Part shown: one piece after another, positions 1 to 64,000 of the stretch
How the letters are laid out: every line of letters begins with the position of its first letter
Position numbering within the stretch: position 1 is the stretch's first letter
Assembly (NCBI GenBank): GCA_018992685.1
Contig: JACVGT010000008.1
Coordinates: 1 to 64,000, forward strand
Length of the DNA stretch: 64,000 bases
Direction: 5' to 3'
Source of the DNA: Theionarchaea archaeon
Lineage (GTDB): Archaea > Methanobacteriota_B > Thermococci > Methanofastidiosales > SZ-28-30
Position numbers and translations under genes: made by a program
The notes under the pieces: model-generated
Database searches by the model: none
What the model was told of the DNA's origin: nothing
The model's input: only the letters and a program-made list of their open reading frames with translations

Positions 1-1
1 C

Positions 2-583
2 TGGGTCGCCACCTGCTATTTGACGTCCTACTTGAACCTGTTTGAGGATGGTCTGGTGATAGACTGTGGGACCAATTCCACAGATATTGTCCCTGTATTG
101 AACTCTCGACCCATGACTCTCGATGACAATGATCAAGGCTACACTCGAACCAGAACTGGTGAACTACTGTGGTCAGGATTGTATTTCACGCACGTTCCAT
201 CTATCTCTCATGCCATTCTCTTGGGTGATAATGAATATCAGACCAATCCCTCCACCCGTGCCATGAGCTTCGACATATATGTTGTCCTGGACATGGTCAA
301 ATCAGAAGATGTCTTGGCAGAGTTTAATACGAAAGCAGAATACAGACGTCTGATTTCACCTGAAGCCTCTGGAAGAAGGATCATGGACAGTGTGTCGGCA
401 GACAGCGAATTACTGGGTGCTGATGATGCTCGGAAAATTGCCTGCTATCTGGCAGAAAAACAGAGAGAGAAGACGCTGAAAGCCATCAAGAATGTTCTGG
501 CTGCCACAAAGAAAAAATATAAAACTGATCTGAAAACAGTCGCCCTTGCAGGTGCTGTGAAACATCTCTGGGGTGTGCGTTGA
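2..583 (+). CDS. Hydantoinase/oxoprolinase (ASKHA) family protein, MfnF / H4MPT-linked C1 pathway-like; 5' partial, possibly 3' truncated
   Basis: Frame is open from the window edge (WVATCYL...). Motifs LVIDCGTNSTDIVP and R...GELLWSG resemble the DxGSTTTDIIP / RL..GELVY.G motifs of this family. Confidence 0.6.
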   Translation, partial: WVATCYLTSYLNLFEDGLVIDCGTNSTDIVPVLNSRPMTLDDNDQGYTRTRTGELLWSGLYFTHVPSISHAILLGDNEYQTNPSTRAMSFDIYVVLDMVKSEDVLAEFNTKAEYRRLISPEASGRRIMDSVSADSELLGADDARKIACYLAEKQREKTLKAIKNVLAATKKKYKTDLKTVALAGAVKHLWGVR

Positions 584-625
584 TAGGGTTAGAAGCTTTT
601 AGGAACCCATGAGATTCTGTCTCAG

Positions 626-896
626 CTATCCCTCTCGCTCACCGCTTTCCAGAGGCAACGATATGCTTTTTTCAACTGCTGCAACTACATTTTTGCGGAA
701 CTCCCCCCTTGGTAGATGTGTGGTGTCTCTGTGGAGTGAGAAGCTGAAATCCTGAATGTTCTTGTCCCTCACCACGTGCTCCCTGAAATCGTCCTGGCGA
801 GAATCCATTCACTCTGCTGCAGATTTTGATCAAGGGACTTTCTACACGAACTGTGACATGTTGGTTGAGAGTCTCCAGGGGAAGACTCACATCCAC
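626..896 (-). pseudogene. Probable frameshifted ORF downstream of the terpene cyclase-like gene
   Basis: GTG at 896 lies 2 nt after the upstream stop. Frame VDVSLPLETLNQHVTVRVESPLIKICSRV appears to continue after a +1 shift near 809 as MDSRQDDFREHVVRDK...EREG*. Confidence 0.35.
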
Positions 897-898
897 AG

Positions 899-2308
899 TC
901 AGTCCCAGCTCCTCTTCAGCAGAGAACGGAAGGCAGACACGATCAGCGCGCGCCTGTGTATTCCGTAGTCAATCAATCCAACGAAATGTACACCATCAAA
1001 TGTGGGACCAAATGAGGCAGAGTGGCACTGTGCCAGAAATCTATCGAGGGCTCTGTTCCGGCATTCAACGAAATCTGAGTATTCAGAGAAGGCTCTCGCA
1101 AGAAGAGTACATTCAACAATATTCAGCTCCCCTTCCAGCTGGTTCTCGAGCCATTCAAGGGCATGGAAAGCAGGATCGAGATATCCATTCCGTCCCAGCA
1201 GGAGGGCAATTTCCACCGTTGCATAGATATTGCTGTTCCACCAGGTGGTAGTCCAGTGGCCATCTTTCTCCTGGGCTTCCAGAAGGTAAGAGATTCCCTT
1301 TTCGAAGCCCGGTCCGCACATCTTGTTCTGTTCAAGGGCTTCCAGTACGTGACATGTCACATCATTGTCTGATGTTCTGGCTCTCCTCACCACAGATTCC
1401 CGAGGGACAACTCCCGTTATCTGAGGGAATGCACCCCATCCTCCATTTTCATGTTGAAGAGCCCCAAGGTTCTTGCATGCTGTAGATGCCAAGCGGGGTT
1501 CATAGGGCGCCAGAGCATAACAGGCCATTGCGGTGTCATCAATATCAGGTACGGCAAACCGAGAAAATCCCCACCAGCAATTAGGGTGCATGCATTCCTT
1601 CAGCGTTTCCACCAGTCGCCACTGAAGTGCAGTCTCACGTGTTCTGAGTGCGTATGAAGCTTCCCAGACTTCTCCGTTTGCTGCAGCCCAAGAACCATCA
1701 GGCAACTGTTCTCTCTTGAGCCATTCTTGAACATTATGTGCGGGCTCAATTCCTTCTTCCCTGAGTGCAATGGCTGAAAGAGCAGTAATAGTAGTATCAT
1801 CTGTCCAGGAACCATCTTCTTGCTGGAGATCTCCGAGCATTCTGAGAATCTGAGGCATCTTTTCTCCCTTTATGGTACAGAATAGAGCTGCACAGGCCAG
1901 ATGAAGGGGGAGAGTATAACAGTCATCATAAGAACACGAATAATCCAGTTGTTTTTCGATCTCGTCCAGAGAAGGCATCTTCTCCTGTACCTGTGCCCGT
2001 ATTGGAAAATCACAGACATCTTCCAGAATTTCAAAGCAGGCAAACATGAGGGAAGAAGATCCTGAAAACGTTGTGTGGACTTCTGTCAAGGGGAGTCCTC
2101 TTGCATGCTGCTCAATCCACCGGTGTGCTCTTTCAGAAGTCCTCCCAAGAGCTGTATGAGCCAGTATGGTTGCCACAGGATGAGAACTGAGTGTACTGCA
2201 GCGACCTTCAATTCTCGGCGAGATATTTTGTTCCACCAGGAAGGTTAATTCCTGTCTCGCGTGGTCGTATATCCGTTTTATTTCTGGAAGCAGCTCATTT
2301 TTCCCCAT
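899..2308 (-). CDS. Class II terpene cyclase-like protein (squalene-hopene cyclase / prenyltransferase repeat family)
   Basis: QW-type repeats LQQEDGSW, EQLPDGSW, LQHENGGW and AQEKDGHW; catalytic-type motif VPDIDDTA; SD GGAGG upstream. Confidence 0.8.
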   Translation of the reverse strand: MGKNELLPEIKRIYDHARQELTFLVEQNISPRIEGRCSTLSSHPVATILAHTALGRTSERAHRWIEQHARGLPLTEVHTTFSGSSSLMFACFEILEDVCDFPIRAQVQEKMPSLDEIEKQLDYSCSYDDCYTLPLHLACAALFCTIKGEKMPQILRMLGDLQQEDGSWTDDTTITALSAIALREEGIEPAHNVQEWLKREQLPDGSWAAANGEVWEASYALRTRETALQWRLVETLKECMHPNCWWGFSRFAVPDIDDTAMACYALAPYEPRLASTACKNLGALQHENGGWGAFPQITGVVPRESVVRRARTSDNDVTCHVLEALEQNKMCGPGFEKGISYLLEAQEKDGHWTTTWWNSNIYATVEIALLLGRNGYLDPAFHALEWLENQLEGELNIVECTLLARAFSEYSDFVECRNRALDRFLAQCHSASFGPTFDGVHFVGLIDYGIHRRALIVSAFRSLLKRSWD

Positions 2309-2320
2309 CGGAAACCCTCC

Positions 2321-2374
2321 TCAGAACAGAGCATTTTCAGCATTGATGGCAGCACTGACAAGGTGTGTTACCAT
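2321..2374 (-). CDS. 17-aa micro-ORF MVTHLVSAAINAENALF
   Basis: ATG preceded by a strong SD (AAGGAGGTG). Its TGA overlaps the SD of the next gene, which starts 12 nt downstream. Confidence 0.5.
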   Translation of the reverse strand: MVTHLVSAAINAENALF

Positions 2375-2473
2375 CACACACCTCCTTTCCTCAATTTTCC
2401 TATTTAAACATTTGGAATGTTATCTTTCTATAAAATCATAAGATGTCAGATCTCTTTGCTCATACCCAGATAG

Positions 2474-3022
2474 TTACATACATTGCTCCAGAACCTTCCT
2501 GAGAAGATCTTCCAGAATATCTGTCCCCACAACCATCCGTTCATATGACAGCCCAAGCCTCCGGGCAATCTCCAGACATCCCTCACCAGAACCCGTCCCT
2601 GTGTCCAGAAACACACACCTCACATAATGCTTGAAATATGTTTCCTTTTCCTCTTCCAGATGTAATGCCTCTGTCAAGTTCTCGAATTGATCACAAAACC
2701 GAGGCAGCAGAAAATATGTACCTGGTTCTTCCTTCAATAATTGAGAGAACAGGTCACCAGCCACCATCTCATAACAGGTTTCACATCCTACCCGCACTGC
2801 ACCATGCTCTCTGCACACGTCATCTATGCCTTCAAAACAATTCCCGTACACCACCACAACACAATCATCAGTAGTCCCCTCCAGCTCTTTCACCAGCCTC
2901 TCCTTTAGCATGTCAGGATTGAGATGCAGCTTTCCGGGCAGGACAGCAACATCAATGTCCAGCCCTTCAACAACTTTTCTGACCTCACCCTCTAGAATTC
3001 CACATGCCACTATGGTAGCCAT
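2474..3022 (-). CDS. DUF1638 domain protein (corrinoid methyltransferase-associated)
   Basis: IVACGILEGE, LH..P..L, VVYGNC, and C.....G....LLKEEPGTYFL pattern. Confidence 0.8.
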   Translation of the reverse strand: MATIVACGILEGEVRKVVEGLDIDVAVLPGKLHLNPDMLKERLVKELEGTTDDCVVVVYGNCFEGIDDVCREHGAVRVGCETCYEMVAGDLFSQLLKEEPGTYFLLPRFCDQFENLTEALHLEEEKETYFKHYVRCVFLDTGTGSGEGCLEIARRLGLSYERMVVGTDILEDLLRKVLEQCM

Positions 3023-3138
3023 GACCTATCTCTGACGGGACCTTTTAATATTTTTTGATTTTCGGCAGTAAAAAAAGTGAGTTCTGTCGAAAGTTATTTA
3101 AAGACCTGACCGCACATCAGCTCGTGCATCCCGTGAAC

Positions 3139-3753
3139 ATGTGCGATTCAAGATACGAAATTCTCAGGATCTTGAAAAAGGAGTGTTGCACCGTGGATAT
3201 TCTGAGTTCTAAAATCGGAATTAGCCCTACAGCAGTGCGGCAGCACCTTGCAATCTTGGAACGAGAATCTCTCGTCACCGGAGAAACTGTAAAAGAGGGT
3301 ATTGGAAGACCAAAGGTCATCTACTCCATCACAGAAGAAGCTGAGAAGCTCTTCCCCAAACATTATGGTTGGCTCATGGGACAGGTCATCAGTCACCTCC
3401 TGGAACAACTGGGAGAAGGACAGGTGCATACCATGTTCAAGCACATCGGCACCAGGCTCTCAAAACCGTATTCTAAAAGAGTGGAAGGAAAACCGCTGGA
3501 AGAACGGGCCACAGAAGTTGCCAAGATACTCAATGAATGGGGAGCCTATGCCGCACTGGAGAATGACGGAAACGGCCTGATCCTCAAGAACTACAACTGT
3601 GCCTTTTATGAAGTTGCCCAGGAACATCCCCAGGTGTGTGATGTTCATGCAGCTTTCCTGGAGCAGCTCCTGGAAAAGAAGCCGGAGCGGACAGCCTCCA
3701 TGGCTGAAGGGAATGACTACTGTGCGTACCAGATCATGGAACGGAGAGAATGA
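3139..3753 (+). CDS. ArsR/SufR-like HTH transcriptional regulator with Cys-containing C-terminal sensor domain
   Basis: wHTH ISPTAVRQHLAILE...GRPKVIY; C-terminal NCAF...VC...C motif. Start moved to ATG 3139. Confidence 0.8.
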   Translation: MCDSRYEILRILKKECCTVDILSSKIGISPTAVRQHLAILERESLVTGETVKEGIGRPKVIYSITEEAEKLFPKHYGWLMGQVISHLLEQLGEGQVHTMFKHIGTRLSKPYSKRVEGKPLEERATEVAKILNEWGAYAALENDGNGLILKNYNCAFYEVAQEHPQVCDVHAAFLEQLLEKKPERTASMAEGNDYCAYQIMERRE

Positions 3754-3779
3754 ACACAGCAAGAATAAAAAAAGGGAAA

Positions 3780-3998
3780 TCAGGTTTTTAATTCTCCCTT
3801 GGGAATATTCAGTATGATGCTGTCGCCAATACGATCCACCTCATGTGGTGTGATGTGGTGCCCAGTCATCATGCCAGATTTTATGTAGATCTTCTGTATA
3901 GTGAAAGACGATACATCGATTTCAAGATCGCTGACCTTTCCGATCTCAATGGCATCTTTATCATAGACTTTCCTTCCCATCAAATCTTTTGCTTTCAT
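3780..3998 (-). CDS. PRC-barrel domain protein
   Basis: DLMGRKVYDKDAIEIGKVSDLEID...VDRIGDSIIL; TATA-like TTTATAA about 25 nt upstream of ATG 3998. Confidence 0.85.
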   Translation of the reverse strand: MKAKDLMGRKVYDKDAIEIGKVSDLEIDVSSFTIQKIYIKSGMMTGHHITPHEVDRIGDSIILNIPKGELKT

Positions 3999-4321
3999 AC
4001 TTTCTGTATTCTGCCCGAACATTATAAAGGTTGTTTTTCTCTCAGGATTCAAGCGCCCTTCCGGTTCCTGTCTTCTTTTCCTCATGGTGAGAGCTTCAGA
4101 TCTGAAGTCTCAGGGTCACCCACACTCCAGAGGATCTGTCAAATTTATGAGCCAGGTGCTGACCCTCACATTCCTGTCTCTTTCGACCCTGAGTGTCTCT
4201 CCTCAAAATACATCAGACCTTCCCTCCTGAGATTGGGGCCTGCACCTCACAGTCCACTCTGGAACACACATCCAGAGGAGTGCCAGCATCAAGAAGTGCA
4301 GTACTGCGCAGCGAGGAAAAC

Positions 4322-4330
4322 CTTTAAAAT
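4322..4330 (+). promoter_or_regulatory. Archaeal TATA box with A-rich BRE upstream of sucC (leaderless-type spacing)
   Basis: gaaaacCTTTAAAAT about 25 nt before ATG 4351. The same arrangement recurs near 8497, 16034, 25638, 28329, 28623, 46152 and 55796. Confidence 0.6.
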
Positions 4331-4350
4331 CCCCACCAGAAGGGTAACCC

Positions 4351-5448
4351 ATGAAACTGTACGAGTATGAAGCCAAGGAAATATTTGGCCAGAACGGCAT
4401 TCCCATACCTCAGAGCAAGGTGATCACACAGCCATCAGAACTTGAAGCTGATTCTTTCCCCATAATGCTGAAAGCCCAGGTGCTCGTGGGAGGAAGAGGG
4501 AAGGCAGGAGGAGTCAAACTGGCCAAGACTGAAGCGGAAGCCAGAGAAGCTGCTGAAAGAATCTTATCCATGGAGATAAAGGGTATACCTGTTAAGAAAC
4601 TTCTTGTATATCCTGCAGTGGACATCAAGAAGGAATACTATCTTGGATTCGTTGTGGATAGAAGTGCACGAAGTCTGGTGGCGATTGCTTCTTCAGAAGG
4701 TGGTATGGATATCGAAGAAGTGGCACAGAAGTCGCCCGAAAAGATTGCCAAGCTGCAGATCGATCCCATTCTCGGGTTGCAGTCATATGAAGCCAACGAG
4801 CTGGGAAGAAAAATCGGGTTAGAAGGAAAACCCCTGCTGCAGTTTTCCAAGATCGCCCTGAACCTGTACAAGATCTGCAAGAAATATGATGCTGAGCTCA
4901 TTGAGATTAATCCTCTCGCTTGGTCTGAAGAGGGATTCTGTGCTGTGGATGCCAAGTTAAATGTGGATGATAACGCCCTGTACAGACAGAAATTCCAACC
5001 CAAAGCAGAGGAGTACACAGAACTGGAACGAATGGCAAAGGATGCGGGACTTTCATACGTGTCACTGGATGGGAATATTGCCATCATCGGGTGTGGTGCA
5101 GGACTGGTCATGGCCTCACTTGACATTATTCAGAAATATGGTGGAAGCCCAGCCAATTTCCTGGATGTGGGTGGGGGAGCAAATGCAGAGAACATGAGAC
5201 AGGCTCTTGATATTGTCACCCGACAGGAAGGGCTGAAGTCCATTTTCATCAACATCTTTGGCGGAATTACCAGATGCGATCAGATTGCGGAAGGGATTGT
5301 GGAGTTCTCTCCGAAAATTCCCATCTCAGTGAGGATGATGGGGACGAATGAGGAGCAGGGGAAGCAGATCCTGGATGAACACGGCTATCACGCCTTTGAC
5401 AGTATGGCTGAAGCTGCGCAAAAGGCGGTAGAACTGTCTCAGGCATGA
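4351..5448 (+). CDS. sucC: Succinyl-CoA synthetase (ADP-forming) beta subunit
   Basis: [55 protein letters not shown]. Confidence 0.92.
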
Positions 5449-6170
5449 GTATCAGCTCACGTTCACAAATCTGATTAGAAGAGTGAGAAGCTGAGGTGAC
5501 CCCTATCTTCTGATTGTGGAGAAGACCACAGGGAACAGACAGCAAGAGGCAAGACTCGATCGTACGCTCGTTCCTGGTCTGACTCCGCTTCTTCCAGGTC
5601 TTTGATCACATCTGGAATATAAGACTTCTTGAGCTCCACTCTTCAGTGCATTGCGGATTTTCTTCAAGAAATGCAATTTCCATAGAAGAACCTCGTGATG
5701 GTCGTCTTGTGCAGTGTTGCCCCGATACCGTACATACTCTAAAATGTCTTTCAATTGTTCTGTTCCCTCATCGTCGAAAGCGAGAATGAAGACTCCTATT
5801 CAGGTTGCTCACCTGGTGAAAGAGGCAGCTTTGTCGTACAGATGCCACCTTCACGCATTTCACTTCTTACAGTCATCTTTGCTGGTCGTGCTGTATTCGT
5901 TCGCTGAATGCCCTTATAAACTTTCTTGATGTGTCAGTATGAGAAAGATCGCAAATTCAGGTATTTTTTGATTTGAAGTCTGTTTCTCTCTCTATTGGAG
6001 AGGGAACCTAATACAATATATCTCAAGAGCCAATCTCCTTACAAAGGACTTCACGTCCATCATTGCATTCTGGCAAACGATGGGTTGGTTCTGATTTTGT
6101 TCTCGTCGGAAACCTTTGTTTTACGATATCATACGGCAATCTTTTTAAGAATGTATAGTCATCACAGACC

Positions 6171-7661
6171 ATGCAAAGACAGAAAGCAATCCTCCTGGCA
6201 GTGCTTCTGATCACGCCACCTCTGCTGGCAGCTGAAGGACCCCGGGGTCCACTGTGTGATCCCTTCCGTCCTGAAGTGGAAAACCACATTTGGTTCTGGT
6301 GGCCAGAAGGCATTGCTGGGTTTGAATTTGATGATTCTGGAACCTTATTATATATTGTGGATGGAATTCCTGCCCAATCTGGAGAACTCATTTCTTCCAG
6401 TGTGCAGAAAGAATTCCGGAAGTTACCATTAACTGGAGAATTTACCTTCTGGCGGCCCATAAAGAAGGATGGACTGGGTGGATTCTGGCTGAAGCATTTT
6501 GCAGTAAAGACCCTGAATCAGCCCTGGGGCACGGTCAGCCCGGGTGTAGATTACAATTATCATCTCAACCTTGGGAAGAAGATAACAGAAATCAAGAGAG
6601 AAGATTTCAAATCGTTCAAAGAGCACCCCTTTGCGCAGGGCATGGGAGCCTACATATGGAAAAAGGAAAGCTCTGAACTGTATGGTATAGAATTCGACAC
6701 GAAAGGAGTTGCCAGGTACCTGGTCCATGGCATTCCGGGGGAATATTCCCTGGACGATGTACCTCCCGACGGGTACATGACGTGGCAGCCTGTGGATTCA
6801 AAGAGTAAGGAGGGATACTGGCTGAAGCATGTTGCAGTGAGAGAACTGAGAATGCCTTGGGGAACGGTGTACCCTGGCATAGATTACCGGTTTCAATCAG
6901 AACATACTTTAGGGGAATTGACCCGAAGGCAGGCCGCAGAGTTCACTGACAACCCCTTCACTCCCGAATTGGCCAACCATATCTGGAAAAAGGAAGGGGA
7001 CACGTTGCGTGGATTCAGATTCGATGAAAAAGGACATTTGCGGTACATGGTGGAGGGAATCAAGGGCTCATACACATTGGACGATGTGCCCTTTTCAGGA
7101 GAGTACACTGTGTGGGTTCCCGTCAGTCCCACCAGTTCCTCTGGATACTGGTTGAACTATGCTGCAGTGGCTGAGTTCGAGATGCCCTGGGGAACGGTGC
7201 ATCCTGGAATCGATTATAGATATGAAGATGGAAAATCTACCAAGGACCTGCCGAAGAGCAGTAAATTCACGTTCGAACCGTTTCCAGAGGGAGATTTGGA
7301 GAACCACATCTGGAGCCAGGAAATAGACTGTTTATACGGTGCGGAGTTCGACACTCAGGGGAATCTTCTGTACCTGGTTCATGGTGTGCCCGGCACCTAC
7401 TCGCTCAATGATGTTCCCTTGTCAGGTGAGTATGTGGTATGGTACCCGCTCGAAGGAGGGGAACAGGAAGGGGTCTGGCTGAAGTATGTCGCAGTGAGGG
7501 AGGTTGACATGGAATGGGGTCCAGTGACCTATGGTATTGACCTCTCATACAATCAGCAGGAAGGCCACGGAATATCATTTCTGACCAGAGAGGACTACCA
7601 CGAAAACTGGGACTTACTAAAGCTCTTGAAGTACTTCTGGGACGTTTTGATGGAAGACTGA
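6171..7661 (+). CDS. Secreted hypothetical protein with four roughly 100-aa internal repeats
   Basis: N-terminal signal peptide; four copies of PF..(NH)IW...G.(E)FD..G...Y.V.G...W.P...G.WL...AV......WG.V..G(I)D. Confidence 0.8.
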   Translation: MQRQKAILLAVLLITPPLLAAEGPRGPLCDPFRPEVENHIWFWWPEGIAGFEFDDSGTLLYIVDGIPAQSGELISSSVQKEFRKLPLTGEFTFWRPIKKDGLGGFWLKHFAVKTLNQPWGTVSPGVDYNYHLNLGKKITEIKREDFKSFKEHPFAQGMGAYIWKKESSELYGIEFDTKGVARYLVHGIPGEYSLDDVPPDGYMTWQPVDSKSKEGYWLKHVAVRELRMPWGTVYPGIDYRFQSEHTLGELTRRQAAEFTDNPFTPELANHIWKKEGDTLRGFRFDEKGHLRYMVEGIKGSYTLDDVPFSGEYTVWVPVSPTSSSGYWLNYAAVAEFEMPWGTVHPGIDYRYEDGKSTKDLPKSSKFTFEPFPEGDLENHIWSQEIDCLYGAEFDTQGNLLYLVHGVPGTYSLNDVPLSGEYVVWYPLEGGEQEGVWLKYVAVREVDMEWGPVTYGIDLSYNQQEGHGISFLTREDYHENWDLLKLLKYFWDVLMED

Positions 7662-7719
7662 TGTGTCATTAGTAGTATCACCTGCTAGCTGCAGCTGCAG
7701 GAAACCTTGATAAGCACTG

Positions 7720-8478
7720 GTGAGTATCAGAATCATGGGAGGACCTGAAGCAAGTATAGTGGAAGAAGCAGCACGCATTATTGATGCTGCCCATGACAAT
7801 GACGTGACACTGAGGCTCCTGGGAGGGCTGGCCACCAGAATACACTGTGAACATGTGGACTTTTGCGACCGGGAGTACTCTGACATTGACATGGTGGGGC
7901 TCGGCAGAGAAAAGAGCAGGATCAGTATGTTGTTCTCAGCCCTGGGATACCTGCCCGATGAACGGTTCAATGCACTCCACGGCCACAAACGGCTGAAATT
8001 TGAAGAGACTGTGTACCACAGGCATGTGGATGTGTTTCTGGATCATTTTGACATGGATCACGACTGGGACCTGTCCAGCAGACTGGATATTGAAAAGTAC
8101 ACGCTTCCTCTCAGTGATCTGCTTTTGACAAAACTCCAGATTTGCAAGATAAATGAAAAGGACATCCGGGACATACTCACCCTCCTGAAAGACTGCGCTA
8201 TCGGTGAGGAAGACCTCCCTCACACCATAAACGTGGGATACATTGCAGAAAAATGCTCCGAAGACTGGGGATTATATGAAGCGGTGCTTGATAACCTGGA
8301 ACATGTGGGTACATTTCTGGATACGTATGAATTGAGTGAAGAGGATAGGAATCTGGTGGAAAGGCGACTTAAACTCCTCACCAGGAACCTCATTTCACAT
8401 CAGAAGACTGCCAGATGGAAGATGCGCTCTGCAGTGGGAAGACATCTGGCATGGTGCGAACAGGTAGAAGAAGAATAG
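7720..8478 (+). CDS. Nucleotidyltransferase-fold hypothetical protein
   Basis: LRLLGGLA...DREYSDIDMV (GG...DxD) plus a third Asp in HVDVF; LLLTKLQ...KDIRD. Confidence 0.6.
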   Translation: MSIRIMGGPEASIVEEAARIIDAAHDNDVTLRLLGGLATRIHCEHVDFCDREYSDIDMVGLGREKSRISMLFSALGYLPDERFNALHGHKRLKFEETVYHRHVDVFLDHFDMDHDWDLSSRLDIEKYTLPLSDLLLTKLQICKINEKDIRDILTLLKDCAIGEEDLPHTINVGYIAEKCSEDWGLYEAVLDNLEHVGTFLDTYELSEEDRNLVERRLKLLTRNLISHQKTARWKMRSAVGRHLAWCEQVEEE

Positions 8479-8523
8479 CTCTACTGTAACCTCACCTTTA
8501 TATCTGCCATCAGAAGGTAGAGT

Positions 8524-9276
8524 ATGGAATCTCTCAAGGGAAAAACCGCTGTGATCACGGGCAGCTCACGCGGCATTGGAAGAGGATGTGCTCTAGTACT
8601 TGCCAGATATGGCTGTAATATTGTGATAAATTACGTTGAATCTTCAGAAAAGGCACAGGAAGTGGCAGAAGAGATCACGGGGCTGGGTGTGGAATCTCTC
8701 GTGGTAAGAGCGGATGTCTCCCGGGAGCAGGATGTCAAATCGATGATAGGGAGCGCAATCAGCACGTTTGGCGGAATAGATATCCTTGTCAATAATGCAG
8801 GCATTCACCAGCACCTCAAGACATGGGAACTCTCACTGGAGGATTGGAATAGAGTTATTGCCACGAATCTGACGGGTGTATTCCTGTGTTCACGAGAAGC
8901 AGTTTCCCATATGAAGAAGGTAGGATCAGGATCAATCATTAACATTTCGTCGTGTGTGGCATTCACGGGTACGGATCATGAAATACACTACGCATCCACC
9001 AAGGCAGGTATTCTGGGATTTACCAAGAGTCTAGCTCTGGAGGTTGCCTCTTACAACATACGAGTGAATGCCGTATCCCCCGGATTCTTTGCCACAGACA
9101 TGGTTCTGCCTCTGATTACCAGCGAAGAAATGAAATCTTTGGAAACCAAAATCCCTCTGGGGAGATTGGGAGCTCCCGAGGATATTGGCAATGCCGTTGC
9201 TTTTCTGGCATCTGACAGGGCACAGTACATAACAGGGGAAGTACTGCACGTGAATGGCGGGCTGATAATGTACTAG
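8524..9276 (+). CDS. SDR family oxidoreductase (FabG-like)
   Basis: TGSSRGIG, NNAG, YASTK, NAVSPG, ITGEVLHVNGG. Confidence 0.92.
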   Translation: MESLKGKTAVITGSSRGIGRGCALVLARYGCNIVINYVESSEKAQEVAEEITGLGVESLVVRADVSREQDVKSMIGSAISTFGGIDILVNNAGIHQHLKTWELSLEDWNRVIATNLTGVFLCSREAVSHMKKVGSGSIINISSCVAFTGTDHEIHYASTKAGILGFTKSLALEVASYNIRVNAVSPGFFATDMVLPLITSEEMKSLETKIPLGRLGAPEDIGNAVAFLASDRAQYITGEVLHVNGGLIMY

Positions 9277-9506
9277 GTGTGAACGTGTAAAGGTCGACTT
9301 CTCCCGGGCATAGCTGTCCCTCCCTGCAAAGACGTGGATAAAAACGCATGATAGAATTCTGATTCTGGAACTACAGGAATCTCCATGAAAACATTTATAT
9401 TGGAGACCAGCTTCTACACAGGGGATGCCCCAGATCCAGCATCACGCACCAGGAAATGCGTACCTGAGTGCGATATTGCAGCCAGACTGTGCAGGAGACC
9501 GTAAGA

Positions 9507-10862
9507 ATGACCCTGAGAAAACGTGAGTCAGAAGAGAACAGGACCAAGAGAAGAGGTCCCTCCGGAATGGTCGGATTCACCGTAGTGTGGGCTGGGCAGC
9601 TGGTTTCGCTCATGGGGAGCTCTATGACAGGATTTGCCATCATGATCTGGCTCTGGCAGACCACAGGGAAAGCCACTCCCTTTGCACTCTATAGATTCTT
9701 CTCCTCTGTTCCCCTGATCATTGCAAGTCCTTTGGCTGGTGCCCTGGTGGATCGATGGGACAGGAAATTGACCATGATGCTCAGCGACTTGGCTGCAGGA
9801 ATGTCCTCTGTCATTATCTTGATTTTGTATTCCATGGGGGGCCTGGAGGTGTGGCACCTCTACGCGACGGGTGCACTGGCCGGGTTTTTTGGGGCTTTTC
9901 AGTTTCCTGCATTTTCTGCGGCAATTACCATGATGGTGTCCAAGACCCACTATGCCCGGGCAAGTGGCATGAGATCAGTGGCTGAATCAGCCTCAGGTAT
10001 CTTCGGACCTCTGGCTGGTGCCGGACTCCTGGGGATCATTGGAATAGAAGGCATACTCATAATTGACATCATCACCTTCTCTCTTGCCATTGGAACACTG
10101 CTCTTCATCTTTATACCAAAACCTCCCACTACTGCAGAAGGATCAGAAGGAGCTGGAAGCATTTGGAAAGAGTCAGTATACGGGTTCCGCTACATTTACC
10201 GGCGTACTGCCCTGCTAGGACTGTTGCTGGTCTTTCTCATTATCAACCTGACCACAACATTTGGGTTCTCGGTGTGGGCACCCATGATACTGGCACGCAC
10301 GAATAACAACGAAGTGGTGCTGGGTGGAGCTCAATCTGCTCTTGCTGTGGGGGGGCTGGTGAGTGGAGTGCTGATGTCTGTGTGGGGAGGTCCCCGGCGC
10401 AGAATCAGAGGAGTCTTTGTCACCATGGCAGGAATGGGGGTTGTCCTGTCTGTCATGGGTATGGGCCAGGGATTATATGTGTGGGCCGTTGCAGGGTTCT
10501 GGTTCACCTTTTTTGGAGTGATTGCTTCTGCGTGCAGTAACGCCTTTTGGCAGTCCAAGGTTGCACCTGACGTCCAGGGGCGCGTGTTTGCAGCCAGGGC
10601 TATGATGGCCTGGGCAGCACGTCCTCTCTCCATGGTGCTGGCAGGTCCTCTTGCAGACAGGTTCTTTGAACCTGCAATGAGAGAAGGAGGAATGTTGACA
10701 GGTATTTTCGGACAGGTGGTGGGCACAGGTTCAGGGGCAGGCATGGGGCTAATGTTTGTGTTGACTGGGATACTCTGTGCACTGGCTGCTGGAGTGGGGT
10801 ACACCTTCCGATCAATTCGGGACGCAGAAGAGATATTGCCAGATCATGAGGCGGCGGGCTGA
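9507..10862 (+). CDS. MFS transporter (DHA3 / macrolide efflux-like)
   Basis: WAGQLVSLMGS, GALVDRWDRK motif A, QGRVFA; about 12 hydrophobic segments. Confidence 0.9.
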   Translation: MTLRKRESEENRTKRRGPSGMVGFTVVWAGQLVSLMGSSMTGFAIMIWLWQTTGKATPFALYRFFSSVPLIIASPLAGALVDRWDRKLTMMLSDLAAGMSSVIILILYSMGGLEVWHLYATGALAGFFGAFQFPAFSAAITMMVSKTHYARASGMRSVAESASGIFGPLAGAGLLGIIGIEGILIIDIITFSLAIGTLLFIFIPKPPTTAEGSEGAGSIWKESVYGFRYIYRRTALLGLLLVFLIINLTTTFGFSVWAPMILARTNNNEVVLGGAQSALAVGGLVSGVLMSVWGGPRRRIRGVFVTMAGMGVVLSVMGMGQGLYVWAVAGFWFTFFGVIASACSNAFWQSKVAPDVQGRVFAARAMMAWAARPLSMVLAGPLADRFFEPAMREGGMLTGIFGQVVGTGSGAGMGLMFVLTGILCALAAGVGYTFRSIRDAEEILPDHEAAG

Positions 10863-11030
10863 TCGAAATGACATGCAACAACTTCTCTTTTCAAGAAAAA
10901 AGTATACATACATTTTCAGATTGGCTTTTCCTAGAAAAAACGTCCTCGATAGAATCTTTTGAAGCATATGTGGAAATCTTTATATGCTTTCAACTGCAAA
11001 AGAAAAAAAACCTCATCAGGAGGAATATAG

Positions 11031-12287
11031 ATGAAAGCAGTAAGACTCTTTATTGCAGGGATGCTCTTGGTTTCGTTCTTTACAGTTATTTCTGAGCCAT
11101 CGCAGGCAGCTTCTGCCTCGTTGAACATTAACAAAGGATGTGGAGCCACCTACTACCCCGGAGAAGTGGTGACCATCAGCTATAAGGTGACAGCAAATGC
11201 CTCAGCAACGGTAGTGGCTTCACTCAGAGTGCAACTGCCTGATTCATCGTGGTCAACATTTTTCATCAACAGAAGCATTCTGCCCAATGTCACGTACTAT
11301 GCATCTGGAGTAGCTGGTTCGAATCTGGGAGGGAGAACAGTAGTCTTCGAGTGGGAAGCCACCTACATGGGGACTGATGCTGGGTCAACATCATGTACGT
11401 ATGTAGTCTCTTCAGGTGGAGGAACTTTCGGAACCACTTTACAGATCAATAGCAATGTTTCGGGATTCCAGGTGTGGTGGGATGGCGTGTACAGCCATAC
11501 AACACCCTATAACTACGCTCTTCTGTATAATGTGCCCTCGGGAACCCATGTGGTGACCTTGAAGAAGTCAGGATGCACCGATGCAAGCAAGACAGTTTCC
11601 ATTGTTCCAGCAACCGCAAACCAGGTGACCATCAACATGAGCTGCGGCTCGAGCGGTGGTACAGAAGAAGAAGCTGACATTGATGGTGATGGTGTTCCAG
11701 ACGATGAAGACGGGTGCTACAATCCTGACTGCAATGTAGTAGATAGAAATGGCTGCCCCAAGGATTCAGACAGAGACGGTGTAAATGAATGTGATGATGA
11801 CTGCCCCACAGAGGCGGGAAGTCCTTCCAACGAGGGATGTCCCGCAGGTGACAAAGACAGCGACGGTGTGACTGATGATGAAGATGCCTGCTACAATCCT
11901 GAATGCTCAATAGTTGATTCCCAGGGATGTCCAAAGGATTCCGATGGTGATGGACTGAATGATTGTGCAGATGACTGTCCCGATGAAGAAGGGGACCGGA
12001 GGAATAGAGGATGTCCTGCTGAAGATTCTGACAGCGATGGTATAACTGATGACCAGGACAACTGCTACAACCCAGGATGCACGCTGGTGGATCCCCGAGG
12101 ATGCCCACGAGACTCTGACAATGATGGAATGAATGACTGTGAGGACTATTGCCCCAACCAAGCAGGTTCCCGGAGCAACAATGGGTGCCCAGAGCAACAG
12201 CAAGCTCCCCAGTTCTGTTTGGGATCGGGACTGCTGGCACTGCTGGTCTGTCTTGGAAGTGTGGGAAAAGTCTTGAAACGGAAATAG
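11031..12287 (+). CDS. Cell-surface protein with PEGA-like domain, thrombospondin type-3 (Ca-binding) repeats and C-terminal anchor
   Basis: Signal peptide; VPSGTHVVTLKKSGC; DxDxDG..D..D.C repeats; C-terminal FCLG-hydrophobic-KRK. Confidence 0.85.
   Translation: MKAVRLFIAGMLLVSFFTVISEPSQAASASLNINKGCGATYYPGEVVTISYKVTANASATVVASLRVQLPDSSWSTFFINRSILPNVTYYASGVAGSNLGGRTVVFEWEATYMGTDAGSTSCTYVVSSGGGTFGTTLQINSNVSGFQVWWDGVYSHTTPYNYALLYNVPSGTHVVTLKKSGCTDASKTVSIVPATANQVTINMSCGSSGGTEEEADIDGDGVPDDEDGCYNPDCNVVDRNGCPKDSDRDGVNECDDDCPTEAGSPSNEGCPAGDKDSDGVTDDEDACYNPECSIVDSQGCPKDSDGDGLNDCADDCPDEEGDRRNRGCPAEDSDSDGITDDQDNCYNPGCTLVDPRGCPRDSDNDGMNDCEDYCPNQAGSRSNNGCPEQQQAPQFCLGSGLLALLVCLGSVGKVLKRK
11676..12190 (+). 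repeat. Three tandem roughly 58-codon TSP3 super-repeats within the CDS
   Basis: Unit D.D.DG..DD.D.CYNP.C..VD..GCP.DSD.DG.N.C.D.CP...G...N.GCP occurs three times; tgctacaa recurs in the DNA at about 174-nt spacing. Confidence 0.85.
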
Positions 12288-12418
12288 CTTTCTATTTTTA
12301 CTTTATTATTCACCTTTTTTTTGCTGGGGTTCAACCTTAAAGATTCCCAGACCACCTCGCTAGGATAGACACACAGTGACCATGCAAATCTATAAGAATA
12401 TAAGATCAACTCTGTATT

Positions 12419-13201
12419 ATGAACTTGTTTTCCGTGGAGTTCCCCGTCATTGGCATGATCCACTTACTTCCTCTTCCCGGTTCACCTCGGTTCACAGACA
12501 TTCAATCGGTCATCCATCAGGCTTCTCACGATTATCAGGCCTTGAGAGATGGAGGGGTGGATGGTGTACTCATTGAAAACTTTGGAGATATTCCTTTTCC
12601 GAAAGAACGAGTCAGTCCTCACGTCGTGGCCTGGATGATGAGGATTGTCCTGTCTTTGGGAATTGATGTGCCTTTTGGGATAAATGTGTTGAGGAATGAT
12701 GCAATTTCTGCCTTAGCTGTCGCTCATGCCACGGGAGCTCATTTCATCAGGTGCAACATCTTGACGGGTGCCATGGTAACTGACCAAGGGATGATTGAGG
12801 GAAAATCTGCAGAAGTCTTGCGCTACCGCTCTCTCCTGAAATGTGATGTCAGAATTTTCGCGGACGTTCATGTGAAACATGCAGTTCCCCTTGTGGTCCA
12901 GCCCATTGAACGCGTGGCCAGAGATACTGCCTACCGGGGGTTGGCTGATGGATTGATTGTAACAGGTGCAGAAACAGGAGATCCACCCACCAGCACAGAT
13001 ATGAGGGCAGTGAAGGGGGCAGTTCCAGACAAACCCCTCTTTGCGGGAAGTGGTACCACCCATCAAACCGTGCCATCCATCATCGGGCTTGCTGATGGTT
13101 GCATTGTGGGGAAAGCTTTCAAGAAAGAAGGCATGATAGAGAATCCTGTGGACAGGGCACGGGTAGAATCATTCATGCAGCAGGTGAAAGACCTGCGGTA
13201 G
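12419..13201 (+). CDS. BtpA/SgcQ family protein
   Basis: IGMIHLLPLPGSP, IENFGDIPF, GINVLRND, FADVHVKHA, ADGLIVTG. Confidence 0.93.
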   Translation: MNLFSVEFPVIGMIHLLPLPGSPRFTDIQSVIHQASHDYQALRDGGVDGVLIENFGDIPFPKERVSPHVVAWMMRIVLSLGIDVPFGINVLRNDAISALAVAHATGAHFIRCNILTGAMVTDQGMIEGKSAEVLRYRSLLKCDVRIFADVHVKHAVPLVVQPIERVARDTAYRGLADGLIVTGAETGDPPTSTDMRAVKGAVPDKPLFAGSGTTHQTVPSIIGLADGCIVGKAFKKEGMIENPVDRARVESFMQQVKDLR

Positions 13202-13286
13202 CAGCTGCACGATGTATCCGTGTATCCCCTGAAATCTATTATTCACGTATTGAGCAGTTCCAGTGGTAGGTGAGCGTATAAACAAA

Positions 13287-13422
13287 CGGACCTGGGGGGA
13301 TTCGAACCCCCGACCTACAGCTTTCTTCGCCTCTGCTAACTCTCTTTAGATCATTGAATCATCGAGCGGATATTCATCATCGGCATAGGAGGCTGTTGCC
13401 CTATCCTCTAGGCTACAGGTCC
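13287..13422 (-). tRNA. tRNA-Arg(CCT) with a 63-nt intron at canonical position 37/38 (intron 13323-13385)
   Basis: Acceptor stem GGACCTG/CAGGTCC+G; anticodon stem ACAGC/GCTGT with CT-CCT-A; T arm GGGGG-TTCGAAT-CCCCC; BHB-like junction; TATA (TTATATA) about 25 nt upstream. Confidence 0.95.
13329..13384 (-). ncRNA. Putative box C/D guide sRNA encoded in the tRNA-Arg intron
   Basis: GCC/GGC terminal stem; box C ATGATGA, 11-nt guide, D' ATGA, TTCA, C' ATGATCT, 12-nt guide, D CAGA. Confidence 0.7.
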
Positions 13423-13577
13423 TATTCTATACTTCTGGACAGAATATATAACTCTTTCGAATCCTCTCTCTTCAGAGAGGCTGGCCTTTCCTCCCCTGTA
13501 TCCTTCATCATAGACTACATCAGGTGGCAATCCTCTAAGAGGAACAGATTCAGACATCGGAGTCCTTCCACCGGATC

Positions 13578-14063
13578 CTAGGGAAATATATACTCCAGGA
13601 GCCTTTTTCCCAGTTCCACAACCTCCCAGAAATGGTCAGTTCCTACGAGGTACCCTGCAGAGAACAAGAGAGCAACCAAACATCCCACAGGAAAGGAACC
13701 AATGCTGTCATTGGACACTCCCCAACCCCCAATGCCTATCTGATTCCCCCTGTGAGGCACTGGCCACAGAACGTACACGGGAGAACTGCTGAACATGTCC
13801 ATCGCAATATGGAGACACATCCCCATGAGCCAGTACATTAGAAAAGGAACCCAGTAAGACAGCACTCCCACCGCTCCAGCTACAAATACATTATGGAGAA
13901 GTCTCCGGTGAACTCCCTGGGAGCTCACAGGAATATCCACAATATCCAGGTCACAGAACAGTCCGCCGAATACAATGAGGGACGCTGTCAGAGGAGGACA
14001 GCCTGCCAGCATTGCTGCTGTAGCCAGTATCAATCCACCTACCAAGTGGGCCTTTTGGTTCAT
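13578..14063 (-). CDS. Membrane-bound metal-dependent hydrolase (YdjM-like)
   Basis: N-terminal H, DLD, HRRLLHN and HIAMD motifs; hydrophobic. Confidence 0.8.
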   Translation of the reverse strand: MNQKAHLVGGLILATAAMLAGCPPLTASLIVFGGLFCDLDIVDIPVSSQGVHRRLLHNVFVAGAVGVLSYWVPFLMYWLMGMCLHIAMDMFSSSPVYVLWPVPHRGNQIGIGGWGVSNDSIGSFPVGCLVALLFSAGYLVGTDHFWEVVELGKRLLEYIFP

Positions 14064-14250
14064 GGAGATACCTGTCCCAACCAGTTATAAGGCTGTTCAT
14101 TTCAGGTTGTGTAGAGAGGTTTCCGGGTGTTTCACATGATATGTTCCTTCCAGACCATGAAATGTCAAACCAGAAAAAACTGAAAGAACCATCCTCCCTC
14201 AGCCACCTGACCATGTGAACCCTTAAAAACATCAGCCCGAATTTCATCAC

Positions 14251-15987
14251 ATGAAGATTGTTCCTGATACCAGTATTGTCATTGACGGACGGTTGAAACG
14301 GTTTCTTGAACGCACCACGGTGGACGAAATCGTCCTCCCTGAGCTCGTCATTGCAGAAATAGAACATAATGCCAACAAAGGAACACGGATAGGCATCTCT
14401 GGGCTAGAGGAACTGGCTGAAGTCAGACAGTACTGTCTCATTAACCAGATAACGTTAACGTACTATGGGGGAAGGACGCAGGATTATCGAGATATGGATG
14501 AAAAAATCAGAAAAGTTGCAGAAGAAACAGATTCCATCCTGGTCACAGGGGATTTCGTCCAGGGAAAGATTGCAGAAGCCAAAGGGATTCCCTGCTTCAT
14601 TCTGGAGAAAGACGTGGAAACTGAAATGAAAATTGAAGATTTCTTTGATCCCCAGACACTTTCTGTTCACCTAAAAGAAGATCTACCCGTCCTCCTGAAG
14701 ACAGGAAAACCAGGGGATATCGACCTGGTGAGAACCCAGCGAACACTGAACAAAGAAGAACTGGAGGCAATTGCACTGGACATTGTTGAAAGGGCCCGCC
14801 AATCTCAGGATTCTTTCATCGAACTGGATGAAAAAGGAGCGACTGTGGTCCAGCTACGAGAGTACCGTATTGCCATCACCCAGCCACCATTCTCTGACCG
14901 CATGGAGATCACTGCAGTGAAACCATTGAAAAAATTGGGTCTACCAGAGTATTCCGTTTCAGACAGGCTGCTGAAGAGGCTGGAAAAAGCAGAGGGAATC
15001 CTGGTATCCGGATCTCCTGGTGCTGGGAAATCTACCTTTGTGCAGAGTCTGGCTGAATTCTACAAAGACAAGGGTAAAATCGTCAAGACCATGGAGAGAC
15101 CCAGAGATCTTCAAGTTTCTGAAGAGATCACTCAGTACACTGCTTTGAAGGGGTCTATGGCCAAGACAGCAGACATTTTGCTGTTGACCAGGCCGGATTT
15201 CACCGTTTTTGATGAAATGCGCAGGACGGAGGACTTCCAGGTATTTGCTGACATGCGACTGGCTGGAGTGGGCATGGTGGGGGTGGTGCATGCGACAAAT
15301 GCTATTGACGCAGTGCAGCGGTTTATTGGACGGATTGAACTGGGGATGATCCCACAGGTCATCGACACCATTATCCACATAGAGAATGGAGATATTGGCA
15401 CAGTGCTAAACCTGACATTCTCAGTGAAAGTACCCGTCGGCATGAGTGAACCTGACCTGGCCCGTCCTGTTATTGAGGCCAAGGACTTTGAATCAGGGGT
15501 GTGTGAATTCGAGATCTATTCATATGGAGAACAGATCGTGGTTATGCCCGTGAAAAAGCACAAACCCTCTCCCCCAAAGAAGATACTCAAGAATATAGAC
15601 AAGTTCGTGGGAGTGGACTACCGGCTGGAACAGGTGGCACCCAACAGGGGTGTCCTGTACGTTCCAAAAGATGCCATGGCTGAGATTATCGGGAAAAAGG
15701 GAAGGACCATCTCTCAGATCGAAAAAGAAGTGAACATGAAACTGGACGTGAAGCCCATGGAAGAGCAAATCCCGGCAACTCTTGATTTTACACGAAGGGG
15801 GGGACGTCTTTCTGTGAGCAGACGATACAGGAATATCCCTCTGACCTTTTACTGCCAGGGAGAGCCTCTCTTTTCTGCTACCGTGGGGAAAAAAGGAGTG
15901 ATAAAGATCGATATGCAAAACAAGCTTGCACAGACGCTCCATGACATCTGGAGCAGGGGCGACACTGTTTATGCTAAGGAGGAATAG
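14251..15987 (+). CDS. PINc/VapC family ATPase with KH domain (PINA-type)
   Basis: PIN IVPDTSIVIDG; Walker A GSPGAGKST; FDEMR; KH IIGKKG. Confidence 0.92.
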   Translation: MKIVPDTSIVIDGRLKRFLERTTVDEIVLPELVIAEIEHNANKGTRIGISGLEELAEVRQYCLINQITLTYYGGRTQDYRDMDEKIRKVAEETDSILVTGDFVQGKIAEAKGIPCFILEKDVETEMKIEDFFDPQTLSVHLKEDLPVLLKTGKPGDIDLVRTQRTLNKEELEAIALDIVERARQSQDSFIELDEKGATVVQLREYRIAITQPPFSDRMEITAVKPLKKLGLPEYSVSDRLLKRLEKAEGILVSGSPGAGKSTFVQSLAEFYKDKGKIVKTMERPRDLQVSEEITQYTALKGSMAKTADILLLTRPDFTVFDEMRRTEDFQVFADMRLAGVGMVGVVHATNAIDAVQRFIGRIELGMIPQVIDTIIHIENGDIGTVLNLTFSVKVPVGMSEPDLARPVIEAKDFESGVCEFEIYSYGEQIVVMPVKKHKPSPPKKILKNIDKFVGVDYRLEQVAPNRGVLYVPKDAMAEIIGKKGRTISQIEKEVNMKLDVKPMEEQIPATLDFTRRGGRLSVSRRYRNIPLTFYCQGEPLFSATVGKKGVIKIDMQNKLAQTLHDIWSRGDTVYAKEE

Positions 15988-16062
15988 TGCAGCTCTCTTG
16001 ATTCCGGGGCACAGGTCGCATTCTACAACTATCTTTTTATACTTGCTACCGGATTACAATCC

Positions 16063-16329
16063 ATGAAGCTGGTTAAAGAAGGTAAAGCTGGAACTAATGA
16101 TGATTCTGACATTCTCATAGAAGTACAGCCTGCTGACACTGTCACGATTGAACTGGAAAGCAGAGTTAACACGTTGTATGGAAAGAAAATCCGGGAAGTC
16201 ATTATGGAGACAGTGGAAACCCTCCAGGTAGAAGGGTGTGCCATTTCTGCCCATGATAATGGAGCACTTGACTATACGATCCGTGCGCGCGTTGAAGCTG
16301 CAATACGACTGGCGGGAGGGATTGAATGA
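16063..16329 (+). CDS. citD: Citrate lyase acyl carrier protein (gamma)
   Basis: AGT...SD with the conserved Ser; ES.V...YG..I; D.GALD.TI.ARVEAA. Confidence 0.88.
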   Translation: MKLVKEGKAGTNDDSDILIEVQPADTVTIELESRVNTLYGKKIREVIMETVETLQVEGCAISAHDNGALDYTIRARVEAAIRLAGGIE

Positions 16330-17168
16330 TACGCAGATCTCGACTGTACATTCCTGGAAACAATCCCAAGATGATGCAGAGTGGCAAAGCATTGAACCCT
16401 GATGTCATTCTGCTGGACTTAGAGGACTCAGTCCCTCTACACGATAAATTGGCTGCACGTCTCCTGGTGAGAGAGGCCATCACATTCCTGCAATTTAGAA
16501 AAGAAGTCATGGTGAGGATAAATCACTTCCCCATGGGAAAAGAGGATCTGAAAGAGGTTGTATGCGAGCAGGTGGATTCTGTTCTCTACCCAAAGTCGGA
16601 ATCGTCTCAGGATATCGAAGAAGTTGCTGAACTGCTGGATGAATTGGAGAGCGCCAGATCACTCTCCAAGAGAATTGACATCGTGCCGGTAATTGAAACT
16701 GCCCGAGGGTGCCTGCGCTGTGAAGAAATCGCACTCTCGCCCAGGGTCTCTGCTATCACTTTTGGAGCGGAGGACTTTGTGGCAGATATTGGAGGCACCA
16801 GAACCAGGGAAAGTCTGTTCCATGTGAAATCAACCCTTGCTGTTGCTGCTGCAGCAGCAGGGATCCAGGCCCTGGACACGGTATATCCTTTTATTGATGA
16901 TGAGAAAGGGCTGAAAAAAGAAGCAGAAGAGAGCAAAGCCATGGGATTCTGCGGTAAGGGCGCCATCCACCCTCTGCAGCTGGCTGTAATCCATGAGGTA
17001 TTCTCCCCGTCTGCAGAAGAGATAGCGTGGGCACAGAAGGTCATTGAAGCACTGAAAGATGCAGAAGAAAAGGGGAGAGCAGCTGCACAGCTTGAAGGAC
17101 GGATGATTGATACGCCCACCTTGAAGAAAGCTCATCGCATCATGGAAACATACAAGGTGATGACGTGA
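16326..17168 (+). CDS. citE: Citrate lyase beta subunit (citryl-ACP lyase, CitE/HpcH family)
   Basis: RRSRLYIPGNNP, LDLEDSV, IETARG, FGAEDF, GKGAIHP. Confidence 0.9.
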   Translation: MIRRSRLYIPGNNPKMMQSGKALNPDVILLDLEDSVPLHDKLAARLLVREAITFLQFRKEVMVRINHFPMGKEDLKEVVCEQVDSVLYPKSESSQDIEEVAELLDELESARSLSKRIDIVPVIETARGCLRCEEIALSPRVSAITFGAEDFVADIGGTRTRESLFHVKSTLAVAAAAAGIQALDTVYPFIDDEKGLKKEAEESKAMGFCGKGAIHPLQLAVIHEVFSPSAEEIAWAQKVIEALKDAEEKGRAAAQLEGRMIDTPTLKKAHRIMETYKVMT

Positions 17169-18697
17169 TTGTAAACGCTGCAGGCAGAACGCTCCCCGAG
17201 CAGATTGGAGGCCAGAAGGTTGAACCCTTCAGAGGAGCATTTGCCACACCTCCCCGGAAGAAGAGACTGTCTCCTAAGCTCTCGTACGTGAAACCCAGCG
17301 AGGACAAACTCATTTCTCTGGAAGATGCTGTCAAGAACTACGTGAAAGATGGCATGACCATTTCGTTCCATCACCATCTGCGGGATGGGGACTACCTGGT
17401 GAACCAAGTGCTGGAGATGGTTTCCGACCTGGGGATCAAGGATATTGTCCTGGCATCCACAGCACTCTTCCCCGTTCACGAACCTGTGGTGCAGCACCTG
17501 ATGGAAGGCACCGTGCGCCGGATTGAAGGTAGTATGAATGGGCCGGTGGGAAGGGCGTGCTCTTTCGGACGCATGAAGGAAATAGCCACTCTCAGAGACC
17601 ATGGGGGGAGAGCAGCTGCTGTTGAAATGGGAGACCTTCCCATTGATGTGGCCTTCATTGCTGCTCCTACTGCAGACACCTACGGCAACTGCAATGGCGT
17701 CCACGGAAAATCAGCCTGTGGTCCCCTGGGTTATTCCTACCCAGACTCGCTCTACGCCAAGAAAGTCATTGCAGTCACTGACAACCTGGTAGAATATCCC
17801 GCAACCCCCATGAGCATCCATCAGACTCATGTGGATCACGTGGCTGAGATTGAAACCATTGGGAATCCGGAACGAATAGTTTCAGGCACCACACAGGTCA
17901 CCAGAAGTCCCACTAATTTGCAGATAGCAGATTTCGTGATAGAGACCATGGATGCTCTGGGAATTATCAGCAAAGGAGCTTCGATCCAGGCAGGCGCTGG
18001 AGGGATTTCCCTTTCTGTTACTTCTCAGATGGGAGATCTGATGGAAGACCGCCACGTGGTGGGCGGGTTTGGATTGGGGGGTGTTACCCAGTATCTGGTG
18101 GACATGCTGCACAGGGGGGTCATCCGAAAGATTCTGGATGCCCAGTGCTTTGATCTCACTGCAGTCCAGTCACTGCGGGAAGATCCCGATCATGTAGAAA
18201 TCAACATGATCTACAGCAGCCCATACAACAAAGGGTCTGTATACAACCAGCTGGACGCAGCGTTCCTGGGTGCTACAGAAGTGGATGTGGATTTCAATGT
18301 CAATGTCAACACCCATTCTGACGGACTGCTGCTTCATGGCATTGGGGGTCACCAGGGGCCTGCAGCCTGTGCCAAGGTCACCTTTATTACGGTACCCCTG
18401 TACAGAAAGAGAATTCCTGTGGTTCGGGACAGAGTAACAACAATTACCACTCCCGGAGAGGTCATTGATGTCATTGCCACAGAATACGGTATTGCTGTAA
18501 ATCCCAGGCGAAAAGATATCCTGAAACAGGTTGAAAAAGCCAAGATACCAGTGCTGACAATTGAAGAATTGAAAAAAGAAGCATATGACCTGTGTGGGGA
18601 GCCCGAACTTCCTGAAACCACAGATGACATTGTGGCTGCAATCCAGTGGAGAGACGGAACTGTCCTGGATACGGTAAAAAGAGTCGTGGAGACATAG
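17165..18697 (+). CDS. citF: Citrate lyase alpha subunit (citrate:acetyl-ACP transferase)
   Basis: GMTISFHHHLRDGD, HGGRA, ACGPLGY, LGATEVDVDFNVNV, TTPGEVIDV. Confidence 0.92.
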   Translation: MIVNAAGRTLPEQIGGQKVEPFRGAFATPPRKKRLSPKLSYVKPSEDKLISLEDAVKNYVKDGMTISFHHHLRDGDYLVNQVLEMVSDLGIKDIVLASTALFPVHEPVVQHLMEGTVRRIEGSMNGPVGRACSFGRMKEIATLRDHGGRAAAVEMGDLPIDVAFIAAPTADTYGNCNGVHGKSACGPLGYSYPDSLYAKKVIAVTDNLVEYPATPMSIHQTHVDHVAEIETIGNPERIVSGTTQVTRSPTNLQIADFVIETMDALGIISKGASIQAGAGGISLSVTSQMGDLMEDRHVVGGFGLGGVTQYLVDMLHRGVIRKILDAQCFDLTAVQSLREDPDHVEINMIYSSPYNKGSVYNQLDAAFLGATEVDVDFNVNVNTHSDGLLLHGIGGHQGPAACAKVTFITVPLYRKRIPVVRDRVTTITTPGEVIDVIATEYGIAVNPRRKDILKQVEKAKIPVLTIEELKKEAYDLCGEPELPETTDDIVAAIQWRDGTVLDTVKRVVET

Positions 18698-18738
18698 CGT
18701 GTCCCTTGCCCCCTCGCAACCCCAAGAGCCTGGAACCC

Positions 18739-19275
18739 ATGTTGATGGAGGACATCGAGCATTTTGCTGAATCCTGTTGCCAGCAGGATCCTGAAGACCC
18801 GCATCTTTTTGCTCACGTGCAGCTGGTAAGACAGTTTGCTGTGGAACTTGCCCGTTCCGAAACCGCAGACAGTGACGTGTGCGAGATAGCAGCCCTGCTC
18901 CATGATATTGGGAAGTGCACGGGAAGAAAAGATCATCACATAACTGGACGAGAGATGGCAGAACACGTTCTGGAGACAGTCACCCTCCAACAGGAAAGGA
19001 AAGACCTGATTCTGAAGTGTATTGTGAACCGCAGAGCCATCCCTTCAGAGGATGACGAGATTGAAGTCAGGATCGTGCAATCTGCTGACTGCCTGGGAGC
19101 ACTCTTCCATGATGAATGGCAGGAGCACTGCAGGAAGACAATGTCTCGGGACGTACTCATGCAGTTTTATAATGAAGGCTGCTTTCAAAGGCTCAGTATT
19201 GAATCTGCAAGAGCAATTGCCCTGCCCCGGCTGGAAATCCTGAAGGAACGGCTTATCACAGAATCCTTCCACTGA
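18739..19275 (+). CDS. HD domain protein
   Basis: H...V, AALLHDIGK, HH..G, SAD. Confidence 0.8.
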   Translation: MLMEDIEHFAESCCQQDPEDPHLFAHVQLVRQFAVELARSETADSDVCEIAALLHDIGKCTGRKDHHITGREMAEHVLETVTLQQERKDLILKCIVNRRAIPSEDDEIEVRIVQSADCLGALFHDEWQEHCRKTMSRDVLMQFYNEGCFQRLSIESARAIALPRLEILKERLITESFH

Positions 19276-19320
19276 CCCAGACCAGATGTATTCTCTCCGG
19301 GACACGGAATAGGACATGGG

Positions 19321-19914
19321 CTACCTGTGTTCTACAACATGCATGGCGAGATCTGCTAGGGTCTTCAGTATCAGAAACACCACCAGGGGAAGTGTCCCTG
19401 GCGAAATCACTCCAAAAACAATGATGACCAGATGCATGGGAAGGATACGAACGTAGGGAAAGAACATCACCCTGCCGATATTCGGTATCTTTTTCCTGTC
19501 CTGCCCCCTATTGTACCTGAATGAGAAGAAGTGATTAACTAGGAACACGAGAGATCCCAGTGCCACATACGGTATTTCAACGTGACCGCTCTGGGTAACC
19601 AGAAATGTCCCATAAATGAAGTGAAAGAACCCATAGTGGAGAGAGAAGAAAGTGGCCACCTGGCGTCTGGTCTTTGCAGTGGGAGGAACAGACTGATGGT
19701 TCATTGTGAACCCTTCTGTTGAGAACTTCTGCAGTGATAGAATGCGCGCGACATTGAACCCTCCAAGAATGACACTCTGGACCCAGTATACCGTCATGAG
19801 GGTACGCAGAGACCATGGTTCAACGAGAGCACAAACAATGGTGACGCCGTTGGAGAAAAGGAGCACCCAGAAGGATACGTCTTTATAGAAGTGTACAGGT
19901 CCTGGGTTGTTCAT
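19321..19914 (-). CDS. Membrane protein (DUF6498-like)
   Basis: YWVQSVILG, FFSLHYGFFH, PYVRILPMH, LKTLADL; hydrophobic. Confidence 0.7.
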   Translation of the reverse strand: MNNPGPVHFYKDVSFWVLLFSNGVTIVCALVEPWSLRTLMTVYWVQSVILGGFNVARILSLQKFSTEGFTMNHQSVPPTAKTRRQVATFFSLHYGFFHFIYGTFLVTQSGHVEIPYVALGSLVFLVNHFFSFRYNRGQDRKKIPNIGRVMFFPYVRILPMHLVIIVFGVISPGTLPLVVFLILKTLADLAMHVVEHR

Positions 19915-20059
19915 GCATGCACTCTAAGAGCAGCTATAAAAGGATTTCTTTCCTATTTCTGGCTGTAACCCCCTCTGCTGTAAACCTTTAAATATGTCAA
20001 CTGCCCAGACATACAAATGGATCCAGTTCGTGCAGCACGGATCGACAGGAGGGACTACC

Positions 20060-20575
20060 ATGAATGAAGAATATCTCAGAAAGACATTTCCTCAAATAGA
20101 TCTCATAAAAGACCCTGATCTCAGAAAAAAAGTCATTTCTACATTCTTAAAGACTGCTCAGAGTGGAGGCTGGGATACGCTTGAAGGAATACCTTTCACC
20201 CTGCTCACCGATACATCAGTTACCTTTGCGGACCATACCAAGGCAGTGACTGACATGGCTGTCCACTGTGCAGATGTCATGCAGAAGTTCGTTCCCATCA
20301 ACCGGGACTATGTGGTGGCAGGTGGGCTCTTACACGACGTGGGAAAGCTGCTGGAATATCAGAAGAAAGAAGGGAAGGTCACCCAGAGCAGGTATGGTGC
20401 CTTGCTGCGGCATCCCGTGTCCGGTGCAGTCATTGCTGGTGAAGTCGGTCTTCCCCCGGAGATCATCCACATTATTAGTGCCCACTCCAAAGAAGGTGAT
20501 GCTGTCAAGAGAATTCCTGAAGCCATCATCATCCATCACTGCGATTTCGTACACTTTGAGAGTTTGAAGAAATAG
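20060..20575 (+). CDS. HDIG/HD domain metal-dependent phosphohydrolase
   Basis: IPFTLL, DHT, GGLLHDVGKLLEY, RHPVSG, HS.EG, HHCD; SD AGGAGG. Confidence 0.88.
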   Translation: MNEEYLRKTFPQIDLIKDPDLRKKVISTFLKTAQSGGWDTLEGIPFTLLTDTSVTFADHTKAVTDMAVHCADVMQKFVPINRDYVVAGGLLHDVGKLLEYQKKEGKVTQSRYGALLRHPVSGAVIAGEVGLPPEIIHIISAHSKEGDAVKRIPEAIIIHHCDFVHFESLKK

Positions 20576-20687
20576 ACTGTTGCAGGTACCCCGTGAGACC
20601 TTCATACTCGAGTCAGGAGAACCAGGCTGCCCCGGGAATCTGCAATATTTATATTGATATATGAGAATGCGTGCTGGAGGTTTTCTC

Positions 20688-22064
20688 ATGGAATCTATCA
20701 GTCAAAAAATGGCACAATTCGCCCTCCGCCTGGAGTATAAGGACATCCCTCCAGAGGCGGTGAAGGAGGCTAAACGATTCCTCCTGGACAGCATCGGATG
20801 TGCCCTGGCTGCCTGTCATAATGAGGACATGGATAATGCAGTGCAGTATATTACAAATTTAGGCGGGCACCCACAATCCACCATCATTGGATATGGACAC
20901 AAAACCAACATGCCAAATGCAGCCCTGATGAACTCTCTTCTCATACGAGCTCTTGATTACAATGACATCTACTGGAAGCAGGACCCGTCTCACCCTTCAG
21001 ATATTATTCCCGCTGCCCTATGTCCTGGTGAATACCGACACTGCTCTGGAAAAGAGCTGATCACCAGTATTGTCATTGCGTATGAACTTGAGATGCGCCT
21101 GTGTCTGGCAGCTCATCCCGGTGTGCGGGAAGTCGGGTGGCACCATGCTACCCTGACCCAGTTCGTCAGCCCCATCGTGGCAGGCGTCTCCCTGGGATTG
21201 ACAGAGGAACAGATAGTGGCTGCTGTGGGCATCTCTGGATCTTCTCACTCCACCTTCGGTGGCGTGGTGGCAGGAGCTCTCACCAACATGAAGAACACGG
21301 CAGATCCCATGGCGACAGAAGCGGGTGTGCGGGCAGCCATGCTCGCTCAAACGGGATATACAGGACCTGTCCACGTGTATGAAGGAAAAGAGGGGTTGTT
21401 CCAGGTCATCAACAATGTCAAGTGGGATGAATCCATACTTACTGAGCATCTGGGCACGGACTTTCTGATTACCCAGTGTGAGTACAAGGCCTTCCCCACT
21501 GAAGCCTTGACCCATCAGCCAATAACTGCTGTCTTAACCCTCATGGAGGAGAACACCGTTGACCCACACCAGGTCACAGAAATCCTCGTTGAAACTACCA
21601 CACGGGGAGCTGACATTCTGTCTGATCCCTCAAAGTACAACCCCACCACCAAGGAGACAGCTGATCACTCCCTTCCCTACTGTATTGCGGTAGCTGCAGC
21701 CAAGGGGAACGTACTGCCCAGTGACTTTGAGGAACAAGCACTCTTTGACCCTCTGGTGCGGGAGTTGATCAAAAAGGTGAAAGTGGTCGCCAATCCGGAA
21801 ATTGATTCCCTCTTCCCCAAGATCAAGCGTGCCGTCTGTTCCATAACCACCAAAGAGGGAAAGACGTACACGAGACAGGAAGATTTCGCCAGGGGAAGCA
21901 CAGGATATCCCATGACAGACCAAGAGCTCGTCAGCAAGTTCAAAGCGAACTCAGGTACTCAGATGTCAGAATCACGTCTTGAAAAGATTACGGATGCCAC
22001 CTTCAACTGCGAAAAGTTCACAGATATCACCGATTACATGGAAATCCTTGTTAGCGACCTGTAA
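20688..22064 (+). CDS. prpD: MmgE/PrpD family protein (2-methylcitrate dehydratase-like)
   Basis: LDSIGCA, RALDYND, SHPSD, ETADHSLPY. Confidence 0.85.
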   Translation: MESISQKMAQFALRLEYKDIPPEAVKEAKRFLLDSIGCALAACHNEDMDNAVQYITNLGGHPQSTIIGYGHKTNMPNAALMNSLLIRALDYNDIYWKQDPSHPSDIIPAALCPGEYRHCSGKELITSIVIAYELEMRLCLAAHPGVREVGWHHATLTQFVSPIVAGVSLGLTEEQIVAAVGISGSSHSTFGGVVAGALTNMKNTADPMATEAGVRAAMLAQTGYTGPVHVYEGKEGLFQVINNVKWDESILTEHLGTDFLITQCEYKAFPTEALTHQPITAVLTLMEENTVDPHQVTEILVETTTRGADILSDPSKYNPTTKETADHSLPYCIAVAAAKGNVLPSDFEEQALFDPLVRELIKKVKVVANPEIDSLFPKIKRAVCSITTKEGKTYTRQEDFARGSTGYPMTDQELVSKFKANSGTQMSESRLEKITDATFNCEKFTDITDYMEILVSDL

Positions 22065-22343
22065 TTTCCTTTTCTTTCTTTCTTGAATGTTTTCATTTTC
22101 TATCTTCTTGAAATGACCTGTGTTATTGAACCAGAACTCTGGGGAATGTCCTCTGGTCATTTTCAAATGCTCAGTACGGCACGTGCAGTTCAAACCTCCT
22201 CATAGTGCCTCTTACACGGGTAGTTCTTCATCTACTTTACATAAGTAAATATAACTGAATTCCAGGACTGGAATCAAAGCACGGTACCGTATTTGTTCCA
22301 CAACATTTAAAAGGTAGATGCAGAATAACGAGCAGGTGTTACT

Positions 22344-23309
22344 ATGCCCGAGAAAAAGGAGTATGATGTTGTCATTGTTGGAGGAGGACCTGGAGGACTC
22401 ACTACTGGCATCATGTGCGCGGACAGAAAGCTTGACGTTCTGGTGCTGGAAGGTGGAACGTGGGGAGGGCTGCTGGCCACACTCTATCCTAACAAGGTGA
22501 TCCCGAATTATCCAGGATTTCCTGACGGAATTGTCGCCATTGAGCTGGTGAGACGTTGGCTGAAGCAGGCCAAAGCATCAGGTATCGACATGAAAAACGA
22601 ACGAGTCGTGGAGATAACCCCTGATAGAAAGGTCATAGTCCAAGATGGAAAAGAATACCGTGGCAAAGTGATCATTATTGCAGTCGGGATCAGACCTCGA
22701 GAGCTGGGAATTGCCGGTGAATCAAAGTTCAATAAGAAAGACAAAGGTGTCTTCTACTATGTAACCCACCCAGAAGACTTCATTAGCAAGCACGTGCTGG
22801 TGATAGGAGGGGGAGACACTGCTATTGATGCCACTCTTGATCTGGTAGACCTGGCTCAGGAAATTACGATTGCTCATCGTAAGGAAGCCTTCAGAGGAGT
22901 TGATGAAAACGTTGAAAAGATGAAGAAGAGCGAAAAGATCAATATCCTCATGAACACTGAACTGGAAAAGATTGAAGGAGACGACACGGTGAAAAAGGTA
23001 ACCCTGTGGAACAACCGAGAAGACAGGAGTTACCAGATGGATATGGACGCAGTTATTCTCAGTGTCGGAATGGTACCCAACAGTGAAATCTTCGACAAGG
23101 TTGGCATCAAGGCAGACAAGAGAGGATACATTGTCACCGACACATCACAGAGAACGAATGTTGAAGGAATCTTCGCTGTGGGGGACATTGTGGAAGGCGC
23201 GTTCAAACTGATCATTGTGGGAGCAGCACATGGTGCAGTGGCGGCTCACCACGCTTATGCATATATCAACAAGCCATACTGGGCGGCTGAAGAACAGTGG
23301 AAGGGATAG
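22344..23309 (+). CDS. Thioredoxin-reductase-like FAD/NAD(P) oxidoreductase, probably ferredoxin-NADP+ reductase type
   Basis: GGGPGG, GGLLATLYPNK, GGGDTA, FAVGD; CxxC is replaced by YYVT. Confidence 0.8.
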   Translation: MPEKKEYDVVIVGGGPGGLTTGIMCADRKLDVLVLEGGTWGGLLATLYPNKVIPNYPGFPDGIVAIELVRRWLKQAKASGIDMKNERVVEITPDRKVIVQDGKEYRGKVIIIAVGIRPRELGIAGESKFNKKDKGVFYYVTHPEDFISKHVLVIGGGDTAIDATLDLVDLAQEITIAHRKEAFRGVDENVEKMKKSEKINILMNTELEKIEGDDTVKKVTLWNNREDRSYQMDMDAVILSVGMVPNSEIFDKVGIKADKRGYIVTDTSQRTNVEGIFAVGDIVEGAFKLIIVGAAHGAVAAHHAYAYINKPYWAAEEQWKG

Positions 23310-23501
23310 TCCTTCCTTTCTTTTCCATTCATGATGGACGGCGACGTGAAGAGTTACGTTGAAGAAGATTTGTGGACACGGGATTCTTCTGCCCTGTGCT
23401 CGATATGTGGAATTGCCTGTACCCCGGGCCTGCTGGTTTTGGATGTCTAGATTCTCAGAATTTGCATAAAACCCCCACTCAAACCCGCATGGTTCAACAC
23501 A

Positions 23502-24722
23502 ATGTTTTTAAGACAACTGATTGCAGGGGACAAAGTGAAAAAAGCCCCTGTGTATATTACCGTTGCAGGGTATTCCATTGGACTGTATGCCCTCACGTAC
23601 GTGGACTATTTTGCGGTGGCACTGGGGACAACTCCCTTGCTGCAGTCTGTTTTGGTCAGTGTGAGAAACCTGGGTGGGAACATGCTGCAGCTCTTCTGGG
23701 GGGCTCTGTCAGATAAGAGAGGTAGGAAAACCTTTCTGTTGTATGGATTTTTAGTGTATGGAGTAACCTCTGTGAGTTTTCTGGCAATATCCTCCCCTAT
23801 CACTCTCATTCTGCTGGTCATCATACAGTCATTGCTGGGTTCGACTATCGTACCGGCGTGGAATGCACTGCTTGGTGACTATAGTGTGAGAAAAACCAGG
23901 GGCGCATTCATTGGAGAGGTTACTGCATTTGGAACTGTTGCTGCTGTCTTTGCCATTTTACTCATAGGATATGTCTCTGATTTGGTCCCGGGGGAAATCA
24001 ACCAGTACTTTGTGCCCTTTGCCGTGGCTGCCTTCTGTTTCTTCCTGGCTGCTGTGTCCTCCCGGAGGATTACGGAACACATGAAGCCCGTGACCGCCAC
24101 GGCGACACTGCGAGAAGCAGTCCTCAAGGACAGGCGGTTCACCAAGTTCCTGTGGATCAATGGGATCTACCGGGCGATGATGGCTCTGGCCTGGCCTCTT
24201 TTCGCCTTCGTAACGGTGGATGTCGTCGGGGCAACCAAGTTTCAAATATCAATTATCTGGGCTATCCACATGTTCATAGGGGCACTCAGCCAGAAATATG
24301 GAGGGATGCTTTCCGATAGAATCGGCAGGAGAAAATCTCTTTTCTGGTTTCATCTCCCCTTTTTCATGGTGTCCTTGTTGTATGCAATCGCAGACAACTG
24401 GTTGTATCTGGTGGCAGCCTCGTTTCTTGGTGGATTCGGTATGGGGGCAGGAACTGTCGCCCTCAATTCATACATATTGGATTGTGCACATGAGGAGAAA
24501 CGCGCTTCATATACTGCCCTGAACAATGTGGTGTTCGGGATAACATCTTTTTGTGCCAGCATGGCATCAGGCGCTGCCGCTGAATACGTTACTGGAACAC
24601 TTGGATTGGTTCCTGCTCTTCATGCGATGCTCCTGTCAATTTCGGTGCTTCGGTTCTGCTCGGTGTTTCTGTACTTGAAGACAGATGAAACCCTGTATGC
24701 AGTAGGTGTAGAATCTACTTGA
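23502..24722 (+). CDS. MFS transporter
   Basis: GALSDKRGRK and GMLSDRIGRR motifs; 12-TM pattern. Confidence 0.9.
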   Translation: MFLRQLIAGDKVKKAPVYITVAGYSIGLYALTYVDYFAVALGTTPLLQSVLVSVRNLGGNMLQLFWGALSDKRGRKTFLLYGFLVYGVTSVSFLAISSPITLILLVIIQSLLGSTIVPAWNALLGDYSVRKTRGAFIGEVTAFGTVAAVFAILLIGYVSDLVPGEINQYFVPFAVAAFCFFLAAVSSRRITEHMKPVTATATLREAVLKDRRFTKFLWINGIYRAMMALAWPLFAFVTVDVVGATKFQISIIWAIHMFIGALSQKYGGMLSDRIGRRKSLFWFHLPFFMVSLLYAIADNWLYLVAASFLGGFGMGAGTVALNSYILDCAHEEKRASYTALNNVVFGITSFCASMASGAAAEYVTGTLGLVPALHAMLLSISVLRFCSVFLYLKTDETLYAVGVEST

Positions 24723-25182
24723 TAGATAACCGGATATCTTCTTTTGTGGTATGGATGCAGATGAGCAGGTTGAGGTCACGAACGCTCCCAATGGCCGCAA
24801 CCTTTTCAATGAGAAATGCCCTCAAGGCAGTGGTATCCGGAACCTTGACTTTGATCAATATGTCCTGCTCCCCCGAGATTTCATGGACTTCCAGGACCTC
24901 GTCCACCTGTGCCAGCTTCTGTGCAGTTTCCTCAACAGCAGAAATTGGATGGACAGACACGCCAATATATGCAGTCGTTGAAATTCCTATCATCTCCCCA
25001 TCCAGTAGAGGTACAACTGCTTTGATCACTTTCTGATCTTTCAATCGTTTCGTTCTATCGTAGATTGTAGATTCGGGAGCACCTATTTCCGAAGCAAGGA
25101 TTTTATACGATGTGGTGGCATCCTCCTGCAATTTCCTGAGAATTCTCTTGTCAAGCTCGTCCAGTTTCGGCTCCCTCTTCAT
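24715..25182 (-). CDS. Lrp/AsnC family transcriptional regulator
   Basis: LDELDKRIL..LQED wHTH; EVHEISGEQD RAM domain. Confidence 0.92.
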   Translation of the reverse strand: MKREPKLDELDKRILRKLQEDATTSYKILASEIGAPESTIYDRTKRLKDQKVIKAVVPLLDGEMIGISTTAYIGVSVHPISAVEETAQKLAQVDEVLEVHEISGEQDILIKVKVPDTTALRAFLIEKVAAIGSVRDLNLLICIHTTKEDIRLSIK

Positions 25183-25666
25183 GAGTAGGATTCACGGTGG
25201 ATATATTTATTCTTTGTGGTAGGGTTGCATTTTTGAGTAATCAGTCCTCAGTTATCAGGTTTGAGTACTTCCAGACTATGGGAATCGTGCGAATTACAGA
25301 CAGAAAAGGCTGTCTTATACCTGTGGTCTCGGGCATCATCACCCGATCCTTTTCTGACAATAACAGGGGCAATCCACGAACCTCCACCAATTCCCTGTTC
25401 AGATATGCCTTTTACCTTTATCCACCGTCAACCGAACAAAAAGCAGATGACGGCGTGCGCCAGAATACCTTGGAACAATCTCACCGCGGACCCGAACAAT
25501 CAACATCAAGATATCCTGAATTCGAAACTCGATGGATAATCAAGAAACCACCTCTCGGAGTTGACCTGATTCCCGAGGTTGATGGGGCTCAGGATGATTC
25601 TTTCAGGGTTCCAGTGGAGTCTGGACGCTGCATAAGGTTTAAATACAACGTTGAAAGGTCATAGTA

Positions 25667-26716
25667 ATGAGTGTCCCTGATCTCATCGTGGTGCTTTTCC
25701 TCTTGATTGTTGTATATGACTGCTACTACTTTATCATCTTTCTTTACCAGAGTTTCAAGGCACCTGCCATTGAGTACTCCCCTCGCAGTTCTGTGATCAT
25801 ACCTGTGTACAACAATGAGTCCACCATCGGTCTGTGTGTACAGGCCGTTCTGGATTCTGATTACCTTCTTGAAGAGGTCATTGTGGTGAACGATGGATCT
25901 ACTGACCGTACACACGATATTCTCCAGAACCTGACAGGCATAACAGTGTACAGCATACCACATTCAGGGAAAGCCGCTGCCCTCAACTACGGGATCGCTC
26001 ACTCAAGAGGGGATGTTGTCACTCTTGATGCCGATACTACAGTCAGAAAAGACACAATCAGAATGCTGGTCCGCAATTTGCAGCTCTATGATGCAGTGGC
26101 GGGTAACCTCCAGGTCTTCAATGCAAGAACATTCTTGGGGAGGTGCCAGGCTATTGAACACGTCAGGGTGGCCATGTTCAGAAAAGTGGCCCAGTACTTT
26201 GACGATGTTGATATTGTCCCAGGACCCATTGGAGCATTCAAACGAGAAGTGTTTTCGAAGGTCATCTACGGATCATCCATGGTGGAAGATATGGAGTTAA
26301 CCCGTAACCTGAAACGGGAGGGGTTTACTGTGGGGTATGAACAGGAAGCAAAAGCCTACACCCAGATGCCTGACAAATGGATACCCTTTGTGAGGCAGCG
26401 CTTCAGATGGGCAAAGGGAAATCTGCATCTGTTGCTTGAGGGGAATGCACCCGTAAGGAAGTTCCTGATGGGGTATGGGCTATCCTCAGCAGATATAGTG
26501 CTGGTGATTCTGTGTTTCCTGTACGGGCAATATCTGGTCTTGGCCCTTTTTCTGGGGTTTGAATCTGTCACCATGATCATTGGAACTTACAGGGAAAAGG
26601 CCACCCTGTTTGTTGAATCACTGTTCTTCCCGGTGTTCATGCTTTTTCTGGACAGTATATTCCTTTTATCTCATTTTGTGGGATTTTTTTCCATTCTTTG
26701 CCTACATCGATCTTAG
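25667..26716 (+). CDS. GT2 family glycosyltransferase (processive type, membrane-bound)
   Basis: VIIPVYN, NDGSTD, GKAAALN, DAD, ED, QRFRW. Confidence 0.9.
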   Translation: MSVPDLIVVLFLLIVVYDCYYFIIFLYQSFKAPAIEYSPRSSVIIPVYNNESTIGLCVQAVLDSDYLLEEVIVVNDGSTDRTHDILQNLTGITVYSIPHSGKAAALNYGIAHSRGDVVTLDADTTVRKDTIRMLVRNLQLYDAVAGNLQVFNARTFLGRCQAIEHVRVAMFRKVAQYFDDVDIVPGPIGAFKREVFSKVIYGSSMVEDMELTRNLKREGFTVGYEQEAKAYTQMPDKWIPFVRQRFRWAKGNLHLLLEGNAPVRKFLMGYGLSSADIVLVILCFLYGQYLVLALFLGFESVTMIIGTYREKATLFVESLFFPVFMLFLDSIFLLSHFVGFFSILCLHRS

Positions 26717-27772
26717 ATATTCTTTTACAGAAGAACAGGCACCACATCTGACGCAGCCTGCCTTATTCTTGAAGGGATCTATTCCTGCTTCCATCATTTT
26801 TTTGGCTGCCCAAACAGAATACATCTGAACAACATCAAGAGATGGCAGGGGGTGAGATTCCAGAACAGTTCCCGGGAGAGGTCTGAATGGAACAACAAAG
26901 GGGATCACACCGTGCTGTACCATGTTTTCAATGCCTGTCTTGGTTTTCCTTTCATCTTCTCCCAATCCCACCAGGATATAGGAACTGACCTGATTTTCGC
27001 CGAAAATATCTACAGCATCCTCCCATGCACGGCTGAATTCTGAAAAATTCTTTGACGGACAGATTTTCTCAAACAATGTCTCATCCACAGTTTCAATGTG
27101 GATGCCAATGGTGTCTGCCCCCTGGTCTCTCAATAGTTCCTGATACGTCCTGGGTACTGGCTCGAGCTGAGAATGAACAGGCAATCCTGTCCGCTTGAGA
27201 GCAGCAGCACACTCAGCCAGCATGAATGCTCCCCTGTCACTGGTATTGACAGTACCTGTGGTCAGGGTAACGTGAGAGGCACCTTCTTTCTTTGCTGCCT
27301 CTGCCACTTCCTCAAGTTGCTGAGGGGTTTTTTGCTGGATCGTTCCTCCATACTCCAGTGACCGTTCAATCCCGCAGAACCAGCAGGGCGCAGTCCTCCA
27401 CCTGACGCATCTCTGGTATACCGTGGTGGCCAGACAATCCACACCATGCAGGAGTGCGATTTTCTTGTAGGGAACACCCTCTCGTGTGGTGAGATCATAG
27501 AAGTATGGATCTTTCACTACGTGAACTGGCAGCCTGTCCCGGAAAGTGCTTTCGGGATTTCTGTCCACCAGAACACAGAGTTCATCTTCCTCTTCCAACC
27601 AGATATCAGAATCCATGGCAGCCCCATACACGAAACAGTTCACCACCATCTTCTCCACCACCACATATCTTCCGCCTGCAGGGCCTGCCCCTCCCCTCCT
27701 TGCTGTTCTCATTAATTCTGGCACCCGCACTCCCTGACAGAGTAACCTGGTCTTCAAATCCGCACTATTCAT
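26702..27772 (-). CDS. Radical SAM protein, MSMEG_0568 / LipS1-like
   Basis: RRGGAGPAG, KIALLHG, atypically spaced CVRWRTAPCWFC, C-terminal KAGCVRCGACS. Confidence 0.8.
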   Translation of the reverse strand: MNSADLKTRLLCQGVRVPELMRTARRGGAGPAGGRYVVVEKMVVNCFVYGAAMDSDIWLEEEDELCVLVDRNPESTFRDRLPVHVVKDPYFYDLTTREGVPYKKIALLHGVDCLATTVYQRCVRWRTAPCWFCGIERSLEYGGTIQQKTPQQLEEVAEAAKKEGASHVTLTTGTVNTSDRGAFMLAECAAALKRTGLPVHSQLEPVPRTYQELLRDQGADTIGIHIETVDETLFEKICPSKNFSEFSRAWEDAVDIFGENQVSSYILVGLGEDERKTKTGIENMVQHGVIPFVVPFRPLPGTVLESHPLPSLDVVQMYSVWAAKKMMEAGIDPFKNKAGCVRCGACSSVKEYLRSM

Positions 27773-28235
27773 GACACCACCTCTCATACTTTTGAACCGT
27801 CATTCCCGGAGCCTGCTCAAAGACAGGCCCCTTCTTGGAGAAGCCATACTTCTCAACCAGGCGGAGGCATCCCCTGTGACTGGTCAGGATATTGACGTAG
27901 TTTTTCCTACAGTGTTGATCATGAGCAAACTGTATAAACTGGCTGTACATGGCAGAAGCAATCCCTTGTCCCACATAGTCCGGGAGGATTGATTGATGCT
28001 CCCCGAAACACCCCTCCTCAGTTATCAGCAGCTTGTAGCAACCGACAATCTTCCCCCTATCTCTGGCCCCGAAGAACCGGAACCCTGATTGCATCTCCTG
28101 TTTGACTTTCTGACTGCTGATCTTACGCCTCTCTCTCCACGCTTCAGGATACTCATGAGCACATGACCATACCTTCGTGAACAGGTCTTCCAGTTCTTCT
28201 GCATCTTCTTCTGTGAATTCTTCAATATTCTGCAC
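27765..28235 (-). CDS. GNAT family N-acetyltransferase
   Basis: ILPDYVGQGIA acetyl-CoA motif; LVEKYGF; overlaps the radical SAM start. Confidence 0.85.
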   Translation of the reverse strand: MQNIEEFTEEDAEELEDLFTKVWSCAHEYPEAWRERRKISSQKVKQEMQSGFRFFGARDRGKIVGCYKLLITEEGCFGEHQSILPDYVGQGIASAMYSQFIQFAHDQHCRKNYVNILTSHRGCLRLVEKYGFSKKGPVFEQAPGMTVQKYERWCHE

Positions 28236-28358
28236 AGAGAAACATCATTCACCTCATTTAAATAGGTGTGGATTCTGTACTCAGGGGATAGTAAAACGTG
28301 AGAAAACGGAGTGTTGAACGTGAGTAACCTTTATAAACAGCCTCTAGGAACACAGAGT

Positions 28359-28517
28359 ATGGACATGAAACTCAGAGACATCGTACAGTGCCCAAAGTGT
28401 GGATTCCGATTCAGTAAATCATATTCCAGAATAACCAGTTGCAAAGGCTGTCCTCAATCTGCGGGTCAATGTGGTCTGATCCGGTGCCCCAAATGCAGCA
28501 ATGAATTCACCGGTTAG
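28359..28517 (+). CDS. Small Cys-rich zinc-ribbon protein
   Basis: CPKCG...CKGCP...C...CPKC; TATA CTTTATAAA about 25 nt upstream. Confidence 0.75.
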   Translation: MDMKLRDIVQCPKCGFRFSKSYSRITSCKGCPQSAGQCGLIRCPKCSNEFTG

Positions 28518-28650
28518 GTTGCCAGAATTCTCAGCAGAGTAAATCCTGCAGGTTCCTTCTGATCTTACAGTCATTTTCTCAATCGTGTTTATGAGATACT
28601 GAAAGGTTGCTATCCAAAACCCTTATAAAGGATTTTGCCGTTCAAAACTT

Positions 28651-29154
28651 ATGGAAATGGAGAATGAACTGCGCGAAGTAGGCGAAGGGTTACTCATCGC
28701 GGTTGTCATCTACCTTATCATTCAAGCCTCCTTGATGGTCACCCTGGGGGTGGAGAGACCCCTGTATGTCGTGATATCAGGAAGTATGGAACCCACCTTT
28801 TATGAGGGGGACATTCTGGTCGTCAAGAGGGCAGATCCTTACACGCTGGAAGAAGGGGACATTATCGTGTTTGAATCTCCTTCCGGAGGAATACCCATCG
28901 TTCACCGGGTGTTTGAAGTTGAAACTAAAGACGGGGTGCCATATTACATTACCAAGGGAGATCATAACAATAGCCTGGATATATATTATCAGTTCAGCTA
29001 TCCCGGCGTTCCTCCTGAGCGTGTCATCGGAAAACCTGTTTTCAGGATACCCAAACTGGGCTGGGCACAGATCAAGCTGCGGGAACTATTCGTGTTTTTG
29101 AGAACAAGATTCAGAGAGCTGGGTGAAGTGATACGATGTCCTCAGATAGTATGA
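28651..29154 (+). CDS. Signal peptidase I, archaeal Sec11 type
   Basis: SGSMEP, GDII, IVHRV, TKGDHN. Confidence 0.92.
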   Translation: MEMENELREVGEGLLIAVVIYLIIQASLMVTLGVERPLYVVISGSMEPTFYEGDILVVKRADPYTLEEGDIIVFESPSGGIPIVHRVFEVETKDGVPYYITKGDHNNSLDIYYQFSYPGVPPERVIGKPVFRIPKLGWAQIKLRELFVFLRTRFRELGEVIRCPQIV

Positions 29155-29573
29155 AGAAAAACCTTACAGACGTGGCCGTAGCGTTGTGCATTTTCCTGGT
29201 GATCCAGGGAGCGCTCTATGGAGTGCTGGGGGTGTTCCCTCCGTACAGGGTGGTGAGCTCGGGAAGTATGGAACCCACCTATTACGAGGGAGACATCGTG
29301 TTTATCAAGCATGTTGACCCTCACGAGCTGCAAGTAGGAGACATCATTGTCTTCAATCCGAAAGGGGGAGGAATTCCCATTGTACACAGGGTCGCCGAGG
29401 TGGTAGAAGAAAATCAGACACGTTATTTTGTGACTCAGGGAGATCATAACGCGTTTCCTGATTCTTTTTATGCCCCACTTCCCGGTGTCCCAGAATCAGA
29501 AGTCGTTGGCACTCCGGTGCTGAAGATTCCCAAGATCGGGTACATCTCAGTGTTTTTCAGGAGACTGCTATGA
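29151..29573 (+). CDS. Signal peptidase I, archaeal Sec11 type (tandem paralog)
   Basis: SGSMEP, IVHRV, TQGDHN; ATGA overlap with the previous gene. Confidence 0.92.
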   Translation: MKKNLTDVAVALCIFLVIQGALYGVLGVFPPYRVVSSGSMEPTYYEGDIVFIKHVDPHELQVGDIIVFNPKGGGIPIVHRVAEVVEENQTRYFVTQGDHNAFPDSFYAPLPGVPESEVVGTPVLKIPKIGYISVFFRRLL

Positions 29574-29977
29574 GAGAGAAAAGGATAGCAGTGGCAGTCG
29601 ATGGAGTTGTCATTGAGGGTGGACGCATTCTGCTCATCAGGAGAGGGAAGGATCCATTCAGGGGATTCTGGGCCTTGCCTGGTGGGTTCGTGGAATATGG
29701 GGAATCCACAGAACATGCAGTAGTCAGGGAAGTGGAGGAGGAGACTGGACTTCTCTGCAGAATCGAGAGATTGCTGGGAGTCTATTCAGCCCCTGATCGG
29801 GATCCTCGGGGACACGTCATTTCTGTTGCCTATGTCTTGAGCGTCAAAGAGGAAAAGCCAACCCCAGGAGATGATTCAGCTGCTGCTACCTGGTTCAGTG
29901 CTGCTGAAGTGCCTGATAACATTGCTTTTGATCATCTGAATATCATTCGAGATGCTCTGACACTCAGGTCACTGTGA
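29570..29977 (+). CDS. NUDIX hydrolase (ADP-ribose pyrophosphatase-like)
   Basis: Nudix box GGFVEYGESTEHAVVREVEEETGL; RDPRGH; AFDH. Confidence 0.92.
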   Translation: MREKRIAVAVDGVVIEGGRILLIRRGKDPFRGFWALPGGFVEYGESTEHAVVREVEEETGLLCRIERLLGVYSAPDRDPRGHVISVAYVLSVKEEKPTPGDDSAAATWFSAAEVPDNIAFDHLNIIRDALTLRSL

Positions 29978-30478
29978 GCTTTTTACAGCAGAAATCACCT
30001 GTTTTGGCCTGTATGCCGTATCCACGAGAATGGTGGTTACAGGGTTGAAATTCTGTTGACGCAGAATCGGAACCAGTTCCCTGGCAGACAGGGGGAAAGG
30101 ATCCCATGAGGTGGGAGTTTTCTGGCAGTATTCGATGACAATGAGATGCCCCGTGGAATTGAGCACTCTGTAGGATTCCCTGACAAACGTGACGATCCTG
30201 GGATAGTAATGAAGCACATTTACGTAGAGAATTCCAGAAACTGCTTCATCTTTGAAAGGCAGGCACTGACAATCCCCCTGCACAGCACGTATGTCCGGGG
30301 GAAGAGTTTTCAGTACATGAAAGGCATTGTCAATCCCTATGACCGGGGCTGCTCCGAGAAAGGCCAGTGCCTCACTGTACACACCGTGTCCACATCCACA
30401 GTCGACCCACGCCCCTCTCACCGTGATGTCTGACGCTCTCAGGAAGGAGACTGCCTTCTTTATATAGTGCATTCTCAT
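29969..30478 (-). CDS. Class I SAM-dependent methyltransferase
   Basis: VDCGCGHG, GD...LPF, VLH, RVL..G. Confidence 0.88.
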   Translation of the reverse strand: MRMHYIKKAVSFLRASDITVRGAWVDCGCGHGVYSEALAFLGAAPVIGIDNAFHVLKTLPPDIRAVQGDCQCLPFKDEAVSGILYVNVLHYYPRIVTFVRESYRVLNSTGHLIVIEYCQKTPTSWDPFPLSARELVPILRQQNFNPVTTILVDTAYRPKQVISAVKSSQ

Positions 30479-30502
30479 GGTCTGACCTTGTTCAACAATG
30501 AA

Positions 30503-31468
30503 TTACTGGCGAATTCTTACGTGACGCAGAAGATAGAACCAAAGAAATCCTGCAGGGATGATACAGAACATCAGTTTAACCTCATTACTGATTGATTCCA
30601 CAAATGAGAAATATCCTTCAATGATGCCAGCAATGATCAGTAGGATGATAGCTCCTGCCACCAGTTGAGTTGCCTCTTTGCCTGCTGTACTGATTGATTC
30701 TGAACGGGACAACTGTCCGGGGTTCAAAACAGCATTTCCTAGTTTTAACCCGGCTCCTCCACAAATGAAGATTGCAGTCAGCTCGAGAATTCCATGAGGA
30801 AGGATATTGGCTGCCAGCGAGATGCCCAGTCCGTGCTCCACAAAGAACGCCGTGACAACTCCCATCATCAGCCCATTGATGACCAGATAAAAGATGGTCC
30901 CCAGCCCCAGGAGTATTCCACTTCCATAGGTTGCTATGCCTACCTGAGTATTGTTGGCAAAAATGGAGGAGGTGGCAATGGGAGCCACGAACATATTCAT
31001 GTTAGGGCCCGCACTTCCCCGGGAGGCTCGCTCCTCAAGAATATCCAGGGGGATAGGAGAAAGACCTGCGAAGAACTGCTTGTCAACTTGCCACCCCACA
31101 TACGTTAATGCCATGGTGGCCATGAACACCAGGAATGCGAGCCCTACAAATTTCGCATTACTGGCAAACAGCCCGGGGAAGGTTGTGGTGAAAAACTGCT
31201 TTATTCTTATGGAAGAAGCCTGACGGGTCCTGGCAAATTGAGAGTGAGACCTAGCCACCAGATTGTTCAGATACTCCTCAGCTCGGCTGTGTGGATAATA
31301 CGTGCGCACATATGCCAGATCTGCGCATCCCTGCCGATATAATCTCAAGAATGAATCCAGATCGTCACGGGACAGGGAGGAATAGCCCTTGCGTTTGATG
31401 TGCGATGAGAGCTGGTCAAGTTCTTCCCAGCGACCCTCACGGGAAGAAATGAATTCCTCATAATTCAT
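30503..31468 (-). CDS. Stage II sporulation protein M family membrane protein
   Basis: LYRQ..ADL, YLN.L, IFANN, ILPHGILEL, AGIIEG. Confidence 0.9.
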   Translation of the reverse strand: MNYEEFISSREGRWEELDQLSSHIKRKGYSSLSRDDLDSFLRLYRQGCADLAYVRTYYPHSRAEEYLNNLVARSHSQFARTRQASSIRIKQFFTTTFPGLFASNAKFVGLAFLVFMATMALTYVGWQVDKQFFAGLSPIPLDILEERASRGSAGPNMNMFVAPIATSSIFANNTQVGIATYGSGILLGLGTIFYLVINGLMMGVVTAFFVEHGLGISLAANILPHGILELTAIFICGGAGLKLGNAVLNPGQLSRSESISTAGKEATQLVAGAIILLIIAGIIEGYFSFVESISNEVKLMFCIIPAGFLWFYLLRHVRIRQ

Positions 31469-31704
31469 GGGGGCCCTATGGCACGATAGTATAAATGGTT
31501 TATTGAATCGCGAGGTATGGTGCTCACAAGTCCTTCACTCTACCAGGAAGGGTTCATTGACAGGACTGGTGACAGGAGGCCGCAGAAGCTTTCGGGCTCC
31601 ACGCAGGTACGTATCGGGCAAGAAGGCAGTATCCACCCCTGCCAGTGCCTCTGGATCGTTCTTCATATTCTTTCTCACCCCTGCCCCCTCCATTCACGCC
31701 CCGT

Positions 31705-32163
31705 TCAAGGAAAATCATATACTGCAATCACCACTACACAGCCATATTCATCACATTCGCCCTCTATCACTTTAAAATCAGGCTGAGAATTCCAGGTCCA
31801 GTCGCGGGCAGCAGCCATTTCCTTCAGTCCTGAAGCCAGGTTCGCCGTCACATCCTCCATGGTTTCTCCCCACCCCTCCAGGAGTATGCCCCCCTCCACG
31901 GACTGCATCCAGGCGAGACCGGCAGAAATCCGGGACGGGCCCTTGATGATCTTCCGCGCCATCACAACATATACAATGTCTCCGGGAATCCTGTTGCATC
32001 GATTGATGTACTCATGGGTTTTTTCAATCACAGCTCCCGGTGGAATCACAGAGGTCAAAGGGATCAAATTGAAGTTGTTTACTCCTGCTTCAGCCAGGGC
32101 AAGATCAAAACTACCTAAGGGAGTTGTTCCCTTCCCTGTACCCCAGACAATCTGTATGTTCAT
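31705..32163 (-). CDS. pdaD: Pyruvoyl-dependent arginine decarboxylase
   Basis: G.G.T.L.SFDLAL.EAGV.NFNLIPLTSVIPP. Confidence 0.85.
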   Translation of the reverse strand: MNIQIVWGTGKGTTPLGSFDLALAEAGVNNFNLIPLTSVIPPGAVIEKTHEYINRCNRIPGDIVYVVMARKIIKGPSRISAGLAWMQSVEGGILLEGWGETMEDVTANLASGLKEMAAARDWTWNSQPDFKVIEGECDEYGCVVVIAVYDFP

Positions 32164-32267
32164 AGTAGAGCAAGATGACTGAATCCTATAAGTATCTTTC
32201 TCACATATTGGAATCAATACCTTGAAACCAGGAAAACCTTTTTCAACAGCCCCCTCGTAACAGCCTC

Positions 32268-33017
32268 ATGGAAGACCATACCTTGTCTACAGCAGAGAAT
32301 GTCCCCGTATATTATGACATTGCTACGGCGGGTTCACGAGCCGTGGCCTTTCTCGTTGACTACAGTATCATCGTACTGGCCTCTCTCGCATTGATTTTGG
32401 TCACGGATGCCCTCGACCATTTCGGGCTCAGGGGGTTCTCTTCCTATGCTGTTGCACTGATCTACGTCGTGGTGGGAACATTGACCTGGGGATATTTTGT
32501 TGTCAGTGAGCTGGCACTGAACGGCAGCTCTATTGGAAAGAACATAATGGGGTTGCGAGTCATAAAAGAAGATGCAACTCCCATAGATGTTGTTGACTCT
32601 CTCACACGGAATTTTGTCAGATACATTGATTTATGGCCCGGTACATGCCTCGTGGGATTCACCGTGATGATGCTCAATGCGAAATCAAAGAGATTGGGGG
32701 ATTTTGCTGCAGGCACGATTGTAGTAAGAACGAGGTCAGTTGGTCTGGACAAGCTGGAACTTGGAGAATCATCCTACGACTACACAGTCAGCAGGAGTCC
32801 ATACCTCAGCCAGATCACCCCCGACGAATATCAGCTGATGAGAGAGTTTCTTGTGAGATATGAAAAGATCCCCATTCATAAGGCGTACATGATTGCAGCA
32901 AAAATCGCCTCTGAGATGGCAGAGAAGCTTCATCTAGAAGCTCCCAGAGGAATGGAGAATTGCATATTGTTCCTGAAAAGTTGCGCCAAGTACTACAGAC
33001 ACAAACCAAAAGTTTAA
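32268..33017 (+). CDS. RDD family protein
   Basis: A.AGSRAVAFLVD, GKNIMGLRV, RNFVR.ID, RLGDFAAGT. Confidence 0.9.
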   Translation: MEDHTLSTAENVPVYYDIATAGSRAVAFLVDYSIIVLASLALILVTDALDHFGLRGFSSYAVALIYVVVGTLTWGYFVVSELALNGSSIGKNIMGLRVIKEDATPIDVVDSLTRNFVRYIDLWPGTCLVGFTVMMLNAKSKRLGDFAAGTIVVRTRSVGLDKLELGESSYDYTVSRSPYLSQITPDEYQLMREFLVRYEKIPIHKAYMIAAKIASEMAEKLHLEAPRGMENCILFLKSCAKYYRHKPKV

Positions 33018-33041
33018 ATGGGATCGACGGTTTCCCTCTGT

Positions 33042-33989
33042 ATGGACCGCAATCAGTTTCTAAGACCCATGGGATTGGGTGAACTCCTTGATTCCTCTGT
33101 CAGATTGTACAGAAAGAACTTTCTCTTGCTGGTAATAGCCCAGCTTCCTTTGGCGGTGTTTTACCTCTTGCAGAATGCTTACAATTATTACACTGGTGCT
33201 GGAGGAAGTGGACTTTTGGAGATTTATGAGATATTCAATGATCCCCTTGGCTACACAGCTCCTCAGCAGGCTGCTCCCATATCAGCTTTTTGGAATTTTC
33301 TGATTGTCATGCTGTTCACCCTTTTTCAGATAGGGTTAATATACCCTCTGACTCTCTCTGCAGTTACCAAGGTCGCTTCTGACACCATCCTGGAGGGTGA
33401 AGCATCAGTGAAGAACGCTTACAGATACTCCTTGAAGAACTGGCTCAAACTAGGTGTAACCAATGTCATCTACACCATAGCTCTTATCGTCGTCCTGGCA
33501 GTGGCCGTGAGCATACCTGCAGTTGTAGTCATTTCAATTGTTGCATACGCAGCACTGTCTGGGGGCGCAGGATTCATGTCGGGATTAATTGTAGGCATCA
33601 TTGTAATACTAACGGGTTTTTTCATTGCTGGAATCGTGTGGGTCCGTCTGTCAGTGATGTATCCAATCATGGTCAATGAGAAGGTCTTCATTTTTGAAGC
33701 AATGAGCCGCAGCTGGAAATTGGTGGGAGGACACACCTTCCGTCTGTATGCAGCCTTGATAATAGTTTTCTTGATTCCTACTGTGCTACAGTCCTCCTCA
33801 CTTATCCTGGAAGGTCTGTTTAGCAGGTCGATGTATATGGTAATCATGGCGCTGGGCCTGCTAACTCAGGGAATACTGATTCCACTGGCAGACTGCACCC
33901 GAGTGTTGGCTTACTTCGACTTGCGAACGAGAAAAGAAGGATTCGATCTGGAGATGAGAACGCAGAACCTGTCACTGCCAGCAGAGTGA
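33042..33989 (+). CDS. Integral membrane protein (GDPD membrane-domain-like) of the MoxR/DUF58 cluster
   Basis: LRPMGLGELLD..., RSW.L, YFDLRTRKEGFDL. Confidence 0.75.
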   Translation: MDRNQFLRPMGLGELLDSSVRLYRKNFLLLVIAQLPLAVFYLLQNAYNYYTGAGGSGLLEIYEIFNDPLGYTAPQQAAPISAFWNFLIVMLFTLFQIGLIYPLTLSAVTKVASDTILEGEASVKNAYRYSLKNWLKLGVTNVIYTIALIVVLAVAVSIPAVVVISIVAYAALSGGAGFMSGLIVGIIVILTGFFIAGIVWVRLSVMYPIMVNEKVFIFEAMSRSWKLVGGHTFRLYAALIIVFLIPTVLQSSSLILEGLFSRSMYMVIMALGLLTQGILIPLADCTRVLAYFDLRTRKEGFDLEMRTQNLSLPAE

Positions 33990-34004
33990 TGAACTGCCCA
34001 TCAA

Positions 34005-34583
34005 ATGAGAACCCTGGAGGGGATACCCATGATAGTGTACAGTAGCCCGAGCCCAGAAGAGATTGAGGAAGACCTTGAGGAGATTCTGAGAGAACTTGGG
34101 TACATTAGGTCAGAGTACCCACCTACCGTTCCTCTCCCTGTATCCAAGGCAGTGCTGATCATTTTTGTTCTTGTTCTCATGCTTCTCCTGACGTATCTGG
34201 TGGTAACCTGGATTTCACGTCCCTCGGGAAAAGTCACTATCCCCCGGAAAAGAGAAGAAGAAATTCTGGTGAAAAAAAAGGATTACTATGGACTGTACAA
34301 GACAGCCCTGACCCTGGGATCTAGAAAGGAGTATGCAGAAGCAGTACGCATTCTATACATGGCACTCCTTGTGCTCCTAGACACTCAGAATGTAATTTCA
34401 TATCATCCATCTTTAACAAACTATGAGTACAGGCAGAAAGTTCATGCCTACGCTTTCAGTGGCCTCTTCAACAGGATGACCAGCATCTTTGACGTTGTAT
34501 ACTACGGTGGTACTCCTGCAACAGGACATGACTTTTCCCAGTGCGTGGAAGCTTTCACGCACATTCAGGAGGCGCTATCATGA
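34005..34583 (+). CDS. DUF4129 domain protein
   Basis: One TM; EAVR.LY...L, TNYEY, FD.VYYGG. Confidence 0.8.
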   Translation: MRTLEGIPMIVYSSPSPEEIEEDLEEILRELGYIRSEYPPTVPLPVSKAVLIIFVLVLMLLLTYLVVTWISRPSGKVTIPRKREEEILVKKKDYYGLYKTALTLGSRKEYAEAVRILYMALLVLLDTQNVISYHPSLTNYEYRQKVHAYAFSGLFNRMTSIFDVVYYGGTPATGHDFSQCVEAFTHIQEALS

Positions 34584-35506
34584 AGTGGGCACATGTTCTC
34601 ACACTCGTGGTGTTCGTGGTGGGAGTGGTGTCAGTGGCTGTCATTGCAGAACAAGTCAATCTCCCGCCTGCTCATTCTTCAAAAGACGCTGAAGAAATGG
34701 GAACCCTGGCCTTTTACCTGCTGATGGAAAAGTACACGGAAGTGGAACGAATTAAAGACACCATAGAAGCGTTGGATCCCGGAAGCCTCCTTCTGATCTA
34801 TCCTGTTCGACCCCTGGCTCCAGAAGAAAAGGAACATGTACTCACCTGGGTGAAGGAGGGGAACAGACTGATCATATTCACTGAATCGCCTGAAATAGCA
34901 GAGGATTTTGGAGTGAACATCACCCCAGCCGAGGACGGACTGGCCTCAATAACCCCCAATGATCACTGGTCAACCAGAGATGTCCACATGGTCAGGGTTC
35001 GCTATCAGCAGTCCATCGACACCGATGTCAATATCATCCTGGCTGATGCTGAGAATGTCCTGGCAGCAGAAATCCCATATGGATTGGGAGAAATCGTCGT
35101 CATCACTTGTACCTCACTGGTTGAAAATTATTCTATTGACCGGGCTGATAATGAGATATTCCTGGTCCGGCTATCCCTCTCTGAGAAAGTGTATTTTGAC
35201 GAGTACCACCTCTACCTGATTGATCAGTCAACGGGGATGACTCTCAGCAAGATCAAGACTGCATTTTCCTCCAGGTACAGCTCGTTTTTCATTCAATTGA
35301 TCATTACAATTACCATATTCATGGTGAGCTATGGTAAGCGATTTGGGAAGGCAAGACCATCTGTTACCAGGGGCGTACAGTCCTCGCAACTGGTGACTTC
35401 TGCAGCAGAACTGTACTACAGGGCACGGAAAAAGGAAATTCTGGATCTGATTGAAGCCCATTCCCCGCTTATTCACAGCAATAAAAACTCTGATATAAAG
35501 CCCTGA
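34580..35506 (+). CDS. DUF4350 domain protein
   Basis: N-terminal TM; GTLAFY.L, WV.EGN.L, G.GEIV, N..I...DN, FDEYH, RFG. Confidence 0.8.
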   Translation: MKWAHVLTLVVFVVGVVSVAVIAEQVNLPPAHSSKDAEEMGTLAFYLLMEKYTEVERIKDTIEALDPGSLLLIYPVRPLAPEEKEHVLTWVKEGNRLIIFTESPEIAEDFGVNITPAEDGLASITPNDHWSTRDVHMVRVRYQQSIDTDVNIILADAENVLAAEIPYGLGEIVVITCTSLVENYSIDRADNEIFLVRLSLSEKVYFDEYHLYLIDQSTGMTLSKIKTAFSSRYSSFFIQLIITITIFMVSYGKRFGKARPSVTRGVQSSQLVTSAAELYYRARKKEILDLIEAHSPLIHSNKNSDIKP

Positions 35507-35519
35507 GAGGTGAAAAAAA

Positions 35520-36461
35520 GTGTTTAATGATGTGGTAACCCAGATGAAAACGGAACTCCACAAAGTCATTGTGGGGTATGATTCACTTCTGGAATTGCTG
35601 TTGGTTTCCTTCTTCTCTTCTGGACACTGTCTCCTGGAAGGAGTGCCGGGGACAGCCAAGACCTTGATGGTGAGAGCGTTGTCCAAGATACTGAGTCTTG
35701 ATTTCTGTAGAATTCAGTTCACTCCGGATTTGATGCCTTCAGACATTATTGGAACCAATGTCTTTGACTTGGACACGGGGACATTCCACCTGAAGAAAGG
35801 TCCCATCTTCACCAATCTGCTCCTTGCCGATGAAATCAACAGGGCCCCTCCCAAGACACAGGCTGCTTTGCTGGAAGCCATGGAAGAACGACAGGTGACC
35901 ATAGATGGAGTGACGCATCCTCTTTGTGAGTTCATGGTATGTGCCACTCAGAACCCCATTGAGTACGAAGGAACCTATCCTCTACCTGAGGCGCAGCTGG
36001 ACCGGTTCATGATGAAATTGGCGGTCCCCTATCCTGACATCAAGGAAGAGGTTGACATACTCCAGCTCTATCAGACGGGGTTTGATGCACATAACTTGGA
36101 TGCCATCCACTTTGACTACCGTGTGGACCAGGAACAGATTGAGGCTATCAGGAAGGAGATCTTCCAGGTGAGAATTCAGCCTGAGGTCATGGAGTACATC
36201 ACCAGGATTGTCAGAGCCACCAGAGAGTCACCTCACGTTGTCCTGGGTGCCAGCCCTCGAGCATCTGTGGTGCTCTTCCAGACGGCAAAGAGTTTTACAG
36301 CCATGCAGGACGAACAATTCGTTACTCCTGATACTGTGAAACGGATGGCTTTTCCTGTGATGCGCCACCGGATTATTCTGAAACCTGAAGCTGAAATTGA
36401 AGGGTTGACAGCAGACCAAGTGATTGCAGAGTGCCTGGAAAAGGTGGAGGTGCCCCGGTAG
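35520..36461 (+). CDS. MoxR family AAA ATPase
   Basis: EGVPGTAKT, RIQFTPDLMPSD, DEINRAPPKTQ, TQNPIEYEGTYPLPEAQLDRF. Confidence 0.95.
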   Translation: MFNDVVTQMKTELHKVIVGYDSLLELLLVSFFSSGHCLLEGVPGTAKTLMVRALSKILSLDFCRIQFTPDLMPSDIIGTNVFDLDTGTFHLKKGPIFTNLLLADEINRAPPKTQAALLEAMEERQVTIDGVTHPLCEFMVCATQNPIEYEGTYPLPEAQLDRFMMKLAVPYPDIKEEVDILQLYQTGFDAHNLDAIHFDYRVDQEQIEAIRKEIFQVRIQPEVMEYITRIVRATRESPHVVLGASPRASVVLFQTAKSFTAMQDEQFVTPDTVKRMAFPVMRHRIILKPEAEIEGLTADQVIAECLEKVEVPR

Positions 36462-37744
36462 TGGTTCCTTCTTCTCGATGTGTAATCCTTTTTGCTCTGG
36501 GCTGTCTCGTGGCTGTACTAGGGAAGGCTCCATACTACAATGCTGTGGTCCTTGCCGTAATCATTACTGATTTTCTGATTTCATATAGACAGTCTTTCGT
36601 TCTAACGCGAGATTTTGACCCTGTCCTTTCCATTGGGGTGGAGAATCCAGTCTCCATAGGAGTGGAAAACAATTCACCAGCCCCCCTCCGTCTCCTCATA
36701 AAGGATGAGTACCCTACAGGATTTTCCAGCAGCTGTCCTGAACTCTCAACCACGATCCCTGCCTTTGAATCTGAGACTCTCAGGTATACGGTCACCCCCT
36801 ATAAACGAGGAGAATACCTGTTTGGAACCTGCTTTGTCCGGAGAAGAAGCAGGCTGGGACTGTGGCTTTTTGACGAGGCTGTTCCGATGAAAGAAGATGC
36901 CCGGGTCTATCCCAATGTCCAGATGGTAAGAAAGTATGATCTTCTGTCAAGAAAACAGATGTTGAACCTGGCCGGGATAAAGCCTTCCAGAATCTTTGGG
37001 CAGGGTACAGAATTTGAAATGCTCAGAGATTACCAGGTGGATGATGAGTACAGGGCGATAGACTGGAAGGCCACATCCAAGAAAGGAACACCTGTTTCCA
37101 GAGTGTACCAGGTGGAAAGAACTAAGAGAGTAGTGCTGATGCTGGACACGGGAAGAATCATGGGGGTCAATGTGGGGGATTTGACCAAACTGGAGCATGC
37201 TGTCAATTCTGCCCTGCTGGTCTCTTTTGTTGCCCTGCGACTGGGTGAACGGGTGGGGTTATGTACTTTCTCTTCAGAGATAAAAGAGTACATACCTCCG
37301 CAGGGAAGACAGATCCAGTTCCCAATCATCTTGAAAACACTATACAATGTTAAGGGTGATTCTTTTGAATCTGACTACAAGAAAGCCTTTGAGTTCGTGG
37401 CCTCTCAAAACAAGAAGAGGACCTTGGTGATTGTGTACACTGATTTGATTGAAAGCCATATTTCCAGAGGATTGATTCAGTACTCAGCAGCTCTTCAAAG
37501 AGCTCACCTTCCCATGGTGGTTGCAGTCAAGGATACAAACATAGCCCACATTGCCAATAGCATTCCCGGGTCGGAACGAGAACTGTACCAAAAGGCAGTG
37601 GCTCTGAGTCTGCTAAAAGAGAGGAAGAAGGCCATAGCCGAATTGACGAGAAGAGGAATGCGAGTGGTGGATGAACTCCCCGAGAATCTGACCATTTCCA
37701 CCTTAAACAAATACCTGGAGTTGAAACACACATACAGAATCTAA
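36461..37744 (+). CDS. DUF58 (vWA-like) domain protein
   Basis: GTEFE.LRDY...D..R.IDWKAT; LDTGR.M. Confidence 0.9.
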   Translation: MVPSSRCVILFALGCLVAVLGKAPYYNAVVLAVIITDFLISYRQSFVLTRDFDPVLSIGVENPVSIGVENNSPAPLRLLIKDEYPTGFSSSCPELSTTIPAFESETLRYTVTPYKRGEYLFGTCFVRRRSRLGLWLFDEAVPMKEDARVYPNVQMVRKYDLLSRKQMLNLAGIKPSRIFGQGTEFEMLRDYQVDDEYRAIDWKATSKKGTPVSRVYQVERTKRVVLMLDTGRIMGVNVGDLTKLEHAVNSALLVSFVALRLGERVGLCTFSSEIKEYIPPQGRQIQFPIILKTLYNVKGDSFESDYKKAFEFVASQNKKRTLVIVYTDLIESHISRGLIQYSAALQRAHLPMVVAVKDTNIAHIANSIPGSERELYQKAVALSLLKERKKAIAELTRRGMRVVDELPENLTISTLNKYLELKHTYRI

Positions 37745-38011
37745 TTTTGTGCCCTTTGCAGAAGACGCTTGTGACAAAATCCAGGAGAGAGGGATTGACA
37801 TTCGACCTTCCTCGGACTTCGGAATTCTGTTCCTGTTAAGAGCAGATGTAACTGCTTCACATGCTTCAGCCTGCTTCCTTAAACGTGCCGGGCGCTCACA
37901 GAATTCGGGGGAACCACTCTGTCACGTGTGGATTCACTGTGAAGCTCTTTGAAGATTCATCTAGCATTGCACCTACAGTAATCTATTTAAGATTTAGTTA
38001 GAAGAATTCCT

Positions 38012-39691
38012 ATGGAAGCCCTTACCATTATCAAAAAATACACCTTAATGAATGCTTTAGAATACCAGGGGACAGCGTCTGCAAAAGCTGTCATGGGAAA
38101 AGTCATGGGGGAGAGCGAAGAACTCCGAAGAGACCCCAAGAGGACCATGCAATTAATCCAGGAGGAAGTCATAAAAATCAATCAACTGAATAAAGAAGAA
38201 CAGGAGTCAGAATTAAAAAAGATCTACCCAGAATATTTTCAGGAGAAAGAAGTCAAAGAAAAAAAGGAATTGCCCCCTTTGCCAGATGTCGATCACGTCG
38301 TTACCAGATTACCACCAGAACCCAATGGCCTCCCCCATATTGGGCACGGGCTATCTTTCTACTTCAACTACTACTATGCCCGAAGGTATAATGGCACCGT
38401 CATTTTGCGCTTTGATGACACAAACCCTGAAAAAGAAGAGCTTCTCTACTACGAAAAGATGAAGGAAGGAATTACCTGGCTGAAAATCGACTGGGACAAA
38501 GAACACTACGAATCTGGTGATCTTCCACTATTCTATGACTATGCTGAAAAAATGATTACCAGTGGGGATGCGTACATTTGTTTCTGCCCCCAGTCTAGGA
38601 TCAAGACCGACAGGTATCACATGAGAGAATGCGGGTGCAGAAAGCGAAATGTTTCAGAGAATGTACAATTGTGGAAGGAAATGCTTTCTGGTACGAAGTA
38701 CATCCTCCGATTAAAAGGAGACATGAAAGCTCCTGATTCACAAATGAGAGATCCCACCCTGTTTCGAGTGGTCACTGCTCCCCATCCCATCCAAAAGGAG
38801 AAATACTGTGTGTGGCCCACCTATGATTTCGCCTGCGCTATTGAAGATTCAGTACTGGGTATCACACACGTCCTGCGGTCCAACGAGTTCCACACACGTC
38901 TGCAGAACTACATCAGGGACGCCTTGGGGATGCGACACCCTGTTATCATCCAGTACTCCCGGTTCAACGTCAGAGGTTCACCCGCTTCCAAGAGACAACT
39001 GAGACCCTTGATTGCCCAGGGACTGGTTGAAGGCTGGGATGATATTCGATTGACGACCTTGGTTGCCCTGAAAAGACGCGGCATCGTTCCTGAGACAATT
39101 CACGCTCTGGCCAAAGAGATGGGACTCTCGACGTCAGAGCCGGAGATTGACTGGTCGATTATCGAAGCACTAAACAGGAAAATCATTGATCCCACTGCTA
39201 GAAGGTACTTCTTTGTTCCGAATCCTATCAAGATCACAGTTGAAGGTGCTCCTTCAATAACGGTGAAGCTCAAGCTGCATCCAGACATAGACTACGGAAA
39301 CAGAGAGATAACCACTGGTGGAGTATTCTTCGTGCCCAGATCAGATATTGCAGCTATCAAAGATGAATTCAGGCTCAAGGACCTGTTCAATGTACGTGTT
39401 ACTGGAAAAGGAGAAGAGATCCAGGGAGAGTTTGCAGGAAAGGAAGTCAAGAAAGACCTCGAGAAGATACAGTGGGTCACTGACGATCATGTCAAGGTGC
39501 GAGTCCTTGTCCCTCACGAGCTGTTCAAAGAGGGAGAGTTCAATCCTGATAGTCTTGAGGTGATTGAAGGACTGGCTGAAAAAGCAGCGGGGGAGCTTCC
39601 CGTGGGTGAGATTGTGCAGTTTGAACGGTTTGGATTCTGCCGGATTGATAGGACTGGAGAAGAGATTACTGCATGTTTTGCTCATCGATAG
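38012..39691 (+). CDS. gltX: Glutamate--tRNA ligase, archaeal type
   Basis: TRLPPEPNGLPHIGH, LRFDDTNP, RDP.LFR, PTYDFAC, GWDD.RL, QFERFGF. Confidence 0.95.
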   Translation: MEALTIIKKYTLMNALEYQGTASAKAVMGKVMGESEELRRDPKRTMQLIQEEVIKINQLNKEEQESELKKIYPEYFQEKEVKEKKELPPLPDVDHVVTRLPPEPNGLPHIGHGLSFYFNYYYARRYNGTVILRFDDTNPEKEELLYYEKMKEGITWLKIDWDKEHYESGDLPLFYDYAEKMITSGDAYICFCPQSRIKTDRYHMRECGCRKRNVSENVQLWKEMLSGTKYILRLKGDMKAPDSQMRDPTLFRVVTAPHPIQKEKYCVWPTYDFACAIEDSVLGITHVLRSNEFHTRLQNYIRDALGMRHPVIIQYSRFNVRGSPASKRQLRPLIAQGLVEGWDDIRLTTLVALKRRGIVPETIHALAKEMGLSTSEPEIDWSIIEALNRKIIDPTARRYFFVPNPIKITVEGAPSITVKLKLHPDIDYGNREITTGGVFFVPRSDIAAIKDEFRLKDLFNVRVTGKGEEIQGEFAGKEVKKDLEKIQWVTDDHVKVRVLVPHELFKEGEFNPDSLEVIEGLAEKAAGELPVGEIVQFERFGFCRIDRTGEEITACFAHR

Positions 39692-39703
39692 TGCCAGGCG
39701 AAT

Positions 39704-40645
39704 CTAGCTGTCATGGGTTTGTTTTCTCAGGAACTGATCTCTTTCTTTTTTCAACTGCTGAAGATACAGTCTCAATTGTTCAGAAAATATCTCTCTGTCT
39801 TTGGGATTTCGCGCATTCTCTATCGTGTTTATCAGTTCCTCCAGGTACGTGACCCTCCGAACCGGTATCTCAAAGTTCCCAAAATCCTTCCCCAGCTCTT
39901 CTTCAAAAATCTGTCCCATGGTGACAACTCCCATCCTTGGTGGTTTGTCAGTAGAAATGGAGAAAATATGCCTTATTCGATTGAAAAATCGCTTTGATGC
40001 TGCAGAATGACGCAATTCGTAATCAAGAATGTCAGATCTCTCATGTTCCATGCGACTTCTGCGCGGAACAGTGGTGTCTCCAGACATCCTTTGGTCCTGA
40101 TGGTCCATGACGTGGTTAAATGCATCCAGCCATTTCCTGGACAGAGATTTCCCCTTTATTTCCTTTATCGTCTCCCCCGATATTTCTCCTGCTGTGCTTC
40201 CTGCCTTCCCCCCAATGACGTCACCTATCACCTCACCGACCTTACCAGAAAGAGATTCTCCAATTCTCTCTCCTATCTCACCACCCAGTAGTCCCACGCC
40301 CAGTCCCGCTATTATGTCGAGATACAGAGTTTTTTGCGGCTTCAACAGGAACTTTCTGGTTCGGGCCACTTCATCATAGGTCACCACAATCGTGTTCTCT
40401 AATCGCTTCTTCTTGACCTTTCTCACTGCAGAAGTACGTATCTCGAAATGTTTTCTGCTCCTTCCTGCTGCTACTGAAATAAGATGAAACAATGTCCTAA
40501 TTTCGACCCTGCCAACAAAGACAAAGCGTTTGTTGGTAAGGAAGGCATCACCTGTGTTAAAATGGCCAAAGATCTTGGATTCAGAAAATTTGGCATGCGA
40601 TGAGAGTATCAGTTGCTCATCTGATTCAAGTAAAAGCTCAGCCAT
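39704..40645 (-). CDS. Hypothetical protein (PH/GRAM-like N-terminus, Gly-zipper-like segment, coiled C-terminus)
   Basis: G.AFLTNKRFVF motif; GxxxG run GVGLLGGEIGERIG...VGEVIGDVIGG. Confidence 0.55.
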   Translation of the reverse strand: MAELLLESDEQLILSSHAKFSESKIFGHFNTGDAFLTNKRFVFVGRVEIRTLFHLISVAAGRSRKHFEIRTSAVRKVKKKRLENTIVVTYDEVARTRKFLLKPQKTLYLDIIAGLGVGLLGGEIGERIGESLSGKVGEVIGDVIGGKAGSTAGEISGETIKEIKGKSLSRKWLDAFNHVMDHQDQRMSGDTTVPRRSRMEHERSDILDYELRHSAASKRFFNRIRHIFSISTDKPPRMGVVTMGQIFEEELGKDFGNFEIPVRRVTYLEELINTIENARNPKDREIFSEQLRLYLQQLKKERDQFLRKQTHDS

Positions 40646-40791
40646 ATGCTTTCCCTCACCATATGTTAAACTGTGGAGAATAAAAACATTTCCTTTCTTT
40701 ATGTCAGAGCCGAGAATATGTGGCAAAGCTATCAACTAGAGTGTAGTAGTACTCTGGTATCTCAAAAGAACAGACATTCGCCACCAGTTCC

Positions 40792-41001
40792 CTAGAGTCC
40801 CTTGAGTTTCTCCATCACTTTCTCCTTTCCGTCCTGATCCTGGAGCAATCGCTTGAGCTCTTTCCACGTTGAGCTGCAGTCTTTATACTCCACACCCACC
40901 AGGGAATGAAGTGCCCTGTCAATATCCTTCTTGTTTTCCTTGGTGACTGTGACCCCTGCCCTTTGAAAGACATCCGACATATGCCTGAAGTAACACGACA
41001 T
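40792..41001 (-). CDS. Small hypothetical protein (69 aa)
   Basis: MSCYFRHM...ENKKDID...C...WK; TATA TTTAAAT about 25 nt upstream. Confidence 0.65.
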   Translation of the reverse strand: MSCYFRHMSDVFQRAGVTVTKENKKDIDRALHSLVGVEYKDCSSTWKELKRLLQDQDGKEKVMEKLKGL

Positions 41002-41167
41002 AAACCGTTCTTGGGATTGCAGATTTAAATACATTTTGAGGAGCAATTGAATAGATTTTGTCCACCGTTCTCTTACCGTTACTGTGCAGCCTGAAATTGG
41101 GCTGAATAAGTGGTCTTCTCTAACCCGGTCAGCCAAAACCCTAATAGGCATCAGTGAAACCCACACC

Positions 41168-42259
41168 ATGAAGAGAATATTCGTTTCCATTACTCTGATT
41201 ACTCTCGTTATCACGCTTGGCTGTGAAGAACAGCAGCCCACAGGGCAGCCAGTGAACGTGACTTCCGGAAAGCTTGGAATATGGATAAATCCCAAAGAGG
41301 GCGACATGGACCATTACGATGAAGCCCTGGGCGTGGCTAGAGAGGCACAGGTTCAGCTTGCACATGTATACGTCCAATGGGGACTCGTAGAAAAGGCAAG
41401 AAACGAATATGACTGGAGGATACCCGACTACGTTCTGGGCAAGTTCGAAACGTATTGGTTTGAAGCGGTGGTGGTTATCCCCATCATTTTTACTACCAAG
41501 CTGGATGTCATGCCCTCAGACATTACGTTCACAGGATTTCAGGATCCAGAAATCGTCAGCAGGTTTGTCACGTTCACAGAACTTTTGCTGAAACGATATG
41601 GATCAACTGTGAAATACCTGATTATTGGAAATGAAGTAGACCTGTATTTATCGATGCACCCTGAGTACATCACTGATTTTAGGGCACTGGTGGAGGCTAT
41701 GGCCAGAACAAGCGATGTCCCTGTAGGGACAGAACTTGCCATTCACTCAGTAATCAAGTCCAGGACCGAAGACATTGCCCGAGACATCATAGCTGGCGAT
41801 ATGATCTTCTATACCCTCTACCCCACTGGTGAAAACTTCTCTTTCAGCCGACGTGTGGAAGAGAAAGCCGGCTACTTTAATGCCATGTTTTCCCTAGCGG
41901 GGAACAGAAAAATAGCGGTGGTAGAAACTAGTTGGAGCTCCTCTCCCAGCCTGGAAAGCTCAGAAGAGACCCAAGCCCAGTACATCAAGGAACTCTTCCA
42001 GATTCTAACGCAGAACAGAGATAGAATTGAGTTTCTCATGTGGATTACCCTCTACGACTCAATCCCACAGACCTGCGAAGAAAGTGCACGATTCTTTGTT
42101 GAAGGAGTGGATGATGAGAAGCTCACGGACACTGTGACAATGGGGAGGTTTGCAGAGTTCATATGCCACCTTGGGTTGAGGAGAGCTGACGGGACTCCAA
42201 AACCTGCCTGGTATCAGTGGTTGGCCGAAGTGGAAACATACTACGCTTCCCACCGGTAG
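41168..42259 (+). CDS. Lipoprotein, glycoside hydrolase clan GH-A-like TIM barrel
   Basis: Lipobox ITLG-C; IGNEVD (acid/base), VVETSW (nucleophile), LGLRRADGTPKPAW. Confidence 0.75.
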   Translation: MKRIFVSITLITLVITLGCEEQQPTGQPVNVTSGKLGIWINPKEGDMDHYDEALGVAREAQVQLAHVYVQWGLVEKARNEYDWRIPDYVLGKFETYWFEAVVVIPIIFTTKLDVMPSDITFTGFQDPEIVSRFVTFTELLLKRYGSTVKYLIIGNEVDLYLSMHPEYITDFRALVEAMARTSDVPVGTELAIHSVIKSRTEDIARDIIAGDMIFYTLYPTGENFSFSRRVEEKAGYFNAMFSLAGNRKIAVVETSWSSSPSLESSEETQAQYIKELFQILTQNRDRIEFLMWITLYDSIPQTCEESARFFVEGVDDEKLTDTVTMGRFAEFICHLGLRRADGTPKPAWYQWLAEVETYYASHR

Positions 42260-42396
42260 GACATATCTTCATACAGTAACCCTGGAAAGATCAATAGTTC
42301 AAACCCGCGTTTCCGACTCTACCTATCAAACAAAATCGAAAAGTATATATACTATTTCTACAGTAAATACATTGGAAATAGCAATAAGTGATATTC

Positions 42397-43917
42397 ATGA
42401 TGGAACTTGAAACCAGTGAGAAGCACATTAGAGTTTCAGACTTTCCACCCTTTGTCAGAGTGGCTCTGGATCAGAAAGCTCGGAGGAATATTTTCTCCAG
42501 AGCCATGAAGAGGGTAGGAGAAGTAAAGAGAACATATGAAAAGCCAGATAACTTTCCCGTTGAGTTATATGGAAAGAAAAAGGGAAAAATCATAAGACTA
42601 CTTTCAGAAGGACCACAATCTGCCGCTCATCTGATTGAAGCCAGTGAATTGAGTCCCAGTGCAGTGTATCATTTTCTGGGAAACCTGAACCAACAGGGGA
42701 TTCTAGAGAAGAGACAGCGCCAGTATTCTCTGAAAGAAGACGCTTTCAATGTTCTATCATTGAGCAATTTGGTTAAACTCGAAGAAGATCCCCGTTTGCG
42801 GCGAAAGTATGGCATTTCAGTCAAAGAACTGGAACTGGCATTCTATTTGTGGGACCGATTTGAAGAAGTGGCTCCCAAGGAGAGGGGCTATGCCCAGACG
42901 TACAACAGCACATACACCCTGGCAGATGCAGTGCACCGATGGAGAACAGGCCGGACAGATACGCCTATCTGGGCACTGAAAAAACTTATTGAGCTGGATG
43001 AATCTGATATATTGGATAACAGGAACAGTATCGTAAAATATCATCTTCCTCCTGGAATCCCAGTCAATCCAATGTTCCAGGGAGAATATAAGCTTCCTGT
43101 TGCAGTGGATTCAACGCTGGACAGGATCTTGATTCAACTCCTCCAGAAACTTTCAAAGAATCATCTTTACACATTCCCCAAGAAAAGAAAATGGCTGTTT
43201 GAGAACCTTCATGAAAAATTCGGTGAATTCGACGATTCTACGTCACGCCTTCCCTCAGCCATTACTGTGATTCTTAAATCGTATTACGGATTGCATCGTC
43301 TGAAGCGATCTTCAGCACGGATTCCCTCCAAAATTCCGGATAGATGGTCCACGTTAAGTCCTGTGGATCAAATGCAGGAGAAGTCCCAGCTTCTCCTGCA
43401 TATAATTTCCTTATCAAGCAAATCAAATGGCGGATTTGAAATCACATCACGTTCAGAGTCATTCCTTCAGGACATTTCCAATCTTTCCTCCGATCTAGGA
43501 CTGGGGATGCTCACAGTGCGAAAAAAGCACAAGAGACCCCATTTCAGGGCATACCTTTCTGAGAACAAGACAGTGACTCTGCGAAGGTATGCCTCATTAT
43601 CCCAAGTGTACCCGGAGTTGGATTTGTGGATGAGGATTCCTCTCAACCAGATTGCCCAGAAAATATTGGGTACCGATGGAAGTGCTCACGCCATTGAACG
43701 AGTATGCAGCGAAGAGCTTGTGCGGTTCGTGGAATCCATCATCTATTCACTGCAGAGAAAAAAGAAGTCATACACCTATCCTGCACCAGACTACATGCAG
43801 TACAAGGAGGACATCTCACACCACTTCTGGGAGAACAAAGCCCTCCCCACACCCAAGAAAGTGGAAGAGCTCCTGGAAATGCGTCAAGCTGAAGAGGAGA
43901 ATCTCCTGTACGCTTGA
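42397..43917 (+). CDS. wHTH-containing DNA-binding protein with a degenerate LAGLIDADG-like region
   Basis: ArsR-like wHTH LSPSAVYHFL..L...GIL; later segments resemble intein endonuclease blocks; strong BRE/TATA near 42337-42351. Confidence 0.6.
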   Translation: MMELETSEKHIRVSDFPPFVRVALDQKARRNIFSRAMKRVGEVKRTYEKPDNFPVELYGKKKGKIIRLLSEGPQSAAHLIEASELSPSAVYHFLGNLNQQGILEKRQRQYSLKEDAFNVLSLSNLVKLEEDPRLRRKYGISVKELELAFYLWDRFEEVAPKERGYAQTYNSTYTLADAVHRWRTGRTDTPIWALKKLIELDESDILDNRNSIVKYHLPPGIPVNPMFQGEYKLPVAVDSTLDRILIQLLQKLSKNHLYTFPKKRKWLFENLHEKFGEFDDSTSRLPSAITVILKSYYGLHRLKRSSARIPSKIPDRWSTLSPVDQMQEKSQLLLHIISLSSKSNGGFEITSRSESFLQDISNLSSDLGLGMLTVRKKHKRPHFRAYLSENKTVTLRRYASLSQVYPELDLWMRIPLNQIAQKILGTDGSAHAIERVCSEELVRFVESIIYSLQRKKKSYTYPAPDYMQYKEDISHHFWENKALPTPKKVEELLEMRQAEEENLLYA

Positions 43918-43918
43918 A

Positions 43919-45757
43919 CTACTCGCTTGTTGGAATGAGATTGGACACGCTTCTGAAGGAGGGGTTGGTTCTGGCAAGCCGCTCTCTCACCAGAGGGAAC
44001 AATTCCAGGTTGGAGTGTGGAAAATACATCGCATCCACGAACTCCTGCTGAAAGTCCTTCCGAGATGAAAGCTCCACATAGTTGACAGATTCAGAAATTA
44101 CCCGGGCCTTCTTCCTTTCTTTCACTGAAAGTAAACACAGCTTGGCCCCCACCCCCGCTGCGTTCCCTATACCCTTGATCTTCTCTGTAGGGATGTCAAA
44201 GATCAATCCGATGTCCTTTGCTGCCTCCTTGGGAATGTAGTTACCAAAGGCACCTGCCAATGCGATTTCTTCAACATCCTTCACTGTCACTCCGTACGTC
44301 TTCAGCAGAATCCTCTGGGCTGCAAAAATCGCTCCCTTGGCCAACTGGATCTCTCTCAGGTCTTTCTGAGTAACTGCAATTGCACCATTGATCACGAACG
44401 AATCGTTTTTCATCCTGGAGGCAAACCTCTCACTTGTCTGGAGCTTCCCAGCCGCATTGATCAAACCATTTCTGAGCAGCTCTGCTGTTACACTGATCAA
44501 CCCAGAGCCAGCAATTCCCTGGGGTGGCTCGTCATCAATCGTGTGGACTGTCACGTGGTCATTGATCTCCACCCGTTCGATAGCCCCGGGCGCTGCCCGC
44601 ATCCCGTATCTGATATGGGTGCCTTCAAAAGCAGGGCCTGCAGCAGTAGAACAGGCCAAAACCCTGTCCTCCGTTCCCAGAACTACTTCACAGTTTGTTC
44701 CTATATCAATAAGGAGGCGCAAACGGTCATCAAGAGGATGCGCAATGATATCTGCCACGGTATCTGCTCCCACAAATCCCGCTATCATTGGGAGCACATA
44801 CATTCGCTTTCCATACAGTGTGGAAGGAACAGACAGGGGTTCTTTCACCACAGGAATATAGGGGGAAACAGCCAGACTGCGGGGAGAAATACCCAGGAGC
44901 AGATGCTGCATGCAGGCATTTCCCGCCACTACCAGCTCATAGACTTCGCCTTTTCTTGTTCCAGCTGCATCTGCAAGTTCGGTGATAATGCCCATAAGGC
45001 AGTCTCGCAGTGATCTACGCAACCGGTCCAGATTCTCAGGATTCTGAGCAAAATTGATCCTGGAAATGACGTCATCCCCATAACTGATCTGTGGATTCAT
45101 CCTGGCCTTGACAGCGCATTGTTCTCCTGAATTTAAATCCATGAGGTAACCCACCACAGTGGTCGTTCCGACATCAAAGGCCACTCCGAAACAACGATCA
45201 CTGGTGTCACCTCTCTCGCATCCCACCAGTTCATCTCCCAGGAGAACCAGAGTGACCTCGAATTTGGAATCCCTCATGGCCACGGGTATTTGGTTCAGAG
45301 CTTCCAGGCTGACAGACCTCATATCGTACTCCATCGAGTCCCTCAGCCTCTCTACATCCGTCCTGTTGTCCTCCAGAGACGGTTCTGGGAGCTTGAGGAA
45401 GATCTTCTTGACATTGGGGGCTAATAGTATCTTTCTGGTGACCCCTTCCACCAGGATACGCTGCTTTCTGGCCAGCGATTCCTCGGGTATGTAGACAGTA
45501 AGGTTTTTGTCAACAATAGCCTGACATGCCAATCTGAACCCTCGTCTCAACTCATTCTGGGAGAAGAATTCCATTTCCTCTTCAGTGTATCCTTCGTAGC
45601 CAGATACCTGCACCTTACACTTGCCACACAACCCTTTTCCTCCACATTCAGCGCGCAGCTGGATCCCTGCGGCGTGTGCGGCCTCCAGTACTGTGTGCCC
45701 TGGTTCCACCAGAAGGCGTTTTGCTGAGGGTTGAAAGGTTACCTGAAGGCTGACCAT
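43919..45757 (-). CDS. ASKHA-type reductive activator of corrinoid proteins (RACo) with N-terminal 2Fe-2S domain
   Basis: CGGKGLCGKC...RLAC; DVGTTT, NPQISYGDDVISR, DIGTN.E, AAGPAFEG, LAGAFG. Confidence 0.92.
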   Translation of the reverse strand: MVSLQVTFQPSAKRLLVEPGHTVLEAAHAAGIQLRAECGGKGLCGKCKVQVSGYEGYTEEEMEFFSQNELRRGFRLACQAIVDKNLTVYIPEESLARKQRILVEGVTRKILLAPNVKKIFLKLPEPSLEDNRTDVERLRDSMEYDMRSVSLEALNQIPVAMRDSKFEVTLVLLGDELVGCERGDTSDRCFGVAFDVGTTTVVGYLMDLNSGEQCAVKARMNPQISYGDDVISRINFAQNPENLDRLRRSLRDCLMGIITELADAAGTRKGEVYELVVAGNACMQHLLLGISPRSLAVSPYIPVVKEPLSVPSTLYGKRMYVLPMIAGFVGADTVADIIAHPLDDRLRLLIDIGTNCEVVLGTEDRVLACSTAAGPAFEGTHIRYGMRAAPGAIERVEINDHVTVHTIDDEPPQGIAGSGLISVTAELLRNGLINAAGKLQTSERFASRMKNDSFVINGAIAVTQKDLREIQLAKGAIFAAQRILLKTYGVTVKDVEEIALAGAFGNYIPKEAAKDIGLIFDIPTEKIKGIGNAAGVGAKLCLLSVKERKKARVISESVNYVELSSRKDFQQEFVDAMYFPHSNLELFPLVRERLARTNPSFRSVSNLIPTSE

Positions 45758-46183
45758 GAAGGTACATGCTTGAGAACAGATAAAAAGCTTTGCTATCAAA
45801 TGAAGGAGGTCTATTCTGTGATATGTCCAGCAGAGAGCGTACTTTACATATATCAAGGTTCAGAGGTACCTATCATCTTCATATACCCTGAGACCTCATA
45901 CTCTACATATACCAAGGCCCCAAAGTGATATTCAGGTAGAATTTATGTCACATTATGCTTCTCATGGAGCAGAAGGAGCATACATTCCTGTTAACAGTAT
46001 TCGGTGAGCGGTGGATAATTCTCAAGGAATGTCTCCCTGGGACGCAAGGGTGAGGACTCTGAATTCGGGAAGGTCCTGGGTTCTCTATCCACCTCACCCG
46101 GTCAACCACAGGTCTGGAGACTACTCCACGATGAGCTTCAAGCTGCAAAACCTTTAATAAAGAGCTGCAACAAGAGAGAACAA

Positions 46184-46834
46184 ATGCTCGTGGGAATCGA
46201 TGAATCTGGGAGAGGGCCTGTCATAGGCCCACTGGTGGTGTGTGCTGTGGCAGTATCACCTGGCACTGTTGAAGAGCTAGAAGCATTAGACCTCCATGAT
46301 TCCAAGAAATATACGCGAAAGAAGAGGGAAGCACTTGAGCCACTCATTCTGCCCCTGGTGGACACTGAAATTGCTGAGATTTCTGCACATGAGATCGACG
46401 TCCAGAGGATGTGCAGGACCTTGAATGATATTGAAGCAGAGATGTTCGCCCAGGTGCTGACGAGGTTCTCTGATGCCCGCACCATCATTGTTGATGCCTG
46501 TGATGTAAATCCTCGACGATTTGGCGAGAAAGTGTGCCGCCATTCAGGAGTGCACAAAATCATCTCAGAACATAGAGCAGATGATACATATCCTGTTGTT
46601 TCTGCTGCTTCGATCCTTGCAAAAGTGCAGAGAGATAGAAGAATTGACGAGCTGAAAGACACGTATGGTGACTTCGGGTCTGGGTACTGTTCCGACACCA
46701 GGACTACAACATTCCTCAGAGAGTATCTTCACAGGGAGGGTACATTACCCCCCATTACTCGCTCTTCGTGGGACACAGCCAGAAGAATGCTGGAAGAGTA
46801 CTCTCAGTGTACACTTGATGAGTTCTCCCACTGA
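46184..46834 (+). CDS. rnhB: Ribonuclease HII
   Basis: GIDESGRGPVIGP, DSKK, VSAASILAKV.RD, GSGY.SD. Confidence 0.95.
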   Translation: MLVGIDESGRGPVIGPLVVCAVAVSPGTVEELEALDLHDSKKYTRKKREALEPLILPLVDTEIAEISAHEIDVQRMCRTLNDIEAEMFAQVLTRFSDARTIIVDACDVNPRRFGEKVCRHSGVHKIISEHRADDTYPVVSAASILAKVQRDRRIDELKDTYGDFGSGYCSDTRTTTFLREYLHREGTLPPITRSSWDTARRMLEEYSQCTLDEFSH

Positions 46835-46878
46835 AAAATGACTGAGATACACGTGGTAATTTCACTAGAACCTGAGAA

Positions 46879-47034
46879 TTATTCCTTCTCCTTCACCTTC
46901 TTTATGGCATTCTCCAGAAGATCGTCTGTGTCTCGTTCCCCCTTGGTCAATGCTGAGAGGGGGTCCTGAGGGGGGATCATGTCCTTCAAAGCTTCTCTGA
47001 TGTAATGGTCTCTTGCCTTTTTTCTGGAAGACAT
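46879..47034 (-). CDS. Small hypothetical protein (51 aa; not in the ORF track)
   Basis: MSSRKKARDHYIREALKDMIPPQDPLSALTKGERDTDDLLENAIKKVKEKE; purine-rich coding-like composition; TATA-like CTTAAAG about 25 nt upstream. Confidence 0.55.
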   Translation of the reverse strand: MSSRKKARDHYIREALKDMIPPQDPLSALTKGERDTDDLLENAIKKVKEKE

Positions 47035-47332
47035 ACTCTAATATTCGTTCAGAACTTTAAGAATGTTTTGATGCTGTGATTACTGTGATCTCGTCATTGG
47101 TGGACGTCTTCTTATACTCCCTGCTGGCAAAAGGGAAAAAAGAAGAATTGCAGACTGTGCCCAAATAGCAGGCGACCTTCAGAGCCAGCTGTCCATTGAT
47201 GGCTTTTCTATCCTATCTTTTCAAGAATACCTCTGATATACCCTGGGGAATGATGCAGGGAAAAAATAGGCCAAGAGAGACACGACACCCCGATTCAGAG
47301 CTGTCCTGTCTCACCTCAAAATGAAAGAGTGG

Positions 47333-48232
47333 TTATTGTCTCTTGAAAACCTTCTTGTATGTCATCATCCCTGCAAAGGCCAATGCTGTCAGGAACACGG
47401 CCAGCGGAACAAAGTATCCCAGAAATATGATGATACCTCTGATAGCTCCCAGGAACCCTTCAATTGCCTGGTCCAAAGCTCTTCTCATTCCTGACTCATG
47501 AACGACTTCCTCTGGTTCTGCCATCTGGATATAGATTGCAGAATAGCGTATCTGGGTTTCCATGTAGTTGAGAGTCCCCTGCAGGCTCTCGATTTCCCCC
47601 CGTATCCTTTCAAGCTGGGTTTCCACCCTCAACACTTCTTCCACCGTGGTGGCCATGTCCAGGATTTCCAGGTACCGCTGTTCCTGGTGTTCCAGGTTGT
47701 CAAGGCGAGCTTTCAGATCGATGTACTGCTCTGTCACGTCTTCCAGTGTAAGATTCTCCTCTTTCAGATCCCCCACAGTCTCAATGTCTTTGACTGCTTC
47801 CTCAAACCGATCCTCTGGAACCCTGATGGCGACATGACCAACTTCTCTGTCACCATACTGCTGAACTGCTGAGTCAGCAACATACCCGCCATATGTTGCA
47901 GCTATCTCCTCAACAGCTTTGAGAGCCTGGGAGTAGGAATCAACCTCCAGAGAGAGAAATGCGGTCTTGATGAGCAGCGGCTCTGAAGGAACTGAATACT
48001 GCCCACCAGTGGAAGGAAGAGGCACAGCCTCAGATTCCTTGAACAACGATGGAAAACTGAAAAAATCTCTGGAGAAAGCAGCCTCGCGGGCAACGTATAC
48101 CTCTTCAGGTGGACTTCCTGCATACCTATCTTCCTCAAGATACGAAGACTGACCAATCTGGACGACAGCCAGGAAGGCTGCCAGTACACAGCTGACAGCA
48201 ATGACACCAATCAACAATGTCTTTTCTCTCAT
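47333..48232 (-). CDS. DUF4349 domain membrane protein
   Basis: IKTA.L.LEV, GGYV, IRVP, EDVTEQYIDL.ARL; N- and C-terminal TM. Confidence 0.9.
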   Translation of the reverse strand: MREKTLLIGVIAVSCVLAAFLAVVQIGQSSYLEEDRYAGSPPEEVYVAREAAFSRDFFSFPSLFKESEAVPLPSTGGQYSVPSEPLLIKTAFLSLEVDSYSQALKAVEEIAATYGGYVADSAVQQYGDREVGHVAIRVPEDRFEEAVKDIETVGDLKEENLTLEDVTEQYIDLKARLDNLEHQEQRYLEILDMATTVEEVLRVETQLERIRGEIESLQGTLNYMETQIRYSAIYIQMAEPEEVVHESGMRRALDQAIEGFLGAIRGIIIFLGYFVPLAVFLTALAFAGMMTYKKVFKRQ

Positions 48233-48291
48233 AATTCTACTGGATTCCTCCACTATTTATAGATTTCCCTATACTTCAACTTCTATTGAAC

Positions 48292-49149
48292 TCATTCTTT
48301 AAGAAAAATAAGATTTGTGCGCTTATACTTCTCTTTTTTGACTACATTTCTGCTTTCAAGGTCTGAAATTATCTTTGAAATCTTTGATTTAGAAAATCCC
48401 GTATTTCTCACCAGGTCTTTCTGAACAATCCTCCCCCCTGCCTTTCGTATTTCCTCCAGGACTTTCTGTTCATCAGCAACAACGTACTCGGGCTGGGGCT
48501 TGCGCCTTCTCCCCAGGTAGAACCCCACGGCAAGTCCGGCAACCAGTGCCGCAGCAAGGTAGTACAGCAGGAATTCGTCAGAGTTGGGAGAACTCACAGG
48601 CTTATACCCCAGTAATACCATGAACTCTTCTCCTTCCGACAGAACGTCTCTTTTCCATTTCACCACTAGGGTTTCCCGATACGAATAGAAGGAGGTGGGT
48701 ACAGGGTAAATGGGAGATACCACAGCCATTTCTGACGGAACGGTAATCTCAATCTGAAAATTCTTTACCGGAACAGAAAACTGGAATATGGGTGAGAATA
48801 CCCACTTTCCCTCCTTCACGGGGCTGATATAGCCAGAGGTATCAAATTCAACGGTAAAGGTATAGGGTCTCGACCCTATGATGTCAAGGTAGCACAGCAG
48901 CAGATCATTCTTGATCTCATGGTTAACCCTACCCTGGCTGTCATATACCTGCAGGTTCTCCAATGGATACAGAAAACTGTATTCAAGAATCGGCAGTGAA
49001 TCATAATTCTCCACAGTAATGGTAATCTCTTCATGGACCTTTCCCTCTGAAATATTGATGGTCACACTGTACTCAGTTATTTCATACGGGTAGTCCGTGG
49101 GTAAGGGCTGCAGCAACAGCATCACAGCAACCAATGCGCTGAGAACCAT
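48292..49149 (-). CDS. Membrane-anchored protein with C-terminal wHTH (COG2512-like)
   Basis: Signal peptide, beta-rich ectodomain, TM, then GGRIVQKDLV..TGFSKSKIS...LE. Confidence 0.8.
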   Translation of the reverse strand: MVLSALVAVMLLLQPLPTDYPYEITEYSVTINISEGKVHEEITITVENYDSLPILEYSFLYPLENLQVYDSQGRVNHEIKNDLLLCYLDIIGSRPYTFTVEFDTSGYISPVKEGKWVFSPIFQFSVPVKNFQIEITVPSEMAVVSPIYPVPTSFYSYRETLVVKWKRDVLSEGEEFMVLLGYKPVSSPNSDEFLLYYLAAALVAGLAVGFYLGRRRKPQPEYVVADEQKVLEEIRKAGGRIVQKDLVRNTGFSKSKISKIISDLESRNVVKKEKYKRTNLIFLKE

Positions 49150-49203
49150 GCAGTCACATACTGTACCTGCTTTAAAAAAGGTTCGTATTCTTCAAGACAA
49201 CAA

Positions 49204-49947
49204 TCAGACGAACCTGGTCTTCTCTATGCGCACTTTGTCTGGAAAGACTGTAGGTTCAGGAACCAGAAAGGGAATCAAAAGTTCAAAATCAGGCTGTTCA
49301 ATAATCACGTCCACACTTCTACTGAACTCAATAAACTCCTTCTTGAATCCCTTCTCTGCCTCTTCAAGGCACTGCTTCAATCGCTGTGTGAGGTTTGACG
49401 ACGGGTTAAACAAGATTGAGAATCCAACCTCTTGGAACATAGCCCAGTCATTCTCATCATTTCCCACTGCCACACTTTCCTTCTTGGACGATTTCTGGGC
49501 CACAATCTTCCGCACGAGGTCTCCTTTCGACTGCAGGGTGATGAGTGTCTCTGAAACAAGGGATCCCGTGATCTTTCCCTCTCGGATTTCGAGAGTGTTC
49601 CCATAGCACTCTGTAATTCCCAACCTCTCGGCAAAAGCGGCCGCTATCTGCTGCACTCCATTGGTGATGAGAATTGGCTGATACTCTGCTCTCTTCAGCG
49701 CTTCAATGGTTCTTTCAGCTCCTTTCACTACAGGCAGAGTGTCTCCCACTTCCTTCAGTATTGATTCAGGTATATCGCAGAACAGGCTCACTCCTTTCCG
49801 AATTACCCATTCCAGTCCAATCTTCTTGTTTGTCGTCCCAGAAAATATCTTCTTGAGCTCAGCTTCTCTGCCCACCTTTTCTGCAAAGTGAAGAGCGTGT
49901 GCTGTGGGGGTGAGTACCCCATCCATATCAAAGAAAACAAGCTTCAT
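49204..49947 (-). CDS. HAD-IB phosphatase, phosphoserine phosphatase-like
   Basis: FFDMDGVL, ITNG, K, AVGNDEND. Confidence 0.8.
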   Translation of the reverse strand: MKLVFFDMDGVLTPTAHALHFAEKVGREAELKKIFSGTTNKKIGLEWVIRKGVSLFCDIPESILKEVGDTLPVVKGAERTIEALKRAEYQPILITNGVQQIAAAFAERLGITECYGNTLEIREGKITGSLVSETLITLQSKGDLVRKIVAQKSSKKESVAVGNDENDWAMFQEVGFSILFNPSSNLTQRLKQCLEEAEKGFKKEFIEFSRSVDVIIEQPDFELLIPFLVPEPTVFPDKVRIEKTRFV

Positions 49948-49949
49948 GG

Positions 49950-50183
49950 TTACAACTCGACAACTACCAATGTCATGGATTCAGTGACACCGTCAATCCT
50001 CTCAATACGGTGAAGGATGATGTCTGTCAACTGGGTCAACCCTTCCACAGCCAAGTAGATCACCATGTCGTACGGGCCTGTAATGGCCTCAGCCTCTATC
50101 ACTTCATCCAGTTCTCTAACTCTCTCCAGTGCCGTCTTCAACATGCCAATACGCACTGTCAGGAGGAGATACGCGTACAGCAT
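49950..50183 (-). CDS. Stand-alone Lrp/AsnC ligand-binding (RAM) domain protein
   Basis: AYLL, V.EA..ITGPYD, I..IDGV..S.T. Confidence 0.85.
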   Translation of the reverse strand: MLYAYLLLTVRIGMLKTALERVRELDEVIEAEAITGPYDMVIYLAVEGLTQLTDIILHRIERIDGVTESMTLVVVEL

Positions 50184-50480
50184 ACTCTTTCTTTCGTTAG
50201 GAGTTTATAAAGTCTTTGATTCGCCGCAAGTACTGGATTTTGTAGAAATGAAAGCAGTCTGCAGAACCACCACGACATCCCTGATGCACTCAGACCCGGA
50301 TGAGCATGTCACTTCTGTTGAATTCGATTCTCGGTGGATAATTATAATGGGAGAGGGGCTCTGTGACGGGGAACTCATGGATTCCAAGAGTCTCATGGTG
50401 GAAAAGAGGATGTGATACAGGGAGTTGCTCTTCTTGACTGGAAGCACAAAGGTTTTTAACAGCTGATCGAAGTTTCTCTC

Positions 50481-50639
50481 ATGATGGTGGAAAAAGATTT
50501 ATGTATGTACTGTGGCTGTTGCGCCAGCGTCTGTCCATTCAGCGGTGTTATTGTTACAGATTATGATGTTCAGGTCACAGATACCTGTACAGACTGCAAG
50601 ACCTGCGTCAGAGCTTGCCCCATGGGGGCGATCCAATGA
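50481..50639 (+). CDS. 2x[4Fe-4S] ferredoxin (52 aa; not in the ORF track)
   Basis: CMYCGCCASVCP and CTDCKTCVRACPMGAI; ATGA overlap with the GGR gene. Confidence 0.92.
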   Translation: MMVEKDLCMYCGCCASVCPFSGVIVTDYDVQVTDTCTDCKTCVRACPMGAIQ

Positions 50640-51811
50640 GAGAATGTGATGTCCTTGTGGTGGGAGCAGGCCCGGCAGGAAGTATTGCAGCCCTAACTGC
50701 AGCCCCTCACTGCGACGTAGTGGTACTTGAGAAGAGAGCCCACATTGGGGTACCGAAGCAGTGTGCAGAAGGAACCAGTGAAGCGATTTTTGAGAAACTG
50801 GGCATACCACTGAGCCCCAAATGGGTATCCCGAAAGATCGAGTTTGCCCGGTTGATATCGCCTTCCAGAATCGCGGTTGATCTTAAAGATGAAAGAGTTA
50901 AACAACTCAAGTTTGGGTATGTTCTTGAAAGAAAGAAATTTGACAAAGCTCTTGCAGAGTTGGCGGCCAAGAAGGGAGCCGAGTTCTATCTGCGGACGCA
51001 GTATCAGGGACTGAAGCGAGAGGACAACCATGTTGTGATAAAAGCACGACAGTTTGATAAGGACCTGACCTTCAAAGCTCGGATTGTCATCGCTGCAGAT
51101 GGGTTAATGTCACGGGTTGCTAAAGATTTCGGCATTGATTCCACCACCAAGTTGAGACATCTTGAGTCATGCTGCCAGTACGAGATGACAGGAATGGAAC
51201 GAGAAAGCTGTATAGAACTGTATTTTGGAAATGAAATTGCTCCTAAAGGGTATGCATGGGTATTTCCCAAAGAGGGTGATGTGGCAAATGTGGGAATTGG
51301 CATTCTGCCCACCAAAGCCGAATACCCGGCAAAATACTATCTGGATAAATTCGTCAGCTGGTTGGGGCTTTCTGGAACGGTTGTAGAAGTAAATGCAGGG
51401 GGAGTTCCTGTGGGTGGTCCACTGGATCAGACCTATGACGATAACCTACTCATAGCAGGAGACGCGGCACATATGGCAAATCCCATCTCAGGAGGAGGTA
51501 TTCATACTGCCATGCTGTCGGGGAAGTTTGCAGGTGAGACTGCAACAAGAGCCCTGGAGTCGCAGAGTACTGATAAGGAGACTCTCTCTGAATATGAAAC
51601 ACGGTGGAAAGCAGACTTCGGCAGAGAACTTGACCTGTCACTGAAGGGACGGTTCATCTTGGAGGAGTTCACTGATGAAGACTTTGACGCCACAGCGAAA
51701 TGGATGAACGAGAAGGGGGTTGGTCAACTGGGTGCTCTGGACCTGGTAAAATTCGCTTTAAAGAGGCATCCCAAGTTTGCCATCAAGTTTGCGTCATTCC
51801 TTACTTCCTAA
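50636..51811 (+). CDS. Digeranylgeranylglycerophospholipid reductase (geranylgeranyl reductase)
   Basis: VVGAGPAG, P.QCAEG, AADG, APKGYAWVFPK, GDAA...NP.SGGGI. Confidence 0.92.
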   Translation: MRECDVLVVGAGPAGSIAALTAAPHCDVVVLEKRAHIGVPKQCAEGTSEAIFEKLGIPLSPKWVSRKIEFARLISPSRIAVDLKDERVKQLKFGYVLERKKFDKALAELAAKKGAEFYLRTQYQGLKREDNHVVIKARQFDKDLTFKARIVIAADGLMSRVAKDFGIDSTTKLRHLESCCQYEMTGMERESCIELYFGNEIAPKGYAWVFPKEGDVANVGIGILPTKAEYPAKYYLDKFVSWLGLSGTVVEVNAGGVPVGGPLDQTYDDNLLIAGDAAHMANPISGGGIHTAMLSGKFAGETATRALESQSTDKETLSEYETRWKADFGRELDLSLKGRFILEEFTDEDFDATAKWMNEKGVGQLGALDLVKFALKRHPKFAIKFASFLTS

Positions 51812-52154
51812 TTTCTTCTTTCTCATGCCCAGCATCAGGACTACGAGCTAATTCCAGACAGCTAAGATGTGGTACTAGTGCTTCATGAAAATGCGATAGC
51901 TGCAACACATCGAGGACTTAAAAAGGAAGGTTCTGGTACTGCAAATGGCACATGGATACATGGAGCTAAACAATGTTACTGGGCGGAATATGCGATTATT
52001 GTGATGTGCACAAGAATGATCTCTGCAAGAATATGCTGCTATTGCCGCAGCTGCCTACACCAGGGTGTTGCAACTTCATAATCGCTTCCTGAGAACTGGA
52101 ACACGCTGTGAGGAAGACCAAAACCTCATAAAGGGATACTGACCACAGGTGACC

Positions 52155-52988
52155 ATGGATATCAAGACACTGCTCGAATTGACCCGTCCCATAAACGACA
52201 TCATGTCCGGATTTGCTGTCTTCATTGCAGGAGCAATATCAGTGGGATGGCATATGCCACTCATGAGTCTGGCGGCTGCCTCCCTGGGTACTTTTTTTGC
52301 ATCTGCAGGGGGAATGGTAATCAATGATTATTTTGACATTGACATAGACAGCGTCAATCGTCCTCATAGACCCATACCTAGCAACAGAATAACTCGTCGG
52401 GGAGCATTACAATTCTCGCTGTTCTTATTTATGGGAGCTGGAGTATGCGTGCTGTTCACCAATGTGTGGTGCATCGTGGTGGGGCTCCCTGCGCTATTCT
52501 TGATCATTCTGTATTCCTGGAAGTTGAAGAGACGGCTGTTTGTGGGAAATCTGGCAGTAGCCCTGCTTTCTGCCCTGGCCCTACTGTATGGGGGGATTGC
52601 CGCGGGTAATATCCAGCTGGTATCCATCCTGGCCCTGATTGCCTTCTTTGCCACTGTTTCCAGAGAACTGGCAAAAGACATTGAGGATATTAAGGGCGAT
52701 CGAATAGGAGGATCTCAATCTGTGCCTGTCCTCCTTGGAGAGAATCTGAGTGCCCAGATTGCAGGTGGGTTTCTTGCCCTGGCCATTTGTACATCACTGC
52801 TCCCATATGTGCTTGGGATCTTCGGCAACCTGTATCTGGTGCTGATAGTACCCGTAAACCTGGTCATGGGGTTTGTTATGGTGCAGATGTTCCTGAAGAA
52901 CATTGAGAGAATACCAGTGTGGCAGAAAATGCTCAAAGTAGGAATGTACGTTACTCTGGGAATCTTCCTGGCAGCACGATTCATTTGA
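52155..52988 (+). CDS. Digeranylgeranylglyceryl phosphate synthase (UbiA family)
   Basis: LTRP.N, NDYFDIDIDSVNRPHRPIPS, RELAKDIEDIKGD. Confidence 0.9.
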   Translation: MDIKTLLELTRPINDIMSGFAVFIAGAISVGWHMPLMSLAAASLGTFFASAGGMVINDYFDIDIDSVNRPHRPIPSNRITRRGALQFSLFLFMGAGVCVLFTNVWCIVVGLPALFLIILYSWKLKRRLFVGNLAVALLSALALLYGGIAAGNIQLVSILALIAFFATVSRELAKDIEDIKGDRIGGSQSVPVLLGENLSAQIAGGFLALAICTSLLPYVLGIFGNLYLVLIVPVNLVMGFVMVQMFLKNIERIPVWQKMLKVGMYVTLGIFLAARFI

Positions 52989-53862
52989 GGGGTGGTACAC
53001 TAAACTTGAGGGCCTTTTCATACATGTGAAAGGTTGCGGGTGTGTCTCCAATGTATTCCCCTTCCACGTGAATCGAAAGAGGCTGATGGGAGTGCAGTTC
53101 CACATGACGCCCCCTGAAAGCTCCCACTTTTGGATTGTTCAGATGCGTTCCGCGGTATAATGTAGGTAATTTCACCAGTGATTCAAGTCTGCTGAGATCT
53201 CCAATGACAATGATGTCGAATAACCCGTCATCTACTTCCGCATGTGGTGCGATATTCATGCCTGCTCCCACATATTTTCCGTTAGCTACATCCACAAACA
53301 TGACCTTCTGATCAATGTGCACATCATCAACAGTCAGAGAAACGTCGATGCTCCGGTAATCTGCCAGATGCTTCAGAATTCCCATGACGTACGGGACAGT
53401 TCCCATTTTAGGTTTTGTGACCTGGCTAGTAGTCTTGGAAACCAACCCGTCGAATCCCATGCCCGCCACGCCAATGAAATACCTCTTTCCACCACTGAAC
53501 GTCACGCATCCTGCATCCACGCTGCGAACCACATCCTGGGAGATGGAACGGGATGCAGCAATGCAATCAGACACCAGTCCTGCAGACTTCACAAAGTCGT
53601 TTCCTGTTCCTGTTGGAATGACTGAGAGTACAATATCCCTCCCCATGATACCATTGATAATCTCGTTTAGAGTGCCGTCTCCCCCCACTGAAGCAATAAC
53701 ATCAAAGCCATTGTTCTCTGCAGCAATAGCAGTAGCGTGACCCCTCTCTTCCGTGTGCTGCACTTCAAAATCGTACTCCATGTCACGAAATACGCTCTTT
53801 ATGGCAGGCCAGTACTTACAGGTCCTTCCTGCCACCGGATTCACTATAGCGAGAATTCGCAC
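52981..53862 (-). CDS. Diacylglycerol kinase family lipid kinase (YegS/DgkB-like)
   Basis: NPVAG, GGDGTLNE, PTGTGNDF, GFDG, DDGLFD. Confidence 0.92.
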   Translation of the reverse strand: MRILAIVNPVAGRTCKYWPAIKSVFRDMEYDFEVQHTEERGHATAIAAENNGFDVIASVGGDGTLNEIINGIMGRDIVLSVIPTGTGNDFVKSAGLVSDCIAASRSISQDVVRSVDAGCVTFSGGKRYFIGVAGMGFDGLVSKTTSQVTKPKMGTVPYVMGILKHLADYRSIDVSLTVDDVHIDQKVMFVDVANGKYVGAGMNIAPHAEVDDGLFDIIVIGDLSRLESLVKLPTLYRGTHLNNPKVGAFRGRHVELHSHQPLSIHVEGEYIGDTPATFHMYEKALKFSVPPLK

Positions 53863-54306
53863 TGTCCTCCCTCAGGTTACAGTTTTCTGATGAGAGGGTA
53901 GAACTTGATGTTTTTAAGACTTTCGGTAGTTGCTGATGAGATTGTATGAAAGGCAGAAGAAAAGCTGAAGTGAGAGTATCTATTGGTGAAAATATTGTGC
54001 AAGAACAGTACACCGCTCCTCAGGAGTATCGACTCAGCATTTCCTGACTCTTTCATCCCGATACGGAGGTTAAGGAAGATTGTCTGATTTTTTTGGACTC
54101 TCGCTTCGAGGAAATTGAGGAAAGTGGCAAATGAGTGCACTGTAGAGTATAGACGACTCCGCCATGCTGAATCTGCTTTCCCACCATAAGACTTATATAC
54201 ATCTTTCTAGAAATGTCTCATTACTATAGTGTCCGGCAACTCTTACAGCACCTGAATACATTAGTGGTGAGAAGTGTCCAGAACGTTGTGCAGGCAGGAT
54301 GATGGA

Positions 54307-54879
54307 ATGCAGCTCCCCAAACAAAAAAAACTCTACAGCGATCTTGAAACGAGATTCACAGATTTGGAATCTCTCATCAGAGAGCTGAAAAAAAGGAAGC
54401 TTACAGGAGTGCTAAAACTGACGTTCGATGCGTGTGAGGGAGTGAGCATCTTTGATGAAGGAAGAATTATTGACGGATACGAGATATATGGGGAAGAAAT
54501 GCCTGTCAAGGATCGGAAAGGACATAATATTATGGAACGTTCCCAGATCGAACCAGGAAAGATCGACGTATATGAACTGCCACGGGAGATTCTTCAGATA
54601 TTCATCATGACACTCAGAGAGCGGCCCACTCAGACTCTCCACACCATGTATGCAGATTTCAAGAAGCTGCTCAACTTCTATGTTCAGAGGAAACTCTATG
54701 GCACACTGGAAGTGAAAACATCTCAGGGGAAGGGATATGTCTTGCTGGACGCTGGAAAGCCTATTGATGTTTTTTTTGGCGATAGATGTGGCAGCGAAGC
54801 TCTGGATCAGCTGCTAGAATGTGTTGATAGGGAAGATGTAGAGATCAGCATCTACTCACGAGAGGGAGGTGTTCGATGA
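54307..54879 (+). CDS. Hypothetical protein with two DUF2226-like repeats
   Basis: Duplicated pattern T.(F/Y).D...L......KL.G.L......G......G..ID. Confidence 0.55.
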   Translation: MQLPKQKKLYSDLETRFTDLESLIRELKKRKLTGVLKLTFDACEGVSIFDEGRIIDGYEIYGEEMPVKDRKGHNIMERSQIEPGKIDVYELPREILQIFIMTLRERPTQTLHTMYADFKKLLNFYVQRKLYGTLEVKTSQGKGYVLLDAGKPIDVFFGDRCGSEALDQLLECVDREDVEISIYSREGGVR

Positions 54880-55751
54880 AGCATGAAGGATACCATGACA
54901 TAGGCAGTCGGATGAAGTACAAAGAGTGGTGGGATTTCTATTTCTTTTCCCGGAGAGAGAACCTTGTCTTTTCCTTTATCATGCTGAAGTCCAAGATCAG
55001 GGACCATCTCAGCAGCTGCATATGGAATTTCAAGAAGGACGAGAGGATCGAACTGAGCTTTGATTCAGGAATAGAAGCTTCACAGGAAGACTACACAGAT
55101 TTACACGCTGAAGGAAAATGGGGAACTGCATCAGTGAAGGGGAAATACGAAGAAGGAGGATGGGAACTCAGAATCAAGAATCCAGAATTCTCTGCGGATC
55201 TCTTCTACTCTCCAGATTGTCCTCAGAAGATCATTGAGCGGTTCTGGGATGATCAGTTCAAGTGTGAGTTGTTCCCCAAGGTTACGGTTACCGGGACGCT
55301 TGACGCCTTCGGGAGAACATATGAGATCAACACGTACGGGTGCAGGGAGCATACGTTCTGCGACTTTCCCCGCAATGTTGCATGGAACTGGGTGATTGTA
55401 CTCCACGATGATTATTCCGTTGTGGTTTCCCAGGGAGACTATTCAGGATTTGATTACAAGTATGCCGTCATGTTCTGTGAGGGAAAGTGGGTTGATCTGG
55501 ACGCAGACGTTGATTTTGTGGTGGATGAAGATCACCTTCTGAAAACCTGCAAGGTGACCTCTGCTGACATGAACCTGGATATTTACCCTATCAGGCACCG
55601 GTACGAACATAAAAAGATACTGCTTGGTCTTCTTGTGGACTCTCACTACTGGGAACTCCCCACACGAATTGCGGGAACTGTCACCTTCAAGGATAGGAAG
55701 GTGCCAGTAGAAACCTATGGAATCATGACTCGGTCTAGAATGAAGTGGTAG
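54876..55751 (+). CDS. AttH/CrtC/tocopherol-cyclase-like beta-barrel protein
   Basis: YKEWWDFY, VTGTL, G.REH, WNW motifs. Confidence 0.6.
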   Translation: MKHEGYHDIGSRMKYKEWWDFYFFSRRENLVFSFIMLKSKIRDHLSSCIWNFKKDERIELSFDSGIEASQEDYTDLHAEGKWGTASVKGKYEEGGWELRIKNPEFSADLFYSPDCPQKIIERFWDDQFKCELFPKVTVTGTLDAFGRTYEINTYGCREHTFCDFPRNVAWNWVIVLHDDYSVVVSQGDYSGFDYKYAVMFCEGKWVDLDADVDFVVDEDHLLKTCKVTSADMNLDIYPIRHRYEHKKILLGLLVDSHYWELPTRIAGTVTFKDRKVPVETYGIMTRSRMKW

Positions 55752-55822
55752 CTTCCACCCTGTGCTCGAGGTGTACCACATCACATTGACAATAGTTATA
55801 AACTCATTCTCCTATAGCAATT

Positions 55823-56866
55823 ATGGAAGTAAAGGACGAGGACAAGAAACTCCATGATGACGGCATCTTAGACAGTCTCATGGGCTACAAGGAATGGTTC
55901 CACTTTCTGGGCACCTTTTTTGTTGATGAAACTCCGTTGTCATTTATGCTGGGCTTTCCCAGGAGTTTTACTGGGATGGGTGCTTTTGGATGGATTGCTT
56001 TTCAGAAGAACCAATACTCCCTGGTAGGAAACCCGGATCAAGACAAAGATGGATTCTTCGATCTTCAGAGAATCCCTGTTAAGTTCCAGACTACAACGTC
56101 CGGATACGAGCTCTGGTACGTGGCAGAACCACAACCGCGCAACATATACCATGGTATCATTGAGGGGAACTATCCTCACTATGCCCTGGAGATTGAAACA
56201 CCTCAGGTAGACATCAAAATGACCATGGACATCGAGCTTGACCCGTGTTCAGTTACCACCAAAGAGGTTTTCAGCTGGATGCCTTTTGAAAAAAGAATCG
56301 CCAGCTGGTTTCATTCAGGGGATATCACAATGTCGTTGAAGGGCACCGTAAGGGGCGAAGATGTGACAACAAGCAGCAGAAAAAATCGAGGATGGTATGA
56401 ACGCATGTGGTCCAAGATCCCTGTGTGCTGGCCTTCTGAATGGTTGTGGATCATGTCACACCCGGAGACGGGAGCAGTCCTTGACCTGTATATTGCCACA
56501 TCTCTGGGAATTAGAGTGCGGCCCCTGGATGAGTGCTGGCTGTACATCAATGGAAAATTTCATCCTTTTCGTGAGTATACTGCCGAATTTCCCCGCACCC
56601 TGGAGACAGCTATCAGAGAAAAGAAGTATCCTGACATCATTGGGAAAGAAATCCACTGTGAGGGACGTGATGGAGACAATTCTTTTGACCTTACCGCCGA
56701 GATTACCGATTTCCGGCAATATGAATACAAAGATTACAGTGCACGGGTTAAATACGTCAATTTCTTCTTTGATACCACAGGTGAAGCAGTCATCGACGGA
56801 ACTGCCACAACCCTGAACGGGAAAGGAGCTGCAGAGCGCGCTCCTATGCTGTACTGGTGGATTTAG
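55823..56866 (+). CDS. AttH/CrtC-like (lipocalin-like) protein
   Basis: YKEWFHF, GWYERMWS, WLW, G.G.AE. Confidence 0.6.
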   Translation: MEVKDEDKKLHDDGILDSLMGYKEWFHFLGTFFVDETPLSFMLGFPRSFTGMGAFGWIAFQKNQYSLVGNPDQDKDGFFDLQRIPVKFQTTTSGYELWYVAEPQPRNIYHGIIEGNYPHYALEIETPQVDIKMTMDIELDPCSVTTKEVFSWMPFEKRIASWFHSGDITMSLKGTVRGEDVTTSSRKNRGWYERMWSKIPVCWPSEWLWIMSHPETGAVLDLYIATSLGIRVRPLDECWLYINGKFHPFREYTAEFPRTLETAIREKKYPDIIGKEIHCEGRDGDNSFDLTAEITDFRQYEYKDYSARVKYVNFFFDTTGEAVIDGTATTLNGKGAAERAPMLYWWI

Positions 56867-56875
56867 AGAGGGGCA

Positions 56876-58939
56876 TCAGTCTGCAGGGACCCTTACACAC
56901 ATGGGACGAGAAAGTGTGTCGTTCATGTCCCAGGCGACCTGCAGTATGCCCATTCGTTCTACGCCACGGGGCCCATCTAGATGAATTTCACCTGCTTCTC
57001 CGCAGTAGATACCCTGTCCCCTGTCATGGGCTTCACAGACGAGAATGGTGTGACCATCAGTGCTGGCCAGAGAATGCTTCCAGCCCAGGGGAGTCTCAGT
57101 AACCTCCACCGGCGAGGTGCACCTCATCGTAATGACAATCCGGGTGAGTGTGCTTCCCTCCTTCAGATTTGTCACCCGCCACCTGTATGTCGTATGCAGC
57201 CCAAAGAAGTCGGCCACGCGATCTGATACTTCAAAGGTCTCTCTCAGCCCAATTTCCCCAAAAGAGCGCCTGGCAGATTCTCGCAGAGATACCAGCTCAG
57301 ACTGATGGACCACAATTCTGATCCTGTCCCTGGTGTACACCCCATGGTACCCTGGAGGACTCAACTTGACAGCCTCTGCGCCCCCTTCCTCATTCTGTAT
57401 TCCAATGGGACCAGACGATATGGCATTGCAGAAAACGGGCCCTCTCTTGAGGGCATTCCCATCTCTCAGAATGACGTGAGGGCCTTCCACCTGGAATATG
57501 CCTGTCCTGTGAGCATGGCCCGTGAGTACGATGTCCACTCCCTTTTCAGGAATGGCTGTGTAGCCCATCCTCCCATAGAGGCTGCTTCCAAGGCACACCC
57601 TGATAAACTCATTCCGTTTCAACCGGAAGGTTCCATCCACCAGATCCTTCTGTGGCTCATAGTGATCTGTCAGCCCGCTGGTGTAGAAGATGTTGGTCTC
57701 AGGATTGGCAGCAACCTCCCGATCCCCTATCTCGGGGAAGGGGTTAAAGACTGAACAGTGCATTGCCACCACCGAGACTACCGGGTTCCTCTTCCTGTGA
57801 TTGATAACTTTCTTCCGCCACAGGGTCAGAGTCTTCCATTGTCTTGGAGAGAGGGCCTTCTCTGCCCAGGGGTTGCCCTCCTCATGATCTTCTCCCAGGT
57901 TCCAATCAAGCATCAGAAAGGCCATGTTCCCGTAAAAGAACTGATAGTCAAGAAGAGGGTTGAGAACAAGAGCATACCATCGCACAGCGTAGGGAGCTTT
58001 TAAAATGTGATTCTTGGTGATGTTGAGTGCGTGAGGGTCTTCATGGAGACCATTCATCTCGGTGCGAGTCAGGTTGACGGTCGGCGCCATGTTGAAGAAC
58101 TCGCGGATCCTCCTGGACAGGATCAAAGGATTGGGGGGATATGGATTAAGCCGGTAATCATGGTTACCCAGCACAGAAAAGAAGGGTTTCTCATAGGTCC
58201 TGTACAGTATCTGGTAAAAGAGAGCCCAGTTTCTGTCCAGGTGATAATCTCTTGACAGGTCGTTTTCCCCATCCGGGTTGTGATATCCTCTGTTGTAGTC
58301 GGTGATGTCTCCTGTGTGAATGATGATGTCCACATCCTTGTTCTGGGCTATCATGGTCAAAAGATGCTCAACCTGAGCATTGTAGTTTGAGAAATCACCT
58401 GGTTTTCCTTCCTCCAGACAGGATTGAGACCGCACATCATGGTAATTGGAATTCCACCTGTCTTCCAGCAGGTAGAGCCTGTTTGCCATGTGACTGTCTG
58501 ACATGTGGGCAATGTTCAGGTAGTCAGACTTCCCGATGTAGAAGGGGTGGTACAGCTTCACAGAGTCATCCAGGAAGGAGTCGGGAGACTCCCGCCTGAG
58601 AATGTGGGCAACCTGTTCATCCGAGGAATGGGCCAACTGGTACAACCCCTTTGACACAGACAGCCTGATCCGTGCCCTCACCAGCCGGGTGAGCCCTTCT
58701 TTCTTGTATGCTGAGAGCACAAACTCTGATATGTGGCAATCTGATGGGACAAAATTTACCATTTCAATATCCTTTCTGTCAAGTGACTTTGATTTTCCTT
58801 TCTTCCATGGTGAATAGGACAGTTCACAGAGTTCGTCCTGATGAAATGATTTGGTCGTCAGAAGAAGAACATCCACTTCATCTCCCTTCTTGAAGAGACC
58901 GGGGCATGCGAGAGCCGGAGTAAGGACAACAAAGCTCAT
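56876..58939 (-). CDS. Calcineurin-like metallophosphoesterase with accessory domains
   Basis: HMSDSH, TGDITD, GNHD, GHAH. Confidence 0.85.
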   Translation of the reverse strand: MSFVVLTPALACPGLFKKGDEVDVLLLTTKSFHQDELCELSYSPWKKGKSKSLDRKDIEMVNFVPSDCHISEFVLSAYKKEGLTRLVRARIRLSVSKGLYQLAHSSDEQVAHILRRESPDSFLDDSVKLYHPFYIGKSDYLNIAHMSDSHMANRLYLLEDRWNSNYHDVRSQSCLEEGKPGDFSNYNAQVEHLLTMIAQNKDVDIIIHTGDITDYNRGYHNPDGENDLSRDYHLDRNWALFYQILYRTYEKPFFSVLGNHDYRLNPYPPNPLILSRRIREFFNMAPTVNLTRTEMNGLHEDPHALNITKNHILKAPYAVRWYALVLNPLLDYQFFYGNMAFLMLDWNLGEDHEEGNPWAEKALSPRQWKTLTLWRKKVINHRKRNPVVSVVAMHCSVFNPFPEIGDREVAANPETNIFYTSGLTDHYEPQKDLVDGTFRLKRNEFIRVCLGSSLYGRMGYTAIPEKGVDIVLTGHAHRTGIFQVEGPHVILRDGNALKRGPVFCNAISSGPIGIQNEEGGAEAVKLSPPGYHGVYTRDRIRIVVHQSELVSLRESARRSFGEIGLRETFEVSDRVADFFGLHTTYRWRVTNLKEGSTLTRIVITMRCTSPVEVTETPLGWKHSLASTDGHTILVCEAHDRGQGIYCGEAGEIHLDGPRGVERMGILQVAWDMNDTLSRPMCVRVPAD

Positions 58940-60201
58940 AATAAGGATTCACCTCTCAGAACGTTCAGGAGATCCACAACAGAATAAGAAGCACGGGTGA
59001 TGCCCATGCTCTTCTTGACTGTATCAGTTCCCACAACATAGAGATCAGGGATAGGAGTTGTAATAGGGGGAAAGGGAACAGTGGTCCAGGCAGCCTTGTC
59101 TGGCTGCAGCACCTGGGTATGGATCATGTCGATAGAGATATCAGGAATCATCTCCTCAACGGCTTGTAAGGCCTTCTTTTCGATATTGTCCTCATAGGGG
59201 AAGGCAAATCCAAGAAGCTGATGTCCCTCAGGGGACAGACCCGGGTCATAGAGAGATGTTGGGACCACCCAGCAGGGAGGGTCTGTATCTACCCAGATCT
59301 CAGACCCTGCTCTTTCAATAACGGTGTCAGGTGTTCCCACCCACACAGCGAATGCTGTGGTTGTCTCCAGCTGCGACACTGTGGCCCTGTATTCAGGGGG
59401 CACGTCTGTGATCCTGGGGAGGTCCTTCACCATACCGGAATACACTACAAGATCATAAGGATATTCGTGTTCTTCAGTGGATACCACATGCTGGCCTACA
59501 TCAATGTGGGTTGACTCCTCTCTGATAACTGTTCCCGTGAAGCTTTTCAGTACACAGTCGGTGAGAGATTGGATTCCCCCCACAGGATAGAACTGATCCT
59601 GCCTGGTGTTCTGTCCCAGCAGGCTCAGCGCTTTCTTCACCATGTTACCGTCACCATCTTTGTACTTCTGGGAATCCCAGAACCGTGAAATTGGGACCTC
59701 CTGGGGAGATACACCAGCCAGAAAGTGACACAGTGCAGCCACCAACCTTCCAGTACTGGGAGACAGATCATATCGATTGGTGAATTGTTCCACAGAGAGA
59801 GACTTGTCGGGGAGCAGAATGCCATCCACGATACATCGAATCAGAGTGATGCGCTCTCGTGGTGGGACGGTATCAAAAGTGAGGAAATCCTTGAGGGCCC
59901 ATGGGAACCTGCCACGTGCTCCATTCATTCGCAGGGAATAGTCACCATGGGGGACAAATGTGGGTTCACAGGTGAAATATCTGTCCATCAAGGAGCGAAG
60001 AGGACCTGAGATGAGGCGAGTCAGAATATGGGGTCCTGTATCCACAATATACGTTCCTGAATCACCTTCCACGGGGTACGATCTCACCACATTACCTATT
60101 TCTCCTCTTTCCAGCACTGTAACCTTCTTTCCTTCTCTTTGAAGGGCAAGTCCCGTTAGAAGGCCGCTTATTCCTCCTCCAATGACAGTGACCCGGTTCA
60201 C
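58936..60201 (-). CDS. FAD-dependent oxidoreductase (phytoene desaturase / amine oxidase-like)
   Basis: VIGGGISGL, VDTGPH, YPVGG, SLYDPGLSPEG, LYVVG. Confidence 0.85.
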   Translation of the reverse strand: MNRVTVIGGGISGLLTGLALQREGKKVTVLERGEIGNVVRSYPVEGDSGTYIVDTGPHILTRLISGPLRSLMDRYFTCEPTFVPHGDYSLRMNGARGRFPWALKDFLTFDTVPPRERITLIRCIVDGILLPDKSLSVEQFTNRYDLSPSTGRLVAALCHFLAGVSPQEVPISRFWDSQKYKDGDGNMVKKALSLLGQNTRQDQFYPVGGIQSLTDCVLKSFTGTVIREESTHIDVGQHVVSTEEHEYPYDLVVYSGMVKDLPRITDVPPEYRATVSQLETTTAFAVWVGTPDTVIERAGSEIWVDTDPPCWVVPTSLYDPGLSPEGHQLLGFAFPYEDNIEKKALQAVEEMIPDISIDMIHTQVLQPDKAAWTTVPFPPITTPIPDLYVVGTDTVKKSMGITRASYSVVDLLNVLRGESLL

Positions 60202-60312
60202 GTGAGTCTTGCTATCAAAAGACATATAAAAGGTTTGTGTGTTCACTGATACCCAGCCAGAGGAGAGAGTAATGTATTTAAATGACGGAAATGTAGAGGA
60301 TCGGTGATAAGA

Positions 60313-60486
60313 ATGGAACCTATTGTAACGCTCGTCGGGATCTTCGTGATCATTCTAGGCATAGCTGCTCTTTTTCTTCCAGCAATTGCCAGATTCATTA
60401 ACTTTCCTGGAAATGAGAAGGTCAAATCTATTGGAGTGATTGTCGTAGGAGTTATCATGGTGCTCCTGGGATATTTCTATCTTTGA
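60313..60486 (+). CDS. Small two-TM membrane protein
   Basis: Two hydrophobic helices; TATA TTTAAA upstream. Confidence 0.65.
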   Translation: MEPIVTLVGIFVIILGIAALFLPAIARFINFPGNEKVKSIGVIVVGVIMVLLGYFYL

Positions 60487-60491
60487 TTCTT

Positions 60492-61136
60492 TCAGTTTCT
60501 TTTTTCAATATTGAGAGCCTTTCGAACCGCTTCTGCATGTATTTTTCCTGCTTCGTGAATGGAGCCCCTGGGACCTGACGATGATTGACAGTAGTACTGA
60601 GAGAGAAGTCCTGCTTTTTGGCACGCTTCTTCTGCAGGCACTCCCACCAGGTTCTTAGCAACAAAATCTGCATCCCCACATCGAGTATGGCACACGACAG
60701 TAACCTGAGTTATGACATCATCGTGGACGGTAATGGAGAAGGAAGGTGCTCCAAACTCCTGCCGGAACTCCTGGATGACTGAATTCTTTGAAGGGGGGAT
60801 CACACAGCAGGGCTTCAGAACCCCCACCAGGAGAGAGTTAATCTCATGGTAGCCCGGAGGCAGGGGTGCTTTGCTGTACGGCATCAGCAGGACGCTCCTT
60901 TTTGACTTCAGAAGATCAATGACAGCCAGGTTGATATCAGGGTGAAGGGCATACGAGAGGACGAGATCACAGTCACAGAACACTGGTAGCTCTACAGCAT
61001 CGTTCTCCATCAAAGGAGGAAGGTTCTCACTGATATCCCAGGTTTGGGCGAGTAGGTTCTTCTTCCCATGCGTCACGAGCGTCTCCTTCACCACTTTACC
61101 AAGGTTCCCCCTGGTAATCAGGCATACCCTGTTCAT
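60492..61136 (-). CDS. DUF166 family protein
   Basis: HPD, PCC, FG.P, V....CG...FVA..L, C......IH.AG.IH. Confidence 0.75.
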   Translation of the reverse strand: MNRVCLITRGNLGKVVKETLVTHGKKNLLAQTWDISENLPPLMENDAVELPVFCDCDLVLSYALHPDINLAVIDLLKSKRSVLLMPYSKAPLPPGYHEINSLLVGVLKPCCVIPPSKNSVIQEFRQEFGAPSFSITVHDDVITQVTVVCHTRCGDADFVAKNLVGVPAEEACQKAGLLSQYYCQSSSGPRGSIHEAGKIHAEAVRKALNIEKRN

Positions 61137-61255
61137 TACCGATATATTCAGCCATCACCTTAAATGACTTTCTGAAAAAATGGAAGAAAGCCGCATTGAA
61201 AATTCCGCCAACGATGCATTGCAAGTAAAATGTGTAAATCCTTAACAAACTCAAG

Positions 61256-61269
61256 CGAAAACTATATAA
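61256..61269 (+). promoter_or_regulatory. BRE plus TATA box with no downstream CDS
   Basis: CGAAAA-C-TATATAA. Confidence 0.55.
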
Positions 61270-61291
61270 GGGGAAACATTTATGTAAGTCT

Positions 61292-61380
61292 GCCCAAGAC
61301 AGTACCTCAGTCTCTCATCCGTATCGGGGTCGTGCCGGAAGGTGGAGGAAAGCCTTTATTACGACCCCCATTTCTTTTTT
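61292..61380 (+). ncRNA. Candidate small non-coding RNA of about 85 nt
   Basis: Lies about 23 nt after the TATA; perfect 8-bp stem GGGGTCGT/ACGACCCC with an inner AAGGT/GCCTT helix; followed by TTTCTTTTTT. Confidence 0.45.
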
Positions 61381-61452
61381 GTGATTGGTTTATAAGCGTG
61401 TGATCATGATGGTCAGCTACCTACAAGGGGACGTTCTTGTATGCCTCTGCAG

Positions 61453-62325
61453 TTATTCTTGTAAACTTCTTCTGTTGAATATCCAGAATAGAATCACTGC
61501 TCCTGCCAGCAAGACCAGCACCACAATGAGGGGGGACATGGGGTACGTATTTTGTTTTTCTTCAGTAGGTGTTCCTTGATTTTCTGCTGCTTCTTCTGCT
61601 TTCCCTTCTACCGGTTCTCGGCCCCCTTCAACTTCTCCTTCCTGAGCAAATCCAGTCAAAGGGACGAAGCGCACATCGCTGATGTGACTGGTAAACATCT
61701 CACCATTTCGCTTTTCAACAAGGGTAAGAGCCTGGTAGTAGAGTGGGTTGCCCAGAGGGAGGATCAGCCTGCCCCCCTCCTTGAGCTGGCTCACCAGAGG
61801 AGGAGGAATGTGGTCCACAGCAGCCGTGATTATCACAGCATCATATGGGCCGTTTTCTTCCCATCCAAAGTATCCATCTGCATTCCTGACACTGACATTA
61901 CGATACCCCAGCTCACTCAGAACAGTTTCAGCTCTCTGGGCCAGCTCAGGGATGATTTCAATCGTGTACACGTGGTGGACGATTTCTGCAAGCACAGCGG
62001 CCTGGTACCCGGAACCCGTACCCACCTCCAGGACGGTCTCATCCCCTTTAAGCTGCAGAGAAGAGGTCATGAGAGCCACAATATAGGGCTGAGATATGGT
62101 CTGTCCATATCCGATAGGAAGTGGATAGTCGGCATACGCCTGACTTCGGAGATCTTCCGGCACAAACTGGTGACGGGGCACTGTTATCATGGCGCTGATC
62201 GTCCTGGAATCAGTGATTCCCCGAGAGAGGATCTGTCTCTCCACCATGTCATGTCTCTGCTCCGTATACCCATCTGCGGCCATCAATACTAAGAAAGTAA
62301 GTACGATCCCGAGAACGACTTTCAT
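61453..62325 (-). CDS. pcm: Protein-L-isoaspartate O-methyltransferase with N-terminal signal and C-terminal TM
   Basis: [52 protein letters not shown]. Confidence 0.92.
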
Positions 62326-62510
62326 GTATAGATATAGGAAGAGACGTCTAAAAAGGATTTGGATAGTTGCCGGTGTGAGACCCTCTCCAGAACATGGATG
62401 GTGAAGGACATCGTACCAGTCATATCTCAAGGAGTGGAGATGACCACCTGTGGATGAGAAGGTAAAGAGCTCATGAGGTGTTTTCTCCTTCTGTCATCAA
62501 CTGAGCCCTC

Positions 62511-63623
62511 CTAGGATTGCTTGATGGCCTCAACCACAGCATCTCCTACCTGTGAGCATCGAGCTTCTCCTCCCAGGTCGTACGTGAGTGGTTTTCCCCT
62601 TTGAAGAACAGAGCCCACAGCCTTCTCCACAGCCCCTGCAGCCTCTTTCGCCCTGTCATCAGACTTCTTCTCGCCCAAATAAGAGAGCATCATCTGAACT
62701 GAAAGAATACTGGCTATAGGGTTTGCTTTGTCTTGACCCGCATACTTGGGAGCAGAGCCATGAACAGGCTCAAACATGGCATGGCTGTCACCAATATTGG
62801 CAGAAGCAGCCATTCCCATTCCCCCCTGTAGTACTGATGCCAGATCTGTGGCAATGTCTCCCAGCATATTAGAAGTAACAGCGACATCATAAAATTCCGG
62901 GTTCCGAATAATCCACTGAGTGAAAGCGTCGATGTATGAATAATCCCTCTCTACAGGGTATGTAGGAGCGATCTCATCATAGACCTGTCTGAAGAGCTGA
63001 CATCCATTCATGACATTGCTCTTGTCCACACAGGTCACCCGTCGCTTCCCATCTTTGGGCGCCCCTTTTCGGTTCATGCACAATTTAAATGCAAATCGGA
63101 TAACTCTTTCACAGCCCTTTCTGGTGATAATCCTGGAATCCACCGCCAGCTCTGTTATTCCTCCTCTCTTCAAGAATCCCCTGGTAGGAGTGTAGCAGCC
63201 CTCAGTGTTCTCTCTGACAATAACAAAGTCAACACTCTCTGGCTTCCAGACCTGCCTGAACTCGTTGCAGATTCTGTGCCTGACACCCGGATAGAGTTTC
63301 GTGGGCCTCACATTCGCATACAGATCCAGCCCGAACCGAAGACCAAAAACAACTCCAGCTCCCGCCAGGTTTCCATCAGGAAGGGTTGCACCAGGCCATC
63401 CGATGGCTCCCAGTACAACGGCATCAGCCTTTTTACAATCTTCAAAGGCCTCATCAGCGCATTCTTTCCCCGTCTCAAGATAGTATTGACCGCCACAAGA
63501 ATATGATTCACAGTGAAAAGAAATCCCATAATGATCAGAAACTGCTTCCAGAACCTTCCTTCCTTCACGGGTGACCTCACGGCCCACGCCATCTCCTGGC
63601 AAAAAAATGATGCGGTAACTCAT
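62511..63623 (-). CDS. Isocitrate/isopropylmalate/tartrate dehydrogenase family protein
   Basis: PGDGVG.EV, LYANVRP, RENTEG, VDKSNV, N..GDI..DL, FEPVHGSAP, ANP. Confidence 0.93.
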   Translation of the reverse strand: MSYRIIFLPGDGVGREVTREGRKVLEAVSDHYGISFHCESYSCGGQYYLETGKECADEAFEDCKKADAVVLGAIGWPGATLPDGNLAGAGVVFGLRFGLDLYANVRPTKLYPGVRHRICNEFRQVWKPESVDFVIVRENTEGCYTPTRGFLKRGGITELAVDSRIITRKGCERVIRFAFKLCMNRKGAPKDGKRRVTCVDKSNVMNGCQLFRQVYDEIAPTYPVERDYSYIDAFTQWIIRNPEFYDVAVTSNMLGDIATDLASVLQGGMGMAASANIGDSHAMFEPVHGSAPKYAGQDKANPIASILSVQMMLSYLGEKKSDDRAKEAAGAVEKAVGSVLQRGKPLTYDLGGEARCSQVGDAVVEAIKQS

Positions 63624-63770
63624 GGTTAATATATGGGAGATGCCTTTTTAATGTATGCGGTCATGGCACCCTACCATCAGGATGTCTTTTCTCTTTTTCC
63701 CGCGGGCTGTGCTCTCCTCTGACAATCCATAACTCACTGTCCCTGCTGGCATTCCTGCTGACACACAGAG

Positions 63771-64000
63771 TTACTCAAAGAACCTGTTCAACCGATAGTC
63801 CACCTGCAGTATCTCCAATTCTCTCTCCAGCAGAGAGAGCTGTTTCTTGTCCAGAACAGCGGGATTCAGAGGGATGATCAACGTTGCCCTGCTAAGGATG
63901 ATCCGGTCATTCAATGATTGCAGAAATTTCAGAGTGCTCTCAAACGAGTTCTGGAGGGCTATGTACTCTATTCCATCAAGCAGAATCACTGCTTTCTCAT
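63771..64000 (-). CDS. DUF835 domain protein (C-terminal part; runs off the window)
   Basis: ILLDGIEYI...NSFES.LKFL..L.D...L..LERE. Confidence 0.8.
   Translation of the reverse strand, partial: EKAVILLDGIEYIALQNSFESTLKFLQSLNDRIILSRATLIIPLNPAVLDKKQLSLLERELEILQVDYRLNRFFE

Follow-up and report, generated by a model that had tools for sequence, protein, structure and literature searches.

An uncharacterised clade of class II terpene cyclase-like proteins in Theionarchaea, encoded near MfnF-like, RRE, and short peptide genes

Triterpene-side cyclases are reported to be absent from Archaea (PMC7306690), and active Asgard/archaeal diterpenoid cyclases have been shown by McShea et al. (bioRxiv 2025.02.07.637177), who also list Theionarchaea homologues; archaeal MstE-like sequences are listed in PMC12414744. 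The halimadienyl-PP cyclases of McShea et al. are archaeal class II enzymes acting on GGPP and follow a cyclise-then-transfer order, as does Mycobacterium tuberculosis Rv3377c with its adenosyl-transferase. In the drimenyl-diphosphate synthase of Streptomyces showdoensis, SsDMS, the Mg/diphosphate ligands are R132, K133, E169, and R501 (PMC12232559), and DMS-2 enzymes are given a length of 450–550 aa (PMC12414744). Class II cyclisation coupled with prenyl transfer on a ribosomal peptide is described, in a review (PMC13290415), for the RiPP prenyltransferase-cyclases NctPC and ChrPC, fused proteins with ABBA- or IDS-type transferases and Trp acceptors, the NctPC cyclase being single-domain and MstE-like. 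Enzymes of the MfnF family, known from methanofuran biosynthesis, join a diphosphate-activated unit to the phenol of tyrosine or tyramine and displace the diphosphate (PMC8141765).

The window analysed here is a stretch of 64,000 nucleotides at the start of contig C9 of the genome of a sediment-dwelling Theionarchaea member (3.03 Mb, 91% complete, 0.71% contaminated). A first-pass annotation of this DNA had singled out a class II cyclase-like gene, here P0001, and had regarded such cyclases as unrecognised in archaeal lipid metabolism. That view is outdated in light of the diterpenoid cyclases and the MstE-like sequences cited above, and the archaeal host is no longer surprising; what is new is an uncharacterised clade and its MfnF-like, RRE, and peptide gene context.

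The four QW-type repeats and the PDIDDTA motif noticed at first are present, with DIDD at nt 1535–1546 as originally placed (Table 1). With the repeat scored as Q-x(2-5)-G-x-W, none of 20,000 protein shuffles reproduced all four (the maximum was three, once), and D-x-DDTA appeared in 5 of 20,000 shuffles. Pfam SQHop_cyclase_C matched residues 247–370 (E 1.9e-13) and only cyclase families were hit, whereas NCBIfam squalene-cyclase scores fell far below their cut-offs. In a structure model (pLDDT 88.9) the whole chain takes the cyclase fold and superposes on known cyclases; although the protein is shorter than a typical two-domain squalene-hopene cyclase (SHC), as had been remarked, both the beta alpha/alpha-toroid and the gamma domain are kept in the model. 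The acid motif begins a modelled helix of residues 256–266 and aligns with SHC residues 374–377. D255 and D257 occur in 24 of 24 aligned homologues and D258 in 23; H320 is invariant in the family (24/24) and in its sister clade (14/14), and W356 and Y/F362 are each found in 24 of 24. The acid, the partner histidine, and the pocket aromatics are invariant among homologues that are 44–75% identical. H320 is aligned with SHC His451, which we take to be the partner of the general acid. No transmembrane segment was found in P0001, the maximum hydropathy being 1.24.

Table 1. Features at the cyclase locus (positions in the window)
Feature	Position	Strand	Remarks
Degenerate MfnF-like (ASKHA/hydantoinase-A) copy	1..638	+	TIGR03123 E 1.1e-18; truncated by contig start
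Class II (beta-gamma) terpene cyclase-like gene P0001	899..2308	-	Open ORF, 469 aa
QW repeat 4, aa 346-352	1253..1273	-	
His320 of P0001	1349..1351	-	Alignment partner of SHC His451
QW repeat 3, aa 285-291	1436..1456	-	
PDIDDTA motif, aa 254-260	1529..1549	-	D257 aligned to middle (general-acid) Asp of A. acidocaldarius SHC
QW repeat 2, aa 201-207	1688..1708	-	
QW repeat 1, aa 162-168	1805..1825	-	
Shine-Dalgarno GAGGAGG of cyclase	2316..2322	-	7 nt before ATG; overlaps stop of upstream short ORF
17-codon ORF directly upstream of cyclase	2321..2374	-	Strong SD; candidate peptide or gene remnant; no Tyr or Trp
DUF1638 gene	2474..3022	-	Upstream of cyclase, same strand; Pfam E 1.2e-24

Fold model, family matches, alignments, and residue conservation agree in bearing out a class II cyclase-like protein with an intact acid motif. 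By modelled fold and residues P0001 belongs to the class II terpene cyclase superfamily, and we predict with considerable confidence that it is an active cyclase. The Shine-Dalgarno start that had been pointed out is present, but says little about the gene, because the cyclase genes of three relatives are likewise SD-led.

P0001 is nonetheless outside every characterised family tested. SsDMS (PDB 7xq4, 8zg5) is its best structural match and P0001 fits the compact beta-gamma DMS-2 architecture and length range, yet the two proteins share 16–18% identity, SsDMS is remote by sequence profile (E 0.075 vs 3.4e-21 for SHC), and the gene contexts differ. The gamma-domain profile gave no usable alignment between P0001 and SsDMS for mapping the diphosphate ligands; the invariant R36, D171, and E213 of P0001 are candidates for that role. 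The closest solved enzyme by sequence is the SHC of Alicyclobacillus acidocaldarius (PDB 1gsz/2sqc; E 1.8e-8 with the single sequence), whose PDxDDTA, His451, Trp489, and Tyr495 have aligned equivalents and which shares the QW repeats, but P0001 is 160 residues shorter and falls outside the SHC clade. The McShea et al. cyclases are a different family, represented in the window's genome by L009, and the N-terminal YDTAW motif of L009 is absent from P0001. Like NctPC and ChrPC, the P0001 system may couple class II cyclisation with prenyl transfer on a peptide; unlike them it has a stand-alone two-domain cyclase, an MfnF-like candidate transferase, and candidate peptides without Trp. A literature search that took in few subscription journals returned nothing joining Theionarchaea with terpenes or with biosynthetic gene clusters, and the searched portions of the PMC12414744 text and supplement contained none of three P0001-family accessions and no mention of Methanoperedens or Desulfosporosinus.

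L009 itself (G000:C8:126839-128317; L009:517-1995) is of the copalyl/halimadienyl-PP type, with YDTAW and PDLDDTA, and is followed by a HAD hydrolase gene; it has a relative, L114, in genome G002. Its family is probably the one listed by McShea et al., and the two Theionarchaea entries in the PMC12414744 supplement carry the L009-type YDTAW start. The same genome encodes single-domain toroids matching SQHop_cyclase_C, L010 (G000:C1:28641-29660), in which no DxDD motif was seen, and L011 (C17).

A search of 5.8 billion proteins, with 8000 candidates scored, placed P0001 in a family of 27 proteins including the query (44–100% identity), the next matches being SHCs at E about 1e-10. Family members with an organism name are all Theionarchaea (ten clusters looked up). 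With these queries the cyclase was not found in three genomes of the same family or in 129 further genomes of the phylum, and its distribution is patchy. The nearest outside proteins, of 520–555 aa, come from Candidatus Methanoperedens, Desulfosporosinus, Desulfitobacterium, Thermincola, and Gracilibacter. The grouping of the family with these Methanoperedens/Desulfitobacteriia-type sisters has support of 98/99 in a 32-row IQ-TREE analysis (LG+G4) and SH 93 in an 82-row FastTree analysis, with a very long Theionarchaea stem branch of 1.72 changes per column. An AU test rejects the family being joined with four canonical SHC rows (p=0.00012). It does not reject joining the family with the L009/L114 diterpene-cyclase type (p=0.298), although these are two long branches that stay separate in the free tree and the P0001–L009 pairwise score is only 29 bits. 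The sister gene occurs in three of 53 genomes of the Methanoperedens family, a fourth match being a different, SHC-side protein. Horizontal acquisition, one of the origins first proposed, finds support to the extent that gene exchange between archaea and Bacillota within the clade is evident from the tree, which does not give its direction. The alternative description as a novel cyclase suits the uncharacterised clade, but not archaeal class II cyclases as such, which are already published from a different family.

Two further archaeal DxDD cyclases, of 595 and 569 aa, fall on the SHC side of the tree (95/94): L129:850-2637 from a genome of the window's class (G186), and L132:492-2201 from the Methanoperedens family (G083). 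By inspection, each lies beside a UbiA-looking gene. They contradict the reported lack of such enzymes in Archaea, a conflict on which binning may bear. In addition, a record titled Ruminiclostridium (L035) carries a cluster about 95% identical to that of Methanoperedens nitroreducens (L036) and is likely a mis-binned contig.

The gene is real and archaeal, and it looks catalytically intact. A bacterial mis-assembly, raised early as a possible explanation, was rejected on matching GC, bridging contigs at similar depth, and homologues in several named Theionarchaea assemblies. Cyclase GC is 0.492, against 0.475–0.535 in five neighbours, with a GC3 of 0.455 that is the lowest among the six; its depth compares with that of neighbouring DNA in X3 (45.7 vs 43.5–49) and X5 (11.1 vs 6.4–7.9); and contigs from other runs, one spanning 559–2176 and another 2236–2614, bridge the cyclase into both neighbours.

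Flanking DNA is available for four distinct loci: the window, L012, L013, and the pair L014/L015, whose members are 99% identical. An MfnF-like gene lies within 2 kb of the cyclase in three of the four, and these partners are deeply diverged; a stand-alone PqqD (RRE) gene and an ABC exporter are each found in two. Besides the MfnF-like gene, L012 and L013 each contain genes for an RRE protein and for a short peptide. The order in L012 is radical SAM, cyclase, 26-codon ORF, PqqD, MfnF-like, two radical SAM, and B12-radical SAM; that in L013 is 30-codon ORF, radical SAM, PqqD, MfnF-like, ABC-2 permease, ATPase, and cyclase. These two clusters look like paralogues within a single species. In L015 ABC genes precede the cyclase at the contig end, and no MfnF-like gene was found in the 8.9 kb upstream in L014/L015, where the downstream side is cut.

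The MfnF-like proteins make up a group of 21, in which the sequences with an organism name come from Theionarchaea. MfnF gives the best family match (NF040623, TIGR03123), and the structure model matches PDB 3c0b/3cet, of which 3c0b is presumably an MfnF orthologue. However, the partners score 108 and 54 against an NF040623 cut-off of 520 bits, in L012 and L013 they lie behind an RRE gene, and MfnB (PF04476) was not found in any of four family genomes, 84–91% complete. Since the scores are so far below the cut-off, their chemistry may differ from that of MfnF, and an ATP-dependent kinase-type role would fit the fold too. On balance we lean slightly towards a working partnership between the cyclase and the MfnF-like enzyme.

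In the window the cyclase converges on a degenerate MfnF-like copy, whose ORF at 20–583 has an internal deletion relative to a second copy, the ends of which lie on contigs C33 and C39. The window start has a 112-bp exact overlap with both contigs, and the start of C39 repeats window 478–562. Loose contig ends and about 1.4–2-fold depth on the MfnF-like repeat in other runs are consistent with duplication. The simplest order across C33, C39, and C9, pieced together from contig overlaps rather than read from one molecule, would be two radical SAM genes, an intact MfnF-like gene, a 30-codon SD-led ORF, a 613-aa radical SAM gene, the degenerate MfnF-like copy, and the cyclase. The collapsed repeat (window 1-638; G000:C33:1-453; G000:C39) is an MfnF-like gene present in two copies, one on each side of the 3.4-kb contig C39. 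A break within this MfnF-like gene also occurs at G001:C64, where the two radical SAM genes beside it recur.

The 3.03-Mb genome has 26 short intergenic ORFs with a strong SD, among them the 17-codon ORF, and two of the 26 fall in the roughly 6-kb cyclase locus; variants of the 17-codon ORF in other runs comprise two replacement changes and one silent. The 30-mer on C39 may instead belong to the adjoining radical SAM gene. The four candidate peptides are mutually unrelated, with Trp in none and Tyr in three, and no homologues of them were found among the sequences compared. That of L012 begins with a Y-x-x-P pattern, presumably akin to RRE-binding leaders. PqqD has 18 matches in the genome, none of them on C9, C33, or C39, and radical SAM genes of different loci are not orthologues, at about 30% identity. 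Radical-SAM-like ORFs are so common that 15% of the genome is within 5 kb of one, and part of the co-location with peptide clusters is therefore background. A link between the cyclase and DUF1638 is doubtful, because a same-genus genome has DUF1638 beside an HTH gene without the cyclase. Elsewhere in the genome, two similar 28-codon SD-led ORFs (G000:C5:1680 and C6:6118) have no radical SAM neighbours.

Our best reading, tentatively held, is that P0001 cyclises GGPP and that the terpenyl unit is passed by the MfnF-like enzyme to an acceptor, for which a peptide tyrosine is the likeliest choice. D257, primed by H320, would protonate the terminal alkene of a C20 (geranylgeranyl) chain, and aromatic residues would steer a short cyclisation cascade; the MfnF-like enzyme, displacing the diphosphate, would then couple the ring-bearing unit to the acceptor, most likely a tyrosine in a ribosomal peptide encoded alongside, after which radical SAM enzymes would tailor the product and the ABC-2 system export it. 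Three polyprenyl synthases in the genome could supply GGPP, and the substrate is probably derived from GGPP rather than squalene. We favour cyclisation plus transfer because the recurring partner is of an MfnF-type family and because the sister clade has UbiA in the same slot: all four Methanoperedens sister loci have a UbiA-type neighbour, and L036 also has a polyprenyl synthase, three radical SAM genes, and an ABC-2 exporter. In a bicyclic diterpenyl diphosphate the leaving group is still allylic and can be displaced, which would not hold for a drimenyl diphosphate made from FPP. For this reason, and because the enzyme closest in fold retains the diphosphate, we slightly favour cyclisation as the first step, with transfer first, as in NctPC/ChrPC, nearly as likely. 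Among the substrates first proposed, a prenylated small molecule or peptide is the option favoured by the gene neighbourhood. A peptide as the acceptor is rather doubtful, however, and still less likely is the full form of the idea, in which Theionarchaea make terpene-peptide hybrids by ether-linking a cyclic diterpenyl group from GGPP to a tyrosine of a radical-SAM-modified RiPP through an RRE-guided MfnF-type (ASKHA-fold) enzyme. Against our best reading stand the few independent loci, the unrelated peptides, the lack of Tyr in the 17-mer, the degenerate state of the MfnF-like copy on which the window's cyclase converges, the scarcity of transferase genes beside the bacterial sister cyclases, and a genome full of peptide clusters.

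That density of radical SAM/RRE clusters suits a rival account, in which a stand-alone SsDMS-like cyclase converts FPP or GGPP to a bicyclic diphosphate, a HAD phosphatase releases the terpene alcohol, and the peptide clusters nearby merely share variable regions. The structural match to SsDMS, the DMS-2-like length, a HAD gene about 4.5 kb into the linked contig C33, and the absence of biosynthetic partners from most Desulfosporosinus sister loci all agree with it; we nevertheless think it unlikely, as it leaves the MfnF-like adjacency in three of four loci, with deeply diverged partners, and the weak SsDMS profile match unaccounted for. Somewhat less likely again is an MstE-like meroterpenoid or lipid cyclase acting, with no peptide, on the prenyl tail of a small aromatic or a glycerol-ether lipid, itself the product either of a UbiA enzyme from another locus or of the MfnF-like one. 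The UbiA gene beside the Methanoperedens sister cyclase, the L036 cluster, in which no RRE or peptide gene was found, and the eight UbiA matches in the window's genome speak for it, but no UbiA was found near any of the four Theionarchaea loci, and P0001 shows no transmembrane segment.

A toroid repurposed for simple acid-driven hydration or isomerisation of an isoprenoid, or without any catalytic role, might explain the very long stem branch, the loss, relative to the sister clade, of about 45 aa from the N-terminal domain and of late QW repeats, and the apparent replacement of several C-terminal SHC aromatics (L/I at 445–446), for which the mapping is uncertain. We regard this as improbable given the invariant acid, histidine, and pocket aromatics and the two domains kept in the model. 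Least credible of all is a shortened squalene-hopene-type cyclase making hopanoid-like lipids: SHC is the closest solved enzyme by sequence and the DxDD is canonical, but TIGR01507 scores 46.4 against a cut-off of 431.1 bits, and P0001 has 469 aa where SHCs have 600–800. Squalene, also among the substrates first suggested, is unlikely because the 91%-complete genome gave no SQS_PSY (PF00494) squalene/phytoene synthase match and a place in the SHC clade is rejected by the AU test.

Cyclic terpenoids serve widely as biomarkers for bacteria or eukaryotes. The uncharacterised clade, spread across Theionarchaea, Methanoperedens, and cultured Desulfosporosinus, can be tested directly with soluble enzymes and could give new ring skeletons in anoxic sediments. 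Should the MfnF-like partner prove to be a terpenyl transferase, it would represent a new fold for peptide lipidation and a new archaeal natural-product class, and if the terpene-peptide reading is true, its products would be the first archaeal terpenylated RiPPs and its transferase a new peptide prenyltransferase class.

Among the bacteria, most sister loci have no transferase nearby. The sister cyclase is widespread in cultured Desulfosporosinus and Desulfitobacterium (L039-L091), mostly in a fixed non-biosynthetic context, and eight loci of Desulfosporosinus and its kin have a methyltransferase, often with ABC-2 genes. A recurrent cluster in Chloroflexota (L092-L104), with polyprenyl synthase, SHC-like cyclase, UbiA-type, ketopantoate-reductase-like, DegV-like, and acyltransferase genes, resembles an uncharacterised cyclic-lipid pathway.

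Follow-up and report, generated by a model that had tools for sequence, protein, structure and literature searches.

On the minus strand of the window, a 64,000-nucleotide stretch of a Theionarchaea archaeon contig, lies a tRNA-Arg(CCU) gene of 136 nt (13287..13422) interrupted by a 63-nt intron at position 37/38 (13323..13385). The Rfam tRNA model aligns to 13422..13287 at 56.5 bits (gathering threshold 29), covering model positions 1-71; the anticodon loop takes up an insertion of 65 nt, and the mature tRNA would be 73 nt long. The 5' exon (13386..13422) comprises tRNA positions 1-37 and ends in C34, C35, U36 and A37, with the register taken from the splice motif; the 3' exon (13287..13322) holds A38, the anticodon-stem strand GCUGU, the T arm, the acceptor strand and a discriminator G. 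A TATA-like box, UUAUAUAU, is found at 13444..13451 (minus strand), ~26 nt upstream of tRNA position 1, and the block AAAGAGTTATATATTCTGTCC is identical in the same-genus genome G001 and near-identical in G002. A further C/D-like stretch at 13470-13515 (sR1, 10.5 bits) was rejected as an sRNA, as it has only 29 nt between its boxes and is not conserved in G001. Comparison of four DNA runs with this stretch gave contig variants only, and no joints.

The host gene and its splice motif

The exon-intron junctions fold into a bulge-helix-bulge motif, in which the anticodon stem (ACAGC/GCUGU) and an inner helix (GCC/GGC) flank a central helix made up of C32-G, U33-A, a C34.A mismatch and C35-G, with the two 3-nt bulges U36-A37-U and A-A-A38. 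On the 3' side, the intron ends in GAAG followed by AA (13323..13328, minus strand); GAAG pairs with C32-C35 to give the 4-bp central helix with its one C.A, while AA forms the 3' bulge together with A38 and contains the 3' splice site. The sister copies in G003, L153 and L158 have GGAG in place of GAAG, resulting in four Watson-Crick pairs. From the register of this motif follow both the 37/38 position of the intron and the anticodon CCU, and the motif has all the usual elements (two 3-nt bulges, a 4-bp helix, flanking helices and cuts at 37/38), save for the single mismatch. The genome encodes both a splicing endonuclease (PF01974, 108.6 bits) and the ligase RtcB (PF01139, 542.1 bits). Two points speak against this reading. 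The endonuclease reading frame spans ~200 aa with one catalytic domain, as in the homotetramer type, which favours strict motifs, whereas the central helix has its mismatch. In addition, the minimum-energy fold is 12.6 kcal/mol more stable than the splice-motif fold and has other pairings within the intron.

The gene is a trap for automated annotation. ARAGORN finds no tRNA in the window when run without its intron mode, and with introns it names the gene tRNA-Trp(cca) i(36,63), a label that it also gives to the copies in G001 and G002. Taken literally, this would mean that the genome has two tRNA-Trp(CCA) genes and that the intron of this one is off position, a reading that we find hardly credible. 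A cut after C35 misses the 3-nt bulges and is at odds with the geometry of the splice motif, and the exons are orthologous to the intronless tRNA-Arg(CCU) of relatives, where the adjoining exon halves are 84-95% identical to them and the G003 copy is read through. Moreover, the same genome already has a separate, normal tRNA-Trp at C16:28291-28429 and would be left without any gene for Arg-CCU, for which ARAGORN with introns leaves the 13287-13422 copy as the only one in the whole assembly. ARAGORN itself assigns Arg(cct) to the homologues L065, L080 and L082.

A box C/D RNA within the intron and its complementarity to 23S rRNA

Read on the minus strand from 13385 to 13323, the letters of the intron are exactly those given in the initial annotation, which described them as a complete bipartite C/D guide RNA; an sR34-like box C/D sRNA indeed fills the intron, although the internal half is less complete than that description implied. 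The terminal stem pairs GCC (13382..13384) with GGC (13329..13331), the same strands that form the inner helix h' of the splice motif. Next to it stands a box C, AUGAUGA (13374..13380), which matches the consensus RUGAUGA exactly, and this is followed by the D' spacer AUAUCCGCUCG (13363..13373), 11 nt long and diverged from the guide AUAUUACGCUAA of close relatives. Boxes D' and C' are both degenerate: D' is AUGA (13359..13362; CUGA in G002, L146 and L165, UUGA in L153 and L158), and C' is AUGAUCU (13348..13354), which is the same in G001 and G002 and keeps the GA dinucleotide. The D guide AAAGAGAGUUAG (13336..13347) has 12 nt and leads into a variant box D, CAGA in place of the consensus CUGA (13332..13335), in which the GA for the sheared pairs is retained; all of these elements are on the minus strand. 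Rfam C/D families match exactly the intron interval at sub-threshold scores, namely sR20 (19.9 bits, E 0.06), sR34 (18.3 bits) and sR11 (16.7 bits).

Since no rRNA genes were found in the window's own assembly with RF02540 or RF01959, the target was read from the rRNA of the same-genus genome G001. The 23S rRNA there reads GGGAGUAACUAUAACUCUCUUAAGG, and the D guide pairs with UAACUCUCUU, which is the 3' strand of helix 69 and corresponds to U1917-U1926 in E. coli numbering. All seven genomes of the order that were read have this stretch of helix 69 without a difference. The pairing amounts to a contiguous Watson-Crick run of 10 nt, a length that 6 of 1000 guide shuffles match against the same rRNA; however, the total Watson-Crick count of 10/12 is equalled by 60 of 1000 shuffles, and 10 bp is modest for a purine-rich guide. 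Counted back from box D, the fifth guide base is paired with the equivalent of E. coli C1920, as established by gapless alignment to an annotated E. coli 23S. This is the site that the initial annotation had proposed, and a complement of more than 9 nt exists in the same-genus 23S; the alignment, the invariance of the guide core (see below) and a compensatory difference in sR34 argue for it as well. In four of five class-level genomes (the fifth was not parsed), Thermococcus/Pyrococcus-like sR34 has the guide AAGAGGGUUAG followed by CCGA, and their 23S reads UAACCCUCUU. Thus, AAGAGGGUUAG faces UAACCCUCUU in sR34, where AAGAGAGUUAG faces UAACUCUCUU in the window, the A/G difference between the guides matching the U/C difference in helix 69. 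The host tRNA offers no comparable site, as had been noted from the start: its best match to the D' spacer is 8/11 and non-contiguous, and the D guide reaches at most 8/12 in any tRNA. The sequence comparisons therefore support the view of the intron as a C/D guide that would act in trans on 23S helix 69.

The D' half has a different history. In the close relatives G002, L146, L153, L158 and L165, as well as in G003, the D' guides are complementary to GGUAGCGUAAUAC, which adjoins the D target, and their predicted target site is C1934, 14 nt downstream of C1920. The window's D' spacer has a longest run of only 6 nt in the same-genus 16S and 23S rRNAs, equalled by 993 of 1000 shuffles, so no rRNA target is found there and the suggested pairing with 16S helix 44 has to be given up. 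Methylation of C1934 would be the ancestral role of the D' guide, kept in close relatives, and in the window's lineage the D' half would have decayed or been redirected. Two metagenome contigs differ from the window at three points of the D' spacer and, in one of the contigs, at the fifth letter of box C (13376). As a separate observation, 12-mers complementary to the D' spacer across the genome (e.g., C19:8390) are about as numerous as expected by chance, by our estimate.

A second target suggested for the D' guide, a tRNA D-loop, has weak support. In tRNA-Arg(UCU), the D arm agrees with the spacer at 10/11 positions, 9 of them contiguous, with C16 as the N+5 nucleotide, and the spacer matches Arg(CCG) at 9 positions plus one G.U; between 24 and 27 of 1000 shuffles do as well (27 for Arg(UCU)). 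A metagenome variant at 13364 also changes the tRNA-Arg(UCU) mismatch to a G.U. These matches bring to mind a host-directed guide like that of tRNA-Trp, whereby the intron would 2'-O-methylate its own pre-tRNA or sister Arg tRNAs, but we regard this as unlikely. It could apply to the D' half only, and the host tRNA itself gives no more than the scattered 8/11. A change in the G001 guide is uncompensated in the identical tRNA-Arg(UCU) of that genome and leaves 7 contiguous pairs, and the variant 13371/13372 weakens the match. Furthermore, part of the likeness to tRNA-Arg(UCU) is a legacy of the ancestral rRNA target, since UAGCGUAAUA is similar to UAGCGGAUAU.

The proximity of the relatives' two targets raises another alternative, namely that the particle serves as a folding chaperone during ribosome assembly by pairing with helix 69 on its 3' strand, methylation being incidental or absent. 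Paired guides with sites less than 100 nt apart are interpreted as folding aids in PMC6009581, and C1920 and C1934 are only 14 nt apart. However, the strict 12-nt spacing between guide and box D and the invariant fifth position seen here are needs of methylation rather than of pairing alone, and although the sequence by itself does not separate the two functions, a pure chaperone seems to us very unlikely.

Conservation and genomic settings of the guide

The homologue set consists of 28 distinct tRNA-Arg(CCU) introns of 62-69 nt from public genomes and metagenomes, in lineages titled Woesearchaeota and Nanoarchaeota in addition to the window's own. The core of the D guide, AAGAGAGUUA, is invariant in all 28. 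Box D is CUGA in 18, CAGA in nine and CCGA in one, the last being also the form found in Thermococcus/Pyrococcus-like sR34, and the fifth letter of box C varies (A in 11, U in nine, C in seven and G in one). The three terminal-stem pairs covary (GC/CG/UA, CG/UA and CG/UA), and the two pairs beside the boxes form in every homologue. Over the 28 introns, 98.6% of the stem cells are paired and 7 of 8 pairs have changed on both sides; none of 500 shuffles reaches the covariation score, while in slid controls the share of paired cells is 22-65%. The element is thus conserved in relatives, with a covarying stem.

Closer to the window, the pattern of change is highly uneven. The G002 copy differs from that of the window at two positions in the exons and at only the most distal base of the D guide, with no differences in box D, the stem or the 3' tail, whereas 13 of 19 positions differ in the D' segment. 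Throughout the three same-genus genomes, the D guide, box D, the core of box C and the stem are unchanged, and the D' segment has been rewritten. This constancy is an argument against the intron being a relic, that is, a former C/D guide that no longer works and persists only because the single-copy tRNA-Arg(CCU) still needs splicing. The variant box D, the degenerate D' and C' boxes and the lost D' rRNA target would all fit such a relic, as would Rfam scores below gathering, a strict-consensus scan of the genome that finds only one other C/D sRNA, and the existence of kin that manage without the guide. Yet 10 bp of rRNA complementarity would not survive in a decaying intron, and CAGA is common to nine of the 28 homologues, the second position of box D being variable throughout the family, bona fide sR34 included. 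We therefore consider decay improbable and retain the reading of a conserved guide.

The kin in question belong to the same order. A strict guide pattern was found within the order only in genus g1 (3 of 34 genomes), and a shorter pattern gave a single match, without a box C, in five genomes of the order's other families. Those five genomes have the same helix 69 sequence where it could be read, which suggests that the modification is dispensable in these kin. In the class of G041, the strict pattern occurs in 8 of 401 sampled genomes and in no controls, the genomes being small and incomplete.

The guide is not confined to introns. Copies are located 11-13 nt after tRNA-Arg(CCU) in L057 and L124, and 15-20 nt before it in L110, L123 and L126, as well as in L070 as judged by eye. 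The sister-genus genome G003 has an intronless tRNA-Arg(CCU) and, in addition, a free copy of the sRNA that is framed by nothing more than an anticodon stem and a perfect splice motif. As this free copy retains the motif, selection appears to hold it for the sake of the sRNA. The surroundings of the free copy in G003 are not syntenic with those of the tRNA in the window, sharing only one weak paralogous match in a different arrangement. The DPANN-type copies share a motif, GGAGUAGU, for which the one available 23S has no convincing complement. Among 14 submitted in-intron loci from outside the genus, the Rfam tRNA model recovers a complete tRNA around the sRNA in only four; the remaining ten seem to carry further interruptions. 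The recurrence of the arrangement in 28 distinct sequences across lineages marks it as a class rather than an oddity.

Proposed maturation pathway, known counterparts and implications

We consider it likely, on the strength of these comparisons, that the tRNA-Arg(CCU) intron is a working C/D guide of the sR34 kind, which would use the tRNA gene as its promoter and tRNA splicing as its maturation route. From the observed sequence features, complementarity, conservation, covariation and enzyme genes, we infer the following course for transcription, cleavage, circularisation, protein binding and methylation. The upstream TATA box would drive transcription of the pre-tRNA, which the splicing endonuclease would cut after A37 and before A38. 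RtcB would then join the exons into tRNA-Arg(CCU) and probably close the 63-nt intron into a circle. The GCC/GGC stem would double as the C/D kink-turn stem, allowing L7Ae, Nop5 and fibrillarin to assemble on the intron; this genome (G000) encodes Nop5 (195 bits) right next to fibrillarin (273 bits), on contig C19. Finally, once the D guide had paired with helix 69 of the 23S rRNA on its 3' strand, the cytidine equivalent to C1920 would be 2'-O-methylated by fibrillarin.

A close counterpart by target is sR34 (RF01273) of Pyrococcus and Thermococcus. The two RNAs have the same ends, GCC-GAUGA and GA-GGC, a non-consensus second letter in box D, and a D guide aimed at the same 23S nucleotide. 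In contrast to the intron, sR34 stands alone: it has a TATA box to itself, the nearest 1.5 kb hold no tRNA, and its D' guide differs. The sR34 model gives 58-86 bits in all five class-level genomes, while the copies in the window (18.3 bits), G002 (24.5 bits) and G003 (21.2 bits) fall below its gathering score of 40 bits. In Thermococcus, it is the Rnl ligase and not RtcB that circularises free-standing sRNAs (PMC9014305).

The closest precedents are two other tRNA introns, those of tRNA-Trp and of the Nanoarchaeum tRNA-Met. The C/D RNA of the tRNA-Trp intron is known in Euryarchaeota from Pyrococcus (sR50) and from Haloferax volcanii pre-tRNA-Trp. That RNA is nested in a 37/38 splice-motif intron of about 60-65 nt (PMC4090602, PMC7994747), its terminal stem is the inner helix of the splice motif, and the excised intron is circularised by the RtcB route (PMC4090602, PMC7994747, PMC9014305). 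The window's intron shares the position, the approximate size, the nested C/D RNA and the joint stem. It differs in its host, Arg(CCU), and in that neither guide matches host position 34 or 39, the two sites used by the sR50 type; the best host match lies in the D arm, and the conserved guide points to 23S rRNA instead. The window's genome also carries a tRNA-Trp with an intron of the tRNA-Trp type.

The initial annotation treated tRNA-Trp as the known case of guide RNAs nested in tRNA introns. The review PMC4090602 calls it 'a unique example' of this, and it is the sole case cited in the consulted sections of the review PMC7994747. There is, however, a second one in print: in Nanoarchaeum equitans, a stable RNA bearing C and D boxes arises from the 66-nt intron of elongator tRNA-Met (PMC3491384). 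It resides in another tRNA, and the consulted sections of PMC3491384 assign it no target and report no conservation beyond one species. Our literature search found no paper on a C/D guide in a tRNA-Arg intron, although this novelty might be affected by the supplementary target tables of PMC6009581 and PMC3491384.

Further counterparts are the dicistronic tRNA-sRNA genes (tRNA-Val-sRNA8 of N. equitans and the tRNA-snoRNA genes of plants) and the eukaryotic intronic snoRNAs. These likewise rely on a host promoter and on release through processing of the host RNA, but their release is by RNase P and RNase Z or by the spliceosome and exonucleases, whereas the window's RNA is predicted to be freed by the tRNA splicing endonuclease at a bulge-helix-bulge. 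In bacteria, 23S C1920 is 2'-O-methylated by TlyA, a protein-only methyltransferase that also modifies 16S C1409. The predicted nucleotide and chemistry are thus alike, but TlyA is a stand-alone enzyme and the site in the window would be picked by an RNA guide.

The guide occurs in four settings, namely in the 37/38 intron of tRNA-Arg(CCU), directly upstream of this tRNA, directly downstream of it, or as the 'exon-less intron' of G003. It might thus form an old and mobile gene pair with tRNA-Arg(CCU), a proposal for which we see even chances of being right or wrong, and would then be matured by whichever tRNA enzyme is locally at hand: endonuclease and RtcB, RNase P or RNase Z. If true, this would provide an archaeal counterpart of intronic snoRNAs and would explain one way in which C/D genes change place and tRNAs acquire introns. 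No earlier C/D sRNA would have had, like the mini-gene of G003, a precursor of its own built for circularisation by endonuclease and RtcB.

Helix 69 forms the intersubunit bridge B2a. While the guide in tRNA-Trp serves its own tRNA, that in the tRNA-Arg(CCU) intron would serve the ribosome at this functionally central helix. It would give a concrete reason why one tRNA intron stays at a fixed 62-69 nt, and would connect the processing of tRNA to the modification of the ribosome in a way open to testing. The family may offer a natural system for learning how archaeal C/D genes move and become circular.

The tRNA-Arg(CCU) gene and its C/D-like intron

The minus strand of the window carries a tRNA-Arg(CCU) gene at positions 13422–13287, which matches the Rfam tRNA model RF00005 at 56.5 bits (gathering threshold 29), with all 71 model positions covered and a 65-nt insertion in the anticodon loop. 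The splice sites follow from bulge-helix-bulge geometry. The anticodon stem is ACAGC/GCUGU, and the splice motif combines a 4-bp central helix (C32-G, U33-A, C34.A, and C35-G) with a 5' bulge U36-A37-U, a 3' bulge A-A-A38, and the inner helix GCC/GGC. Cuts behind the second base of each bulge therefore yield a 63-nt intron (13385–13323, minus strand) at the canonical position 37/38, as well as the anticodon CCU. The intron sequence, as read in the initial annotation, is identical to the minus strand of the window.

The default mode of ARAGORN finds no tRNA anywhere in the 64-kb window, and its intron mode calls the gene tRNA-Trp(cca), with the intron placed two bases leftward. We reject this reading because the proposed cuts miss the bulges, because the assembly has a normal tRNA-Trp on another contig and no further Arg-CCU gene, and because both exon halves adjoin, without an intron, in relatives at 84–95% identity; for the sister-genus genome G003, reading through the gene confirmed that it is intronless. 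By ARAGORN alone, 13287–13422 is an annotation trap that would make the genome seem to lack tRNA-Arg(CCU).

The intron contains an exact box C (AUGAUGA), a 12-nt D spacer, and a CAGA box at the 3' boundary, flanked by GCC/GGC. The D' spacer has 11 nt, and the internal boxes (AUGA and AUGAUCU) are degenerate. Thus, of the complete bipartite C/D RNA originally described, box C, the terminal stem, and the D guide stand, whereas the D' and C' boxes fall short. Rfam C/D matches are all below threshold (sR20, 19.9 bits; sR34, 18.3; sR11, 16.7) and all lie on the intron interval. We regard the comparative evidence as decisive for assigning the intron to the C/D RNAs. Identity over 136 nt is 99% to G001 and 92% to G002, two same-genus genomes that both keep the intron. 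Between the window and G002, the exons differ at two positions, box C at its fifth letter, and the D guide solely at its most distal base, while no change affects box D, the stem, or the 3' tail; across the D' spacer, D' box, and loop, 13 of 19 nt differ. Two little-diverged metagenome contigs have four changes between them: three lie in the D' spacer, and the fourth affects the fifth letter of box C. A 2.5-kb metagenome contig spans the whole tRNA (13287–13422) with 22 bases absent across the intron, which suggests a relative with an intron of ~41 nt.

A predicted guide for 23S helix 69, with a diverged D' half

The assembly of the window genome (3.03 Mb, 45 contigs, 46.7% G+C, 91% complete) contains no rRNA genes, and the 23S rRNA of G001, which reads GGGAGUAACUAUAACUCUCUUAAGGUAGCGUAAUACC, was used in its place. 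The D guide AAAGAGAGUUAG forms 10 contiguous Watson-Crick pairs with UAACUCUCUU, a segment composed of the 3' strand of helix 69 and the three loop bases just before it. As long a run is given by 6 of 1000 guide shuffles, and 10/12 total pairs by 60 of 1000. A gapless alignment to the annotated E. coli 23S rRNA places the fifth pair from box D at C1920, in agreement with the target and N+5 site first proposed. In bacteria, C1920 is the nucleotide linked with TlyA. The target segment shows no differences among seven genomes read from the window's order.

The ends of the intron RNA resemble those of sR34 (RF01273), a Pyrococcus/Thermococcus C/D sRNA whose consensus starts with GCCGAUGA and ends with AAGAGGGUUAG-CCGA-GG. 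The sR34 model scores 58–86 bits in five Thermococcus/Pyrococcus-like class-level genomes. Unlike the intron-borne RNA, sR34 is free-standing behind its own TATA box in the four genomes parsed, and ARAGORN finds no tRNA within 1.5 kb of it in any of the five. The 23S rRNA of these genomes reads GGGGGUAACUAUAACCCUCUU at the target, so that the single guide difference (A in the window, G in sR34) is matched by the single target difference (U versus C), a case of guide/target covariation. Since box D of sR34 is CCGA, a non-U second letter appears to be normal for the family.

The D' half has a different history. The D' guide is AUAUUGCGCUAA, followed by a canonical CUGA, in G002, AUAUUACGCUAA in four metagenome relatives whose tRNA body is the same (L146, L153, L158, and L165), and GUGUUACGCUAUUA in G003. 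All of these are complementary to GGUAGCGUAAUAC, directly 3' of the D target, and in the CUGA-bearing copies the fifth D' pair is C1934, 14 nt from C1920. This pairing beside the D target argues that the ancestral RNA was a double guide for two neighboring sites, the C1920 and C1934 equivalents. The spacer of the window and G001, AUAUCCGCUCG followed by AUGA, is derived, with a one-base deletion. It has no complement in same-genus rRNA, where the longest run is 6 and is equaled by 993 of 1000 shuffles; the earlier proposal of 16S helix 44 as its target therefore fails. The alternative of a tRNA D-loop fared somewhat better: the D arm of tRNA-Arg(UCU) matches best (10/11 pairs, 9 contiguous, fifth pair at nucleotide C16), but 24–27 of 1000 shuffles equal this match, and the G001 guide change is uncompensated in its identical tRNA-Arg(UCU). 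Population variants in the spacer speak both for and against the match. The D' claims of the initial annotation are thus largely not supported, and the D' half of the window lineage has probably decayed or, less likely, been redirected.

Recurrent linkage to tRNA-Arg(CCU) among archaea

When prokaryotes, represented by one genome per species, were searched for box C followed after a gap by AAGAGAGUUAN-CNGA, at least 80 stretches matched. Among the matches listed, 31 are archaeal-titled and 49 bacterial or unspecified, none of the latter in a tRNA context. With part of the tRNA identities assigned by eye, the 31 archaeal-titled loci among the matches listed comprise 16 in which a tRNA-Arg(CCU)-like gene holds the sRNA within its CCUCCUA anticodon loop (including the G001 and G002 sequences), 2 located 11–13 nt after and 4 located 15–20 nt before an intact tRNA-Arg(CCU), 2 in which remnants (anticodon arm, sRNA, and 3' half) directly follow an intact tRNA-Arg(CCU), 2 flanked by nothing more than splice-motif-like sequence (G003 and a locus at the end of a contig), and 5 that are free-standing or without clear class. 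Among 14 in-intron loci from outside the genus, the Rfam tRNA model recognizes a complete tRNA enclosing the sRNA in four.

A scan of metagenomes in which the anticodon loop was required yielded 20 stretches; these comprise 12 distinct sequences, each of which bears the AGAGAGUUA guide. Pooling the scans yielded at least 28 distinct introns of 62–69 nt. In an alignment of 28, no position varies in the guide core, CCUCCUA, or the box cores. The anticodon and terminal stems pair in 98.6% of cells, compared to 22–65% for slid controls, and 7 of 8 pairs have changed on both sides, with a covariation score equaled by none of 500 shuffles. Not every lineage shares the arrangement: within the window's order, the pattern is confined to the window's genus (3 of 34 genomes), the guide has no match in five genomes of other families of that order, and, of 401 genomes sampled from the class of one Woesearchaeota-titled genome, 8 match.

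Several loci have peculiarities of their own. At L057, L070, L123, and L126, the tRNA-Arg(CCU) beside the sRNA has additional introns, which lie near 30/31 or in the D loop; the Rfam tRNA model missed L070 and many in-intron loci, and ARAGORN assigned other isotypes to L123 and L126, because these genes hold the further intron near 30/31. At L061 and L108, an intact tRNA-Arg(CCU) precedes, by no more than ~25 nt, a remnant in which the sRNA sits between a mutated strand of the anticodon arm and the 3' half of a tRNA; this could represent either a tandem duplicate in decay or a split-gene intermediate. In DPANN-type copies (such as L058, L091, and L133; columns ~30–60 of alignment A2), GGAGUAGU or CUGAGUAAU replaces clear D'/C' boxes, followed by a short covarying hairpin and a UGAAGA overlapping the guide; the motif has no rRNA complement in the single 23S examined.

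In G003, the intronless tRNA-Arg(CCU) stands in tandem with tRNA-Arg(UCU), and a free sRNA copy lies on contig C40 (~11302–11380, minus strand; L031 ~502–578). Its flanks, ACAGC-CUCCAGA and GGAG-AAA-GCUGG, correspond to the anticodon stem of tRNA-Arg(CCU) and a splice motif, with four Watson-Crick pairs in the central helix; a D arm and an acceptor stem are absent, and T-arm resemblance is faint. The copy is preceded by a TTAAAA box and followed by T runs. The simplest interpretation is that a tRNA gene with its intron was duplicated and that the exons of this copy then decayed, apart from the parts required by the endonuclease. That just the anticodon stem and splice motif are kept argues that the sRNA is made by endonuclease cleavage, and the copy is apparently an "exon-less intron" built for maturation by the endonuclease and RtcB.

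Proposed maturation and relation to known intronic guides

The window genome encodes Nop5 and fibrillarin as neighbors, a splicing endonuclease (reading frame of ~200 aa), and RtcB, and a TATA-like box upstream of the tRNA gene is conserved in G001 and G002. Judging from these sequence features, the pre-tRNA would be transcribed from the tRNA promoter, and the splice motif would fold before cleavage by the endonuclease. As the kink-turn stem and the inner helix are one element, L7Ae binding should stabilize the splice motif. RtcB would then ligate the exons, and the intron would be circularized by analogy with tRNA-Trp introns, for which there is precedent in the portions of PMC9014305 consulted. 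Assembly with Nop5/fibrillarin would lead to methylation of the C1920 equivalent.

Other elements nearby were also considered. On the minus strand at 13470–13515, directly downstream of a YdjM-like reading frame (13578–14063), AUGAUGA and CUGA accompany a perfect inverted repeat (CCTCTCT-GA-AGAGAGG). As an sRNA it was rejected (weak sR1 match of 10.5 bits, not kept in G001, 29 nt between boxes), and it is more likely a terminator hairpin. The 578-aa reading frame adjoining the tRNA gene (14251–15987, plus strand), with PIN, secretion-type ATPase P-loop, and KH domains, has no evident link with the intron. The strict C/D consensus (AUGAUGA..CUGA..UGAUGA..CUGA) has a sole other match in the genome, on contig C21 (~29639, minus strand), and canonical C/D sRNAs seem to be scarce in the lineage.

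The genome also carries the classical case. The normal tRNA-Trp(CCA) on contig C16 (28291–28429, minus strand) has a 62-nt intron with CUGA, CUGAUGA, and UGAA, whose two antisense stretches match, as is classical for tRNA-Trp, the anticodon loop (with C34 as the fifth pair) and, at position 39, the 3' strand of the anticodon stem; its 3' end is like that of the Arg intron (GAAGAA-A). A 2014 review describes the C/D RNA nested in the tRNA-Trp intron as "a unique example" (PMC4090602). One more published case is a stable C/D-like RNA in the tRNA-Met intron of Nanoarchaeum equitans, for which the portions of PMC3491384 consulted give no target. Our literature search, which covered main texts, found no description of a C/D guide in tRNA-Arg introns nor, among openly accessible papers, of an rRNA-directed guide in a tRNA intron.

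The C/D-like intron of tRNA-Arg(CCU) is confirmed, and we consider it quite probable that it functions as a C/D guide for helix 69. Neither the chemistry nor the RNP is new, and intron-nested guides are a known idea; the novelty lies in the host tRNA, the putative rRNA target, the exon-less copy, and a linkage to tRNA-Arg(CCU) that recurs in three positions.
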